NCBI GenBank assembly: GCA_025558095.1
Contig: JAIVFI010000037.1
Coordinates: forward strand, 310,001 to 374,000
Source: Hyaloraphidium curvatum SAG 235-1
Taxonomy: Eukaryota > Fungi > Monoblepharomycota
Direction of reading: 5' to 3'
Length of the DNA stretch: 64,000 bases
Shown: positions 1 to 64,000 of the stretch, piece by piece
How positions within the stretch are numbered: the stretch's first letter is position 1
Layout of the letters: every line of letters begins with the position of its first letter
Made by a program: the position numbers and the translations under genes
The notes under the pieces: model-generated
The model's input: the letters and a program-made list of their open reading frames with translations, nothing else
Told to the model about the DNA's origin: nothing
Database searches by the model: none

Positions 1-1812
1 TGTCTCCACCTCCAGGTCGTGGGTAGAGCACAGCAACTTTTGGACATCCCTCCGGTGCTTCTCCACCCGGATCAGGGACGGTCCGATGTGGCCAAAGGTC
101 ATGTCACACATCCTCCAAAAGTGCAGTTTGTCGTTGTCCTTGAGCCTCTGTGCATTGATCTCCCGGAGCTTGCCCTTCACAAGATTCTCCACAGTCTCCT
201 TGGGCCATGAGAAAGTGTCCTTCTCCCACATCTCCCTCCCATCTTCGCCGCCATAGTATACAAGTAGTTCCCTCAGGAAGGCAGCCCAGTTCCAGGACCC
301 CTTCAGTGCCTCGATCTTGAGCTCTTTGTAAAGTAGGTACAGCGCAGGATCCGCTGTTTTGATGCGCATGAGGAACTTGAGTGCCGACTCGTGGTCATGA
401 ACTGCAAGGGGGTACTGGCCAGTGATCGCATACAGACAGGCCAGGGAGGTAGACTTGGGCAGATGAGTGACGGCACGAAGAGCCATGCATGTCACTTTGT
501 CCCTGGTGCTTTCCCCGGCAAGGTACTCCTCCTTCGGCATCTCAACAATGAACGGGTTCCCATATTGGCCCACTGCCTTGACCTTTGTGTTGTAGAGCTT
601 GAGCTGGAGGTCAGGACTCATCCCAGGCTGCTCCCTGATGTCACGGAGCCAGAGCCCATAAGCAGCGTTCATTTTGGCCTCTCTGCCATGCACATGGTCC
701 TTGCTCCGGCCGGTTGAGGTCAGCTGATACCCCAGAAGCTTGAAGCTGTCAACCCTCTTCAGCTCCTGGTCCCTGTACATGACCTTTACACGGTGAGGTA
801 TCCTCCTGGCCATCCACTCTGTCTTGCTGACGTTGATCTCCAGCCCATTGGCACTGGCATATGCAGACAAAAGATCCAGCTGCATCTTGGCATCCTTCAC
901 CGTCTTCGAGATCAAAGTGGTGTCGTCTGCAAAGAACAGAGCCAGTGTCACAGCCAGCAAGCTGACCATCCTCTCCTGATCCTCTTCCTCCTCAGACACC
1001 ATGCCCAGATCCATCCCTTTTGCACCATTGGCCTCCATGAAAGCAGTGATGTTGTTGATGAACAAGATGAAGAACAGCGACGAGAGAGGGTCCCCCTGCT
1101 TCACTCCGGTCAGGAACTTGATGAAGTCTGACTTGGTCCCGTCTTCATCCCGGAGCCGTCCCCACACCCGCCCGAACGCCATCTCGAACATGTCAACAAC
1201 CAGTTTGGGTACTCCCATCTCCTCCGCCAGCTTCTGCCATAACCTGGGGCGCTCCACCGTGTCAAAAGCCTTTGTGAAATCTACAAACACCATGATCAGC
1301 TTCTCCTTGCGTATGCGTGCCTTGGCCAAGGAGAAGAGTGCCTCGGCAAGGAACACTGCATGAAGGGTCGATCTCCGTGCACGGAATCCAAACTGCGAGC
1401 CTTCCAGCAGCTTGTTGCACTCAGCCCAGGGAGCTAGCCGAGCGTTCCAGACCAGGGAGAAGACCTTCTCCAGCGTCCTCTCTATGCTGATGCCTCGGTA
1501 GTTGCCAGCCACGTTCTTGGGCCCCTTCTTGTGCAGCATCACCAGCAGTGTCTGGCCCCAGTCATCCATCTTGACGCCATTGAGCACGTCGTTGACGAGG
1601 TTGACAACAGCTTGCTTCAGTACTGCAGTCCCGTACTTGACGAACTCGAGCCGGATCCCATCCTCGTCCTTTGCCTTGCCGTTGGGGGCCTTCTTCAAGA
1701 CCCTCTCCAGCTCCTTGAGGGTGATGGGGCGCGTACTCGGCGCTGGCCACCATCTCCATGTGGCGTACCAGCTCCGCAAAGGGTACGGGGTTGCCCTTCC
1801 GCCTCGCATAAG

Positions 1813-1900
1813 TGTTGGTTCCCGATGGTGACATGCTCATAGACGTCAGACCACTTGGGCCAGAGACGTGGTACCTTCTCTTTAGTCCAGTGGTCTAACA
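1813..1900. mobile_element. 88-bp solo-LTR-like insertion (TGTTGG...CTAACA) with 5-bp TSD ATAAG
   Basis: ATAAG at 1808-1812 and 1901-1905. The insert is absent from the homologous site of the longer LINE copy (~7319-7325). TG...CA ends with an imperfect inverted repeat. Confidence 0.75.
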
Positions 1901-3820
1901 ATAAGTCTTTCCAAGCAGTTGGTAGTGAAACAGAAAGTGTTGTTCGTCTCCAATGTGCTCAGGGTCATGCTTGCACGTTCTCTGCTGCACCTCAAGCCCT
2001 TGGTGCCTGCCTGTCTCCACCTCCAGGTCGTGGGTAGAGCACAGCAACTTTTGGACATCCCTCCGGTGCTTCTCCACCCGGATCAGGGACGGTCCGATGT
2101 GGCCAAAGGTCATGTCACACATCCTCCAAAAGTGCAGTTTGTCGTTGTCCTTGAGCCTCTGTGCATTGATCTCCCGGAGCTTGCCCTTCACAAGATTCTC
2201 CACAGTCTCCTTGGGCCATGAGAAAGTGTCCTTCTCCCACATCTCCCTCCCATCTTCGCCGCCATAGTATACAAGTAGTTCCCTCAGGAAGGCAGCCCAG
2301 TTCCAGGACCCCTTCAGTGCCTCGATCTTGAGCTCTTTGTAAAGTAGGTACAGCGCAGGATCCGCTGTTTTGATGCGCATGAGGAACTTGAGTGCCGACT
2401 CGTGGTCATGAACTGCAAGGGGGTACTGGCCAGTGATCGCATACAGACAGGCCAGGGAGGTAGACTTGGGCAGATGAGTGACGGCACGAAGAGCCATGCA
2501 TGTCACTTTGTCCCTGGTGCTTTCCCCGGCAAGGTACTCCTCCTTCGGCATCTCAACAATGAACGGGTTCCCATATTGGCCCACTGCCTTGACCTTTGTG
2601 TTGTAGAGCTTGAGCTGGAGGTCAGGACTCATCCCAGGCTGCTCCCTGATGTCACGGAGCCAGAGCCCATAAGCAGCGTTCATTTTGGCCTCTCTGCCAT
2701 GCACATGGTCCTTGCTCCGGCCGGTTGAGGTCAGCTGATACCCCAGAAGCTTGAAGCTGTCAACCCTCTTCAGCTCCTGGTCCCTGTACATGACCTTTAC
2801 ACGGTGAGGTATCCTCCTGGCCATCCACTCTGTCTTGCTGACGTTGATCTCCAGCCCATTGGCACTGGCATATGCAGACAAAAGATCCAGCTGCATCTTG
2901 GCATCCTTCACCGTCTTCGAGATCAAAGTGGTGTCGTCTGCAAAGAACAGAGCCAGTGTCACAGCCAGCAAGCTGACCATCCTCTCCTGATCCTCTTCCT
3001 CCTCAGACACCATGCCCAGATCCATCCCTTTTGCACCATTGGCCTCCATGAAAGCAGTGATGTTGTTGATGAACAAGATGAAGAACAGCGACGAGAGAGG
3101 GTCCCCCTGCTTCACTCCGGTCAGGAACTTGATGAAGTCTGACTTGGTCCCGTCTTCATCCCGGAGCCGTCCCCACACCCGCCCGAACGCCATCTCGAAC
3201 ATGTCAACAACCAGTTTGGGTACTCCCATCTCCTCCGCCAGCTTCTGCCATAACCTGGGGCGCTCCACCGTGTCAAAAGCCTTTGTGAAATCTACAAACA
3301 CCATGATCAGCTTCTCCTTGCGTATGCGTGCCTTGGCCAAGGAGAAGAGTGCCTCGGCAAGGAACACTGCATGAAGGGTCGATCTCCGTGCACGGAATCC
3401 AAACTGCGAGCCTTCCAGCAGCTTGTTGCACTCAGCCCAGGGAGCTAGCCGAGCGTTCCAGACCAGGGAGAAGACCTTCTCCAGCGTCCTCTCTATGCTG
3501 ATGCCTCGGTAGTTGCCAGCCACGTTCTTGGGCCCCTTCTTGTGCAGCATCACCAGCAGTGTCTGGCCCCAGTCATCCATCTTGACGCCATTGAGCACGT
3601 CGTTGACGAGGTTGACAACAGCTTGCTTCAGTACTGCAGTCCCGTACTTGACGAACTCGAGCCGGATCCCATCCTCGTCCTTTGCCTTGCCGTTGGGGGC
3701 CTTCTTCAAGACCCTCTCCAGCTCCTTGAGGGTGATGGGGCGCGTACTCGGCGCTGGCCACCATCTCCATGTGGCGTACCAGCTCCGCAAAGGGTACGGG
3801 GTTGCCCTTCCGCCTCGCAT
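1895..3820 (-). pseudogene. Non-LTR retrotransposon reverse transcriptase ORF within the tandem unit (no endonuclease; 80-bp deletion frameshifts the N-terminus; C-terminus cut at the junction)
   Basis: RT motifs NYRGISI, QFGFR, VFVDFTKAFDTV, GVKQGDPLSSLFF, FFADD, INVSKT, FKLLG. Bases 7165-7244 of the longer copy are missing. Confidence 0.9.
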
Positions 3821-3823
3821 AAG

Positions 3824-3911
3824 TGTTGGTTCCCGATGGTGACATGCTCATAGACGTCAGACCACTTGGGCCAGAGACGTGGTACCTTCTCTTTAGTCCA
3901 GTGGTCTAACA
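3824..3911. mobile_element. Second copy of the 88-bp solo-LTR-like insertion, duplicated with the tandem unit
   Basis: Identical to 1813-1900, with ATAAG on both sides. Confidence 0.75.
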
Positions 3912-5049
3912 ATAAGTCTTTCCAAGCAGTTGGTAGTGAAACAGAAAGTGTTGTTCGTCTCCAATGTGCTCAGGGTCATGCTTGCACGTTCTCTGCTGCA
4001 CCTCAAGCCCTTGGTGCCTGCCTGTCTCCACCTCCAGGTCGTGGGTAGAGCACAGCAACTTTTGGACATCCCTCCGGTGCTTCTCCACCCGGATCAGGGA
4101 CGGTCCGATGTGGCCAAAGGTCATGTCACACATCCTCCAAAAGTGCAGTTTGTCGTTGTCCTTGAGCCTCTGTGCATTGATCTCCCGGAGCTTGCCCTTC
4201 ACAAGATTCTCCACAGTCTCCTTGGGCCATGAGAAAGTGTCCTTCTCCCACATCTCCCTCCCATCTTCGCCACCATAGTATACAAGTAGTTCCCTCAGGA
4301 AGGCAGCCCAGTTCCAGGACCCCTTCAGTGCCTCGATCTTGAGCTCTTTGTAAAGTAGGTACAGCGCAGGATCCGCTGTTTTGATGCGCATGAGGAACTT
4401 GAGTGCCGACTCGTGGTCATGAACTGCAAGGGGGTACTGGCCAGTGATCGCATACAGACAGGCCAGGGAGGTAGACTTGGGCAGATGAGTGACGGCACGA
4501 AGAGCCATGCATGTCACTTTGTCCCTGGTGCTTTCCCCGGCAAGGTACTCCTCCTTCGGCATCTCAACAATGAACGGGTTCCCATATTGGCCCACTGCCT
4601 TGACCTTTGTGTTGTAGAGCTTGAGCTGGAGGTCAGGACTCATCCCAGGCTGCTCCCTGATGTCACGGAGCCAGAGCCCATAAGCAGCGTTCATTTTGGC
4701 CTCTCTGCCATGCACATGGTCCTTGCTCCGGCCGGTTGAGGTCAGCTGATACCCCAGAAGCTTGAAGCTGTCAACCCTCTTCAGCTCCTGGTCCCTGTAC
4801 ATGAGCTTTACACGGTGAGGTATCCTCCTGGCCATCCACTCTGTCTTGCTGACGTTGATCTCCAGCCCATTGGCACTGGCATATGCAGACAGAAGATCCA
4901 GCTGCATCTTGGCATCCTTCACCGTCTTCAAGATCAAAGTGGTGTCGTCTGCAAAGAACAGAGCCAGTGTCACAGCCAGCAAGCTGACCATCCTCTCCTG
5001 ATCCTCTTCCTCCTCAGACACCATGCCCAGATCCATCCCTTTTGCACCT

Positions 5050-7536
5050 TAGAATAGAATAGAATAGTATTGGTGACCCGGACCTGCCCCTGGCTTGGCC
5101 GCTGTTACACCATGAGTTTGCTGCTAATTGCAAAGTTCATCGTCGTCGTGTGTCTTTTTCATTTTCCCAGTTTTCCTGTCCTTCATGGACTTTGAGATGA
5201 AGCTGGCAATGGAGTTGAGGGCCTTCTCCTTCTGCCGCCTCGCTTTGATCGTGGGCTCGAACTCCTTGATGCTAAGAGCCCAGAGCCAGGTCTCCATGTT
5301 CCACTCGCGGCCTAGTGCTTCCAATCTAGTCTGCAGCTTCTTGCGCCGCTCCGCATTTGCTGAACAGTGAAACAGAAAGTGTTGTTCGTCTCCAATGTGC
5401 TCAGGGTCATGCTTGCACGTTCTCTGCTGCACCTCAAGTCCTTGGTGCCTGCCTGTCTCCACCTCCAGGTCGTGGGTAGAGCACAGCAACTTTTGGACAT
5501 CCCTCCGGTGCTTCTCCACCCGGATCAAGGATGGTCCGATGTGGCCAAAGGTCATGTCACACATCCTCCAAAAGTGCAGTTTGTCGTTGTCCTTGGGCCT
5601 CTGGGCATTGATCTCCCTGAACTTGCCCTTCACAAGATTCTCCACAGTCTCCTTGGGCCATGAGACAGTGTCCTTCTCCCACATCTCCTTCCCATCTTCG
5701 CCACCATAGTATACAAGTAGTTCCCTCAGGAAGGCAGCCCAGTTCCAGGACCCCTTCAGTGCCTCGATCTTGAGCTCTTTGTAAAGTAGGTACAGCGCAG
5801 GATCCGCTGTTTTGATGCGCATGAGGAACTTGAGTGCCGACTCGTGGTCATGAACTGCAAGGGGGTACTGGCCAGTGATCGCATACAGACAGGCCAGGGA
5901 GGTAGACTTGGGCAGATGAGTGACGGCACGAAGAGCCATGCATGTCACTTTGTCCCTGGTGCTTTCCCCGGCAAGGTACTCCTCCTTCGGCATCTCAACA
6001 ATGAACGGGTTCCCATATTGGCCCACTGCCTTGACCTTTGTGTTGTAGAGCTTGAGCTGGAGGTCAGGACTCATCCCAGGCTGCTCCCTGAAGTCGCGGA
6101 GCCAGAGCCCATAAGCAGCGTTCATCTTGGCCTCTCTGCCATGCACATGGTCCTTGCTCCGGCCGGTTGAGGTCAGCTGATACCCCAGAAGCTTGAAGCT
6201 GTCAACCCTCTTCAGCTCCTGGTCCCTGTACATGAGCTTTACACGGTGAGGTATCCTCCTGGCCATCCACTCTGTCTTGCTGACGTTGATCTCCAGCCCA
6301 TTGGCACTGGCGTATGCAGACAGAAGATCCAGCTGCATCTTGGCATCCTTCACCGTCTTCGAGATCAAAGTGGTGTCGTCTGCAAAGAACAGAGCTAGCA
6401 AGCTGACCATCCTCTCCTGATCCTCTTCCTCCTCAGACACCATGCCCAGATCCATCCCTTTTGCACCATTGGCCTCCATGAAAGCAGTGATGTCGTTGAT
6501 GAACAAGATGAAGAACAGCGACGAGAGAGGGTCCCCCTGCTTCACTCCGGTCAGGAACTTGATGAAGTCTGACTTGGTCCCGTCTTCATCCCGGAGCCGT
6601 CCCCACACGCGCCCGAACGCCATCTCGAACATGTCAACAACCTGTTTGGGTACACCCATCTCCTCCAGTTTCTGCCATAACCTGGGGTGTTCCACCGTGT
6701 CAAAAGCCTTTGTGAAATCTACAAAGACCAGGATCAGCTTCTCCTTGCGTGCCTTGGCCAGGGAGAAGAGTGCCTCGGCAAGGAACACTGCATGAAGGGT
6801 CGATCTCCGTGCACGGAATCCAAACTGCGAGCCTTCCAGCAGCTTGTTGCACTCAGCCCAGGGAGCTAGCCGAGCGTTCCAGACCAGGGAGAAGACCTTC
6901 TCCAGTGTCCTCTCTATGCTGATGCCTCGGTAGTTGCCAGCCACGTTCTTGGGCCCCTTCTTGTGCAGCATCACCAGCAGTGTCTGGCCCCAGTCATCCA
7001 TCTTGACGCCATTGAGCACGTCGTTGACGAGGTTGACAACAGCTTGCTTCAGTACTGCAGTCCCGTACTTGACGAACTCGAGCCGGATCCCATCCTCGTC
7101 CTTTGCCTTGCCGTTGGGGGCCTTCTTCAAGACCCTCTCCAGCTCCTTGAGGGTGATGGGGCGCAGCAGGTCTCCAGAAGGCGTGATCGTGGCCTTGGGA
7201 AGTGGTGGAAACGTGAGCCTTGGATCCTCCTCGATCTTGGTCACGTATTCGGCGCTGGCGACCATCTCCATGTGGCGCACCAGCTCTGCAAAGGGCACGG
7301 GGTTGCCCTTGCGCCTTGCGTGAGCCTTTCCAAGCAGCTGGTAGTACCCCTTAGGCTCTCGCCTGAAGAGTCGCTCTAGCAGCTTGGAGTTCTCTCGCTC
7401 AGCAACCCTCCGCATCCTCTTCTCCAACTTCTTCCGCTCCTTCTCCAGCTCCCGCGTCTTCCCCTGGTACTCCTTCTTCCACTCGTCCTTCTCCATGAGG
7501 GATCGCAGCTCAAGAAGGCGTGACAGCTTCCGATCG
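5050..7536 (-). mobile_element. APE-type non-LTR retrotransposon (LINE), 3' portion with short 3' UTR and (TATTC)n tail; abuts tandem unit 3 and is interrupted by the copia element
   Basis: Minus strand ends ...CCAATAC-TATTC-TATTC-TATTC-TA at 5050-5073, and the same tail recurs at 14688-14699. The reading frame stays open up to the copia LTR at 7537. Confidence 0.9.
5124..7535 (-). CDS. LINE ORF2 segment: RT domain plus C-terminal zinc-finger-like region (5' end interrupted)
   Basis: 790-aa ORF with all RT motifs and C-terminal LEVETGR...RTCKHD...DEQHFLFHC. The frame continues upstream of the listed ATG (DRKLSRLLELRSL). Confidence 0.9.
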   Translation of the reverse strand, partial: DRKLSRLLELRSLMEKDEWKKEYQGKTRELEKERKKLEKRMRRVAERENSKLLERLFRREPKGYYQLLGKAHARRKGNPVPFAELVRHMEMVASAEYVTKIEEDPRLTFPPLPKATITPSGDLLRPITLKELERVLKKAPNGKAKDEDGIRLEFVKYGTAVLKQAVVNLVNDVLNGVKMDDWGQTLLVMLHKKGPKNVAGNYRGISIERTLEKVFSLVWNARLAPWAECNKLLEGSQFGFRARRSTLHAVFLAEALFSLAKARKEKLILVFVDFTKAFDTVEHPRLWQKLEEMGVPKQVVDMFEMAFGRVWGRLRDEDGTKSDFIKFLTGVKQGDPLSSLFFILFINDITAFMEANGAKGMDLGMVSEEEEDQERMVSLLALFFADDTTLISKTVKDAKMQLDLLSAYASANGLEINVSKTEWMARRIPHRVKLMYRDQELKRVDSFKLLGYQLTSTGRSKDHVHGREAKMNAAYGLWLRDFREQPGMSPDLQLKLYNTKVKAVGQYGNPFIVEMPKEEYLAGESTRDKVTCMALRAVTHLPKSTSLACLYAITGQYPLAVHDHESALKFLMRIKTADPALYLLYKELKIEALKGSWNWAAFLRELLVYYGGEDGKEMWEKDTVSWPKETVENLVKGKFREINAQRPKDNDKLHFWRMCDMTFGHIGPSLIRVEKHRRDVQKLLCSTHDLEVETGRHQGLEVQQRTCKHDPEHIGDEQHFLFHCSANAERRKKLQTRLEALGREWNMETWLWALSIKEFEPTIKARRQKEKALNSIASFISKSMKDRKTGKMKKTHDDDELCN

Positions 7537-7752
7537 TGTTGCTGGCGATGGATGGATGTGTTTGGAGCCGTTGGATCGAGTTGGAGTTGGCCTTGGAGTT
7601 GGATGTTGGACTTGGATGGATGGGTGGATCTTGGCTAGACAATAACCTAGGAGGGCGGCTCTAAGAAAAGGGAGAATAACACAACAAACACCAGGAACGC
7701 CACCTGCTTCATCCGCACCTGTCTCTGGGCGCCTGTGACCAGGGGTCTTTGA
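7537..7752 (+). repeat. 5' LTR (shared portion; the true end may be TGACA at 7778)
   Basis: Identical to 13957-14172; starts TGTTG. Confidence 0.85.
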
Positions 7753-7814
7753 GATTAAGAGTCTCACCTGCTCTGACACGTACCTGCTACCCCTGGAAGC
7801 CCGCCCGCGACAGG

Positions 7815-9029
7815 ATGACAGCCAATGATGCCGACAAGCCCATCCTGCTCAACACCGGTGATAACATGGTCCAGTGGGACCGCAAGGCCCCCATCTACCT
7901 CAACAAGCTCGGGGTGTACGAGTACGTCGTCAACAACGTCCTCAGCCTCGACTGGCAGCTCGAGCAGGCTCGCAAGCGGGCCGCTGAGCGCGGCAACGCT
8001 CCAGGGCTGACCGACCGGCAGAGGGATGCCATCCTTATCGAGGAAGAGAAGGCCGCGCACGCGACCCTCACGGAACACAAGTTCAGGACGACGGCCGAAA
8101 AGGCCTACGGCGAGCTCATGTTGATGCTCGACGACGTCCTCCAGGAAGCATTCGACGAGCCCAAGACGGCCTACGACCTCTGGATCGCGATTCACAAGAA
8201 GTTCAAGGTTGGAAAGGCGCGCCTGGTACACGCGTCCCAGGTCCGCGTAAACAAGTGGCAGTGGGACGCTTCAAAGACTGTGGACCAGAACTTCAACGAG
8301 CTGCTCAGCATCAAGTCAGAGAGGGCTGCGCACAAGAAACCGCTCTCAGACTACGACGTGGCCCTGATGGTGACATTCACCGAAGGTTTTCCGTTCGCGG
8401 AGCTCCAAGGATTCTGGGGCCGAATCATTGACGAGGACGGACACTTCGACCAAGATGGCAAGAGCGAGAGTATAACGTTCTCGTTCAATGGCATGCGGGA
8501 TGCGGCTAACACGGCCCAAGGAAACAAGAAACCGGATGCACCTGTCAAGATGACAGTCCCGGCGACGCTCCCGCCCCCTGCTGGATTTGGACCCGGTTTC
8601 GCTGCCTATCAGCCGCACCAACAAGTTCCCCGTGGTGGTGGCAACCCCAGTCGGCCTCCGCAGCGCCCCTGGTACGAGCACGGTCGCTACGCTCCGTACC
8701 CCAGCTACAGGCCGAGCGGCATGGCTCCTATCCAAGGCCAGGGCCATGATCCTCGGATGCGCGGCCGCGGGTTGGCACGTGGCGGAGGCCGCGGCTACTA
8801 CCCCGCACCGAGGCCGATGGGCGGCCCAAGCTACCGCCCGGCTGGCGCTGCCGTTTGGAGGCCGGCTCCGGTGACCAGTGAGATCACCTGCCGCGAATGC
8901 GGCAAGCCGGGACACGTGGCATCGGCGTGCCCCGACAAGAAGTGCCACAATTGCAACGGCAAGGGGCACGTACAGCGCGAGTGCCCGTCACCGCCCCAGC
9001 AGCCGTACGCCATGCTGGCAGATGCCTAG
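7815..9029 (+). CDS. gag: Copia Gag with two CCHC zinc knuckles
   Basis: CRECGKPGHVASAC and CHNCNGKGHVQREC; TAYDLWIAIHKKF copia gag motif; ATG at 7815. Confidence 0.88.
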   Translation: MTANDADKPILLNTGDNMVQWDRKAPIYLNKLGVYEYVVNNVLSLDWQLEQARKRAAERGNAPGLTDRQRDAILIEEEKAAHATLTEHKFRTTAEKAYGELMLMLDDVLQEAFDEPKTAYDLWIAIHKKFKVGKARLVHASQVRVNKWQWDASKTVDQNFNELLSIKSERAAHKKPLSDYDVALMVTFTEGFPFAELQGFWGRIIDEDGHFDQDGKSESITFSFNGMRDAANTAQGNKKPDAPVKMTVPATLPPPAGFGPGFAAYQPHQQVPRGGGNPSRPPQRPWYEHGRYAPYPSYRPSGMAPIQGQGHDPRMRGRGLARGGGRGYYPAPRPMGGPSYRPAGAAVWRPAPVTSEITCRECGKPGHVASACPDKKCHNCNGKGHVQRECPSPPQQPYAMLADA

Positions 9030-9630
9030 ATGGAACACAGCGAGGGTGAGAATCGGGGGGGGATCCTGGGCCGAGGTGCCCGCGCCGCGAAGGGGCCGCG
9101 GTGCTCGGCGCTTGGTTGAAAAGGAGGGCCGCGGGCTCCGCGTCGCGAAGGGCCGAGGGCCAGACGCTTGAAGAAGAGGGCCGCGGGCTCTGCGTCACGA
9201 AGGGCCGAGGGCCAGACGCTTGAAGAAGAGGGCCGCGGGCCCCGCGTCGCGAAGGGCCGAGGGCCAGACGCTTGAAGAAGAGCGCCGCGAAGGGGCCGCG
9301 GGCCCGGCGTGTGGAGTGTGGGCCGCGGGCCCGGCGTCGCGAAGGGGCCCGTGTGCCCGGTGCCTGAGGCCGCGGTTGCCTGCCAGGAGGGGCCGCGGGC
9401 CCAGCGCTAGGTGTGGAGTTTGAGTGCGAGAAGTGACGGGACGCTGGGCACATCACCAGCCGCCGACGCGGGGGACCAGCGTCGGTGGCTGGTCGCGCAC
9501 GAAACCTCGCACCCTCGTCCCATTTGATGCTGATCATCTTTCTCATCTTTCTCCTCCTTTCTCCTCTCGCCCATACTTGGTGCCATGCCTGCTCTTCCCT
9601 CCGATGCCGTTTCTTTTTGTTCATCCGGTA
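9025..9630. mobile_element. 606-bp non-coding insertion with internal GC-rich 52-bp tandem repeats, flanked by AGATG direct repeats
   Basis: AGATG at 9020-9024 and 9631-9635. Removing the insert restores an open frame from gag to 9850. GGGCCGCGGG recurs at 9126, 9178 and 9230 (period 52). Confidence 0.6.
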
Positions 9631-9850
9631 AGATGGCAGTGCCGCGAACGAAGGTAACTCACCCGCCCCGCACCCCGATCGCTCTTCATCGCAGCATTGC
9701 CTGACAGCCTTTGGCTTCCTGGGATACGGCTCGATGCATGGTGACAGTGAGGGAGCCGATTTTGGCTATGTCGGCTACGACCAAGAGTCCGGCGGCGGAG
9801 TGACTTACGGCGACGCCTTCGGAGCGACCTACGGCGACGGCTTCGACAAC

Positions 9851-9880
9851 TGACTACGTAGCGGCGGGGAGGCCGCTGCG
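9851..9880 (+). promoter_or_regulatory. Putative stop-codon readthrough signal: in-frame TGA-CTA followed by a 9-bp stem-loop
   Basis: TGA 9851-9853 is in frame with pol. CGTAGCGGC (9857-9865) pairs with GCCGCTGCG (9872-9880), with one G-U pair. Confidence 0.65.
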
Positions 9881-12800
9881 ATGCCGACCGTGACGGCCAA
9901 CGCCGTTTCGGGGGAGGACATCGACGGCGGCATGGTACAAGCTCAACACGCTCGCGCGTACATCAACCATATTCGAGCCAACAACTGTGATTCCTTCTTC
10001 GATTCTGGCGCGAGCCGCAACTCTACCAATACCCTAAGCGACCTGACCAAAGTCTACTCGATACCCAAGTTCGTTGTGCATGGACTTACGGGGCCCGTGG
10101 AGGTGTCACAGGCTGGCACCATGTACGTGCGTTTTCGCACGAGCGGACCCGTTGTTCGGCTTGACAACGTTCTTTTCATGCCGAGCACACCGTGCCGCCT
10201 GTTTTCGGAAACGGCATTGGCCGCCGCCGGCGTTCGATCCAGGAACTGCTACCTGGCTGACAAGGAGATGCAGAAACAGCTATACCTCGTGGACGGCACG
10301 GAGCTGTGCGTTCTTCCTCAGCAAAACGGCGTATTCCCGATGCCGATCGAGGTCGTCAAACCGGGGTCAACGTCGCAGGCCATGTGGGGACTCACCGACG
10401 CGGATTTGATCCGACTGCGAGGGGTACGCATGTCACGCCTCTACGATCGCCACCTGTGGCATGCCCGATGTGCGCACGCTCACATTGAGCGCATCCGGAT
10501 AGCGCAGAGGTCGGGTGCGGTGCTTGGCCTTGAGAACGTCGATCTGGGCCCCGAGTCGGAGGTTATCGAGTGCGATGTCTGCCTGCGCGCGAAGCTGACG
10601 ACCGCGCCGTTCCGCCCCTCGATGCGTGAGCACGTCAAGGACGTCATGGATCTCTGGCACGTTGATCTCAAGGGCCCGGTCGATATCACTTCCGTGCACG
10701 GCGACCGCTACTGGATGGACGTCAAGGACGAGTGGTCGCAGCAGCTTTGGTCGATCCCCCTGAAGACCAAGGACGAAGCAGCACCTCTCCTTCAGCACCT
10801 CATCGTGTGGGCCGAGACGCAGACTGGGAAACGCCTCAAGCACCTCCAGTCTGACCAGGGTACCGAGCTCGGGTGGTGGAACGCGCGGGAGCTGGGCTGG
10901 TTCCAGACCTGGTTACGTGAACGAGGCACTCACTTCCGGGTCTCCATAGCCGATACGCCTCAACAGAACGCGGTACCCGAACGCGAGCATCGTTCCCAGG
11001 TCGAGGGGGTACTTGCGCTCTGCATCCAGGCTGACGTCGAGAAGCGTTTCTGGAACTATGCCCTCGCATACAAGACTGAGGTCCGCAACATGCTCCCAAC
11101 GGTGAAGACGATGCAACGGGGCGCAAACGGAACGGTTACCACGCCGCATGAGCTATGGACAGGGACTAAACCCGACCTGTCACGCCTCCGCACGTTCGGG
11201 TCGGAGTGCTGGTACGGTATCCTCCCCAGCCAGCGCAAGGCTCTGGACGACCGTGCACACCGTGCGATCTTCCTCGGTTTCCCGAAGCACCTGAAGGCGT
11301 ACACCTTGCTGGATCTAACCACAGGCAAGATCGTCCATGCGCGATCAGTGGTCTTCAACGAGCGCTATTCTAAACGTTCGCCCGGCTCTTTCCGCGACAT
11401 TGATGCGCTGGGCAAGCATCGCCCTTTTGCTCTCGTACCTCCCCGCCTTCCTCATCGGCTCTCAAAGCCGGCGGATGCGGCAGTCGACGAAGACAGCGAT
11501 GACGATCAGCGGACACCACCAAGGGATGCGGGGACGGGACTTCAGGAACCTGCTCAGCGCAATGAGGCAGGAGAGGCGTACGAGTGGGAGCTTCTTGAGG
11601 AAGAGATTGAGTACCCGCTCGACGTGGAGCAGGAGGCAACGGACGCTGGTGATGGCGATGAGCTGGGTGCTGCGCCGCATCCCCTCGCTGGACCTGATGA
11701 TGGTCTGCCAGACCCTCTCATCATGCCCTACGCCATGATCGCCACTCCGCTGACGTGCTCTCCTTCCTTCCGCTTCCCAGCCTTCGAGATGTGGCGCATA
11801 CCAGGTGCCAGCGCCCCTGACCCAGACACGAGCCCGGTGACCCTGCTGTCGGTGCACGATGTCACCGTTCCGCGCACATACAACGAATCGCAGAGGTCAC
11901 CGCATGCGGCTCAGTGGGAGGAAGCGCGGCAGGAGGAGAACAAGTCGATTCTTGAGATGGGTGTGGTCGAGGAGACGGAACTACCCGCTGGTGACGAGGA
12001 CAAGGTGGTGCCCTCGCACTACGTCTACGACGTCAAGAAGGACCAGAACAACAACGTTACGCGCTTCAAGGCACGCTTGGTGGCGGACGGAAACCGCCAG
12101 TCCGAGCAAACGTACTACGATACGTTCGCTGCCGTTCCTAACCAAGTTGTCTTCCGCCTCTTCCTCCTTCTTGTTGCCACGCTGGGACTCCTCTGTGATC
12201 ACTGGGACATCAAGACGGCGTTTCTGCATGCTCCACTGGACTACACTGTCTACATCAGACCGCCTCCGGGTTGGCGGTTCCTCAAGGAGTCTTCCTCGCG
12301 CACGGTGCTTCGCCTGCTAAAGAGTCTCTATGGATTACGGCAAGCGATGCGCTTGTTCCTTGCAATGCTTGATCATTTCCTCCGCCAGGCTGGATTCGTG
12401 AAGCTGGCCTCCGAGAGCTGTCTCTACGTGCGCTTCGCGGCCGGCCGCATTATGATCATCTTTGTCTACGTCGACGACTTGCTGGTTGCTGCCACCTCAC
12501 AACTGGAGATTGACGAGTTGTTTGGCAGCCTCAAGCAGCATTTCAACATCAACTCGCTGGGCTCTGTCACTTACTGCTTGGGCGTGCACATCCGTCGCGA
12601 CACCGGCACCGGTACAATCTCGTTGTCGCAGACGGCGTACATCGACCGCGTCCTCCGCGAGTTTGGATTCACGCGTGATGTTCCCAGCAAGGAGACGAAG
12701 TCTGCTCTCACGCCGATGCGACCGGATGCACTCCAGACGCTGCGCCCATTTGATCCCGCGGTGTTTGACAGCCTGCCGACGAAGATCCAAGACGACGTCA

Positions 12801-13549
12801 AAAGTTTCAACTACAAGGGCCTGGTTGGATCTCTACTTTGGATTGCCATCACGACACGGCCAGATATTGCCTTTGCCGTGATCTTTCTTTCTCGCTTTGC
12901 CAACAGCTTCGGACCTCTTCACATCAAGGCGCTTCGAGATGTCTTACGCTACCTGCGCCGCACCCGTACCTATGGACTTGTTCTTGGCCGTCGTCCTGCG
13001 TCTGGCGATTGCTTGGATCTCTGTGCTTATGCAGATGCCGATTTTGCTGGCTGTGTGATGACCCGCAAGTCGACCACGGGTCTCGTCATCCTCATGGGTG
13101 CTTCCAGTATTGCTTGGCTGACCGAGCGGCAATCCATCGTTGCACAGTCTACTACGGAAGCCGAGTATGTTGCTATGACGCATGCAGTTCGCAACATTCT
13201 CTGGCTGCGCTCCATCCTGCAGGAACTTGGCTTTGCGTGGACGACACCTACGCGACTTTTCGAGGACAACATGTCTGCTGAACAACTCGCTCGTGATCCT
13301 AAGTTTCACGAGCGGACGAAGCACATCGATATCAAGTACCACCTGGTTCGCGACACTGTGCAAAATGGAACGATTGAGACTGCACGGGTGGTGTCAGACG
13401 ACAACCTTGGGGACGGCTTTACCAAGCCTCTAGCTCCGGCCCTTTTTGAACTTTTCCGTGCGCGCATTGGTGTTGTTGACCTTGATACGGGTTCGGCTGA
13501 GGCCAGCGTTCTCTGCGAGCCGGACCCTGCCGGGAATCTCTGCCCGTGA
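9881..13549 (+). CDS. pol: Copia Pol polyprotein (protease, integrase, reverse transcriptase, RNase H), intact
   Basis: FFDSGAS (PR); LWHARCAH...CDVC, VDLKGP, SDQGTE, PQQNAVPER (IN); FKARLVADG, DIKTAFL, KSLYGLRQA, YVDDLL (RT); YADADFAG, EAEY, EDN, KHIDIKYH (RNase H). Confidence 0.97.
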   Translation: MPTVTANAVSGEDIDGGMVQAQHARAYINHIRANNCDSFFDSGASRNSTNTLSDLTKVYSIPKFVVHGLTGPVEVSQAGTMYVRFRTSGPVVRLDNVLFMPSTPCRLFSETALAAAGVRSRNCYLADKEMQKQLYLVDGTELCVLPQQNGVFPMPIEVVKPGSTSQAMWGLTDADLIRLRGVRMSRLYDRHLWHARCAHAHIERIRIAQRSGAVLGLENVDLGPESEVIECDVCLRAKLTTAPFRPSMREHVKDVMDLWHVDLKGPVDITSVHGDRYWMDVKDEWSQQLWSIPLKTKDEAAPLLQHLIVWAETQTGKRLKHLQSDQGTELGWWNARELGWFQTWLRERGTHFRVSIADTPQQNAVPEREHRSQVEGVLALCIQADVEKRFWNYALAYKTEVRNMLPTVKTMQRGANGTVTTPHELWTGTKPDLSRLRTFGSECWYGILPSQRKALDDRAHRAIFLGFPKHLKAYTLLDLTTGKIVHARSVVFNERYSKRSPGSFRDIDALGKHRPFALVPPRLPHRLSKPADAAVDEDSDDDQRTPPRDAGTGLQEPAQRNEAGEAYEWELLEEEIEYPLDVEQEATDAGDGDELGAAPHPLAGPDDGLPDPLIMPYAMIATPLTCSPSFRFPAFEMWRIPGASAPDPDTSPVTLLSVHDVTVPRTYNESQRSPHAAQWEEARQEENKSILEMGVVEETELPAGDEDKVVPSHYVYDVKKDQNNNVTRFKARLVADGNRQSEQTYYDTFAAVPNQVVFRLFLLLVATLGLLCDHWDIKTAFLHAPLDYTVYIRPPPGWRFLKESSSRTVLRLLKSLYGLRQAMRLFLAMLDHFLRQAGFVKLASESCLYVRFAAGRIMIIFVYVDDLLVAATSQLEIDELFGSLKQHFNINSLGSVTYCLGVHIRRDTGTGTISLSQTAYIDRVLREFGFTRDVPSKETKSALTPMRPDALQTLRPFDPAVFDSLPTKIQDDVKSFNYKGLVGSLLWIAITTRPDIAFAVIFLSRFANSFGPLHIKALRDVLRYLRRTRTYGLVLGRRPASGDCLDLCAYADADFAGCVMTRKSTTGLVILMGASSIAWLTERQSIVAQSTTEAEYVAMTHAVRNILWLRSILQELGFAWTTPTRLFEDNMSAEQLARDPKFHERTKHIDIKYHLVRDTVQNGTIETARVVSDDNLGDGFTKPLAPALFELFRARIGVVDLDTGSAEASVLCEPDPAGNLCP

Positions 13550-13714
13550 TGAGCCTGAGGCTAGCGGGCAGCCGTTCCTTGGCTTCTGGGGGAGTCTCCC
13601 CTACGTGTACCTCTGGATTGTATTGTTTCTTGTACTTTCTTTGCATGTATGGTCTCTGGGGGCGCTTTTTGTACGGCGATTGGATCGCCCGGTCTTGGGG
13701 GGAGGTGTCATCAG

Positions 13715-14002
13715 GGAGCCTGGCCTAGGCAGCCCAAGGAGCTCAATCCCGGGGCGTGGAGGAGCATGCGGTGGGGGACTCCACTCGATCCACTCGCCTC
13801 CAAATGGGGGAGTGTTGCTGGCGATGGATGGATGTGTTTGGAGCCGTTGGATCGAGTTGGAGCCTGGCCTAGGCAGCCCAAGGAGCTCAATCCCGGGGCG
13901 TGGAGGAGCATGCGGTGGGGGACTCCACTCGATCCACTCGCCTCCAAATGGGGGAGTGTTGCTGGCGATGGATGGATGTGTTTGGAGCCGTTGGATCGAG
14001 TT
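13715..14002 (+). repeat. 144-bp tandem duplication covering the PPT and the LTR start
   Basis: 13715-13858 equals 13859-14002, with GGAG microhomology at the junction. PPT+TGTTG occurs twice (13813 and 13957). Confidence 0.92.
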
Positions 14003-14172
14003 GGAGTTGGCCTTGGAGTTGGATGTTGGACTTGGATGGATGGGTGGATCTTGGCTAGACAATAACCTAGGAGGGCGGCTCTAAGAAAAGGGAGAATAAC
14101 ACAACAAACACCAGGAACGCCACCTGCTTCATCCGCACCTGTCTCTGGGCGCCTGTGACCAGGGGTCTTTGA
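13957..14172 (+). repeat. 3' LTR (apparently truncated on the right)
   Basis: Preceded by AAATGGGGGAG PPT. Identical to the 5' copy but ends without CA and without the GATCG TSD. Confidence 0.85.
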
Positions 14173-14505
14173 CTCCTTGACCCAGGGCTCGTTGTAGAGG
14201 TTTCGCATTATTGCGAGGAAGTGGAAGTCGCACGGCACGGGCTTGCAGTGCGGCTTGTTCTCCTTCGCAGCTGGTCGCACGAGTTGGCCTTGATGGTCAG
14301 GCTCAGGGCCATGTGGTCTGAGGTGACGACCCAGCCTACCTTCACAAATGCAAGCTGGGTGACCGTCCCGTAGCGGCTCTGCGGCACGATTGCGTAGTCC
14401 AAGGTGCTGTCCCGCTCGCCATCCTTTCCTGCGCGAGTTGTTGCCCCCGGCTCGAGGCGCCCATTCAGGATCACCAGCTCCTCCTCGTGGCACAGTGCAA
14501 GTAGC
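14173..14505 (-). pseudogene. LINE AP-endonuclease C-terminal fragment (frameshifted)
   Basis: QLLALCHEEELVILNGR...STLDYAIV...SDHMAL are typical APE motifs. Confidence 0.85.
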
Positions 14506-14509
14506 TGTT

Positions 14510-14699
14510 TAAGTGAGGCGGCAAAAGGAGAAGGCCCTCAACTCCATTGCCAGCTTCATCTCAAAGTCATGAAGGACAGAAAACTAACTGGGAACATGAA
14601 AAAGATGCACGACGACAAACTTCAAATTAGCAGCAAACTGATGGTGTAACAGCGGCCAAGCCAGGGGCAGGTCCGGGTCACCAATACTATTCTATTCTA
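14510..14699 (+). mobile_element. Short 3'-end fragment of the same LINE family in opposite orientation, with TATTC tail
   Basis: Reverse-complement match, with indels, to ~5055-5245; ends CCAATACTATTCTATTCTA. Confidence 0.88.
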
Positions 14700-15263
14700 C
14701 TGGCCAGTGATCGCATACAGACAAGCCAGGGAGGTAGACTTGGGCTGATGAGTGACAGCACGAAGGGCCATGCATGTCACTTTGTCCCTGGTGCTTTCCC
14801 CGGCAAGGTACTCCTCCTTCGGCATCTCCACAATGAACGGGTTCCCATATTGGCCCACTGCCTTGACCTTCGTGTTGTAGAGCTTGAGCTGGAGGTCAGG
14901 ACTCATCCCAGGCTGGTCCCTGATGTCGCGGAGCCAGAGCCCATAAGCAGCGTTCATCTTGCGCCATGCACATACATGGTCCTTGCCCCCCCCAGTTGAC
15001 GTGAGCTGGTACCCCAGAAGCTTGAAGCTGTCTACCCTCTTCAGCTCCTGGCCCCTGTAGAGGAGCTTCGCACGGTGGGGTATCCTGATGGCGTTGATCA
15101 ATCCCCAACCCATGATGGAGAGAAGAGATCCAGCTGCAAAAAAGAATGTCCTTCAACAGCACCACTGTGATTGAAGATAGAGTAAGCAGACTGACCATCC
15201 TGTCTCCTCCTCCTCCTGTAACACAGGGCCTAGCTCCAGGCCTTTGCTCCCATTGGCCTCCAT
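14698..15263 (-). pseudogene. Older degenerate LINE RT fragment
   Basis: Diverged, frameshifted copy of ~5865-6480 (KRVDSFKLLGYQLTS...CLYAITGQ). Confidence 0.88.
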
Positions 15264-15319
15264 GCATGCAGGATGAATAGTCAGTGCTTTTTGAGACACA
15301 GGTCTGTGGTATCTTTCTT

Positions 15320-18308
15320 TCATGCTACATAGTGGTAGAGGGAAGAATCCTTCTCATCCCTTGACATGTACTCCCGCTCAATGAGGCTTTCAATGCGCTT
15401 TTTCATGTCGGGTATCTGATAACACAGGAGAGGTCAAAACAGCGCAAAGGAAACACAAGGAAGGCGCTACCTTGTACGGAACCTTGATCTGCTCCACCAC
15501 CTCACTGATTAGGGAATTGTGCTTCATCGTCTTCCGCATCTTCATGACACGGACAATTGCAGCATCCACCTGCGGAGGGGAAAAAGTCAGCCCAGAACCA
15601 GCAATGATTCTCAGTGCCTTGCCATGTAATGCCGCTCCTCCAAAGCCTTCTCCGAGGTCTGCACCTGCTCTTCCTTCGTCTCTTTCAGCTGGATGGTGTT
15701 GATCTTGATCTTGTATTGGGAATTCTCGAACGAATCATTCACCGAAAAGCTGTCTGTTGGGTCCACATCTTTCCCCTTTGGAGCTTTTGTAAGGACGCGG
15801 ACTTTGCCACATGCAAGAGACTGCAGATTCCGCAAGAGCTCTGCATCGTCCAGTCCCGTCCGCCCTTTTAGCTCCTGATAAGTCAACGAAGATGCGAAGT
15901 TGAAATGAAGGACAATGACCGTTTGGAGCAGAGACATGCTCAGCTCTTTTGAACCCTGCATTTGAGTTAGCAGAGTGAAGGAACACCAGCCAACACCGTG
16001 AGCACCTTTGGGAAGTCTGCTTTGACTGCACATGACGACAAGGTGTGCTGCCAGGTGAGGTTGCGTCCCTTGTGGTTCTTCTTGTACGAAGCCTCGAACA
16101 TTCGCAAGTAGCTCATGAGCTGCAGGGATTGAATCACCACACTGTGGTCTCTTGACACTCGTGCGGTCCTACCTCGTCCGGGAGTTGGACCTGAACCGAA
16201 CGTTGCGTAGGCCACGATGCTGCGGTAAGGACGTTGACGTTCAGCTCAATCGGGAGGTTCTTGTGCGCGGCCTGCAAGGTTGCACCGGAAGCCGTTAGGA
16301 GACTGCATCAAACTGCAGGCTAACTGCAGGCCTACCCACTTTGAAGACCGCAGTGAGATTCTTGGAAACATCGACATCCTTGAACATTGCCTCCAGCTTG
16401 GAGGTGAACCCGCTTCCACACTCTGCACCGCGTCAGCGACGGCACAAAAGGGCTTAATAAAGACGCACCGAGCTTGAGCTTGCTAAGCATGCTCTTCTCG
16501 CTGTCCACGCTGGCGCTCTTGTTCAAGAGAAGCCTCCGAGCCAAATCGTTCTTGTAGAACGCTTCGAACACGTCTTTGCCTAATCAGCAGAGATCAGCGG
16601 CGGCCAGCAGGACATCGCGTCGAATCAAGCAACCTTGGACAAAGCGGAAAAGAATCAGGCACTGGTCCAGAGCTGCCTCGACATCCGCCTCGTCGCGCTT
16701 CGATGGGCGTAGCAACCCATCGATGTACTTGGCAATGAGCTCCGCAGGCTTGTTCTGGCGAACGTTGATGAAGCTTTCAAAGGACTCCTTGACCGCGTTG
16801 GCGAATGACTCGTTGCCGTGGAACGCATGTGCCAAGATGTGATCGATGTGACTTTTGAAGTCCAGTAGGCTTTGAACCATAGTATCGTCCCGTTCCTTGT
16901 TCTGTACTATCTGGAGACCCTTGTCCTGCAAGCAGAAGATCTTCGGTCACATTCCGGAAGCACGCGCGAGCTTTGAACCGACTGACCTTGATGTAGTCCG
17001 AAAGATTGCTCTTAAGACGCTCCAGAGCATTGACCCGCGAGAGCAGATCGTACATGCTCTTCAGATCCTCGATTCGGCTGTCGACCATTAGGCTCGTAAA
17101 GCCTTCACGATCCAAGCAGTTGAATGAGTGTTGGCCCGGCTGCGGACAATGAGTATTCACCTCTCGAGAGAAGAATGCCGACATTCTGCCGAATGAGCTT
17201 GTCTTCCACAATGCCAACCAGCTCTTTCCGGGAACCAACGTCCAGGTAGCCGGTAGAAGAGCTGCAGCGCTCCTGCTCCTCTTTGATTCGCGACCCAACG
17301 TGTGCCAAAAAGCCGGCAATCGTGCCACCGACATCGTCCACGCTGTCAACGACTGACATACGCTCCGTGCTTTCGCTGGAATAAAATGACGACGCATCTT
17401 GGAGCATGTGGGCCTCGAAAAGCGTGCGGTAAAGTCCAAGGTCCGTCAGCATCCGCACAAGTGACCTGACGAGATCCCGTCGCTCTGTGCCGAGATTGCG
17501 TTCACGCCTATGAAAGCATGAGACCCCGAAAGAACGTGGAACAATGTGGCCTGTTACCTGTCATCCAAAATGAGCTCTAGCAAGCCGCTGACAAGGTGCT
17601 CTCGAATGTGAGGCACAATGACCACGTGATCGCGAAAGAGATTCATCGACATGTCCCAAATGGACAAAAGGGAGGGCGTCTGCATGACATACGTCCTGTC
17701 CAGGTACAGGAAGATGCTGCGAACAACGATCTGGACGCGCGAATGCTCCGGTGAGGCCCAGGTTGACAAGGTCCACCACGGAAAGCTCACAATCTGCTTG
17801 CAGAAGGTGTCCCAGGTGACGTTTAGGTACTTTAGGAAGGGCTGTGCCTCGTGCCATTCCTCGCTGCCGCCCGTGCCCTCAGAAATCGTCACCAGCACAT
17901 CGACAGGCAGGCCAACCTCAGAATGGTGTCCCTCTTCGAGATGACGTGCTTTTCGCAAACCTCAGCGAGAGTTCGATAGAGCTCGTCCGCCCCTTTCTGC
18001 ATGCAAATGTTCTCGCAGGCCTGGCATCCAGCACGTCGAACTTCAGGGACGGCAGTACAGGTCTCCACGCGAGACCAACTCTGTAGAGCTCTTCCAACGA
18101 ATCTTCCACAGCTCTGAACTCGAAGATAGCCTCCGTCGCGTTACGCAGCTTCTTCCAGGCGTTCGCATCGCGGTCGGCGGGGCTCTTCGCGGCCTTGGCT
18201 GCGTCGTCCCGTGTCAATGCCGTGCCGAGCCACCTCCGAATGCATCATCGGACCTGAAAAATTCTTGATGACCAGCTTCTTTGGCGCCCCGTTTCGATGC
18301 TGTAGCAT
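15320..18308 (-). CDS. CUL4: Cullin-4 (multi-exon)
   Basis: N-terminal KKLVIKNF; [11 protein letters not shown]; [12 protein letters not shown]; [22 protein letters not shown]; [12 protein letters not shown]; C-terminal [12 protein letters not shown]...YHYVA*. Confidence 0.93.
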
Positions 18309-18417
18309 CGTCGCGGGCGCGTTGTCTCCACCCCTACCGATCGCAACAGCCGCGGGGTCGCGATCGTGTTGGGCCCAGACACGCACACGCGCAGCACTCC
18401 CGCGGCCGTTATGCGAC

Positions 18418-21400
18418 ATGGGTACGCCGCAGGAGCTGAAGACATGGATTTCCGACAAGCTCCAGAGCCTGTTCGGACTCTCGGATCGGACGATGGTCGA
18501 TTACGTCCAAACTATTGCCTCCAAGGCGAAGTCTGCCGATGCCGTGCTCCAGAAGCTCGTGGAAGCGGACATTTCCGACGCGCCGGCAACTGCAGCCTTT
18601 GCTCGGGAGCTGCATAGCCGGATCTCGCGGGCCCAGTCCTCGCATAGCACATCGGCTGTCGCGGAACTGGCCCGGAAGGAGGGCGAGGCCAAGAAGCGGA
18701 AGCGGGAGCTCCGGGAGGAGATACAGCGGACCAAAGCCTACTCGCTCCTCACCGGAGACGACGTCGACGACGCTGCGACGGAGTCGAGTAGCCGGAAGGG
18801 ACGGTCGGCCGAAAACGGCCGGGAAGGCCGTGAGGCTAAGTCCAGCAAGGATCGGGAACCGAGGACGAAGCGGCTGCGGAAGCGAGAATCCGAGTCGGAA
18901 GACGAAGGTGGCGAACCCGGAAGCCACGTCGTTCGAACCCGGGTACCTTCGGTTCCGGAGCCAAAAGAGGAGGCCGGGGACGAGGATGCGCTCGACGAGT
19001 TCGAGAGGGCGGAGCGGGAGCGCGAGCGGGACCTTAAGGAGAGGGACGAATTTGCCGAGAGGCTGCGGCTGAAGGATGAGGAAAAGACGAAGAAGGTGAG
19101 GGTGGATCCATCGTTTCGGCGGCCGTCTGTTGTTGACCGTGGTGCGGCGGTGCAGCTCGTGGAGGACCGATCAACGGCGGGCGAAAGCGAGGCATTGAAG
19201 CGTCGCCGTATTGCGGATGATCGGGAGCGGCGCTTGGAGGCTCTGCCGCAGCTTCGGGAGGTCTCCCGGCAGGAGTATCTGAAGAAGCGCGAGGAGCAAC
19301 GACTCCTGCTTGCCGAGCAGGAGCTCGAGGACGAGCTTTTCCTCTTCAAGGACGAAGAGCTGACGAAGAAGGAGCGCAAAGAGCGCGACTACAAGCGGCA
19401 GGTCCTTCAGCTCGCCAAGGAGCGGATGTCGATAAACGATCATGTGGACGGCTACCAAATGCCGGAGGACTACATCACCGAAAAGGGCAAGCTCGACAAG
19501 AAGAAGCAAGAGCAGCTCCTTTACGGGCGGTACCGGGAGGAGGAAGGTCCACCTGTGAACGAACAGCAGCAGTGGGAGGCGGAGCAGATCAAGAAGAGTA
19601 CCTTGTCGGTGGGGGCAAAGGGCAGGAAGCGGACCGATGAGGACTACGAGTTCCTTTTCGACGAGGAGCAACAAATGCAGTTCGTGCTCGAAAATACGCT
19701 GCAGGGAAAGCAAGAGGAAGGCTCTGCGGTCCTTGTGGATGAGGCACAGAAGCAAGGTGGGCGTGAAAGATGCGTGCCCGCTCGCTTCTCTCACACTCAG
19801 GTCGAATCAGCAATGACCATCCAGGAAGTTCGAAAGTCGCTGCCGGTTTATCCGTTCCGGGAGCAGCTGCTGAGCGCAGTCGAGCAGTTTCAGGTTCTCA
19901 TCATCGTCGGGGAAACGGGGTCGGGGAAAACGACGCAGATCCCGCAGTACCTTTTCGAAGCCGGGTACTGCAAGGACGGGAAGAAGATTGGCTGCACGCA
20001 GCCGCGCCGAGTGGCCGCAATGTCGGTGGCGGCTCGTGTGGCCGAGGAGGTCGGGACGAAGCTCGGATACCAGGTCGGCTATTCGATTCGGTTCGAGGAC
20101 TGCACCTCGGACAAGACGGTCCTGAAGTACATGACGGACGGGATGCTTCTCAGAGAGTTCCTCACGGAGCCTGATCTGGCGAGCTACTCTGTCCTGATGA
20201 TTGACGAAGCGCACGAGCGGACATTGCATACCGACATCCTTTTTGGCCTCGTGAAGGACATTGCGCGGTTCCGTCCGGACCTGAAGCTCCTCATCTCTTC
20301 GGCAACCATGGACGCGCAGAAGTTCTCGGAGTACTTTGACGATGCGCCGATCTTCAACATCCCCGGCCGTCGCTACCCGGTCGACATCTACTACACGAAG
20401 GCCCCCGAAGCCAACTACCTGGCAGCGGCCATCACCACCATCATGCAGATACACGTGACGCAAGACAAGGGCGATATTCTGCTGTTCCTCACGGGCCAGG
20501 ACGAGATCGATTCGGCGGTGGAGACGTTGGGGTCCATTACGCGATCGCTGGGTTCGAAGATCAAGGAGATGATCCTCTGCCCCATCTACTCCACGCTGCC
20601 CCCGGAGCTGCAATCGAAGATCTTCGAGCCCACACCCGAGGGTGCTCGGAAGGTCGTGCTGGCCACCAACATTGCCGAGACGAGCATCACAATCGACGGC
20701 ATCGTCTACGTCATCGACCCCGGCTTTGTGAAGCAGAAGTCGTACAATCCCCGGACCGGCATGGAGAGCCTGATTGTGGTTCCGTGCTCCCGAGCATCGG
20801 CGAACCAGCGCGCCGGACGCGCCGGTCGTGTCGGACCGGGCAAGTGCTTCCGCCTCTACACAGCATGGGCATATCAGAACGAGCTGGAGGAGAACACCAT
20901 TCCGGAGATTCAGCGGACGAACCTTGGGAATGTCGTTTTGTTGCTGAAGTCGTTGGGCATCAACGATCTCATCAACTTTGACTTCATGGATCCGCCGCCG
21001 CCGGAGACGCTCATACAGGCGCTGGGGCAGCTCTATGCTCTCGGGGCCTTGAACGATCGCGGGGAGCTGACGAAGCTGGGACGCCGGATGGCCGAGTTCC
21101 CGCTGGACCCGATGCTGAGCAAAACCCTGATTGCCTCGGAGAAGTACGGATGCAGCGAAGAGATCGTGTCCATCGTGGGCATGCTGTCCGTGCAGAACGC
21201 CATCTTCTATCGTCCCAAGGACAAGGCCATCCACGCCGACAAGGCGCGGAAGAACTTTTTCCGCCCTGGAGGCGATCACTTGGGCCTGCTCGCCGTGTGG
21301 AACGCCTGGGTGGAAACGAACTACTCCATTCAGTGGTGCTACGAGAACTTCATCCAGCACAGGTCGATGAAGAGGGCGCGGGACGTTCGTGACCAGCTGG

Positions 21401-21846
21401 TCGGGTTGATGGAGCGGGTGGAGATCAAGCTGATGCCCATGGAGGACCCGGGCAACACCGTGCCGATACGTAAGACCGTGGCTTCCGGGTTCTTTTACCA
21501 GTGGGTTACTTGTTTGGCCTTGGTGGCGACCTGGGCTCACGTTCCGTCCTCCTTGCGTCCTCCTTGCAGTGCTTCGAGACTCCAGCGGAGCGGAGATTCG
21601 TACCGGACGGTGAAGCACAACCAGACGGTCTACATCCATCCCACCAGCTCACTCTTCATGGAAAAGCCGAAATGGGTCGTTTACTTTGAACTCGTACTCA
21701 CCTCCAAGGAGTACATGCGGCAGTGCATCGAGATCCAGCCCGAATGGCTTGCGGAAGTCGCACCGCACTTCTTCAAGAACGAAGATTTACGCGACGACAG
21801 TTCAAAAAAGCTACCCAAGGCAAATGGAAGGCAGTCCAATCTGTAA
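18418..21846 (+). CDS. DHX16: Spliceosomal DEAH-box helicase DHX16/Prp2; predicted introns 19096-19155, 19757-19810, 21501-21569
   Basis: PWI-like N-terminus; [49 protein letters not shown]; [10 protein letters not shown] is typical of DHX16. Confidence 0.95.
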
Positions 21847-21916
21847 GCGGGCTCGGGGCGGGACCGGAGGGCTCCTCATCATATCTGTGTCATTCAATCA
21901 TCTGTGTGTAACTCAA

Positions 21917-23931
21917 TCACAGCGAAACGCTCATCGAAACGGACAGCAGTTTGCCCAGATCGTCATCCTCCGACGAGTCGGATTCCGGCCGAAACCCGAT
22001 CGCGGAGGCATGTCCCGCGGCCTCCGACCCGTCTTGCCACTCCAGATACAGGTCTTCGACGTACGAACCCGACTTCGGGAGCTGGTAGGGATCGAAAGGG
22101 AAGAACCCGTTCAAAATCGCCCAGTACGAAATGTCCGTTTCCGCGACCAGCGAACCGCTGGAGTCGGCCATGATCGCATCCGGCCAGTGAAGCGGACCCG
22201 ATACCTTTGCGTCGCGGCGGTCGATCATGGAGTTGACGTAGTGCAACTCCAGCCGATGGACGGTGGATGCAAATTCGTGCGCAACACCGGAGCTCACGAC
22301 CTGAAGAGGGGTCAGAACACCAGGCAAATGGAGCTGCAGACCAGCACACCTTGAGGGGTTTGAATCGCGAGTTCAGGATGCCGGGAATGGCGTGAAGCTC
22401 GGGCGGCCAATGGACTCTGGCTGCTCCGTCCCCCTCCGTCCTCATCAGCTCCCTCCAGCGAAAGACAAAGACGTAAAGGACGGCCTGCACCACGGCGTAG
22501 AAGACGCCGTACTTCCGGTGGTCCGGCGAGACTGCAGAGCTCTCGAATTTGCGGACGTAGCTCGCCGCCCACTCCGCCATGACGCCGAGGCACTCCTTCA
22601 CGCGATCCATGGACAGGTACTTTGCCCTGGCCACAAAACTCCCAGCATAGCCGGCGGCCGACATTCGGTTCAGGGCCGGGAGAGATGGATCCGTGATGCG
22701 CTCGATCAGGAGCGTCAGAAAATCGTCCGAAAACTCCTCCGAGAAGGATGAGGTGTAGAAGATGAGGAACTGAACGTGGCGGCTCCGTACGCTGCGGCTG
22801 ATTGTCCGATCGAAGATGTTGAGCAGCACGCTGTGCAGTTCCTTGGCACGCCGCACGGCGGCCTTGTCCGGTTTCGATTTGAGGTTCCGGAACGTGGCCG
22901 ACAGGTAGTCGAAAACGATGACCATGAGCGCGTCAAGCTTCAGCGCCATTTCGCTCTGGTCCACAGTGTCATTCGCGGTCCCTTCCGTGTCGCTGTCAAG
23001 CTCATCGTCGGCGGGGTCCTCTTCCGCGTCACTGTCCATCACCGCCTCCCCCGCGTCCATATCAAAGACCAAGGTATCCGTCTGGGGCTCCGTAGGGGTC
23101 ACGGCCTCGACTTCATCCTTCTGAACATGGACCTGTTGCGGGCATGAGCGCGGCGCGACGCGAAAGCGAAACGGAGAGCCTACATCGATCTGCAGGATCC
23201 GGTCGACGATGAGTGACAGGAGCTGTTTCTCGAAGTTGGGTGCGTAGTCCAGGACCTTGATGGCATGTCGGAGGTAGTGTATGTGGCAGTTGAGTGGCGC
23301 GCGAGGGTGCGGAAAGTGCTCCGCCAGCAGCGAGGCCACGAACGAGGGTGCCGTCGGCACCAGCTCCAAGACACGCTTCAGGAGGTGGTGTAGCCGCCGA
23401 TCCGTCTGGCTCCCCGGCGTCCACTGCTGCTCGCCTGTTCGACCAAGGTCGGTCAACGACGGCGAGCCAGAGGCTGACCAAGAACGAGGACCGACCGGAA
23501 CCAAAGGCCTTGATCACCATCCTCGCCACAGCCTGGCCGTAGAACGCCTGCGCGCTGACGAGACTCTCCAGAAACTGCTGGTATAGGGCCGCAAACTCCT
23601 CGTCCTGGCCGGTCCAATCGATGGAGAGCCAGAACTCGACGACCTCGTGGAAAGTCTTGTCCAGCAGCGACACCACCTCGGCAAACGCCCTCAGCCACGA
23701 CAGCAGCGAAGCCAGCTGCCCCGCCGTCTCGCGCAGCTCGTCCAGCATGGCCGCATAGCCGTTGCGGTCGCCCTGCGGCCGGTGAGCGCGGGCGGGTTTT
23801 TTCTGCGGCGAACGCACCCGCGCCAGGTCCCGCAGCGCCTTCTTCAGGAAGCCGAGCGTCGCGACCTCGACGTCGCCCATCGCGCGCGGCGCAGGCCGCA
23901 GCGTCGCCGGCGCGCCCCGCCGCGACTGCAT
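21917..23931 (-). CDS. RRN3: RNA polymerase I initiation factor RRN3 (multi-exon)
   Basis: LLSLIVDRILQIDV, KLDALM, RHVQFLIFY, YAGSFVARAK, FYAVVQAVLYVFVFRW, FFPFDPYQLPKS. Confidence 0.93.
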
Positions 23932-24023
23932 CGCAGAGAGGGACGCGGGAAAAGATCTCTTGGTGGCCAGCCGTACTCGTTCGATCACTTCTAGCCCGAC
24001 CAGACAACCCACACACTCGCGCG

Positions 24024-24654
24024 ATGTCGGTGAAGGACCGCTCGCTGATTGCGCTTATCGGCGATGAGGTAGCTTTCCGCCGCCAGCTGCGCCCAGCGGG
24101 TGGCGGCCGCGTGGAGGAGCTCTGAACCGCAATGTGCCCCGCCGACGCCACAGGACACCGTCACCGGCCTGCTGCTCGCCGGTGTCGGCAACGTCGACAA
24201 CAAGACGAAGCCCAACTTTCTAATCGTCGATGGGAGTACGTGGTCCCATCGGCACCGGTCCGGCGTGGACGCCAATCGCGAGCCGAACCCGCAGAGACCC
24301 CCGTCAGCAAGATTGAGGAGACCTTCAACGAGTTTACGCGGAGACGGGACATCGCCATCATTCTTATAAACCAGCACGTGAGGCCGAGCTTTTGGGGCGC
24401 CGCGTGCGCGCGTCGAGGGACACCGTGGCTCATGGGTTGGGGCTGGCCGAACAGGTGGCGGAGGAGGTTCGGCAGGTCATCGACGACCACCATGCGGCGT
24501 TTCCGACGGTCCTGGAGATTCCGTCCAAGGACCACCCGTACGACCCGTCGAAAGGTTGGGCTCGGGAGTCGAGTGCCGTCGTCGAGCTGTCTGACCACGG
24601 ACCGTTCCAGATTCCGTACTGAAGAGGGTACAGCGGTTGTTTGGTGACGCCTGA
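24024..24654 (+). CDS. VMA7: V-ATPase subunit F (5 exons)
   Basis: Spliced product [27 protein letters not shown]...[16 protein letters not shown]...[28 protein letters not shown]. Confidence 0.95.
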
Positions 24655-24737
24655 GCGCTTGGTCTGGACATTTTTTCGGCATTTGCATGGATTATTGAGA
24701 TCGAATAGAAACATCGCGAGAAACTATTGCAGGTCCC

Positions 24738-24775
24738 AGAGCCGGCGCCATCGGTCAGAGCCGGCGCCATCGGTG
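24738..24775. repeat. 19-bp tandem duplication AGAGCCGGCGCCATCGGT(C/G) between convergent 3' ends
   Basis: Two adjacent copies visible. Confidence 0.75.
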
Positions 24776-24789
24776 AAAGCGGGTAGTGT

Positions 24790-27620
24790 TCAATTCCGGC
24801 GGTGCCGCAGTTCCTGCTGCCTGCGCTGCAGGTATCCAAGCTGGAGGAGAGGAGGACTCGAGCGTCAGCGATTTGGCCATCGGAGGGCCACCGGAAGGTA
24901 AAACCAACCTTCTCCATGACCAAGTTCAGCTTCTCCTTCCGGTCCTGGAGATCCAAATGTCTCCGCACGGTCACGTTCTGCCGCGCGAAATCGCTGATTT
25001 GGTTCCGACTCATGTCGTAGTAGAGCCGGTTGTCGACCTCGCGCGGCCACTGGAAGAAGAACTCGTTCAGGAGCTCCACTTGGAGGAACATGACAGCCGA
25101 CGTCGTCAGCTTCTCCGTGAGGGCGGCGAGGAACACCTCGGGGCAGCAGGTCTTGTTGTCGACCACGCGGCACTGCCGGCTCCGGATGACGGAGATGCGT
25201 GACCGCAGGGCCAGTATCTGCTGCCGGAGATCCCGCGCCTCCTTCGCCTTTTCCAGCAGCTTCGGGTTCAGCCGCGGGCCGTCCTCCAAGGATGGGACAG
25301 CGGGTTGCGCAGGGGGCGGCGCTTCCTTGCCGGATTTCGCGGCCGCGGCCGCCGCCGCCGCTGCCAGCCGCTTGGCCTCGGCCGCCTTGGCCTCGGCCAG
25401 CTGGGCGGCCTTTTCAATGTTCTCGACGTGGCGAATTGCCATGCGGAGCTTGCGCCGTCCGACCTGAGCCTTGATAGTCTGCAGAGCCTTCTCCTTGACC
25501 TGTAGCTGGCTCTCCACAAGCTCGACGGCCTTTTTCTGCCCGTCCGCCCAGTCCTGGACCGAGATGTCGACCTCCGTCTTGAAGGGCTTGATTGCGTTCT
25601 CCACCTGATCCACCGTCGTCGAGAAGCGGTCGCGGATGAGTTCCGTCGTGAGCGCCGTGATCTTCTCGCGTGCCTCGGGGTGGTGGACGAAAGGCTCGTT
25701 CTCGAGCATCGACTGCACCTCCTTGGAGAGCGTGTCCACAATCCGCTGGGCGCAGATGCGACCGATTCCGCTCTTCGTGAGCACGGAAGAGCTCAGGTTC
25801 AGCTTGGGAGCCCAGTGGGCGTCGGAGAGGCACGTGCTCGAGAACGTCTCGAACGCGGGGTCGTTGTAGTAGACCGTTCGGCAGGCCTCCATGAGGCGGT
25901 CCTGGAGAACCTTGCGGACCTCTTCACGGACCTGCGGCTTCCCGAACTTGGCAGCAAAGTTCTTGAAGCGCTGCTTGAGCTGGTCGATGGTCTCGGCAAC
26001 GTACGACTCCGCAGAGATCCTCCGGTCGTTGTACTGAACCTTGAACTGGTAGTTGGTCTCCTCGACTTCGCGCTCGACCGCGTCGACGACGCCGTAGAGC
26101 GACCGGCCCATGTGGTCCTCGAGGACGTCCATGAGGCGCTTGCGCAGCGCAGCGACGCCGACGTGGATGTCCCGGGCGCTGTAGATCGGGAACGACCGGA
26201 AAAAGTCGTCGTTGGGCGTTATGGCGGTCGAGCTCGCCGCGGCGGCACCTCCGCGCCGGGACTCCCTCCCGCTTGGTTTTGGCTTGCACACCACGCCGAC
26301 GTAGCCGAGCTCCAACGGATAGTCCGTGGTCCGGAGGATGCCAACGCCGTAATTGGGGTCCACCAGGTCCATCTTGGTGATCACGCCGATAGTGCGTAGC
26401 CCCAGCGGGTCCACCTTGCGACTGGCCCGGAGAGCTTCCGAGTTGGCGAGATCCACATCCGCCGCGGACACCGCCAGGACGATGTTGTTCTCCGAGATGT
26501 ACTTGTCGCAGAGCTCCTGGATCTTCTGCTTCAGCAGCGGAGGCTGGTTCTTGTTCGTGATTTGAATGTAGCCGGGCAGGTCCACCATGGTCAGGTCCGG
26601 CACGTTGGGCGAGTAGATCCTGAGCTCGATGGGTTTGTCCGACACGCACTCCGACTCCGGAACGGCAAGATTGAGATCCGACAAGGTCCTCTGGACCTTG
26701 GTGAAATCCGAGACCTTGCCGAGACCCAGCTGGGGAAACTCGGCGTATTCGGCGTTCGAGTCGGGGGTGTAGATGAGCGTCAGCTCAATGGGACGCCGTG
26801 TGACCATGTTAGTCCCTCTGGAGCACCGATGTCAGAAACGTCAAACAATAAGGCAGTCGGCACGCACTTGGGGAGGAACTCCTGGCCGACGATCGACTCG
26901 AGCACCGAGCTCTTCCCAGAGCTCTGGGAGCCCACGACCACGATGCTGGGCAGGTGCAGAGCATCGTCGTGGTCGATGGTCTTGAGGATGTTCCGGACCT
27001 CGATGAGCTTCCGCGTCAGCACCATGAACTCGTCGTCGCTGCGCCGGCCGCCGCCTTGGCCGCGGGAACCGCGGCCTCCGCGCACGTCCTCGTCCTCGTC
27101 GGCATCCCCGCCTCTACGGTCGTCATCGTCGCGTTCCGCAAGCGAAGACGCGGCAAGAGCTGCTGCTGCGGCGGCGCCCGCGCCCTCGGGCTCGTTGTCC
27201 GGACGGCCCTTCCTGGAGCGCTCCTCCTCCTTGTCCTTGTCCTTCGACTTGTCGTCCTTGTCGTCGGAGGAGAACATCTTGCCCAGGGAATCGGCGGCGT
27301 TCGACATCCACTCGAACACCGGGTTGTTGGCGACCTCTGCGCGGGGTCGGTGACACGCAAGCGCGGAAGCGCGATCCGGACGCACCGCTGACTTTCTGGC
27401 CGATGTACGCGGCGGCCCCGGCGCCCATCGCGCCGATCGCCATGGGAATGCGGATCAGCGAGCCGGCGGCGGCGTACGTCGTGAGCTGGCGGCTCCGCGC
27501 GGGGCGCACGAACACCGGCGGCGGCACGCGCGCCGCGGCCTCGCCGGCGCGCACGCCGCCGCCGCGCAGGGCATGGAGGCCCTGCGACGCGGCGAGCCGC
27601 AGGAACAACGTCCCCCTCAT
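24790..27620 (-). CDS. MGM1: Mitochondrial dynamin-like GTPase Mgm1
   Basis: Arg-rich presequence and hydrophobic segment; [38 protein letters not shown]; C-terminal [13 protein letters not shown]. Confidence 0.94.
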
Positions 27621-27686
27621 CGCGGGGTCATTGGACTGTCCTGCGGACGTAACGGTGACGATCGCTACTTCGATCACTGAACAGCA

Positions 27687-28541
27687 ATGCCCGCCCCTCC
27701 CGCCGCGTCGAGCACGCGTCTGCTGGTGCAGAATGCAGAGTACGCGGATAGCCTGGTTCGCGAGGTGCCCTCCTGCGCGCTCCCCTTGCTGGTGCCCGGG
27801 GTGACGCGTGTTCGCGTCCAGTACCTTCTGTTCCGCGGTTGCCCCCTGACCCTGCGGAGTTTCGATGCCGAGACGCGGAGAGCCCAGGGCGGGCTGCAGG
27901 TCGACGAGCTGGTGTCGACCCTCCTGGGATTCGTCACTTCGTCGGACCTGCCCGGCTTGCTGTCGTTCTGGAGCTACCTCGACAACCGCTACTTTGCCAG
28001 GATGGAGAGCCAATGTGTGTTTGCGGCAGTATTGGTCGATGTGGTTTGCTGATGGCCCTTGGCCAGACATGGGCACGATCCGGAAGCTGGAGTTGTGCCT
28101 CCTCCGATTCTACGTAGTGACCACGATCAAATCCGGTCGGCGGGATAAGCTGCTCGAGTTCTTCGAGGTCATGGGCCCGGACATATCGCATTCGGACAGC
28201 TGGGAGTCTTGGTAAGTCAACGGCGTGCCCGTGGAGCCCCAGGACTTGACGGCTTTCGCAGGTTTGGTGAGTCACGGAAATCATCTTTCCCGAAGCGTTG
28301 CCGGAGCTGACCGTATCCTAGCGATACCGTTCGTGAAGAAGCCAGACATTGATCCCGTCTTTGAGGTCTTGTGAGTGGTGTTGCGACTCGGCTGGTCTTT
28401 CCTCACCATGATCGGCGCAGTTTCTCCAAAGCTTGGGCAGAGAACTTCACCCTCAGTTTGCATAACTTCCTGGAGGCAGCCTTGGCAAACCTCCCTCTCC
28501 CGACGATCCTCTCCTTCCTGTCGGATGCCGACAAGAGGTGA
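27687..28541 (+). CDS. WDR91-like N-terminal helical domain protein with no WD40 repeats (multi-exon)
   Basis: DSLVRE/YLLFRG..TLRSFDAE, QVDELV, WSYLDNRYF, IRKLELCLLRFYVV, KLLEFF, IPFVKKPDIDPVFE, FSKAWAENFTLSLHNFL, then TGA at 28539. Confidence 0.75.
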
Positions 28542-28592
28542 GCAGGCCGCCAGGGCGCGCCGGCGCCTCGCGCTGAGATGTAAACAAACACA

Positions 28593-31027
28593 ATGGAATC
28601 TGCCCCCGGCCGCGCGGAATCTGAACAGGGACCCGCCGCAAAGAAGAGGCGGATTGACGATGCGCCCGGTCCAGCGTCTGGAGAGCGTTCCAGCGCGAGC
28701 GAGGCCTCCGTTGGCATCACCGAGGTTGCTGCTCCGGCGCTGCACCCCGAGCGACTCGCCAACATGCATTCCACGTTTCCTAGTTTGCATCTCCTGATGT
28801 CCCTGGATTCAGCGCCATCGTGAAGCACCGGTGCGATGGACTGCTGTTCCTGCAAGGTGGCTGCTGATGGCTGCACCAGATACTCGGACTTCATGGTCCA
28901 CGAGATCGGGCGCGACGGCAACGTGGTCCACCTGACGGCACTAGAGCCCGCTGTTGACAATGCCGAGCAAGAGGAAGCTGCGCTGGTGCCAAACCAAGTG
29001 GGCTCGCGCGTTGTAGCTGTCGTTTTTGTTCTGACCGCGGGATGCGCACGCCAAGCCCGAGAACAACCCTTTCGACGGGTTGGAGGTCATTGGAGTGGAG
29101 GCTCTCAAGGCCGTGCAGCTCCTGTGGGAGACGAAACCGGACCCCAAGGCCGCGCGTGTGGAGCCTGTCACAACGGACCCCATCGAGGACAAGGCTGTCC
29201 GAACTTCGGTCCACGACCTTTTCCGCAAACGCTTCAACGGCTTCTTTGACACGTCGACAAAGGATGGACGGGTCGTAGTCACTATTCGAGGTTCGGCCGG
29301 AACGGTGATGAGATGTTAAAGCGTGGGGCTAAAGGACCACTAGGAGCTGGGGGCAAGGGGGCGTACAGGTCAAGGACGACCCGGAGGGAGGAATACTGCG
29401 AGTTTGTGATGTACAAGGAAAACAAGGACACCATGGAGGCAGTGGGCATCGTAGCAAAGCTGGCGAGGTGCGCCTTGCGATGCTGATCAGACACCTGGCT
29501 AACCGCTCGCCAGGTGCCCCATGCGGTCGTTTTCGTTTGCGGGCACAAAGGATAAGCGCGCAGTGACGTCACAGAGGGTCACGGCCCATAAGTTTTCTGC
29601 GACGACGCTAGCGGACCTCAACAGAAAGCTCATTGGTATCCGTTTGGGCAACTTCAAGTACGTCTCGAAGCCGCTCCAGCTCGGCCAACTTGATGGGAAC
29701 CGGTTTACGCTCGTGCTACGGTGAGCGTGTTTCTTTGATTGCCGGTGAGTTGGGCTTGACCTGCTGCTAGCAACGTGCAGACCGAATCCGAGACGACGCT
29801 CGCCGAAGCCCTCCAGGCATTGGCAGACCGCGGCTTCGTCAACTATTTCGGACTGCAACGTTTTGGCACGGGACCGATTGCAACGCACGCCGTTGGCCGG
29901 GAGATGCTGCAGGGGAAATGGAAGGGGGCAGTGGACCTGATCTTGCAGCCCAAAGAGAATGGTGAGACGATGAACTGGGGACCTGATGCATCCATTAATC
30001 GTGCCTTTAGATTTCGACGACGTCAAGGAAGCTCGTGCTCTTTACCAGAAGCACGCCTACGCCGCGGCCGCGAGGAAGCTTCCGAAGCGGTTCACTGCCG
30101 AGAGGTCGATCCTCGAGTTCTTTGCGGAGAGGGGAAACGACCACGAGTCCCTCGGTGCGCTGATGAAGATCCCCCGGACGCTGCGCATGATGTACCTCCA
30201 TGCGTACCAAAGCTACGTGTGGAACGTTGTTGCCAGCTACCGCTTGAAGGAGCACGGCATGGCGGCGGCCTTGGGCGATCTGGTTCGCGTGGGGACATCC
30301 GCTGCTAAGGAAGCAGGGGACATCGATGGCGTGATTGGTTCGGACGTCGATCTGGACTTTGGTGGGGCCGCGGACAATGTCGAGGAGGGCTCCACCACCG
30401 CGGAGGTCAAGTACCTCGAATCCGAGGATGAAGCACGGACATACACCATCTTCGACGTTGTTCTCCCGCTGCCGGGACACCGGGTCATTTATCCCGCGAA
30501 CTGCGCAGACAAGTATCGCGAGGCTATGGCAGCCGATGGCCTCGATCCGTTCAGAATGGAAAGGCCGCAAAGGTAGGCTGCTCTTACGTTTAGTAAGCAA
30601 GCCGCTCACGCTGCTGCGCCAGGGAGCTTTCTTTGACGGGAAGCTACCGTAACATCATGTCTCGTGCGGACGGTCTCACGTGGTTGGTTGATTGACGCCG
30701 TCGGGTTGGCGGTGCTCCATCACCGACACGACCAACCCGCAGGAAAACGGTCCGCTACTCCGACGCTTCGAGCAACCTCTGTGCGACGGATCTCGACAAG
30801 CTCAAGGGCCGTACCGACGAAGAGCTGCAGCAGCAAACCGGTGGGTCTATCGAGAACGGTCGTCTTGGTCCCTACCGACGTGCGTTATCGCAGGGGAATG
30901 GCTCGCCGTAGTCATGCAGTTCTCGCTTCAACCCTCGAGTTACGCGACGATGCTTTTGCGGGAGCTCACAAAGCAGTCGAGCGAGATTTCTTTCCAAGCC
31001 GGGCTTTCGCGGCTGGCACCGCTGTGA
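28593..31027 (+). CDS. PUS7: TruD-family pseudouridine synthase Pus7 (multi-exon)
   Basis: RYSDFMVHEI, KENKDTMEA, FAGTKDKRAVTSQ, GNRFTLVLR, GFVNYFGLQRFG, YLHAYQSYVWN, SSYATMLLRE. Confidence 0.95.
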
Positions 31028-31959
31028 CTCTACATTGGTGCGCGAACGGACACGGATTCTAACTTGCGTGGCGAAACGGTGATGCGTCCCCGTCGTTGCG
31101 ACTCCAACTACGTCCCCGCCGCCCCTTCCCATGTAGCTTTGCCGCGGAGCGGCCCCGCGAGCGCCAGCGAGCCCCGCGTCAGCGGGCACGTTGCCCGTCG
31201 CAGGCCCGTACCCCCGGCGCGCGCGGAGCTCAGCGAGGGGTTCTTGCGCGCAGAGCGCGTTTGTGTGGTTGTCATCTTCCCGCCCTAAAGGCCGGCGCGG
31301 GCAATTCCGCCAACCGTTCATCTCTCGCCGGGGGGGGAACGGGAGCCCGCCGGGCGCCGGCTGGAGCACGGGACATCCGAACGGATGCATTTGGCGTAAA
31401 AGCAGCCGCGGGGAAATGCACTGGTAGTGGGGGACCGTTAACTGGTGTGGGGGACGGCCGGGTCGGCGGGCGGCGGGGGCCACCCGAGGGTCCGCCGCGG
31501 CCTCCGGAACCCGCAGAAACATCGTGCGCAGCCGTCGGAACGGCCAGCGGGGTCGTACGGTGCGCTGCCTGCGGGCTATGGGCGGCTGGACCCGGTGGCT
31601 CCGATGCTCGCTGGCGACCGCCTTCCCGCACCCTGAGCACGATGCCGGCCTGCTTCTAACGCGGGAGCGCTCTCTTCCGGCATTTTCCCGCGCGGACGGC
31701 GGGTTTCCGCGGACGGACGGCGGCGGGCGCGGGGCCATGGGTGCGGGCCGGCGACGTGCCCGCCGGACCGCCGCCCCGGCTCTTCCCCACGCCTTCCCTT
31801 GGCTGGCTTGCCTTGGATCGGGCTTTACCCGCTCCAAGCACCTGCCGCCCGTGCGGATCGTGGTTTAGCCGGCGTCGGGGACCGCCGTCGACTTTGGACC
31901 GGGACGGACTCGGGGAGGACGCGACCATCCCGCGGGCCATCTATTGCCCGCCCGCCGCG

Positions 31960-32330
31960 GCGCCCTCCCTGACGTACGTGAACTGCAGCCCGTCATGAGC
32001 GCGTCGTGCAGGACCTTGGCGAACGGATGCGCGGGGAACGTGCGGGCGTCGCCGTCCCGCACCCAGAGGACCGTGTCCGCCTGGCGCACGTCAGCGACGT
32101 AGTGCCCCGCGCCGTTGGAACCCTGGTGCTGGACGACGCTGCGGGGCGGCGGCGCGGTCAGCAGCGCCCAGCGCGCACGTTTCCGCCCGGTGGCCGGAAG
32201 CCCACCATTGGAGGCGGTACAGTGCGACGGGCACCGGGGGCGGATCGACCGCGGGCCGCGGCGGGCTGCTGCCGTCGTGGATCACCGCGACCGCGCTGTC
32301 GCTCGCGGGGTCGCTGTCGCCCTGCCCTCC
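31960..32330 (-). pseudogene. Relic C-terminal His-box of a ubiquitin-specific protease (C19), with one intron (32139-32205) and a frameshift
   Basis: Splicing gives LYRLQCVVQHQGSNGAGHYVADVRQADTVLWVRDGD. The terminal QFTYVRE is in a shifted frame. No Cys box upstream. Confidence 0.65.
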
Positions 32331-32401
32331 TCTTTCCTGCTGCCGCGCGAGGCTCAGCCGGACGGCTCCGCGAGGCGTGGTCGGGGTCAACCGACTGCCA
32401 G

Positions 32402-34355
32402 CTACGAGTCAGTTGCGCTGAGCCCGTTGAGCACCCGGTACCCGCTCTCGGCGTACCCCGCCAGGATGTTGCTCGTCTCCGGCCTGCCGTCGGCTTCCCG
32501 CATAATGGCAACGTTCGCACTGAAACTGCTGCCGATCTGACCGACAAAGACCGTGCTCCCCACGAGGAGCAGGGCATCCATCCACGCGAGGTCGGGGGAG
32601 GTCGTGGCGAGATGCTTGCGCGCGGAGCGGCGCAGCACCTTGCCGCATTTCGCGGTGTTCCACATGACCACGTTGGGGTACGCCCTGAGGATTGCTTCTT
32701 CTGTTTCGGGCTTCTGCCCGTCGCTGGCGAGGAAGACTGGAACCCGGTGGAAGTCGATCGTGGGGTCCGCGGCTTCCACCAGCTTGGCGATGTACCCCAT
32801 GTCCAAATCGCAGATCTGCGCGGCGAATGAGAACAGGAATGACGAGGACGCGGGGGACACCGACCTTTTCCATGGCGGTCTTGTTCAGGCTCCCCGGGTA
32901 CTTTCCGCCAAAGGCGTAGCAGCCGCCTTCCAGCTGCCTGTGGTGGATGGCGACGTAGGTATAGTTGGGCATTGGATACGTTCCGTTCCATGTGTCGGTT
33001 CCGTTCAGTGCCGCGTAGTAGGGAACCGACGGATCATCGTCGCTTCCTTCGTCTTCGCCGGCGTTTGCAGCTCCTGTTGCCGGGCCGGGATTTGCGGCGT
33101 TTTCGCGAGTAGACGGACCGTCGGCGGCAGGGAGCGCCGCGTCGCCCGAGGGAGCGGCGTTTCCTGCGGTCGAGTTCGCCGCAGCACTGGAGTTCCGAGC
33201 GTCCGGTGCCGCCTCCACGGCAACCTCATCACGCTTGTGCAGTCGCCGGCGCGCCTGGCGCTCCGCGGCCGGGGCAGCTGGGAGAGCCTTGGCCGCCGGC
33301 TCGGTGCCATTGCCCGCCCAGCGCTTCAACCCGAACATGCATTCCTGCACGTCCACGATGAGCCTCCTCCAGCCCAGGGTGGGCCGAGTCATCATCCAGA
33401 TTTCGCGCGACGTGAATTTGCTCACGCCCGTGAAGTATGTAAAGTGCATGTTGACGGCCTCGACGTCCTTTGCCGTCGCAGGGTCGGCCTCGGCACCCTG
33501 CAGCACCGACAGCATCGCCCGCGCAATGTGCCGGTACGGGTGCACGTGGTGCGTCTGCACCTCCCAGAAGTTGAGGCGGTGCACGTGCATCTGCGGCCGC
33601 TCGGCGTTGGACGGCCACTCCCAGAAGTCGTTGTTGCAGTGGCCCATGCCCTCGACGTTCCACAGGAAGCACACCATCGACTGCGGCAGGCCCATGGGCG
33701 GGCTGTCGGGGGCCTTGTTGCCCGGCCACGGCTTCTCCCCCAGGCGCATCTCCGCCCACTCCTTGAGGTGGAACACGCACCACCCCATGCGGCGGATGTC
33801 CATGGTGCCCTCGAAGGCGCGCAGGCCGCCGTCGATGACCAGCGTGCGGTTGAGGTAGATTGCGAGCAGCAGGGCGCGGTGCATGGAGATGATGTTGTTG
33901 TGGTGGCGCGAGTACCACCAGGGGTTGGTGAGCACGACGCGGCGCGGGCACGATGCGGGCGGCGGCAGGTTGCCGATGTTCGGCGAGAGGAACGCGTGCA
34001 GCGGCGGCGGCGGCTGGAGCGCGGCGTGCAGCAGCTGCGGCGGCAGGTGCGCGGCGTCGGGCGCGAAGAGCGACGCGTTCCGTCGGTGCGGCACGACGAC
34101 GTTGCGCGGCGGCGGCGGCGGCTCGGCGTCGGCGCACGCGGCGCAGACGCACAGCGGGCACTCCTCGCGCGGCGCCGCGCCGGCCGCGTCCGCCTCGCCG
34201 AGCGCCAGCGGGACCAGCGCCTCCAGCGGCCCCGGCAGCGCAGGCCGCACGCCCAGCCGCCGCGCCGCAACCACCGCCGCTGCAAACACCACCGTCAGCA
34301 CGAGCACCCATTGCGACGCATTCCGCGACCGCAAGCAGGTGCGAAGGGCGTTCAT
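32402..34355 (-). CDS. Type II membrane O-fucosyltransferase-like (GT-B) protein, one intron near 32816-32863
   Basis: N-terminal TM; YVAIHHR, VFLASDGQ and DALLLVGSTVFVGQIGSSFSANV match the GDP-fucose transferase motif pattern. Confidence 0.75.
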
Positions 34356-34506
34356 GGCAGGAGTTCGGGCATGGGGTGGGGGGAGTCTGCGGCGGCTTGA
34401 TTGGCTGATCGCAGGTCAGGAGTCGGGACGAATCGGTGAACCCTTCCTTCTCCTTTCATAGCTGAACGCCGGGATGTTTTGTAACGAAGTCGGATTGCAA
34501 TCTCCG

Positions 34507-36173
34507 CTACTCATCATCGGGGCTCATACAGATCAGCTGCGCGTGCTCGTCCTTGGGCCCTAATCGCGCCTTCTCCTCCGCGTAGACCCACAGCCCGTTG
34601 TCCTTGATCGCGCTCTTCTTCGAGTCGTGGCCGGCCACGTAGTTGGCGTGCACCGCCGCGGGCTGCAGGTGCTCGGGCACCGTCTTCATGAAGGCGTGGA
34701 ACTCGGTGCGGAGGTTGAAGACTGCGATCGGGATGTCAGGAGGGGAAGACATGGGGGAAGGCGTCGAGACCCACAGTAGAGGAAGCCCGGCGGGAACTGC
34801 GTAGGGTGGAGCTGCCGGAACGTCAGTACGCGCTCCCTGCAGTAGCCCATCGTGGCCAGGTATTGCTGCATGGCGTTCCGTGAGCTGGCCCGACACGGCA
34901 CCGCGCGCAGCCACTCACGTCCACGTTTCCCTCTTCCACCGTCAGCGGCACGTAGACGCTCCGCAGCATCTGCGTCCAAAGCCTCAGCACGGCGCCCAGG
35001 CAGGTCTGGTCGTCCACGTTCTTGAGGAGCTCGCAGTACTTTTCCGTCTCCCACAAAAGGCGGATGGTGCGGGGGTTGGACCGCATGAAGTAGAAGCCCG
35101 TGTTAGGCTCAGAGGAGGACATGAATTCGGGCATCCAGTGGTTGCTCTGGAACTGGAGAGGGAGGGTTCACCGTGCCGCCTGCCCGCTTCCCGCGGTCCC
35201 ACGAACCTCAAAGTCGACGTCCCCCCGGAACAGCTGGAACGGCTCCCTGAGGAACACGATGTCGACGTCGCTGAAAAGAACGTCCCGCCCGGATTCCAGG
35301 ATCGCACGGGCGCTGATGACTTTCATCATGCTGACGCGGGCAAAGTTGTTGCCCTCGTAGAAGTTGGTGGCGCGGGAAAAGGAAGAGACGTTGATATGGG
35401 AGCCGAGAAAGGAGGCTATGGGGAGCTTCTTGTCGAGGATGTGCTGGTGCAGGGCCTGGTCCTGCGCCACGAGGAGGGGGCGGTAGTTGCCGACGTTGCG
35501 CGCTGCGAGCGTCGTCAGGTGGGCCAGCAAGGCAGAGAACCTCGCCTCACCGGCACATATGAAGTTGGCGATAAAGTCCAGGTAGCCGTAGTTGGCCGAG
35601 ATGAGGAACACGGCGTTGGCAAACTTCCGCCTCTGCGACGTCGGAACGGGCCCTCGGTAAGCCCGACCCCGTCACCCACACAAGTCCCACGTTCAGGCCC
35701 ACCGTTCGCTCGTCGACGGCCTTCAATTTGTCGTTGTAGTGGAACGCCGCGTCCTTCTCCCCGGCCCCCGACGGCGGCCCGTCCAGGAACACCCCGATGT
35801 GGTCCCGTATCGCGCCCTCGAGGAACTCGTTCCGCGGCCAGCCGCGCGAGTCGTTCCTGCTCGCCCCCACGGGCTTCATCATGATGTTGTATATCGCCCG
35901 GATGTTGTCCTTGAACTCCGGCGGCATGAACTGGACCTCCGAGCGGCGGTACCACCAGGTCTTTGGCTCCGGCGCCCGGAAGAAGGCGTCCACGTCGGAG
36001 ACGGTCGGGTCCGCGCAGGTGGCGCTGGTCACGCGGGGCGGCGCGCGGCCGCCGGGCGCCGGTGCGGGCGCGCCGGGGGCTTGCGGCAGCGGCGCGAAGT
36101 TGCCGGTGGCGGCGAGCAGCATGAGGATGGCCGCCGAGAGCCCATAGTTCCGCAGCGCGGGGTTGACCGGCAT
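34507..36173 (-). CDS. Nucleotide-diphospho-sugar transferase (GT77-like), multi-exon
   Basis: LFSDVDIVFLREPF (DxD), NTGFYFMRSNPRT, DDQ, VHANY..G..SKK...GLW; N-terminal signal anchor. Confidence 0.85.
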
Positions 36174-36304
36174 GCCGCCGCCGGCTGCCGCGCTGCTCCT
36201 CCGGCTGCTCGGCCGGCCTTGGGGTCTGGCGGTGCTGCAGCGAGGTGATCGAGCAGGTGATCGAGTGCGCGATGCCCCGCCGATCGTCCGCCTCGAGCGC
36301 GAGC

Positions 36305-39255
36305 ATGGCGGCCCGCTTCCGGCTGCCGTGCCTGTTCCTGGCGATCGTGCTAGCGTTTGCCGGAGCTGCAGACGCCGCGAGGCGCCCCCCGGGGCTCCGC
36401 TTCGATGCTGCCGACGCGTGGGGTGCGTCCCTCGAGCCTGCTCCCGGCGGGTCCCCGGCGACCCAGGGCGCCGCTGTTGGCCCGCATGAAAACACGCTGG
36501 TGCTCCAGGACGCGTCTCGGCGCCCGCACAGGCCGCACAGGCCGCGGGAGCCGCCCGAGGTGCGCTTCGGAAGCCGCTGGGACGTCCTTGGCCCGTTGCC
36601 GAGCACCCTGCGGGGCTCTGGCGACGTCCTGGCGGCTTTCACTGGACCCATCGCGGCGTACTTTGCTGCCCGGAACCTCAGCGATCACTTCCCGTCGGAG
36701 GTCGCGGACGGCGGCTTCGCGTCGTGGGCAACGGTCCTCGCCGAGCGGGACAACGTGACTCGCGTTTGGAAGGCGTCGGTAAAGATGCCAGTCAACGCGG
36801 AGCTGCTCGAATCGTTCTACGGGATCGCAGGGTCAGTTGGCTCGTGGCATCTTCGCGCGGGCTTCGGCTGACTGCGCTCGCGCAGACTCGAGTTCTCGGC
36901 TTACGCCGCAACGGACATGATCGTTCCTCAAACGGGCCTGTACCGCTTCCTCCTGACCACTGCTCCCCGCGTGTTCATGGTCGGAAGGACCACCCACCGC
37001 TTCGATCCGTACATGGCTCAGGGCTTCGTGTACCGCTTCGAGAAGGGGACGCACCCCTTCGTGGTACCCCTCGCCGAGTACGGGAACGCGGTTTCCTGCG
37101 CGATTCCGCCTCTCGTGCTCGTCGAGTCGCCGCCGGATCTCGTTCTTGTCGGCGACGTGCTGCTTCCCGACGTTGTCGAGGGGAGGCTATCGTCGCGGCT
37201 CTTCAGCGTCACGGTGATGCCCCAGAGGCCGCTGCGCGCCAGGGAGCTCAAGGCCGTTGCGTCCATCAACGCTGAGCACGGGTCCCAGCCCATCACGACG
37301 GAGACGACCATCGTGGATCCCATCGAGGCCCTCCAGCCCTTCCCGCTCAAACTGTACGTGGATCTGCCGGACGACGTCGAGATCTCCACGTGCCCCGGAA
37401 CCGTTCTGTCGGTCACACTGTTCTTGGGCGAAGCCGAAATCGCGGCCTCGTTCCCGCTGCGCTGCCTCAACTACTCGGACGCCTACCGCTTTACCTTCGA
37501 GGACTTTGACGGCTCGGTCCAGTTCGCCGCCCTGTGGAGCCCCAAGGTCGCGCGCTGCCCCGCTGCCGGATGCCCGCTGCTCGTGAGCTACCACGGGGCC
37601 GGCGTCGAGGCCGACTCCTGGGCCTGGACGTCGTCCTACCGGCGTCAGGAGAGCGCATTCGTTCTTCTCCCCACGAACAGGAGGCAGTATGGCTATGACT
37701 GGGAAACAACCGGAGCGGTGAACGGCTGGACGGCGGTCAAATGGCTCGGAGAGCATCTTCCGGGGCTGCCGAAACGATTGCGGGGCAAGGTAAAGGCCGA
37801 TACCAACAGGATCCTCTATGCCGGACGTGAGTTTGCGCGCGGCGCGTAAGCTCGGTCTCTCACACAAACGCTCTAGATTCGATGGGTGGTCACGGTTGCA
37901 TGATTGCCACGACGCACTACCCGGATCGCGCGCTGGCCTTTGTCCCAGCCGCCGGATGGCTTCGGCACGGGAACTACCTGCCCGACTTCCTTGCCCCGGA
38001 TCTCTCCCACCTGGACCACTTTGCCCGTGGCATCCTGGAGGGGACCCTTGGCGACAGCGATGTCGATCTGCTTGCGGGCAATGCGCTAGGCCTACCTGCC
38101 CTTTTGCGCGTGGGGACAGTGGACGACAACGTGCCCAGTCACAACCTCCGCCGCTTCTTCCGCATATTGCGGTCCCTCGGCAAAGCTGCCGGGACATCCG
38201 CCAGCGTCGAGCTCAGCGAAATTCCGGGGGTTGGCCATTGGTTCGACGGAGTGGTCGATGACGACGAAATCCAAGCTTTCTTCGATCGAATCCTGCTGGC
38301 AGCGGGCCCTGGCGGATCGCCCCAGCTGCCTTCGCTGCCGCGCAAGTTCACGTTTACCACCGTGAACCCATCTACCTCGGGTAGCCGAGCTGGTTTCCGT
38401 GTGCTGCAGACTCTGGTGACTGGACGGGCTGCCAGGCTCCAGGTGGAGATCGAAGGGGATACCTGGTTCGTCCGGACCGAGAACGTCGGCCTGCTGAACT
38501 ACACGCGCGTCGACGGGATCCCCGCTCCGAAGAGAATCGTGATTGACGGAGTCGAGTTCCACGGTGCTGAAGGGAACTTTGCTTTGGACCGCACACCGGG
38601 AGCCGGATCTGCCGTGTGGCTGGGGACGACGGCTCCGGAATGGACGGTGTGGCAACGATCTCCGGCGAACTACGGGCCGGCCCGGCAAGTCTTTGAGACG
38701 GGACCGGTGACGATCGTTTATGCCGCGAGCTACCGCGAAAGGGCGCTGCTCATGGCCTCGGAGATGTTCTCCCGCGGACGCTGGGCCCCTGTGCTCTTGG
38801 AGGAATTCAAGTGGAGCCCGCAAGTTGCCGAGGCGTCCAACGTCGTGCTGCTTGGCGGCCCGTGGGAGAACGCGGCCACCGCTTGGCTGGACCAGACCAT
38901 TGTCGCAGCATTCCGGAACCGGTACGCTGGCCTCAGCACGCTGGTGTCTTTCAACGCCACGGACCGATCATTCTCCCTGGGTTCGCGCAAGTTTGGCGGG
39001 GCGGGCGACGGCATCGTGGCCCTCACCCCCCTTTCCTTGGGCAACCCGTCGCGGCTTGCGTTAATGGTTTCCGCAAACACCCCGGCCGCCATGGACCACA
39101 TCGCGCGTTTCATCCCCACCTTTAGCGCAGCACGAGTCCCGGACTTCCTCGTGTGCTCCTCTGATTCCTCGTGGCAGGGCTACGGGTCCTGCATCGCAGG
39201 CGGCTATTGGAACTGGCGCTGGGGCGTGGACGTGTCCTCGGCCTATGGGATCTAG
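36305..39255 (+). CDS. Secreted alpha/beta-hydrolase (peptidase S9/esterase-like)
   Basis: Signal peptide; YHGAGVEA; spliced GHSMGGHG nucleophile elbow; DDNVP (Asp); GHWFDG (His). Confidence 0.85.
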
Positions 39256-39522
39256 TTGATTGCTGAATGCAAATGTATTGAAATTGATGGTTTCGTCCAG
39301 AGGCCACTCGATGTTCGGGAGTGAGACAGGGATTCGGAGGGGTGTATTCGTTTGCGTCCTCGGTGCGCCGTGTTTGCGCGCTCCAAAGACGTTCGCGGTC
39401 TCCCGGCGAACCGGCGGATTATGCCCCGCGCCAGCCCGCTCTGAGGAGAAGCGCACCGCGCAAGGCGTCTGTGGGGAGGCGGGTGTCGGTCGCTGCCCGG
39501 GTGGCACCGCTACCCGGGGACA

Positions 39523-42500
39523 ATGGAGGCGGCAGCGAGCACCCCGACTTTCCTCAACTACCAGACCCGGAAGTTCCTGGGCGGATCCATCTCCTCCATC
39601 TCGAGCACGTCGACCTCGAGCGAGTTTCCGGATGAGGAGGTCGAGTTTGAGGACCGTCTGTTCATGTGCTGCGATGAGGCAGACCGCGCCGGCCTGCGGG
39701 AGCTGTTTGAGGGTGCCAGCAACCGTACACTCGAGGTCCTGCTCCAAATCATGATTACGAGAACCTGGAACGACCACGGCGGTCGGAGGTACTTCTTCGA
39801 CGCGGACGCGGTCAAGGACGCGGAGGCCCTCCTAGGCTGCAGCACCGCAAACTTGAACGTGCTGCAAATCTGCGTGCTGCAGGGGGAGGAAGACATGGCT
39901 CTCGACCTTCTGGAGCATTTCTATGGTGCAACTGAGAAGCTTGGTGGCCGAAAAGCCCTCGTTCCGGACTTTCTAGCGCACCAGTTCGGTCACGGCAACA
40001 CCGCACTGCACCTCGGTACGTCGTCTTTCTTTGAAAAATCTGGCTATGGTCCTAACGGGACCATAGCCGCCTTCATGGGAATGGCGGATCTCTGTCGCAG
40101 GCTTCTGGAGCTCGGAGCGAGTGCTTCCGCGCCGAATTCGCGAAACATCAAGCCGGTCGACTGCACAAACGAGGAGGAGGTCCGACAACAGTTCTTGAAG
40201 TTCAAGAACCACCACCAGGGTCGGTTTCCCGCTCTCTTCCCTGTTCATTCGTTCTCATTCCAACGACCGCGTCTGCCCAGGCTTACAGCAATCCTCGCCC
40301 GCCAAGGCGGCCGGGATTGAATCCCCTGTGTCGTCTTCTCGTGCCGCCAACGAAGCTTCGACGGGACCTGCTTCGTCGCCAACAACAGTCGGCCCGACAA
40401 CAACTTCAGTCGTTTGCGAACCGTCACCGGTTGCACCAGCTGGCTCGGTTGCTACCGATTCTGTCGACGGACACCTCGAACGTGGCGAAATGGTTGCCCC
40501 TGCTCGGTCGGCATCCCTGCCAGCAGCAAGTGCTGCCCTCCGCCCGGAGAGCCCGGGTGCTGCAGCTTCATACATTCCGCCGGTGTCAAAGCAGCGTCGC
40601 CGCAGCGGAAACACCGTGAAGTTCGCGCCCGAGGTGCTGCTCATGGATTTCTGTCAGAACGGGGATCCGGAAGGAGGAGCTGCACTATCGACGATCCGAG
40701 CGATTCTGTTTGATGCAAAGCACGACAGTGGGTTGCTGGCTAGGGCAGCCGTTGAGCGTTATTAATTCACGCCTCCGCTGTAGTGCGAATGGATGTGAAT
40801 CAGGTCACATCGCCCTACAGGGGTTTCACGCCTCTGCAATGCGCTTGTACACACAACCAGCTCGAGGTGGCAAAGCTGCTCATTACGGAGTGCAACGCAA
40901 TGGTGAACATCAGGGACTTTGAAGGGTGGACGCCTCTGCACTCGGCGGCTGCAGAGGGGTTCGAAGACATGGTGCGGCTGTTGTGCAGTGTGCAGCGGAA
41001 GCAGGGAGAGTCGACGACCCCTGGAGAACTGTGGGCTGTTGATGCTCCAATTGATCTGCGGCCCAAGAACCTGGACGGGGAAACACCCGAAGATCTGGCC
41101 TTGGAGATTCACCCGGACGAAGATGGAACGGATCACGGAAAGAGAATCCGCGACATCATCAGCGGTGGGCTCCCCGCATGATTCTGTTGATGCTGCCCTT
41201 CAACTTTTCGCGGGCCACAGATTACGTCCGAACCTACGGACACACCCCGGCGCCGGAAATCCTGCCGCGCGACGAGAATGCGTACTGTCAAGGAGCCGAT
41301 TCCGACGACGGCTCCGCGGACGAGCGCGTCGACGGCGATGGTGATGAATCGGGCTCGGAGAAGCAAGGACGGAAGGACCACGTCGAATACGTTTTCTACG
41401 AGGAGAAGGAGGCGACAGAAACAGGAGACCTGGTGGACATGGAGTTGCGTACCGGCTCGACCACAGTCGTCCGCGAGGCGCAAGCGGCGAAGGAGGCAGA
41501 ACAGCTTCATTCCGAAAGCGACGCTTTCCCCAGCCGCGGTTCGTCCTTATTTTCTGCCTGGTTTCGTGTGCCTAACTTTCTACGTTCACAGTCCCGGATG
41601 ACGGAGCGGATTCGAAAACTGCACACTCAACGCCATTCAGCGCTTCCCCTGAACTGCAGGATGCGCAGCTTTTGCATTCCCGGACATCTGAAGAGCAGGA
41701 AGCTGATTCGATCGGAGCACACGATGGCAAGCCCATCTTCGAGACAACGGGGTCTTCTGCGTCGACACTTGAAAGTGCAGCCACTTCACAACCCGTGCTT
41801 TCTGCTCCGAACGTGAAGCCTTCCGCGAGCAACAGGAACGTCTTGCTGCGAAACGGGCCCGTCACTCAGAGCCCCGCGAAGCTCTCCATTCCGATCCCAG
41901 CTCCCAAATCAGTTCGGGGCTCCGCTCCGTCGCCTACGGTCGCAGCACCATCAGGCTCCAAGATTCCTACCCGATTTGGCGGCCCCGCAAAGGCAACTCT
42001 CAGCCCTGGAGGCCAAAAGTCTCCAGCTTCGCATGGTGGACGGGTGTCGCCAAACACTCAGGCTTCTACTGCAACGCCCGGATCACCGAGGAAGGACGAT
42101 GCGGTTCCACGCTACGCCGCTCCGACGCATGCCTCGCTGAACAAGGCGCAAGGCGCCGCGGGTCGGTCGATCGGCACTCATTCGCCGGCTTCGGCGGGCG
42201 GTTCTCTCACCCGACACCACTCCGAAGCAAAAGCTCCGGCGCCTTTCCAGAGCTCGCGACGGCTTGATTCTCGGGAACCAATGCTTCCATCCGGTGGCAG
42301 TTTGGTCCAAAGCAGGTCCAGCTCCGCATCGTCATCTGAGCAAAGCTTGCCCACCGTTGCGGCAAAACGCTACGGACGTGGGGATGCATCTCACTCGACC
42401 GACGCACGGAGGACTGTTGCACCTTCCCCGTCTGGGAGACTCAGCCGGGGACAGTCGAACGCTTCCGTCACCTCCAACGGGTCCACGGACTCGGCCGGAA

Positions 42501-42631
42501 ACCCAGACGAACCCATTGTCAAGAGAATGATGAAGAAGTGGGAGAAAAAGTCGTCGTCATCGCCGCGAAATCAGCCCGGGTCATCGCAACCTGCCAAGGG
42601 ACCTCAGACCTCTCGCGCGCCGCGGCCTTGA
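39523..42631 (+). CDS. Ankyrin-repeat protein, PP1 regulatory subunit-like (PPP1R12/16-type), with disordered Ser/Pro-rich tail
   Basis: GNTALHL ankyrin; TVKF (RVxF-like) before GFTPLQCAC and DFEGWTPLHSAAAEG repeats. Confidence 0.75.
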
Positions 42632-42708
42632 GGACTCGGTCAATCACCTTCTGGGAGTGCTGTATAGCATTCAAGCTGGTCATGTGTACATGGTGTTGTT
42701 ACATGATG

Positions 42709-43611
42709 TCATGGTATCCACCCGTAACGGCGTAATCGATCGCCGAAGCCCACCCAAGGTCCCGGGTCCTCGCTCCTCAGCGGTCCAACCTCCTCCGACC
42801 TTCCTTCAACCGTGGGGCAGACTGTCAAGCTGTCCATGCTCTCCTCGTTGCTGTCCGATTGGGAGACCATGAGGCAAAAGTGTTTCTGGTACCCGCTGGA
42901 GCCGCCCTGCCCGATGCAGTGGTTCGGGACGAGGGCGCGCTGGTACGGGCAGTTGCTGCATCGGAAGTCGGTGCAGTACTTCCACATGCCCGACCCGTCC
43001 GCGGCGCATTCCAGCATCCCGAAGGTCCACTGCGTCTGGTTCGGCTCCCGGGATATCCGCGGGAGGAGGTGACAGGTGGGGATCGTCCGCGACACCAGGG
43101 TCATGGACGGCTTGCCGCAGCACCGCTCCTCCCCGCCCCAGTTCTTGTTGAACTCATTGGGAAAGAAGGAAGTCACCAACCACTGCCCGGCGTTGAGGTC
43201 GGCAATCAAGTCGAGCCGCGTCAGCTCCGCATGCTGTTGAGCCGAATCGTAGCAGTAGACGAGCCTCTGCGAGTCCACACAGTTTCCGATCGATGCGAGG
43301 TAGCCGACCGCACTCATCCCCGTGCGCGCCAGGGCGGCCACCGCCTCGGTCTCCGACGCGGCGCCGAGCGCTTCCCGCGAGCTGTTGCCCATCGCCAGGA
43401 AGGCCGTCACGAACGCATCGCACGTCTTCCACTCGGAAGCGTTGACTGTCCGAATCTCCTCCGGCGGGCCTCCGGTGCACTGCGGGAAACCGGAGGGGTA
43501 CCGCGTCCACGTCGCCGTCTGGTAGAATATGCCCGCCGCCGGCGGTGCCCACAGAACGAGGGCGGCGAGCACCGCCCCCGCGGCCCCTCGCAAGCCTCCC
43601 GTTGGAGCCAT
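42709..43611 (-). CDS. Secreted cysteine-rich hypothetical protein
   Basis: 300-aa ORF with signal peptide (AVLAALVLWAPPAAG) and many Cys; 3' end uncertain. Confidence 0.6.
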   Translation of the reverse strand: MAPTGGLRGAAGAVLAALVLWAPPAAGIFYQTATWTRYPSGFPQCTGGPPEEIRTVNASEWKTCDAFVTAFLAMGNSSREALGAASETEAVAALARTGMSAVGYLASIGNCVDSQRLVYCYDSAQQHAELTRLDLIADLNAGQWLVTSFFPNEFNKNWGGEERCCGKPSMTLVSRTIPTCHLLPRISREPNQTQWTFGMLECAADGSGMWKYCTDFRCSNCPYQRALVPNHCIGQGGSSGYQKHFCLMVSQSDSNEESMDSLTVCPTVEGRSEEVGPLRSEDPGPWVGFGDRLRRYGWIP

Positions 43612-44105
43612 GCCGGCGCCCTGCGCGACCGCCTGCGCCGCCGGGTTGGTGCGCCGGGAGCCTTTGCCTGTTTGCCAGCGACAGGTCCCCCGCGGGTGGC
43701 TGAATCACTCGATCGAGCGGCGAGGCGCAGCACCCACTCCTCGTCGTTCCCGTCCTGACTCTCTTCAGAATCAAGAAGTAGCTTATTCGAAGATTGGAGT
43801 GTGGTTGTAGATTAGTTCGTGGATCTAGCTTTGGCAAGGAGAAGGTGTCGCCTCGGAAGCAGCCCGCGAGTTGTCGACGCGGAGTTGAGCATCAAGCATG
43901 CCATGAGCTGCAAACCGGAACCAAGGCAAGTATCTCGTAGCAATAGCGCATCCCAAGTTGTTCGTCCTTGGAGCAGAGCAGGGTTTTCCTTGTAGGCCGT
44001 GGGGCCGACCAAGGCTGATTCCCTTGATTGGATCGGCCTTACTACACTTCGTCTCACACGCAGTTGGGCGCGTGTGCCGTCGCTGGCCGACCAGTGGGAC
44101 GATTA

Positions 44106-46783
44106 ATGGCGTCCACCGACCGCGGGGAGCGCGCGCGGCTGCTCGGCGCGGGCGGACCGGGAGGATATGGCGCCGACGCGGACGCGCCAACGCCGTCTCC
44201 GGGCGACGATCGGGCATACGTGGAGTTCCCGACGTTCGCCGACGACGCGTCGCTCGATCCCGCACAGCCGGCCGGGTGGTGCGGCGGGCTCGGCGGCGAT
44301 GCGGAGTTCCGTGCGCGGCTCAGGTACTACGTCCCTGTGCTGCGATGGCTTCCATCGGTTACACCCGGGACTTTACTCGCGGATGTGCTGGCTGGCGTTA
44401 CAGTGGGGTTCTATATGCTCCCGGGGTGCTTGGGTAGGTGCCGAGGACGTCCCAGGCCTCTCCCGGAATCCTGACGCGTCCGTTTCGCCTCTCCTGTGAC
44501 TCTGACGCGTCGGTTCCGACACCAGGCTACAGCCAGACCATCCTCAAGGTGCCAGTGGCGTACGGACTCTACACAGGACTCTGGCCGTTGCTCATCTACG
44601 CCGTGTTGGGCACGAGCCGCCATCTTTCCGTCGGGCCCGAGGCCGTGGTGGCCCTCCTGACTGGTTCTGCGATCAATGAATTTGTCGGGGACGTGGACGT
44701 CGTATCGTCCCCGGAGGAGGAGGCAGCGCTGAGGGTCTCCACCATGGCGACGCTCACGTTGCTAGTGGGCCTGTTCACCAGCGTCCTGGGCTTCTTCAGG
44801 CTCGGCTTTCTGGACTCTGTCCTGAGTCGCAGCCTGCTGCGGGGTTTCATTTCGGCGGTCGCTGTGGTGGTGGTGATTGAGCAGCTGCCACTGCTTTTGG
44901 GTATTGATTACGCCAAGATTCCCAAGGCCGGTCACGGCTCGCACGCGGACGTCGTGACGTGGTCATACACCGACCTTGTGCCCGGATGGAAATTCGCGCC
45001 CGAAACGACCGTCGCGCAGCGGATGGCGGAACCGACAGTGCTCCCTGGAATTGCGATCGCAAACGAGGCACGGCTGCGGGCGGGAAGCGCGCGCTCGCAC
45101 GGCAAGCCTCGCAAACCGAGCAGTTCGGATCCCGCGACGAGCGCGTCGGACGTGACGACATCCATCGGCCCGGACCCAACGACCAGCTCTCTCGAAGCCA
45201 CGACGACTGATCTGGATCCGACGACGACGACCGCGTTTGCCACGGAAACGCCCGAGCCGACCCCGGAGCCGCCGCCGCCGCCGCCCGAGATCGCCCCCGC
45301 CGAACTGACCCCGATCGAGAAGCTGGCCCGGTTGATCCGCCATTTACCGTACACCCACGGGCTGACGGCGCTCATCGCCCTCGTGACCGTGTCGTTCCTC
45401 TCCGTCGCGAGGGTTGTCAAGACGCAGGCCCGCCACATTCGCATCATCAACCTCTTCCCCGACATCCTCTGCGCTCTGCTGCTTGCGGATGGCCTCTCGT
45501 ATCTTTTCGACTGGGAAGAGCACGGCGTGAGGGTCGTCGGGCCCGTACGGGCCGGCCTGGTGCTTCCCGCGTTCCCCAGCCTTGCAGTCAACCGGATCAA
45601 GAGTCTGTTCCTGAGCGCGGTCCTCATTTCCATCATCGGCTTTGTCGAGAGCGTCGCCGTGACTTCGCGCTACAGCTCAATGTACAACTACCCCGTCTCG
45701 CCGAATCGGGAGCTGGTCGCTTTGGGCGTCTCCAACACCCTTTCCAGCTTCCTGGGCTCCTGGCCGGCTTTTGGCTCGCTCCCTCGCTCGGGCGTGGCGG
45801 ATCGCGCGGGGGCAAAGACCCAGATCTTTGCCGTCGTCGCCGCGGTCGTCGTCCTCATCACGGCGCTCTTCTTCAGCCCCCTGCTCGAGTACATTCCTAC
45901 TGCGGTCCTCGCGGGGGTGATTGCCGTCGCCAGCGTCGGCTTGCTGGAGCTGGACGAGATCGGGTTCATGATGCGTCTGGGCGCATGGTCCGATCTGGCG
46001 CTGATGGCCCTCACATTTGGCGCGACCGTCATCCTGGGCATCGAGCTCGGCACCCTCATCTCAGTCGCCCTCTCGCTGCTCCTCGTCATCCGCGAGACGA
46101 CCCAGATCCGCCTCTCGATCGTCGGTCGCGTCCGCGTGGCGGATCCCGTGGCGCCGGGCGGGTGGCGGTTCAAGTACCGCCCCCTGCCATCCGGCGACCG
46201 CTCGCACCCGCGGCCGCGTGACGGCAGCCCTGCCCGCCACGGCGCCGGCGGGTCGGTACAGGACGAGGACAAGGCGGAGACGGTCCCCGGTATCCTGATT
46301 GTGCGGGTGGAGGAGGACCTGTTCTTTGGAAACTGCGGGCAGCTCCGCGAGCGCATGCGGCGGATCGAGACCTACGGCACGCTGGACGTGCACCCTGGTT
46401 CGGAGCCGCCGCCGCTGCGCGAGACGAGCGCGGTGGTCCTGGATCTGGAGGGCGCCTTTTCTTGCGACGCGAGCGCGGCCAGGACCCTGCACGAGATGGT
46501 GCACGCGTACATGCAGCGCGGAATCGCTGTCTGTCTGGTGCACCTGAGGGCCGAGGTGCGCGACGTGCTGATGCGCTCGGGGACGTGGGATCTCGTCGTG
46601 GATAGCGGTGGCGGGGTTTACGAGCGGACGAGGGACGCGGTTGCGGAAATGGAGGAGAGGGCGGCGGCGCGGATGCCGATCCCACAGTCGCCGGAAACGC
46701 CCACGAGCTTTGGCGGCGCCCGTCAGCGCCCGGCCCGCGTACCCAGCCTGAGCGTCGATGCTGGCGAGGATCGCGACGATTGA
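44106..46783 (+). CDS. SLC26/SulP anion transporter with STAS domain
   Basis: YYVPVLRWLP, ADVLAGVTVG, LGTSRHLSVGPEA, NRELVALG, FGSLPRS, LFFGNCGQLR. Confidence 0.93.
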
Positions 46784-46809
46784 GGTCATTTCTCGCATCC
46801 TTGTCGCCT

Positions 46810-49272
46810 CTAATGATGTACCGTGCTCCTCGAAAAGACGCGCAGCTGCCTCGGCCTTTCGTCCCAGCATGCAAAGCAGCCCGTGAACCCGTCCGTTTCC
46901 TCCCCTTGCAGCACTTCCTCGACCTTGTGGCCTGTGATTGCTTCAAAGCGACCTATTGTCTCCGCAGCGAACCTCCTCACGGCCTCGGAAGCCTCGGCTC
47001 CTATCCAAAGGTATGCCTCGGCGCCGAGCCGGAAGACGAGGGCGCACGAGGCCCGCCGGAGGTTCCATTGTTCCGGCTGTTCCTCGGCTATCCGGTACAG
47101 CCCCTCGGCGCACGAGACCGTGAGCAGCCGCGCAGGGGCCAGCTCCGCGAGGTGGTGCGAGGCGCCGTCGGGCAGCAGATCCCAGAACCATTCGGGTTCG
47201 GATCCCTGCTCCACGACGGAGGGCCGGCTCGCGCTTCTGCCCGCGAGAATCTCCGCGCACGCATCGAGCAAGGCTTCGCGCGCTGCCCGCCGTGCCCGGC
47301 GCCCGATCCAGAGCACCGGACCTCCCTGTCCGCGCTGCAAGATCGCCGCTCCAAAACAATCCAACCTCGCTACGGACGCCAGCACCTCGGTCGCCCTGAC
47401 ACGGCACTTGGCGGCGCGCAGGTGCATCATTCCGTCGCGCGCCTCCCGCCTCCGAACCTCGACGTAGCCCCCTAGCAGCCCGAGCAGCGCATCCGGCTCC
47501 CGCCCCTGCGGCGCATCCACGACTTCCAGTTTGCACCCCCATCTCTCCGCAACGGCCTCGGCGAGCTGCCCCGTGGTGCGGAGGAGGAATGCCGCGCGGC
47601 CGAGCAGCGGCGCGTGCCGGCCGCGCCAGAGGTACGCTGCACACGAGGGCACCGAGGGGCGGGAGTGGAGGTGCACCCAGGTTTCGTCGTCCAGGGGCGG
47701 CCGCGCTGGGTGCGACAGGAAGGTCCGAGTGCGCTCCGAGAAGAGGAAGGAAGAGATCTGAGCGTCCGCGTCGTCTGCGTCGTGGGTTAGGCCCGAGACG
47801 GACAAGTCGTCCGCAGGCGGAGGATCCGGCAGCGAAGGTCCCAAAAGCGGGCCCCAATCCACCGCCGGCGGCGGCCGCGGCGGCTTGACCATGCTCAAAG
47901 GGTCAAACTGCCCCCGCTCCTCCCACCGGGCAAACTTCTGCCTGAACGATTCCGAGGTCGGCCCGCTGCCGTCCCTGAACCTCCTCACGTCCGTCCAACG
48001 CGGCCTGCGGGGGTCCAGGGGGACCAGCGCGGCGAGGAGGTCCGTGCCGGCGGACGGATCCGCGGCGGAGCCGGTCCAGAGAAAGAGCTCCGTGCCGGCA
48101 TCCAGGGCGCAGATGGAGCGGGGACCACCGAGGTAGCTGCGGTCGGGGATGTATGAGCCGGGGAGGGGGACGCGGTAGGCGTCGAGGCGGGCGGGATCGA
48201 AGCCCTCGACGGCGATATCGTCGATGCTTTGTGGAGTCGGATGCGGTGAGATGATACCAAAGGAAGCCAATGAGGGAGTGACTTACCGATAGAGAGATAT
48301 TCGAGGTACAACCGGCGGTCCGTCGTCTGAAGGGCCATCCAGTATCGGAAGCCCGAGTCGGTCGAGGAACGTCCATGCTTCCTCCTCCTCCCCCGTGGCG
48401 TAGTCCCTCCAGTCCTCCTCCAGCACGACCATGCGACCATCTCCGCCGTGGTCCCATGCCAGCATTCGAGAAGCGGCCACCAGCGTGGCTTGCAGCCTGT
48501 CGCGGGCCGACTCTGGATTCCTCGCGCAGTGCACGATGCAGCCCCCGAACTGGAGGTCCACTACTGTCACACCGCCGCCGTCCCTGTGCAGCACCGGTGC
48601 CGCGTGCACGAGGCGGCCCTTTGCCCAGCGGTACACGCGGAAGCGCGGCACGGCGGAGGGGCCGCGGCCACGGAACCTCCGCCAGCTGCCCGGCGCCTCC
48701 CCCACGGAAATGAGGGCGCTCGGCCACGGCTCGGCGGCGCCGTCCACGACAAAGTCCGCGCGCGGGAACATGGCGAGGAATGCGGGCGTCTCGTCGCCGG
48801 GCTCCTCGCGGAAGACGCGCGCCACGCCGCCGCCCATTGCCGCCAGCGACGCCTTGCAGCCGGCGGCGAGCGCGGCGGCGACGAACCGCTTGTCCGCCGC
48901 GGCACTCGGGCCGACCCACAGCCGCACGGCGCGGGACCCGTCGGGCCGCGCCTCGACAAAGACGTACGCGTCCGCGGGGTGAACGGCCGGCGGGAAGGCG
49001 AGCGGCAGCGGCTCGAGCCCCGCGACGGCAAAGCACAGCGGCGCGTCGGCAGAGAGGCCGTCGAGCAGAAACCGCACGTCGGGCCGGAAGGCGGAAAAGG
49101 CCGGCGGGCGAGCGGGCGGGGCGCACGCAGACGGGCCGTCCGGCACGGGCAGCGGCGGCAGCCCCGGGTCGGAAACCCCCGGCACCGCGTCCTCCGCCGG
49201 CCCGGCGCACTCGTCCGCGTCCGGCCGATGCAGCCGCAGGCCGGGCGCCATTGTCCCTGGACCCGCGAACAT
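46810..49272 (-). CDS. Divergent flightless-I-like gelsolin-repeat protein lacking LRRs (intron starting GTAAGT at ~48286)
   Basis: VRLWVGPSAAADKRFVAA...FREEPGDETPAFL; YLWRGRHA...KLEVV; EQGSEPEWFW; QGEETDGFTGCFACW are colinear with FLII gelsolin repeats. Confidence 0.72.
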
Positions 49273-49406
49273 GGTGTGCTTTCAGATTTGAGCGACACAA
49301 ACAACGGACGCCGGACCCGACCAGGACCCGACCGATCTGACACCGATCACACGTGTCAACGCCGCCTGGTATCGCGGATATTGACCAAGAATCAGCGTAT
49401 CGCACA

Positions 49407-51104
49407 TCATGCCGCCTCCCGCAGCGGAATCTCGTCCCCCTCGGCACAGGGACCGCCTCCCGCCGCGCCCACGGGCTCCGCCACGGCTTCGGGCAGATCG
49501 ATCTTGCCCGTCGCATCCAGACCCGCAACCACCCTCGCCAGCAGCGCCCCCGATACGCAGCAGCACGCGAAAAACATCTCGGGCAGCAGGAATCCCGGAT
49601 CCGCGTTGACCAGCGCTGCCACGAGCACCGGGAAGACGAGAGTCGAGAGGTTGAACACTGCTGTCGCGAAGCCGAAAGCCGACCCCTGCAGGCCCGTGTC
49701 CTCGGGCACCAGCAGCGGTATCGCCGACCACAGCACGCCCAGCAGCCCGAACCCGAACCCGAGCACGACCAGCGCCGGCACCGGCGAGGCCACGAACCCG
49801 GGCGGCCGCGCCAGGCCGATCAGCAGGTGCGCCGAGGCCATGACCAACCCGCAGGCCGTCAGCGTGTGCGTGCGCCGGCCGAAGCGGTCCGTGAGGCTGC
49901 CGACAAAGGGCGCCATGACGGCGCTTATGGTGTCGGGCAGGCCCATGGCCTCGCCGGCGGTTTCGGGGTCGCCGGGGTACCACTTGCGCTGCAGCAGGGC
50001 GGAGTGGATGGTCTGGAAGGGGATCACGGTCGCGTAGAGCAGCGCATTGACGAGCATGAGCACGTGGAACGCCGAAGGAAAGTCGGAGAAGGACGGCAGC
50101 GCGGGGAGGGGCGGAAGGGCAAGCGGCGACGTCGGGCCGCGAAGGTTCGGGCTCGGCGGCGCCGTTAGGCGCACGGTCGAGAAGGAAGCCCGGCTGACGG
50201 GTATCAGCACGTTGCTCAGGCGCGGAGAGGAAGGCGACCGCAAGCGGTGCTTGGGTGCGCCTTCGTCCGACAGGTCCGGCTCGTGGCTCGTGGGCGACAT
50301 GTCGCCGGGGCCGACTTTGATGGAGGATGAGCGCGACAGGCGGCCGGCCTGCGGCGAAGGAACAGGTTGCGTCCCGTCGCCTTCGGCGTCCGACAGGTCG
50401 CCGTCTTCCAAGTGGAAATAGGTTCCCCGCTCCGCGCCGTGGGCCCCGGGTGTGGACGAGCCTTCGCCCTCCCCGCCACTCGACAACCGGTGGTCCAGCC
50501 AACCCAACGCGGTCGCGCAGCAGAACGCCACCATGCACGTCGCCGTCCCCACCCAAACCGCCGCCGGCTCCGACACCCGCACCGCGATCACGGGCGAGAG
50601 CAGGTCGTTGGCCACGGACCCCATCCTGGCGATCGCCAGGTTGAGCCCCAAGGCGAGGGCCAGCTCCCTCCCGCGGAAGTACTTGGCCGTCACCGTGTTC
50701 TGCGCGACCATCAGGGATTCGCCCCCGATGCCGAAAAGCAGCCTGCCGAGGAGCATGGCGGCGACGCTGCCGCCAGAGTTGCCGACGGAGAAGACCACCT
50801 GCCCGAGCAGCTGCACCGCCGACAGCGCCACGAGCAGCCTCCTCACGCCCCAAGTGTCAATCAGGTAGCCCCCGAAGAAGGGCAGAACCACGTTTGGAAG
50901 CGCGTACACGCCGTACATGAGCCCGGCAGCGTAGGCGAAGCCTCCGTCGGTCATGCCAAGCTGGGACTGCATTGGCTTTGAAAGTGACGCCGGCAGGTCG
51001 TAGGCATAGAAGTTGGAAAACCCAGTCCAGCAAGACAAGGCCAAAACGGCCCAGCGGAGGCCCGGGTTTCGGGCGAGGCCCGGAGGATCCCCATGAGGGG
51101 ACAT
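49407..51104 (-). CDS. MFS transporter, MFSD1-like (intronless)
   Basis: YAYDLPASL, YALPNVVLPFFGGYLID, GRLLFGIGGESL, FRGRELALALG. Confidence 0.9.
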   Translation of the reverse strand: MSPHGDPPGLARNPGLRWAVLALSCWTGFSNFYAYDLPASLSKPMQSQLGMTDGGFAYAAGLMYGVYALPNVVLPFFGGYLIDTWGVRRLLVALSAVQLLGQVVFSVGNSGGSVAAMLLGRLLFGIGGESLMVAQNTVTAKYFRGRELALALGLNLAIARMGSVANDLLSPVIAVRVSEPAAVWVGTATCMVAFCCATALGWLDHRLSSGGEGEGSSTPGAHGAERGTYFHLEDGDLSDAEGDGTQPVPSPQAGRLSRSSSIKVGPGDMSPTSHEPDLSDEGAPKHRLRSPSSPRLSNVLIPVSRASFSTVRLTAPPSPNLRGPTSPLALPPLPALPSFSDFPSAFHVLMLVNALLYATVIPFQTIHSALLQRKWYPGDPETAGEAMGLPDTISAVMAPFVGSLTDRFGRRTHTLTACGLVMASAHLLIGLARPPGFVASPVPALVVLGFGFGLLGVLWSAIPLLVPEDTGLQGSAFGFATAVFNLSTLVFPVLVAALVNADPGFLLPEMFFACCCVSGALLARVVAGLDATGKIDLPEAVAEPVGAAGGGPCAEGDEIPLREAA

Positions 51105-51431
51105 TGCGCTGTCCGGCTGGGCGGATCTCGCTGCCGGCCGCCGGACCACCGGAGCGGAACTGCGTTATCAAGAGCAGGAGAAACAACACGCCATTGCGGC
51201 CCGGCGATGCCCAGTTGCTGCCCGGGGAGCGGGACGCAAGGCCCAGTGTTTGCCGGCGCGTCAGTTCGCGCGCCCCGCCACCACCGGCCCGCAATCGACC
51301 GCGATCGATCCCGAACGCGATAAGCCGGGGGAGCAAATAAAGCGACTCGAAACGCCGGTCGCGGGAAAGAACCTCCATCGGCGATTTCGATTGGATCGTT
51401 TCGCGCCCGACACGTGTTCGGAACGACAGCA

Positions 51432-52983
51432 ATGGCCGCCCCCTCGCAGCCTCTATCGGAGTGGGCAGCAGCCCTCGGGGTCAAGTACTTCCTGGTCGCG
51501 TTCACGGACCTGTTCGGTGTCTCGCGCACGAAGCTCGTGCCCACCGCGGCCATCGACGAGATGTGCACCGAGGGCGCCGGGTTCGCGGGTTTCGCTACCC
51601 ATCTGGACATGAGCCCTTCTGATCCCGACATGTTTGCGATTCCGGACCCGTCGTCGGCCGTGCAGCTGCCGTGGAACCCAGAGATGGCTTGGGTGGCTTC
51701 CGACCTCGTGATGGACGGCAAGCCGGTCGAGCAGTCCCCTCGCCGGGTCCTGAAGAGGATGATCGCCGAGGCCGCGGAGAAGGGGTTCCAGCTCAAGGCT
51801 GGCGTCGAGTGCGAATTCTTTCTGCTGATGCCGGACAAGCATGAGCTTTCTGATGCTGCGGATCGCCGCTCGAAGGCCTGCTACGACGCGGGAGCGTTGA
51901 TGCGACGCCTTGCGGTCATCAGGGAGATTTGCGACGCCATGCTGGCCATGGGATGGCGTCCGTACCAGTGCGATCACGAGGATGGGCAAGGGCAATTCGA
52001 GATGAATTGGGAATATGACGATGCCTTGCTGGTGAGTGATTTGACGGTGCGTTCCACCTCACGCTCAACCGTCTTTCTACAGACCGCAGACAGGCACGTT
52101 TTCTTCAAGTTCATGGCGAAGCAGATCGCCGAGAAGCACGGTTTCCGCGCGACCTTCATGGTGGGCGCCCGCGAGCGAGGCTTCTGTTCGCCAGCTGATC
52201 TTGACCAATCGTCCAGCCGAAACCTTTTGCCGACCTCACCGGAAGCGGCGCCCACATTCATGTCAGCTGCTGGAGCACCACTGATAGTTCCAAGAACCTC
52301 TTTATCCCTGCGGACAAGGCCGACGCGAAGGCTTCGGGCTTCTCGTCTTTTGGGCACTCGTTCCTCGGCGGCGTCATGAAGCATTGCGGGAGCATGGTTG
52401 CCATCACCAACCCGACGGTCAACTCTTACAAGGTTCGTCGGATCGCGTGCCGGAATCATATCAGCTCACGCCTTTATGTCTTCAGCGGCTCGGAGCTTCG
52501 ACCACGGCCTCTGGAGCGACCTGGTCGCCCCGGACCGCAACGTACACGGGCAACAACCGGACGCACGTTGTGCGGATACCGGCCCCCAACCGCTTCGAGC
52601 TTCGCCTCGCCGGTTTGTGTCCTTCTTGATCGCCTCGGTCTCGCACTTGGCTCATTTGTCTTTCGTCAACAGACGGTGCCGTGAACCCTTACCTCCTCCC
52701 CGCCGTCGTGCTCGCCGCTGGTCTGGATGGCCTGGAGAAGAGGCTGGATCCGGGCCCGCCGGCGCTGTACAACGCCTACACGACGCCTCCTCCCGAGGGC
52801 ACCGAGGTGCTCTCGCATTCCATGGTCGAATCCCTGAAGAAGCTGGAGGACGCAGACAAAGGGCTCAAGACGAGGCTGGGCGATTCGTTTTTGGCATCTT
52901 ACCTCAAGTTGAGGAGGGAGGAGTGGGAGGACTACCTCGCAAAGATCAGCCAGTGGGAGATAGACCACACGGTGGATTGCTGA
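51432..52983 (+). CDS. gmaS: Bacterial-type GlnT/GmaS glutamate-amine ligase (gamma-glutamylmethylamide synthetase-like); introns 52032-52082, 52161-52216, 52433-52485, 52613-52672
   Basis: FTDLFG..RTKLVP, GAGFAGFA, QLPWNPE, GVECEFFLL, CYD..ALMRR, DHEDGQGQFEMNWEY, ATFMPKPF, SGATWSP, GNNRTH, RFELRLADGAVNPYL. Confidence 0.88.
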
Positions 52984-53137
52984 AGCTACCGCCTCAATCT
53001 CTATGTACGCTATTGTAGTTATCCGACGCTCAGCCTTGAATCGCTGCCATCCAGCCACGAACTCCAGAGAGGCGTCAGCCTCCGATCGCGCAGTTGGCGG
53101 GCTCCACCACGTTTGACCCCCTGGCAATCCGGCGAAA

Positions 53138-53729
53138 ATGAACGTCTTCCGGGGCAACGTCACCGGCATAACGGCCGGGAAGCTGCTTTCAGAGATCGAA
53201 ATCTCGACTCCAACGCGCCTGAAGCTTGTTGCTGTCGTTACGAACGAGGAACTGGAGGCCCTCAATTGCACTCCGGGCCAACAGCTCAACGCGTCGGTTC
53301 CGGTGAGGAGGCCAGCGAGTTGAATGAGCAGATCCTCAATGACATTTGAATGGTACGTGGGCCACTCGACAGCCAGCCGCTGTTGTTCTCGTGCGAGCGG
53401 AGTCGACCGGACCGCCTCCTTCGCATTCGCGCTCGGCGAGCTCGTTCTCGGTTGCGGACGTCACGACATCGGCCCGGAACAAGGTACTCTGTCGCATTAC
53501 GGATGTTTCCTACGACTCTGAGCTCGGACCGTCGAGCACCGTTGGGGCTGTCGCGTGTCGAGTGGCCTGCGAGGTTCAACCACACGGAGGCGCTGGAGCA
53601 ATCGTGGGAGGCGGCGAAAAGATCGAGGCCCTCGTGACCACAGAGAGCGCCAAAACAATGAAGTTGGCACAGAACGAGTTCGTGTGGGCCCTGTGGAAGG
53701 CGTTCTCCGTTTCCCTCACCAAGGGGTAG
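53138..53729 (+). CDS. Tandem TOBE/Mop (di-mop, molbindin/ModG-like) protein, ~173 aa; intron 53303-53372
   Basis: Domain 1 MNVFRGNVTGI...LVAVVTNEELEAL...ASVP/PAAVVL. Domain 2 TSARNKV...IEALVTTESAKTMKL...VWALWKAFSVSL carries the SARN and TxES motifs. Confidence 0.75.
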
Positions 53730-53851
53730 TAGTCTTCGCACATTCGCACTCATTCCGTGTCGAATAGAAAGCTTTTTTGTCAAATCTTCGCACTTCTGCT
53801 CTCCATTCCAAGTCAAAGATCGAGACAAAGCTTGTCTATGCTAGACGCGAC

Positions 53852-56800
53852 TTACGTCGCCGGCGCCTCCGAATTCGACGCGGCACCTGCCTGCGGCTCG
53901 GCAAGCCGGGCAAGCCGCTTCTGCTCCTTTTCAAGCGCGATGTTCCTCAGCATCTCTTCGGCCTCCGGCCCGGTTTCGTGCACCATGCTCCGGAACCGCC
54001 CGTCTGGCTTCTGCAGCAGCTCGTGAGGGGTGCCAAACTCCGCCAGCTCGCCCGAATCCATGACCTGCGAAGCGCAAATCGTCAGAACGATGAAGCGATC
54101 GATTAAAGCTGCTCACCATTATTAGATCGTAGTCGATAATCGTCTGGAGGCGGTGGGCGACGCAGAGCACCGTTGACTGCGCAAACAGCCCCGTCTCGGA
54201 CCTGATCGCCGCCTGGATGAGCCTGTCCGTCGACAAGTCGATATTCGCGGTGGCCTCGTCCATTACGATGAGCCTGAGTGAAAGGGTGGCCCCAGGTGAG
54301 CTCCGGAGGCCTCCCGCCGCGTTCCGGCAACCTACCGCGTGTTCTTCAACACCGCCCTTGCGACGCAGATCAGCTGGCGTTCAAATCAGCTAGCGGTTGC
54401 TAATTGTCGTCGCATCTCCCTCCCACCTGGCGCTCGCCAACGCTCCAGTTGCCGCCTTGGTCCAGCACCGCAGAATCCAGCTTCCCGGGAAGGCGGGACA
54501 CCTTGTCCTTCAGCTCCACGACCTCAAGGGCATTCCAGATTCGCTCGTCGCCGTAGCTGAAAGGATCTTGGTCAGTGATTCGAATCGCGCGGCGCCCCAT
54601 TGCTGCAACGAACCGGTTGAACGGGTCGATGTTGAAACGAAGGGTCCCCTTTGCGGTTGGTCAGTGATTCGAATTTCGCGAATTTCCGGCCCGCAATTAC
54701 CTTGAACAAAAACGGTTCCTAGTATATTCGGACGGCGGTCAGCCACGAAGGTCATCAGCGAAATAGCAGCTCACCTGGGGGATGATGGAAATCGAAGACC
54801 GCAGATCGGCCAGACCCAGGGTCGACGTCGCGAGCCCGTCAATCACGACGCACTTCTCCGGGTCCGGTTCCACGAGCCGGAACAGGGCGGATATGAAGGA
54901 CGACTGGGCCGGCTGTCAGTTCGCTCGGGCTGGCGACAGCAAGACGAAGAGATACCTTTCCGGCACCGGTGCGGCCGACGATGCCGACCTTGCTTCCAGG
55001 ACTGACCGATACAGTTATTCCGTTCAGAACCTTCTGGTTCGTGACGGGGTACGTTAGCGACATGTCCTTGATGTCGACTTCGCCGTGCATCGGCCACCCC
55101 GGGGGCGGCTTCACATCCGTGTGCGCCGGGGGTTCCGAGGGCAACTTCGTGTACTCCAAGACGCGTTCGCTAACGAAAACAAGAATGAATCAATTTGATC
55201 TGGCGAAGGGCAGGCGAGGCACGCACGTCGCGACCATCAGATTCTCCACCTCCGTCGATTGTCGGACCTATTGGGGCAAAGTTAGACCAGAAACGTGAGA
55301 TCGACAAGTAGTGGTACTTACGGCCCACTGATTCAAGCCCAGGAGCTGAGAAATGTAGCTCAGAAGCAGGCCGACGAGGCCAGGGGTCAAGGAGTCTCGC
55401 AGGCCGACGCACAAGAAGGCCGTGGCCCCAAGGAAGAAGCCGCAGAGCATGTCAAGGCGGAAGCCAACCCAACGAGCACAAGAGATGAACTAGAGGGGGC
55501 ACGTATCAGATGAAGAACTGCTAACTGCCTTCAATGTTCTTCACCCACCGAGTAGAACAGCGTAGAGTTGATGTCCTGCAGCTCAAAGAACCTCGTCACG
55601 AACCGCGGTCCGGCGCGAAAAGCGCGGATGACGGAAAGTCCGTCCAGCGTTGCGGGAATAGCGGAATAGACTGGCGATCGCGACACCGACTCCAGTCTCT
55701 TGACTTGGCGAGATGTCCGGATGTACAATCGCCGGAAGATCCAGAAGATCCCGGCCAAGAACTGGGTGAACGAATTGTCAAGAAAGTTCAACGAGAACGC
55801 TACGCAACTAGCTCACCGGAATGAGGATGAGCACCCAAGGAACGAGGACACAGGCGAGGACAAGCACTCCGGAAATCATCGCGCAGCACTGCAAGAAGTC
55901 TGTCGAAGGATTGTGAGAAAGGTGCCGGCTCATCCAATGAATCGCAGCCTACCGAACATCGTAAGCGGTAGCATCTATCGAGGAACGAAGTGAGACGTGT
56001 GCACGATTTGCCGTCAAGGTCACCAACCTCGTCGATCTGATTCAGGTCCTTCGAGAATCTGGAATCGGCGTCAGCCAGCCGTCTACGAGCTATCCACCGC
56101 ACCATCGCTCGCACCTGTTGAGAACTCTGCCGTGCGGGTTCGTCTGGAACCAACTCAGAGGAGCACTCATGACGCAGTGGAGGGCATCCCTTGACAGGCC
56201 GTTGGACGAAGCCAGGGCCGTCATGTAGAAGATGAGCGCCCGTGTGAGAGAGACGCATACGAGTCCGGCCACCAGGCCTCCGTAAATGGCCAGGTTCCGA
56301 GGGTTGCGTTGAGATTCAGGCGACTGGTTCGTCCACGAGGAGAGCCACCAATCGCACATGACGCGCAGCGCCTCTCCCAGGGCCATCATGGACAACAGGA
56401 AGAAGGCCATGAACTTCCCTCCGCCGCGACTGAAGTACTCCAAGTAAACGCCACCCTTGACGCTCCCAACCGCGCGATCCTCAGCCACGAACTCCTTGTT
56501 CGTGTCGTCCTTGGCGCCAGAGTCCTTGGCCGTTGCCCCAGCAGCGGCCGTTGCCGGCGCAGAAGCTTCCGGTTTCTTCTTGTCCGGCCGAGACAACGTC
56601 ATCGGAGGCTGCGGCAGGTTCGACGGCGGAGGAACCAAAGACAGGCGCCGGGCGGCCCTGATCTCGCCCGTCGGCGTCCGAAGAAGAGGCTTGAGCCGCT
56701 CCACGCGCATGGTCCCCTCGTTCTTGCCCAGCTCCTCGGAATGATCGGGCACGGCCCCCTCATCGTCCTCGTCGTCCTCGTCGTCCTCCGAGTCGTGAAC

Positions 56801-59800
56801 TTGGATCTGAATCGCGGTCGCCTTGTCGTCCGCGGAGTCTTCCTTGTCCGGCCCGGCTAGATCGTCGATGTCCACATCCATCCCAACGTCGGCGGTCCTC
56901 TCGAACTCCTTCAGCACTTCGATGAACGGCGTGCCGACCTGCTTGTCCTGAGACGGATCGCCCACGATGTCGGCCCAAGAGCCTTGGGCTTGGATCCCGC
57001 CGTTTTCCAGAACCAAGATCGCGTCCGCGTTCCGCACGAACTGAAGATAGGTGATGAGTAGTTACTACGTTGGAACGCTGCGACAGAAACGAACCTGGAG
57101 CTGATGCGTGACGAGGAGAACGGCCTTGTTGCGCTCCCTGGTCAGCTTGCCGAGGATGGTGTTCTCGAAGAGATGGCGCCCGACGGCAGCATCGACCGCC
57201 GAGAGCGGGTCTTCATGGCCGTGCAGTTAGGCATATGGTGCGAGATTGCGATCAGGGAAACCCACCATCGAGGAGATAGAGTTGAGCGTCAGAATACACT
57301 GCGCGTGCCAATGAAAGCCGCTTCGAACGGAGGCTGAGTTGCAGTACCAGCCAGCACGAAGGAGGTCATGCTCACCGCACGCTGTCCTCCGGAAAGCTGG
57401 ACACCACGTTCACCGATGAGCGAATCGGCACCCTTGGGAAGCAGCTCCAGATCCCGTCCGAGGGCACAATCTGCGATTGTCTGGTCGAACTTGGCCTGCT
57501 CGAACTCGCCTCCAAAAACGATATTGTCGCGACTTCGGTGAGAGGTCAGCTCAAGTTTGCCTCGCATCCGAAGCGCAACGTACACAGTCCCAGAGACAAT
57601 CCACGGGGACTGCGGACAGTAGGCAACCTTGTCCGGCAGAACCCTCACCGATCCCCGCTGCGTGATCATCTCCCCGAGAATGGCCAAAATCGTGGACGAC
57701 TTTCCCGCACCGACGGGGCCGACAATGGCGGTCAGTTTTCCAGGCTTCAGTTCGAGGCTGATGTCCTGCAAAATGGTCCGCAGCTTCGGGGTGTGTACGA
57801 GGGACGTCGTCGACTCCTTGACCGTCTTGTTGAGGGCCCCTGGCCCGACCGGAGGCGGATCCTCGGCCGGCGGGAACTCCGGTATCTTCGCCGTGTCGAG
57901 CATGACCAGGCCAGTGTTGTTCCGACGGCCCCTCCGAGACGGCACGATCGAAAAGTTCAGCTGCCTGGCGTTGACAGGCATCGGTCCGTCGCTGCGCTGC
58001 CTCACGGTGGCGTACGGATCGACGGCAGGCTTGTCCCCAGAGGTCGCCGCGACGTCCCACGCAAACGTGCCTCGCTCCACCGTGACGAGAGCTTTCTCGC
58101 GATCAACAGCGGGCGATATCGGCGTGCCCAGCAGCAGCGACCCTTGCGGGCTGCCGAGACTCTGCGCGCTCTGGCCACGCTTCGACCCGATCGGAATGGC
58201 AGCCCGGGACAGCCTCCTTTGCAAGGGAATGGCGTCCACCCCGTTCTGCGCCGGCGGAGCAGCCCTCGAACCCGATTCGCCGGACGGTCCACCTTCCCCG
58301 TACTCCTCGCCGATCTCGGGCAGCTCGAAGAAATCGCGCAGACGCTTGACGCTGATGAGGCTTTCAGCACCGAACTGCACGGCCTTGGTGAAGCTAACGG
58401 AGAGGATGGTGAGCCGCGCAGATAGAGATAGCATGCCACCAAACTCACTTGTTGGCCATCGTCAGGCGGGTAAGCTGGAGAGCGAGCGGTCAGATGACAG
58501 GAAAGACGCATTCAGCGACATAAGCCAACCTGGAAGAGGAAAAGAGCGGTGAAGACCTTGTCGGCGGTCAAGGTCTCGCCCAGCGCCCATGCCGTTCCCC
58601 AGGTCACGATGCCGATGATGGCCGTGGTGAAGTAGTAGCTGGCGTCGTTGATGGCGCGGAAGACGGAAGCCTTCTTAATGTAGGCGATCTCCTGGTCCCG
58701 CATCTCGTTCAGGCGGGCCTCGAAAGGCTCCTCCCAGGCGTACAGCTTCAACGGAATGAGCACAGGGCGACACGTAACGTCAGAAGCTGCCCACCTTGAC
58801 GACGTTGATGCCGAAGAGCACGTCCGAGGTCGAGCGGATGCGATCGTCGCGGATGCGCACAGTCTCCTTGCGGTACTTGCTGAACCGGTTCGCGAAGAAC
58901 GCCTGCAGGGGGATGATGGCGTACAGCGCCGCCAGGCCGGCCAGGGCGGGGCTGATGGTGTTGCGACATCAGTCTCCCTTGAGGCCTCAGTTGCTTCAAT
59001 ACTCACCCTACGCCGATCATGATGATCAAAATCACGCCGACGATGAGACTCTCGACGGGTCCCAGGATCAGGAAGTACGCAAACGGCGCCCCTGAAAGGA
59101 GCGACATCCGTCAGCCGAAAGCGAGGGCCAAGCGTCACGCCACTTACAGTCCTCCAGCTTCTGGACATCGTTGGAGACCAGGTTCACGATGACTCCGGTG
59201 GAGGATGTGTGACTGGAAACCGGGCACGATCGTCAGCTTGACGATCGAAGGCCAACCAGATTGCAACTCACGAGAGCGAGAGATGGAGCAGTTTCCGGTA
59301 GACCGAGGCGATGAAGCCGACGCGCATCTGGAAGCCCGTGCGGATCGACTGTGCTCCAAAGGTCAGAGATTGTCGACAGCTGAGGATCGGGAAACGTACG
59401 ATGTAGAACATCCAGTGCCTCAAGAGGGCGTCCATCAAGGTGACGACGAGCATGGCCGCTAAAAGTGGGCGTCAACGACCGCGCGACGGAACCCGCCGCG
59501 GGATCCCACCAGCGTAACCGTACCCCGCGCTCGCCGTCTGGGTCGGATCCCGCAGCCACCGCAGTAGGAACCCGAGCAGGATCGCGTTGCTGATCTTGGT
59601 CACCTCCTCGCACGCGGCCAGCATCATGCAGACCGAGTACCGCCCGCCAAAGACGTGGAAGATGACCCTCCAGATCGACGGCCGCGCCGGCGGGTCCTTC
59701 TTGGCGCACCGCAGGACCTCCCGGTTCCACTGGTACAGGATCGCGTCCGACAGGTCCGCGGCCGAGTCGGCCTCCTGCACCTTGGGAAAGTCCCGCAGCC

Positions 59801-60050
59801 CGAGGTTCTCGTTCCTGTACCCCTTCCTGATGAGCCAGGTCACGTATTCGTAGCTGACCATGCGGTAAAACCAGAGGAAGAACCACGCGACCGTGCGCAG
59901 CGCCCCGGGCGGCTTGCCGCGGCGGCCAGTGTGGTACTCGAGGTAACTGGGCCAGTCGGCCGTCCAGAGCGAGTTGGGCGGCATCCTCGCGTCCGGGTCG
60001 GCCGGCTGGGTCCCCGCCGTCCCGTTGGCGGCGCCGTTCGGGGGCTCCAT
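53852..60050 (-). CDS. ABCC/MRP-type ABC transporter (many introns, micro-exons)
   Basis: KLYAWE; [15 protein letters not shown]; [20 protein letters not shown]; [36 protein letters not shown]. Confidence 0.95.
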
Positions 60051-60627
60051 TGCCGGCAGGTGGTCAGGCTCCGTTCCGGCCGTGGCCACCGCCTGTCTCC
60101 CGCGCGTCCCCAACCCGACGCCCGAAATCCGCCTCCGAGAACGGAATCCGCTTCGAGCAAATCCCGCGACTTCCGTTCGCAGGGTCCGTTACGGTGGCCG
60201 GAGCCTCTCCCGCGGCCGGCGGACTTTGCCCCTGACGGACGGCAAACACGCGCCGCTGTTCACTGCAGGCGCGCTAGAGGGCCCGGAATCATGATCCGCT
60301 CCGGAAAGCGGGAAGTATCCGAGCCGCGGCCGGTGCCAAATCGCGATTCCGCGGGCGATTCGGGACACGGAACACGGATCCGCGGAGAGTAGTGAGCGCT
60401 TAGGTGGCACCGCACCTTCGGCAAAACGGGAGCCTCCCGCGCCGAAGAAGGAAGCCCTCTCCAAATCTTCGGCTCCAAATCTCGAGACGTACGATCCGAA
60501 ATAACATCTCCCCGCAATACACAGACAGCAACACTCATAGCAGCAGATACCAACGCGCCCCCCCCGATTCAAAGTCCTTGACAGCCCCCGATCGGCACCG
60601 TGCGCGCAGAGTCCGATCTCCCCCCCT

Positions 60628-60690
60628 TTGCACGCCTCAGGCCGCCCGTTGCACCCTTCAGGCCGCCCGTTGCACGCTTCAGGCCGCCCG
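60628..60690. repeat. 3 x 21-bp tandem repeat TTGCACSCYTCAGGCCGCCCG overlapping the Rieske-like gene stop codon
   Basis: Three consecutive near-identical copies. Confidence 0.9.
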
Positions 60691-62249
60691 CCTCTTCCTG
60701 AGCCAGCTCTCCACCACCTCCCGAACCTTGCTCTGGTACCAGATCACCCCCAGCTCCGCCGACGGGTGCAGCACGCCCCGCGAGTAGACCCCCCTCTCCA
60801 GGTTCAGGTTCGCCAGCTCGCACAGCTCGTAGTCCTCCTCCCCGACCTGCTTCATGAAGTACATGAACTGTTCGACGTCGTGCTGCGTCGGCAGCGGCGA
60901 CCTCGCGACGGCGGGCGACGCGTGCGACCGCCGCACGAAGATCTCGCGCTCCAGCATCGTCCTGCCCGCCGACAGCGGGACGACCTTGATGGTGTAGAAC
61001 CCCAGGCTGAAGCAGTTGAGGCTGAGGCCGGGGAAGGCGTAGAGCCACAGGCCCGTGGCGTCGCCCCAGCCGCTGCGCTCCTGCTTGGGGGGCCGGCGGC
61101 GGCCGCAGGCGTCGGCGGGGAGCTCGTCGCGGCGGGGGCACGAGTGGCGGCAGTAGAGGGAGTTTTCGACGGGTTCGACCTTGTAGAACTGGATCGCGTA
61201 GTCCCGGTTCAAGGACGGATGCGTTCCGGGGCAGTCTGCGAAGGGAGGAAGGGTCAGACAACGACGAGGAGGCCAAAAAAGAGATCCAGACGATAACACT
61301 CGCTATATCCGTCAACCCATCTGGACGTCCGGGAAGGGTAGGCGTGAGCTAGGAAGTGACCAGGGAACCACGAGCCTGCAACCCACGTTTTCCAGTTGAA
61401 GTCGCAGACCGACCTCCAGGTCGAATACAGCTCGCACCCGTCGAACTCGTACTCGCGCAGCGTGTCCTCAAAGTCGCCAAAGTACTCGAGGAAGGTCGGG
61501 CAGGGCTCGTCCGCCGGGGTGAGGTTCACAAAGACCAGATTCGAGGGAATCGTGATGTGGATGCGGATGGGGACGAAGGTTTCGGCAACGAGATCCACCT
61601 CGGCGGGCGTGAGCTGGAAGGCGGGGCGGCGTCAGCGTGTTGGCAAGGGTCGTCGGGGCTGACTCACAATGCCGCAGTCCAGCTCCCTCAGCTCGCGCCC
61701 GAAATCGGTCCGCAGCTCCGTCCGCGGGGTCATGGGCCTGCCCCTGCCCGGCGCAATCCCGACGTAGCCCTTCCACTCGCCCCGCACGCGCGCGAGGAAG
61801 TAGTCGATTCCTCCAGCGTGGAGCTGCCTACAGGTGCCGCCCTCGACGGTGCCCGCCACGCGGCCGTTGGGGTACAGCACCGACAGGTGACACGCGTAGG
61901 TCCAGCCGCGCCGAAAGACGGCCTCCTGCTCGACGGCGTGCACTTCGGGGCTCGTGAACCACTTGGCGCTCATGGTGAAGGGCGTGCCGACGACCACGGG
62001 GTCGCTGGCCTTGTGCGCCGACACCGGGGAGACGTCGATGTCGCCGGCGGGCAGGTCAGCGGCGGTCGAGGCGACCTCTGTCTCGGAGAAGGTCGAGGCG
62101 TTGTCGGGGTGAGTGTTGTGGGCCGAATAAACGGTTTCGCTGTAGACCGAGCCGCGCCGGCGGGGCTCGGCGGGGCCCGCCGACGGCGCATACGGCGGCT
62201 TCAGCAGCGGCGGCGCGGCGGCGGGGGGCAGCGCGGCCGGGGGCGGCAT
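60679..62249 (-). CDS. Choline monooxygenase-like Rieske oxygenase alpha subunit lacking the [2Fe-2S] ligands
   Basis: WFTSPEVHAVEQEAVFRRGW; spliced NWKTWVDGYSECYHCPGTHP; KQVGEEDYELCE; GVYSRGVLHPSAE. No CxH or CxxH. Confidence 0.82.
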
Positions 62250-63299
62250 GTTGGGGCGGCACGTGCGCGCGCGGCGTGCGGAGTTTGCGGGCCGCGGCGG
62301 CGCGGCGGCGGGGCGGTCGCGCGCGGGGAGGTCTGCCGGGGCGGCGGCCGGGCCCTGCGGTGGCGGCGGAGGGCGCACGGAGCCGGGGGGGCCGGAGATC
62401 CGGGGCGGGGATACTGTGTTGACGTCGAGGGCGCGTGCTGTATTGAACCGCCGCCCTGTGACTCGATGGAATGAAACGACCTGCTACGGCAGATCCAAGC
62501 AAAGACTGGCCGCTGAGGTGCCTTTCTACCTGCTTGGCTCGGGAGACAGGAAGGAATGGCGCTTGGCTTGCCCTGGGGCCGCCGTCGTGTGCCTGGCCTC
62601 CCAAACTGGGTCTTTCACATGTTGGGACCCGTCCAGGCACTCGTCCGAGGCTGAGCCCGTTGGCGGTCGGCAGGATACCCGTTCGGTCGATTTTGGAAAG
62701 CATCCCGGCGGCCTGCATGTAGATCACGCCCGAGGATCGCCGGAACGAGCGTTTCCTCGGGATGGCGGACAGCGACCTGCTCCGAACCCTCAGTCCCTCG
62801 AAACAGCCTATGGGCCCAGGTCCCAAGCGCCCCCATTCGCGACATCAAAACCACCCGGCGCGAGCCTAGCCGGATTCCCCGTAGCTCAAGCGTCTTGATC
62901 CCCCGTCACTCCGTTTCGACGACGGTGTTGGGCAGGGACCGTCCACGATCTCACTCTGCAAGCGCACCGGCGCCCCCGGCCTGGCTCCGCCTGCCCGCCG
63001 CCGCCTGCACGCTTGGACCTAGACATTGGACATCGCCCTTGCCGCCCTGCCAGAGACGGCCGTGGGCAGCTGGACCGAGTGGGAGATGGTCTGGGCCCCG
63101 GCCGTTGCCGTTTGTTGTATTGCCCGTGGCTGTGTATGTCTTCCCTGTTCGCCGATAGACCGCCCTCTGCCATTTCTGCCCTCTGCCCCGTCCGCTGGCT
63201 GCGTTGAGGCTCTTTCCCCGGAGCGGAGACGTACGCCATTGCATGTTGGAATCCGGGAGTGCCCGGCAAGCCGAGAAACGCCGCCAAGCGCAAGCGACC

Positions 63300-63563
63300 A
63301 TGGCCTTCCCGACCGACAAGGAAATCGCCGCCGAGCTTCTGAGGGCCGAGACCGCCAAGATCAGGGAGTTCAAGGGCGACCCGGTAGCTAGGGCCTTCTA
63401 TAGCCTGTTCCCGAGCCAGTTCTTGCCGGCGGAGGAATACAAGCGTTTGGCCGACTGCTACCGCCGCCAACGACTGCTACACGCGCCGCCTCCCATCGGC
63501 GACATCGAGCAAGACGCAAACGAGAACGAGCCCACGCCCAAGCCCACTCCGCAGCGCCTTTGA
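63300..63563 (+). CDS. Possible small hypothetical protein or terminal exon
   Basis: ATG at 63300 opens an 87-aa frame with protein-like composition; no recognisable motif. Confidence 0.35.
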   Translation: MAFPTDKEIAAELLRAETAKIREFKGDPVARAFYSLFPSQFLPAEEYKRLADCYRRQRLLHAPPPIGDIEQDANENEPTPKPTPQRL

Positions 63564-63576
63564 TAGAGATCTGATC

Positions 63577-64000
63577 TCACTCCACGACGGTGTTGCGCAA
63601 GGACTTCCAGACCGCCGTTTGCTGCCGCACGCCGACCGAGTTCACCGGCCTCAGCTCCCTGACAACGATCTTGGTGTGCGGGGGCCTGTTCCTCGCGCTG
63701 TCGAGCAAGCTGCGGGCAAACGAACGTCCGATAGCGGCTTCTTCCTCCTCGGGGTCTTCGTCTTCGTCGTCGGAGGATTCCATGCCCGCCAGACGCCGCA
63801 CTGAGATTTTCGGGGACAGGAGGACGAGCTCCCGCGGGAAGCATTCGGCCACGAGCTGCACGACCACGTACGGCGCCGGCTCGTTCACGACCACCAGGGG
63901 GAAGTGGGAGAGCCTGCCCAGGAGGCTGTGATGGTAGTGCGTCTGGTTGGGGTGTGACATCGAGACGCGCTCCACCGTCGCAAGCATGGGAGAGGCGAAA
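63577..64000 (-). CDS. 3' end of a hypothetical gene running off the window
   Basis: Open frame to the window edge with GC3-biased codons and an acidic tract. Confidence 0.55.
   Translation of the reverse strand, partial: FASPMLATVERVSMSHPNQTHYHHSLLGRLSHFPLVVVNEPAPYVVVQLVAECFPRELVLLSPKISVRRLAGMESSDDEDEDPEEEEAAIGRSFARSLLDSARNRPPHTKIVVRELRPVNSVGVRQQTAVWKSLRNTVVE

Follow-up and report, generated by a model that had tools for sequence, protein, structure and literature searches.

Gene structures and transcripts at the locus

Within the window, that is, the whole 64,000-nucleotide stretch of Hyaloraphidium curvatum DNA that was analysed, two genes follow each other on the plus strand: a gmaS-like gene with four GT-AG introns (gene 1, 51432-52983) and a di-Mop gene with one GT-AG intron (gene 2, 53138-53729). 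The host contig (C37) is 531,647 bp long and belongs to a 31.9-Mb assembly. The features are as follows.

49410-51104, minus strand: MFS transporter gene, the synteny anchor (Pfam MFS_1, 110 bits; start codon set by comparison with the related-fungus contig L013)
51105-51431, no strand: 327-bp spacer between the MFS and gmaS starts, left edge of the putatively inserted segment (the corresponding whole MFS-to-Mop spacer in L013 is 240 bp)
51432-52031, plus strand: gmaS exon 1, coding for residues 1-200, which comprise the beta-grasp N domain and the first part of the catalytic domain (TIGR03105 3-196, 270.4 bits; Pfam Gln-synt_N, Gln-synt_C)
52032-52082, plus strand: gmaS intron 1, 51 nt, GT..AG, in frame and stop-free (absent from the X2 RNA contig, present in DNA contigs)
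52083-52160, plus strand: gmaS exon 2 (TIGR03105 198-223)
52161-52216, plus strand: gmaS intron 2, 56 nt, GT..AG (absent from the X2 contig)
52217-52432, plus strand: gmaS exon 3, with ATP-binding His241 and Ser243 (TIGR03105 224-291; residue check)
52433-52485, plus strand: gmaS intron 3, 53 nt, GT..AG (absent from the X2 contig)
52486-52612, plus strand: gmaS exon 4, with Trp311 (Glu-flap position), Arg323 and Arg328 (TIGR03105 292-333; residue check)
52613-52672, plus strand: gmaS intron 4, 60 nt, GT..AG (absent from the X2 contig)
52673-52983, plus strand: gmaS exon 5 and stop codon (TIGR03105 335-435)
52984-53137, no strand: gmaS/Mop spacer, 154 bp (X2 RNA contig and DNA contigs unbroken across it)
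53138-53302, plus strand: di-Mop exon 1, encoding the greater part of Mop domain 1 (Pfam TOBE, 32.6 bits; alignment to ModG 1h9j)
53303-53372, plus strand: Mop intron, 70 nt, GT..AG, phase 0 (absent from the X2 contig)
53373-53729, plus strand: di-Mop exon 2, completing domain 1 and encoding the conserved linker, Mop domain 2 (SARN and KA motifs) and the stop codon (TIGR00638 Mop, 37 bits)

The spliced gmaS translation is identical to the annotated Hyaloraphidium curvatum protein P0001 (443 aa), and the spliced di-Mop translation to P0121 (173 aa). For searches we used either single exons or these two proteins, whose identity with the spliced models was established by a local script.

Both genes are expressed. 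All five introns were removed at the predicted bases in an RNA-derived contig (run X2), and were retained in DNA contigs (runs X1 and X3). The gene structures proposed in the first-pass annotation, two co-oriented genes 154 bp apart with four and one GT-AG introns, were thus borne out by the annotated proteins and by splicing in RNA. A single X2 contig covers both genes; this does not by itself show a single transcript, but given such a spanning contig the two may be co-transcribed.

The di-Mop protein

The gene 2 product consists entirely of two tandem Mop/TOBE domains, with Pfam TOBE matching in two stretches. Positions 7-139 of the di-Mop HMM matched residues 2-171 of P0121 (E = 2.6e-27), and the top Foldseek matches of its AlphaFold model (mean pLDDT 86.9) were the ModG structures 1h9j, 1h9k and 1h9m, at target TM-scores of 0.85-0.89. 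Judged by sequence and predicted fold, P0121 is a ModG-like di-Mop protein. Like ModG of Azotobacter vinelandii, a cytoplasmic di-Mop molybdate-binding protein (PDB 1h9j/1h9k/1h9m), it is a stand-alone tandem Mop/TOBE protein. Unlike ModG, it is eukaryotic and intron-bearing and is 173 rather than about 141 residues long; its linker contains a conserved insert of 17 residues, its domain 2 contains two inserts, and its domain 1 no longer has the SAR residues or the site Lys. Identity to ModG is 24-25%, and to any bacterial domain at most 44%.

The Mop site residues were mapped with the help of PMC11980592; type-2 oxyanion-site residues have been described for Tub, Mop and ModE. Domain 2 of P0121 keeps Ser88-Ala-Arg90-Asn91, Lys164-Ala165 and the partner Ser147, and in this respect resembles the molbindins (Mop, Tub and the ModE di-Mop domain); one Ala-to-Gly change aside, these residues are kept in all three eukaryotic homologues. 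P0121 starts at the Asn of the domain 1 SARN motif, and domain 1 has neither the Ser, Ala and Arg of that motif nor the site Lys, which is replaced by Pro. At the position of the domain 1 partner Ser, H. curvatum has Glu38, whereas both relatives have Ser. The oxyanion site therefore appears to be retained only in domain 2, and because the domain 1 site residues are gone and Glu38 stands in for the partner Ser, oxyanion binding by P0121 may be weak or lost.

The gene 2 product would be a cytosolic ModG-like tandem-Mop protein accepting tetrahedral oxyanions (molybdate or tungstate) at inter-domain sites, of which the only one left would be the site built by domain 2 (Ser88, Arg90, Lys164 and Ala165). 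We propose, tentatively and with less than even confidence, that P0121 is a working cytosolic molybdate/tungstate buffer, the first eukaryotic molbindin-type Mo-binding protein, and that it has long been kept in the Hyaloraphidium lineage. The host does use molybdenum, as attested by MOT1, MoeA and six molybdoenzyme-domain loci in the genome, where the di-Mop gene is the sole TOBE locus.

It is possible, if rather doubtful, that the protein keeps the fold and no longer handles molybdate, having turned to another anion or become a protein or regulatory module. The losses in domain 1 and the presence of Glu38 in the H. curvatum protein would fit such a change, as would two lineage-specific insertions whose strong conservation among the three eukaryotic homologues suggests a new constraint. 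However, those same homologues preserve the domain 2 residues listed above, structures of ModG and ModE with bound ligand are its closest structural matches, and the host is a molybdenum user.

An exhaustive HMMER search found two relatives of P0121, one on the related-fungus contig L013 (its exon 1 and P0123 served as separate queries) and one in a metagenome (L102). A word-indexed search with Mop exon 2 matched its own protein alone, and a metagenome scan with an alignment of the three eukaryotic Mops gave no further loci. In L013 the Mop intron is 91 nt long and interrupts the same codon as in H. curvatum; the L102 homologue has no intron. Within the Hyaloraphidium lineage, the di-Mop is common to H. 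curvatum and at least two related fungi. All three eukaryotic Mops group in a single clade (support 100/100) among bacterial di-Mops, their nearest bacterial kin being di-Mops of the Desulfovibrio type, and a bacterial origin of the gene is likely from its phylogenetic placement.

Two reviews (PMC12191840, PMC10385300) state that eukaryotic genomes lack proteins of the molbindin type, and it is because of these statements that the eukaryotic molbindin stands out in our finding. In the literature searched, neither gmaS nor a molbindin was reported from any eukaryote, Hyaloraphidium included. The stated absence of molbindins from eukaryotes does not hold for H. curvatum, which possesses MOT1, Moco synthesis and several genes for molybdoenzymes. 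If P0121 does work as a buffer, it offers a concrete protein for studying molybdate storage and buffering in eukaryotes.

The GmaS-type ligase and the N-methylglutamate pathway

Gene 1 is, to judge from its profile matches and conserved residues, a GmaS-type ligase. Its exons tile TIGR03105 (the NCBIfam model 'type III glutamate--ammonia ligase', GlnT) end to end, in the stretches listed above. They score 270.4, 31, 73.6, 57.2 and 93, which adds up to 525 bits and exceeds the cut-off of 469.6, with the reservation that summing over exons is an approximation. The closest solved structure is 7cql, the GmaS of Rhodovulum sp. 12E13, with 514 bits over residues 9-443.

All 17 catalytic and pocket residues assigned in PMC7948447 are conserved in gene 1, and across 80 bacterial GmaS they are invariant except at one Tyr/Phe position. 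Asp181, Glu190 and Arg323 are the counterparts of the catalytic Asp177, Glu186 and Arg312 of RhGmaS, and the methylamine-pocket residues Tyr151, Gln179, Glu183, Asn192 and Lys34 are all present. Asp50', which binds ammonium in glutamine synthetase (GS), is replaced by Ala52, and the Glu of the Glu-flap by Trp311; the RhGmaS counterparts are Ala48' and Trp300 (PMC7948447).

The annotation 'glutamine synthetase' would make gene 1 an extra ammonium-assimilating enzyme, which we consider improbable. Gene 1 does belong to the GS superfamily, the Rhodovulum GmaS accepts ammonium with a much higher Km (PMC7948447), and the downstream methylamine pathway was not found in the genome. Nevertheless, the replacements at Ala52 and Trp311 are exactly the GmaS pattern, chains deposited as glutamine synthetase score at most 217 bits as opposed to 514 for 7cql, and the genome has several further GS-family loci.

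Overall, the protein resembles GmaS (7cql/TIGR03105) in length, in domain order, in its ATP, Mg/glutamate, methylamine-pocket and catalytic residues, and in lacking the GS ammonium residues. It departs from it in that its gene lies in the nuclear genome of a fungus, is split by four spliceosomal introns and, compared with the bacterial genes, has no accompanying mgsABC/mgdABCD. Of the 179 columns with 95% or higher conservation in bacterial GmaS, it deviates at 20. Since these changes include N180C and N186Q, which flank pocket residues, the amine preference may have shifted.

The conserved residues suggest an ATP-dependent glutamate-alkylamine ligase. Glutamate would be phosphorylated to gamma-glutamyl phosphate, and methylamine or another short amine, seated in an acidic pocket formed by Tyr151, Gln179, Asp181, Glu183, Glu190, Asn192 and Lys34', would give up a proton to Asp181. 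Glu190 would then resolve the tetrahedral intermediate, with Arg323 stabilising the phosphate, to yield gamma-glutamylmethylamide.

In bacteria, mgs/mgd genes, which are established partners of gmaS, lie near it in 47 of the 51 loci with full flanks. With Chthonobacter proteins as queries, the H. curvatum genome (G000) gave no match for mgsA or mgsB; for mgsC only a GOGAT-like locus was matched (30% identity), and for mgdC only the C-terminal part (31% identity). The same lack was seen in the nearest group in the maximum-likelihood tree, which consists of Pseudanabaenales and a Polyangiales metagenome-assembled genome (MAG). Their gmaS loci (L027, L029, L037, L038, L042, L047, L058 and L051) carry no N-methylglutamate (NMG) genes, and an MgsC orthologue was absent from the four genomes searched, three of Pseudanabaenales and the Polyangiales MAG, in a search whose control matched Methylorubrum at 87% identity. 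These orphan genes differ from the H. curvatum gmaS in sequence (55-58% identity). The neighbours of the cyanobacterial ones pointed to no clear partner, an alpha/beta hydrolase recurring in two genomes.

Because no NMG synthase or dehydrogenase was found in H. curvatum, and MgsC was likewise absent from the searched genomes of its nearest bacterial kin, we propose that gamma-glutamylmethylamide formation probably traps or detoxifies methylammonium-type amines, or else that the product enters some other route; it probably does not serve classical methylamine assimilation. The 'methylamine-nitrogen use' suggested in the first-pass annotation is weakened, since a search of this genome did not find the downstream pathway. 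With H. curvatum, the organisms that possess gmaS now include a eukaryote, and this fungus joins the Pseudanabaenales and the Polyangiales MAG in a GmaS subgroup without the NMG pathway. Since such a subgroup exists, the use of gmaS as a marker of methylamine users may over-call them.

Origins of the two neighbouring genes

The best database matches of gmaS are all bacterial (64-69% identity), and no other eukaryote appeared among the 120 best matches listed in a word-indexed search. Compared over its full length with the proteins of 80 bacterial species, the protein is 55-61% identical. When the genome's own GS-like paralogues were included, the gene fell within an 81-row GmaS clade (SH-aLRT 99%), and its bacterial origin is well supported by these comparisons. 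The donor group is not secure. In the maximum-likelihood tree gmaS grouped with Pseudanabaenales and the Polyangiales MAG (UFBoot 94 / SH-aLRT 82), but its branch is long and an AU test did not reject placement with the alphaproteobacterial Methylobacteriaceae (p = 0.32), so that the apparent sister relation may not hold.

Two seemingly informative matches were set aside: P0002 ('Pseudanabaena', 437 bits), taken for a close relative, is a bacterial protein of 62% identity that carries an internal duplication, and P0037 (277 aa), considered as a possible exon-sized eukaryotic fragment, comes from a bacterial contig on which its gene is frameshifted.

Both families are, as initially stated, typically prokaryotic: the phylogenies place gmaS inside the bacterial GmaS clade and Mop among bacterial di-Mops. 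They do not, however, assign the two genes the same nearest bacterial kin.

The related-fungus contig L013 is collinear with the window from 42.7 to 51.1 kb, sharing SulP/STAS, gelsolin-like and MFS genes. Among named organisms, its SulP is closest to that of H. curvatum, with Gonapodya and the chytrids far behind, and the MFS gene is 69% identical over 196 aa to L013 8931-9518 (tblastx). On this contig the order is MFS, 240 bp, Mop; tblastn detected neither gmaS nor a remnant of it. There was likewise no gmaS in the 321 bp available upstream of Mop on L102. Among 80 bacterial gmaS loci, an HMM scan found none with a Mop/TOBE ORF within 8 kb, under conditions in which P0121 itself scored 2.6e-27 and the bacterial proteins P0133 and P0128, of ModE/ModC length, about 1e-53 to 1e-55.

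The most probable reading, in our opinion, is that two unrelated genes of bacterial ancestry became neighbours secondarily in H. curvatum. Since L013 has MFS and Mop without gmaS, and none of the 80 bacterial gmaS loci has Mop, we take Mop to be the older gene and gmaS to have been inserted or kept later. The di-Mop would be the older resident, with the same MFS neighbour and the same intron position in one relative, and gmaS would occupy what is a 240-bp MFS/Mop spacer in that relative. Insertion after the lineages split is most likely, deletion in the relative being less so; this preference rests on one syntenic relative and on the lack of an orthologue among the 120 matches listed. No convincing direct or inverted repeats were found flanking the gmaS insert. 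Since its arrival, gmaS would have gained its four introns and a host-like codon composition.

A joint transfer on one bacterial fragment, followed by precise deletion of gmaS in the relatives, is unlikely. It would readily account for two bacterial-type genes that are co-oriented, 154 bp apart and covered by one RNA contig. It is harder to reconcile with a relative that has only 240 bp and no gmaS remnant between MFS and Mop, with bacterial gmaS loci that are flanked by mgs/mgd (47 of 51 with full flanks) and never by Mop (0 of 80), or with the difference in nearest kin (Pseudanabaenales or Proteobacteria for GmaS, Desulfovibrio-type di-Mops for Mop) and in bacterial identity (about 60% for GmaS, at most 44% over one domain for Mop). 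The acquisition of gmaS and mop as a pair, put forward in the first-pass annotation, is therefore disfavoured by the MFS-Mop arrangement and shared intron codon in L013 and by the bacterial loci. The proposed tie between methylamine and molybdate handling fares no better: we found no evidence of a functional link, and gmaS-mop linkage was absent from the 80 bacterial loci, from L013 and from the available sequence upstream of Mop on L102. Coincidental adjacency, which the annotation had offered as its alternative, is the better reading of the synteny and of the bacterial loci.

Bacterial contamination or a chimeric assembly, to which the prokaryotic character of both families and the bacterial best matches of gene 1 might point, is refuted by the splicing of five spliceosomal introns in RNA, by DNA contigs of other H. 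curvatum runs that bridge the gmaS-Mop junction, by the length of the contig (531 kb) and its eukaryotic flanks syntenic with the relative, and by a GC3 of gmaS (0.80) that resembles its neighbours (0.81-0.87) and not bacterial GmaS genes (0.50 or 0.93-0.99). The eukaryotic setting noted at the outset is thereby secured. For fungal genomics, the locus represents a clean case of two bacterial-type genes fully domesticated in terms of introns, host codon usage and expression. The syntenic relative, by indicating that the two were independent events, also cautions against reading adjacency as a cluster.

The MFS neighbour was considered as a molybdate transporter and rejected, as it matched Pfam MFS_1 and Sugar_tr and gave no MFS_MOT1/MFS_5 match at E <= 0.01; the true MOT1 is located on contig C12.

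Gene structure and transcription

The assembly holding the window (C37:310001-374000, on contig JAIVFI010000037.1) comprises 31.9 Mb in 55 contigs. By placing splice sites on the sequence, we obtained two gene models on the + strand, separated by 154 bp:

51432-52031, 52083-52160, 52217-52432, 52486-52612 and 52673-52983, + strand: exons of the gmaS-like gene (gene 1)
51, 56, 53 and 60 nt, + strand: the four introns of gene 1, all GT..AG
53138-53302 and 53373-53729, + strand: exons of the di-Mop gene (gene 2), with one 70-nt GT..AG intron

The spliced translations coincided exactly with H. curvatum database proteins P0001 (443 aa, annotated 'glutamine synthetase') and P0121 (173 aa, annotated 'hypothetical protein'), respectively. 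Either these records or the individual exons served as queries in the family and protein searches.

The stretch was present in three public sequencing runs of H. curvatum (X1, X2 and X3). In the DNA runs X1 and X3, contigs aligned across both genes with no skips. In run X2, a single contig of 2,835 nt covered 51303-53900 and extended further; it lacked precisely the five predicted introns (51, 56, 53, 60 and 70 nt, each bounded by GT..AG). X2 therefore contains RNA, and gene 1 and gene 2 are both expressed as spliced transcripts. The two co-oriented, intron-bearing genes described in the first-pass annotation are confirmed, on the evidence of annotation, family models, RNA and synteny. The same contig covered the 154-bp spacer and extended a further 527 nt beyond 53900, entering the convergent ABCC gene at its 3' end; hence it merges adjacent transcripts and is uninformative on co-transcription, while indicating that the Mop and ABCC transcripts probably overlap at their 3' ends.

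Intron 1 of gmaS (52032-52082) is 51 nt long, in frame and free of stops, which is why a 321-aa open reading frame spans it. Its retention would add 17 residues with the frame intact; only the spliced form was found in the RNA contig.

A GmaS-type ligase and its bacterial relatives

The five exons of gene 1 tile positions 3-435 of the NCBIfam model TIGR03105 (type III glutamate--ammonia ligase, GlnT), and their summed scores reach 525 bits, above the model's cut-off of 469.6. Among solved structures, the best match was Rhodovulum GmaS (7cql, 514 bits), followed by a 'glutamate--methylamine ligase' (9qur, 327 bits), as compared to at most 217 bits for chains deposited as glutamine synthetase.

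Key residues of 7cql have been assigned (PMC7948447), and we mapped 17 of them through the printed alignment (7cql chain numbering being native + 20). All 17 are kept in P0001: Lys34', Ala52', Glu126, Tyr151, Tyr178, Gln179, Asp181, Glu183, Glu190, Asn192, Trp193, Tyr195, His241, Ser243, Trp311, Arg323 and Arg328. Glutamine synthetase differs in having the ammonium-binding Asp50' in place of Ala52' and the Glu-flap glutamate in place of Trp311. Across 80 bacterial GmaS the mapped residues are invariant, except for one Tyr/Phe position, and gene 1 probably has GmaS chemistry, judging from its sequence. Even so, of the 179 columns with 95% or higher conservation among bacterial GmaS, P0001 deviates at 20; since two of these deviations, N180C and N186Q, adjoin the amine pocket, the preferred amine could be shifted relative to the bacterial enzymes.

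About eight loci of the glutamine synthetase (GS) superfamily occur in the H. curvatum genome (G000), including the following two:

G000:C23:174439-175888, + strand: second GlnT/GmaS-family gene (L004/L007), with at least one intron, 40-45% identical to P0001
G000:C1:1118552-1119643, - strand: GS-like gene (L006), a single long open frame of 482 aa

The best family for the C23 gene was again TIGR03105 (two pieces, 329 + 123 bits) and its best solved structure was 9qur, the 'glutamate--methylamine ligase' (263 bits). It fell outside the sampled GmaS clade, suggesting a separate lineage instead of a recent duplicate. The best NCBIfam model for L006 was gamma-glutamylputrescine synthetase (NF045547, 231 bits).

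When residues 1-200 of gene 1 were searched against 5.8 billion proteins, the best 120 matches after itself were bacterial-named or nameless, at 64-69% identity, with no other eukaryote among them; full-length identity to GTDB species genomes was 55-61%. When GS-like paralogues from the H. curvatum genome served as outgroup, P0001 was placed inside the GmaS clade (99% SH-aLRT). Without distant outgroups, it grouped with Pseudanabaenales cyanobacteria and one Polyangiales MAG (96% SH-aLRT in a quick tree; UFBoot 94 / SH-aLRT 82 in a careful one). The P0001 branch is long, and placement with Methylobacteriaceae and Beijerinckiaceae was not rejected by the AU test (p 0.32). On these trees and matches, the origin of gene 1 is bacterial, as previously proposed, with either set of kin allowed. 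The GC3 of gmaS (0.80) resembles that of neighbouring genes (0.81-0.87), the bacterial gmaS genes checked having 0.50 or 0.93-0.99; given this host-like value and its four introns, gmaS is no recent arrival.

Protein P0002, from a 2,012-bp contig of a 'Pseudanabaena sp.' MAG, had a misleadingly high HMMER score: it is a fragment (381 aa) of a bacterial GmaS that carries residues ~60-205 in duplicate, and the contig is probably misassembled.

In Chthonobacter, gmaS lies within the classical cluster mgsA-mgsB-mgsC-gmaS-mgdA-D, and at least one mgs/mgd gene was present at 47 of the 51 bacterial gmaS loci with full 8-kb flanks. With queries from one species, we found no match to MgsA or MgsB in the H. 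curvatum genome, only a GOGAT-like locus for MgsC (30% identity) and only a C-terminal-part match for MgdC (31%). The classical route from methylamine to usable nitrogen and C1 units is accordingly not evident in the genome sequence. The bacterial group joined by P0001 is similar in this respect, with N-methylglutamate (NMG) pathway genes near none of its eight gmaS loci:

L027, L029, L037, L038, L042, L047 and L058 (Pseudanabaenales): orphan gmaS, no mgs/mgd within 8 kb
L051 (Polyangiales MAG): orphan gmaS, no mgs/mgd within 8 kb

Searches of three Pseudanabaenales genomes and of the Polyangiales MAG gave no MgsC orthologue; in the control, Methylorubrum, one was found (87% identity). In Pseudanabaena and in Limnothrix, gmaS has an alpha/beta hydrolase gene close by.

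Cells convert methylammonium, an analogue of ammonium that is toxic to them, into gamma-methylglutamine. For this reason we favor a predicted role of P0001 in trapping or detoxifying methylammonium. A eukaryotic GmaS in a subgroup lacking the NMG pathway is of note, and the orphan subgroup matters where gmaS serves to mark methylamine users.

A ModG-like di-Mop protein in a eukaryote

Gene 2 gave two matches to Pfam TOBE, and TIGR00638 (Mop) matched both of its exons. A profile HMM of 27 bacterial di-Mop sequences covered residues 2-171 of P0121 (E 2.6e-27). The AlphaFold model (mean pLDDT 86.9, pTM 0.81) best matched the ModG structures 1h9j, 1h9k and 1h9m (target TM-scores 0.85-0.89), the ModE di-Mop domain coming next. 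As modeled, gene 2 encodes a ModG-like di-Mop protein.

The type-2 oxyanion site described in Tub consists of Ser4, Arg6, Lys60 and Ala61, plus Ser40 of the partner domain (PMC11980592). Domain 2 of P0121 retains the full set (Ser88, Arg90, Lys164, Ala165 and Ser147). In domain 1, the protein opens only at the SARN Asn, Pro takes the place of the site Lys, and the partner Ser, present in both relatives, is Glu38 in H. curvatum, so that half of the canonical sites of P0121 are gone. The eukaryotic homologues share three strongly conserved inserts, of which the linker holds one and domain 2 the other two.

Gene 2 is the sole TOBE locus of a genome with six Oxidored_molyb loci, one MoeA gene and one MOT1 transporter. 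According to two reviews, eukaryotes have no molybdate-binding or molbindin proteins (PMC12191840, PMC10385300); a molbindin-family protein in a eukaryote runs against such statements.

An exhaustive HMMER search of 1.84 billion representatives retrieved only two close clusters of gene 2 homologues (P0122 and P0178, 55% identity; P0123, 53%). The remaining matches scored at most 52 bits and resembled bacterial di-Mop, ModC or ModE proteins in length. The three eukaryotic Mops formed one clade (support 100/100), whose nearest bacterial sequences were of the Desulfovibrio sp. X2 type, and the bacterial ancestry suggested for Mop stands.

History of the gmaS-Mop neighborhood

P0123 is encoded on a 102-kb Logan contig (L013) collinear with 42.7-51.1 kb of the window, carrying in order the upstream gene, SulP/STAS (63-78% identity in the main segments), an inverted gelsolin-like gene and MFS (69% identity). 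The closest named relative of its SulP was H. curvatum (704 bits), well above Nowakowskiella, Gonapodya and other chytrids, which identifies L013 as a fungus of the Hyaloraphidium lineage. There, Mop directly follows MFS (240 bp from MFS start to Mop start), its 91-nt intron and that of the H. curvatum gene follow the same Pro codon, and tblastn with GmaS gave no match on the contig. The third homologue, at 322-849 of metagenome contigs L102-L104, is one uninterrupted 175-aa open reading frame, reflecting either intron loss there or gain in H. curvatum and L013. It is followed by a DnaJ gene, as on L013, and the 321 bp upstream contain no gmaS.

On the bacterial side, no Mop/TOBE frame occurred within 8 kb of gmaS at any of 80 loci, with working HMM controls. 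The linkage that the first-pass annotation had proposed to look for is therefore kept neither in bacteria nor on L013. Mop is older than the split of these fungi, and joint acquisition of a functionally linked pair is not supported. Coincidental adjacency, its fallback, fits the evidence. In H. curvatum, gmaS appears to sit in the former MFS/Mop spacer, the choice between gain and loss depending on the single contig L013.

The gelsolin-like gene is inverted between the window (46810-49272) and L013 (4268-7585), its neighbours being collinear, and downstream of Mop the relatives have DnaJ where H. curvatum has ABCC, indicating breakpoints on both sides of Mop.
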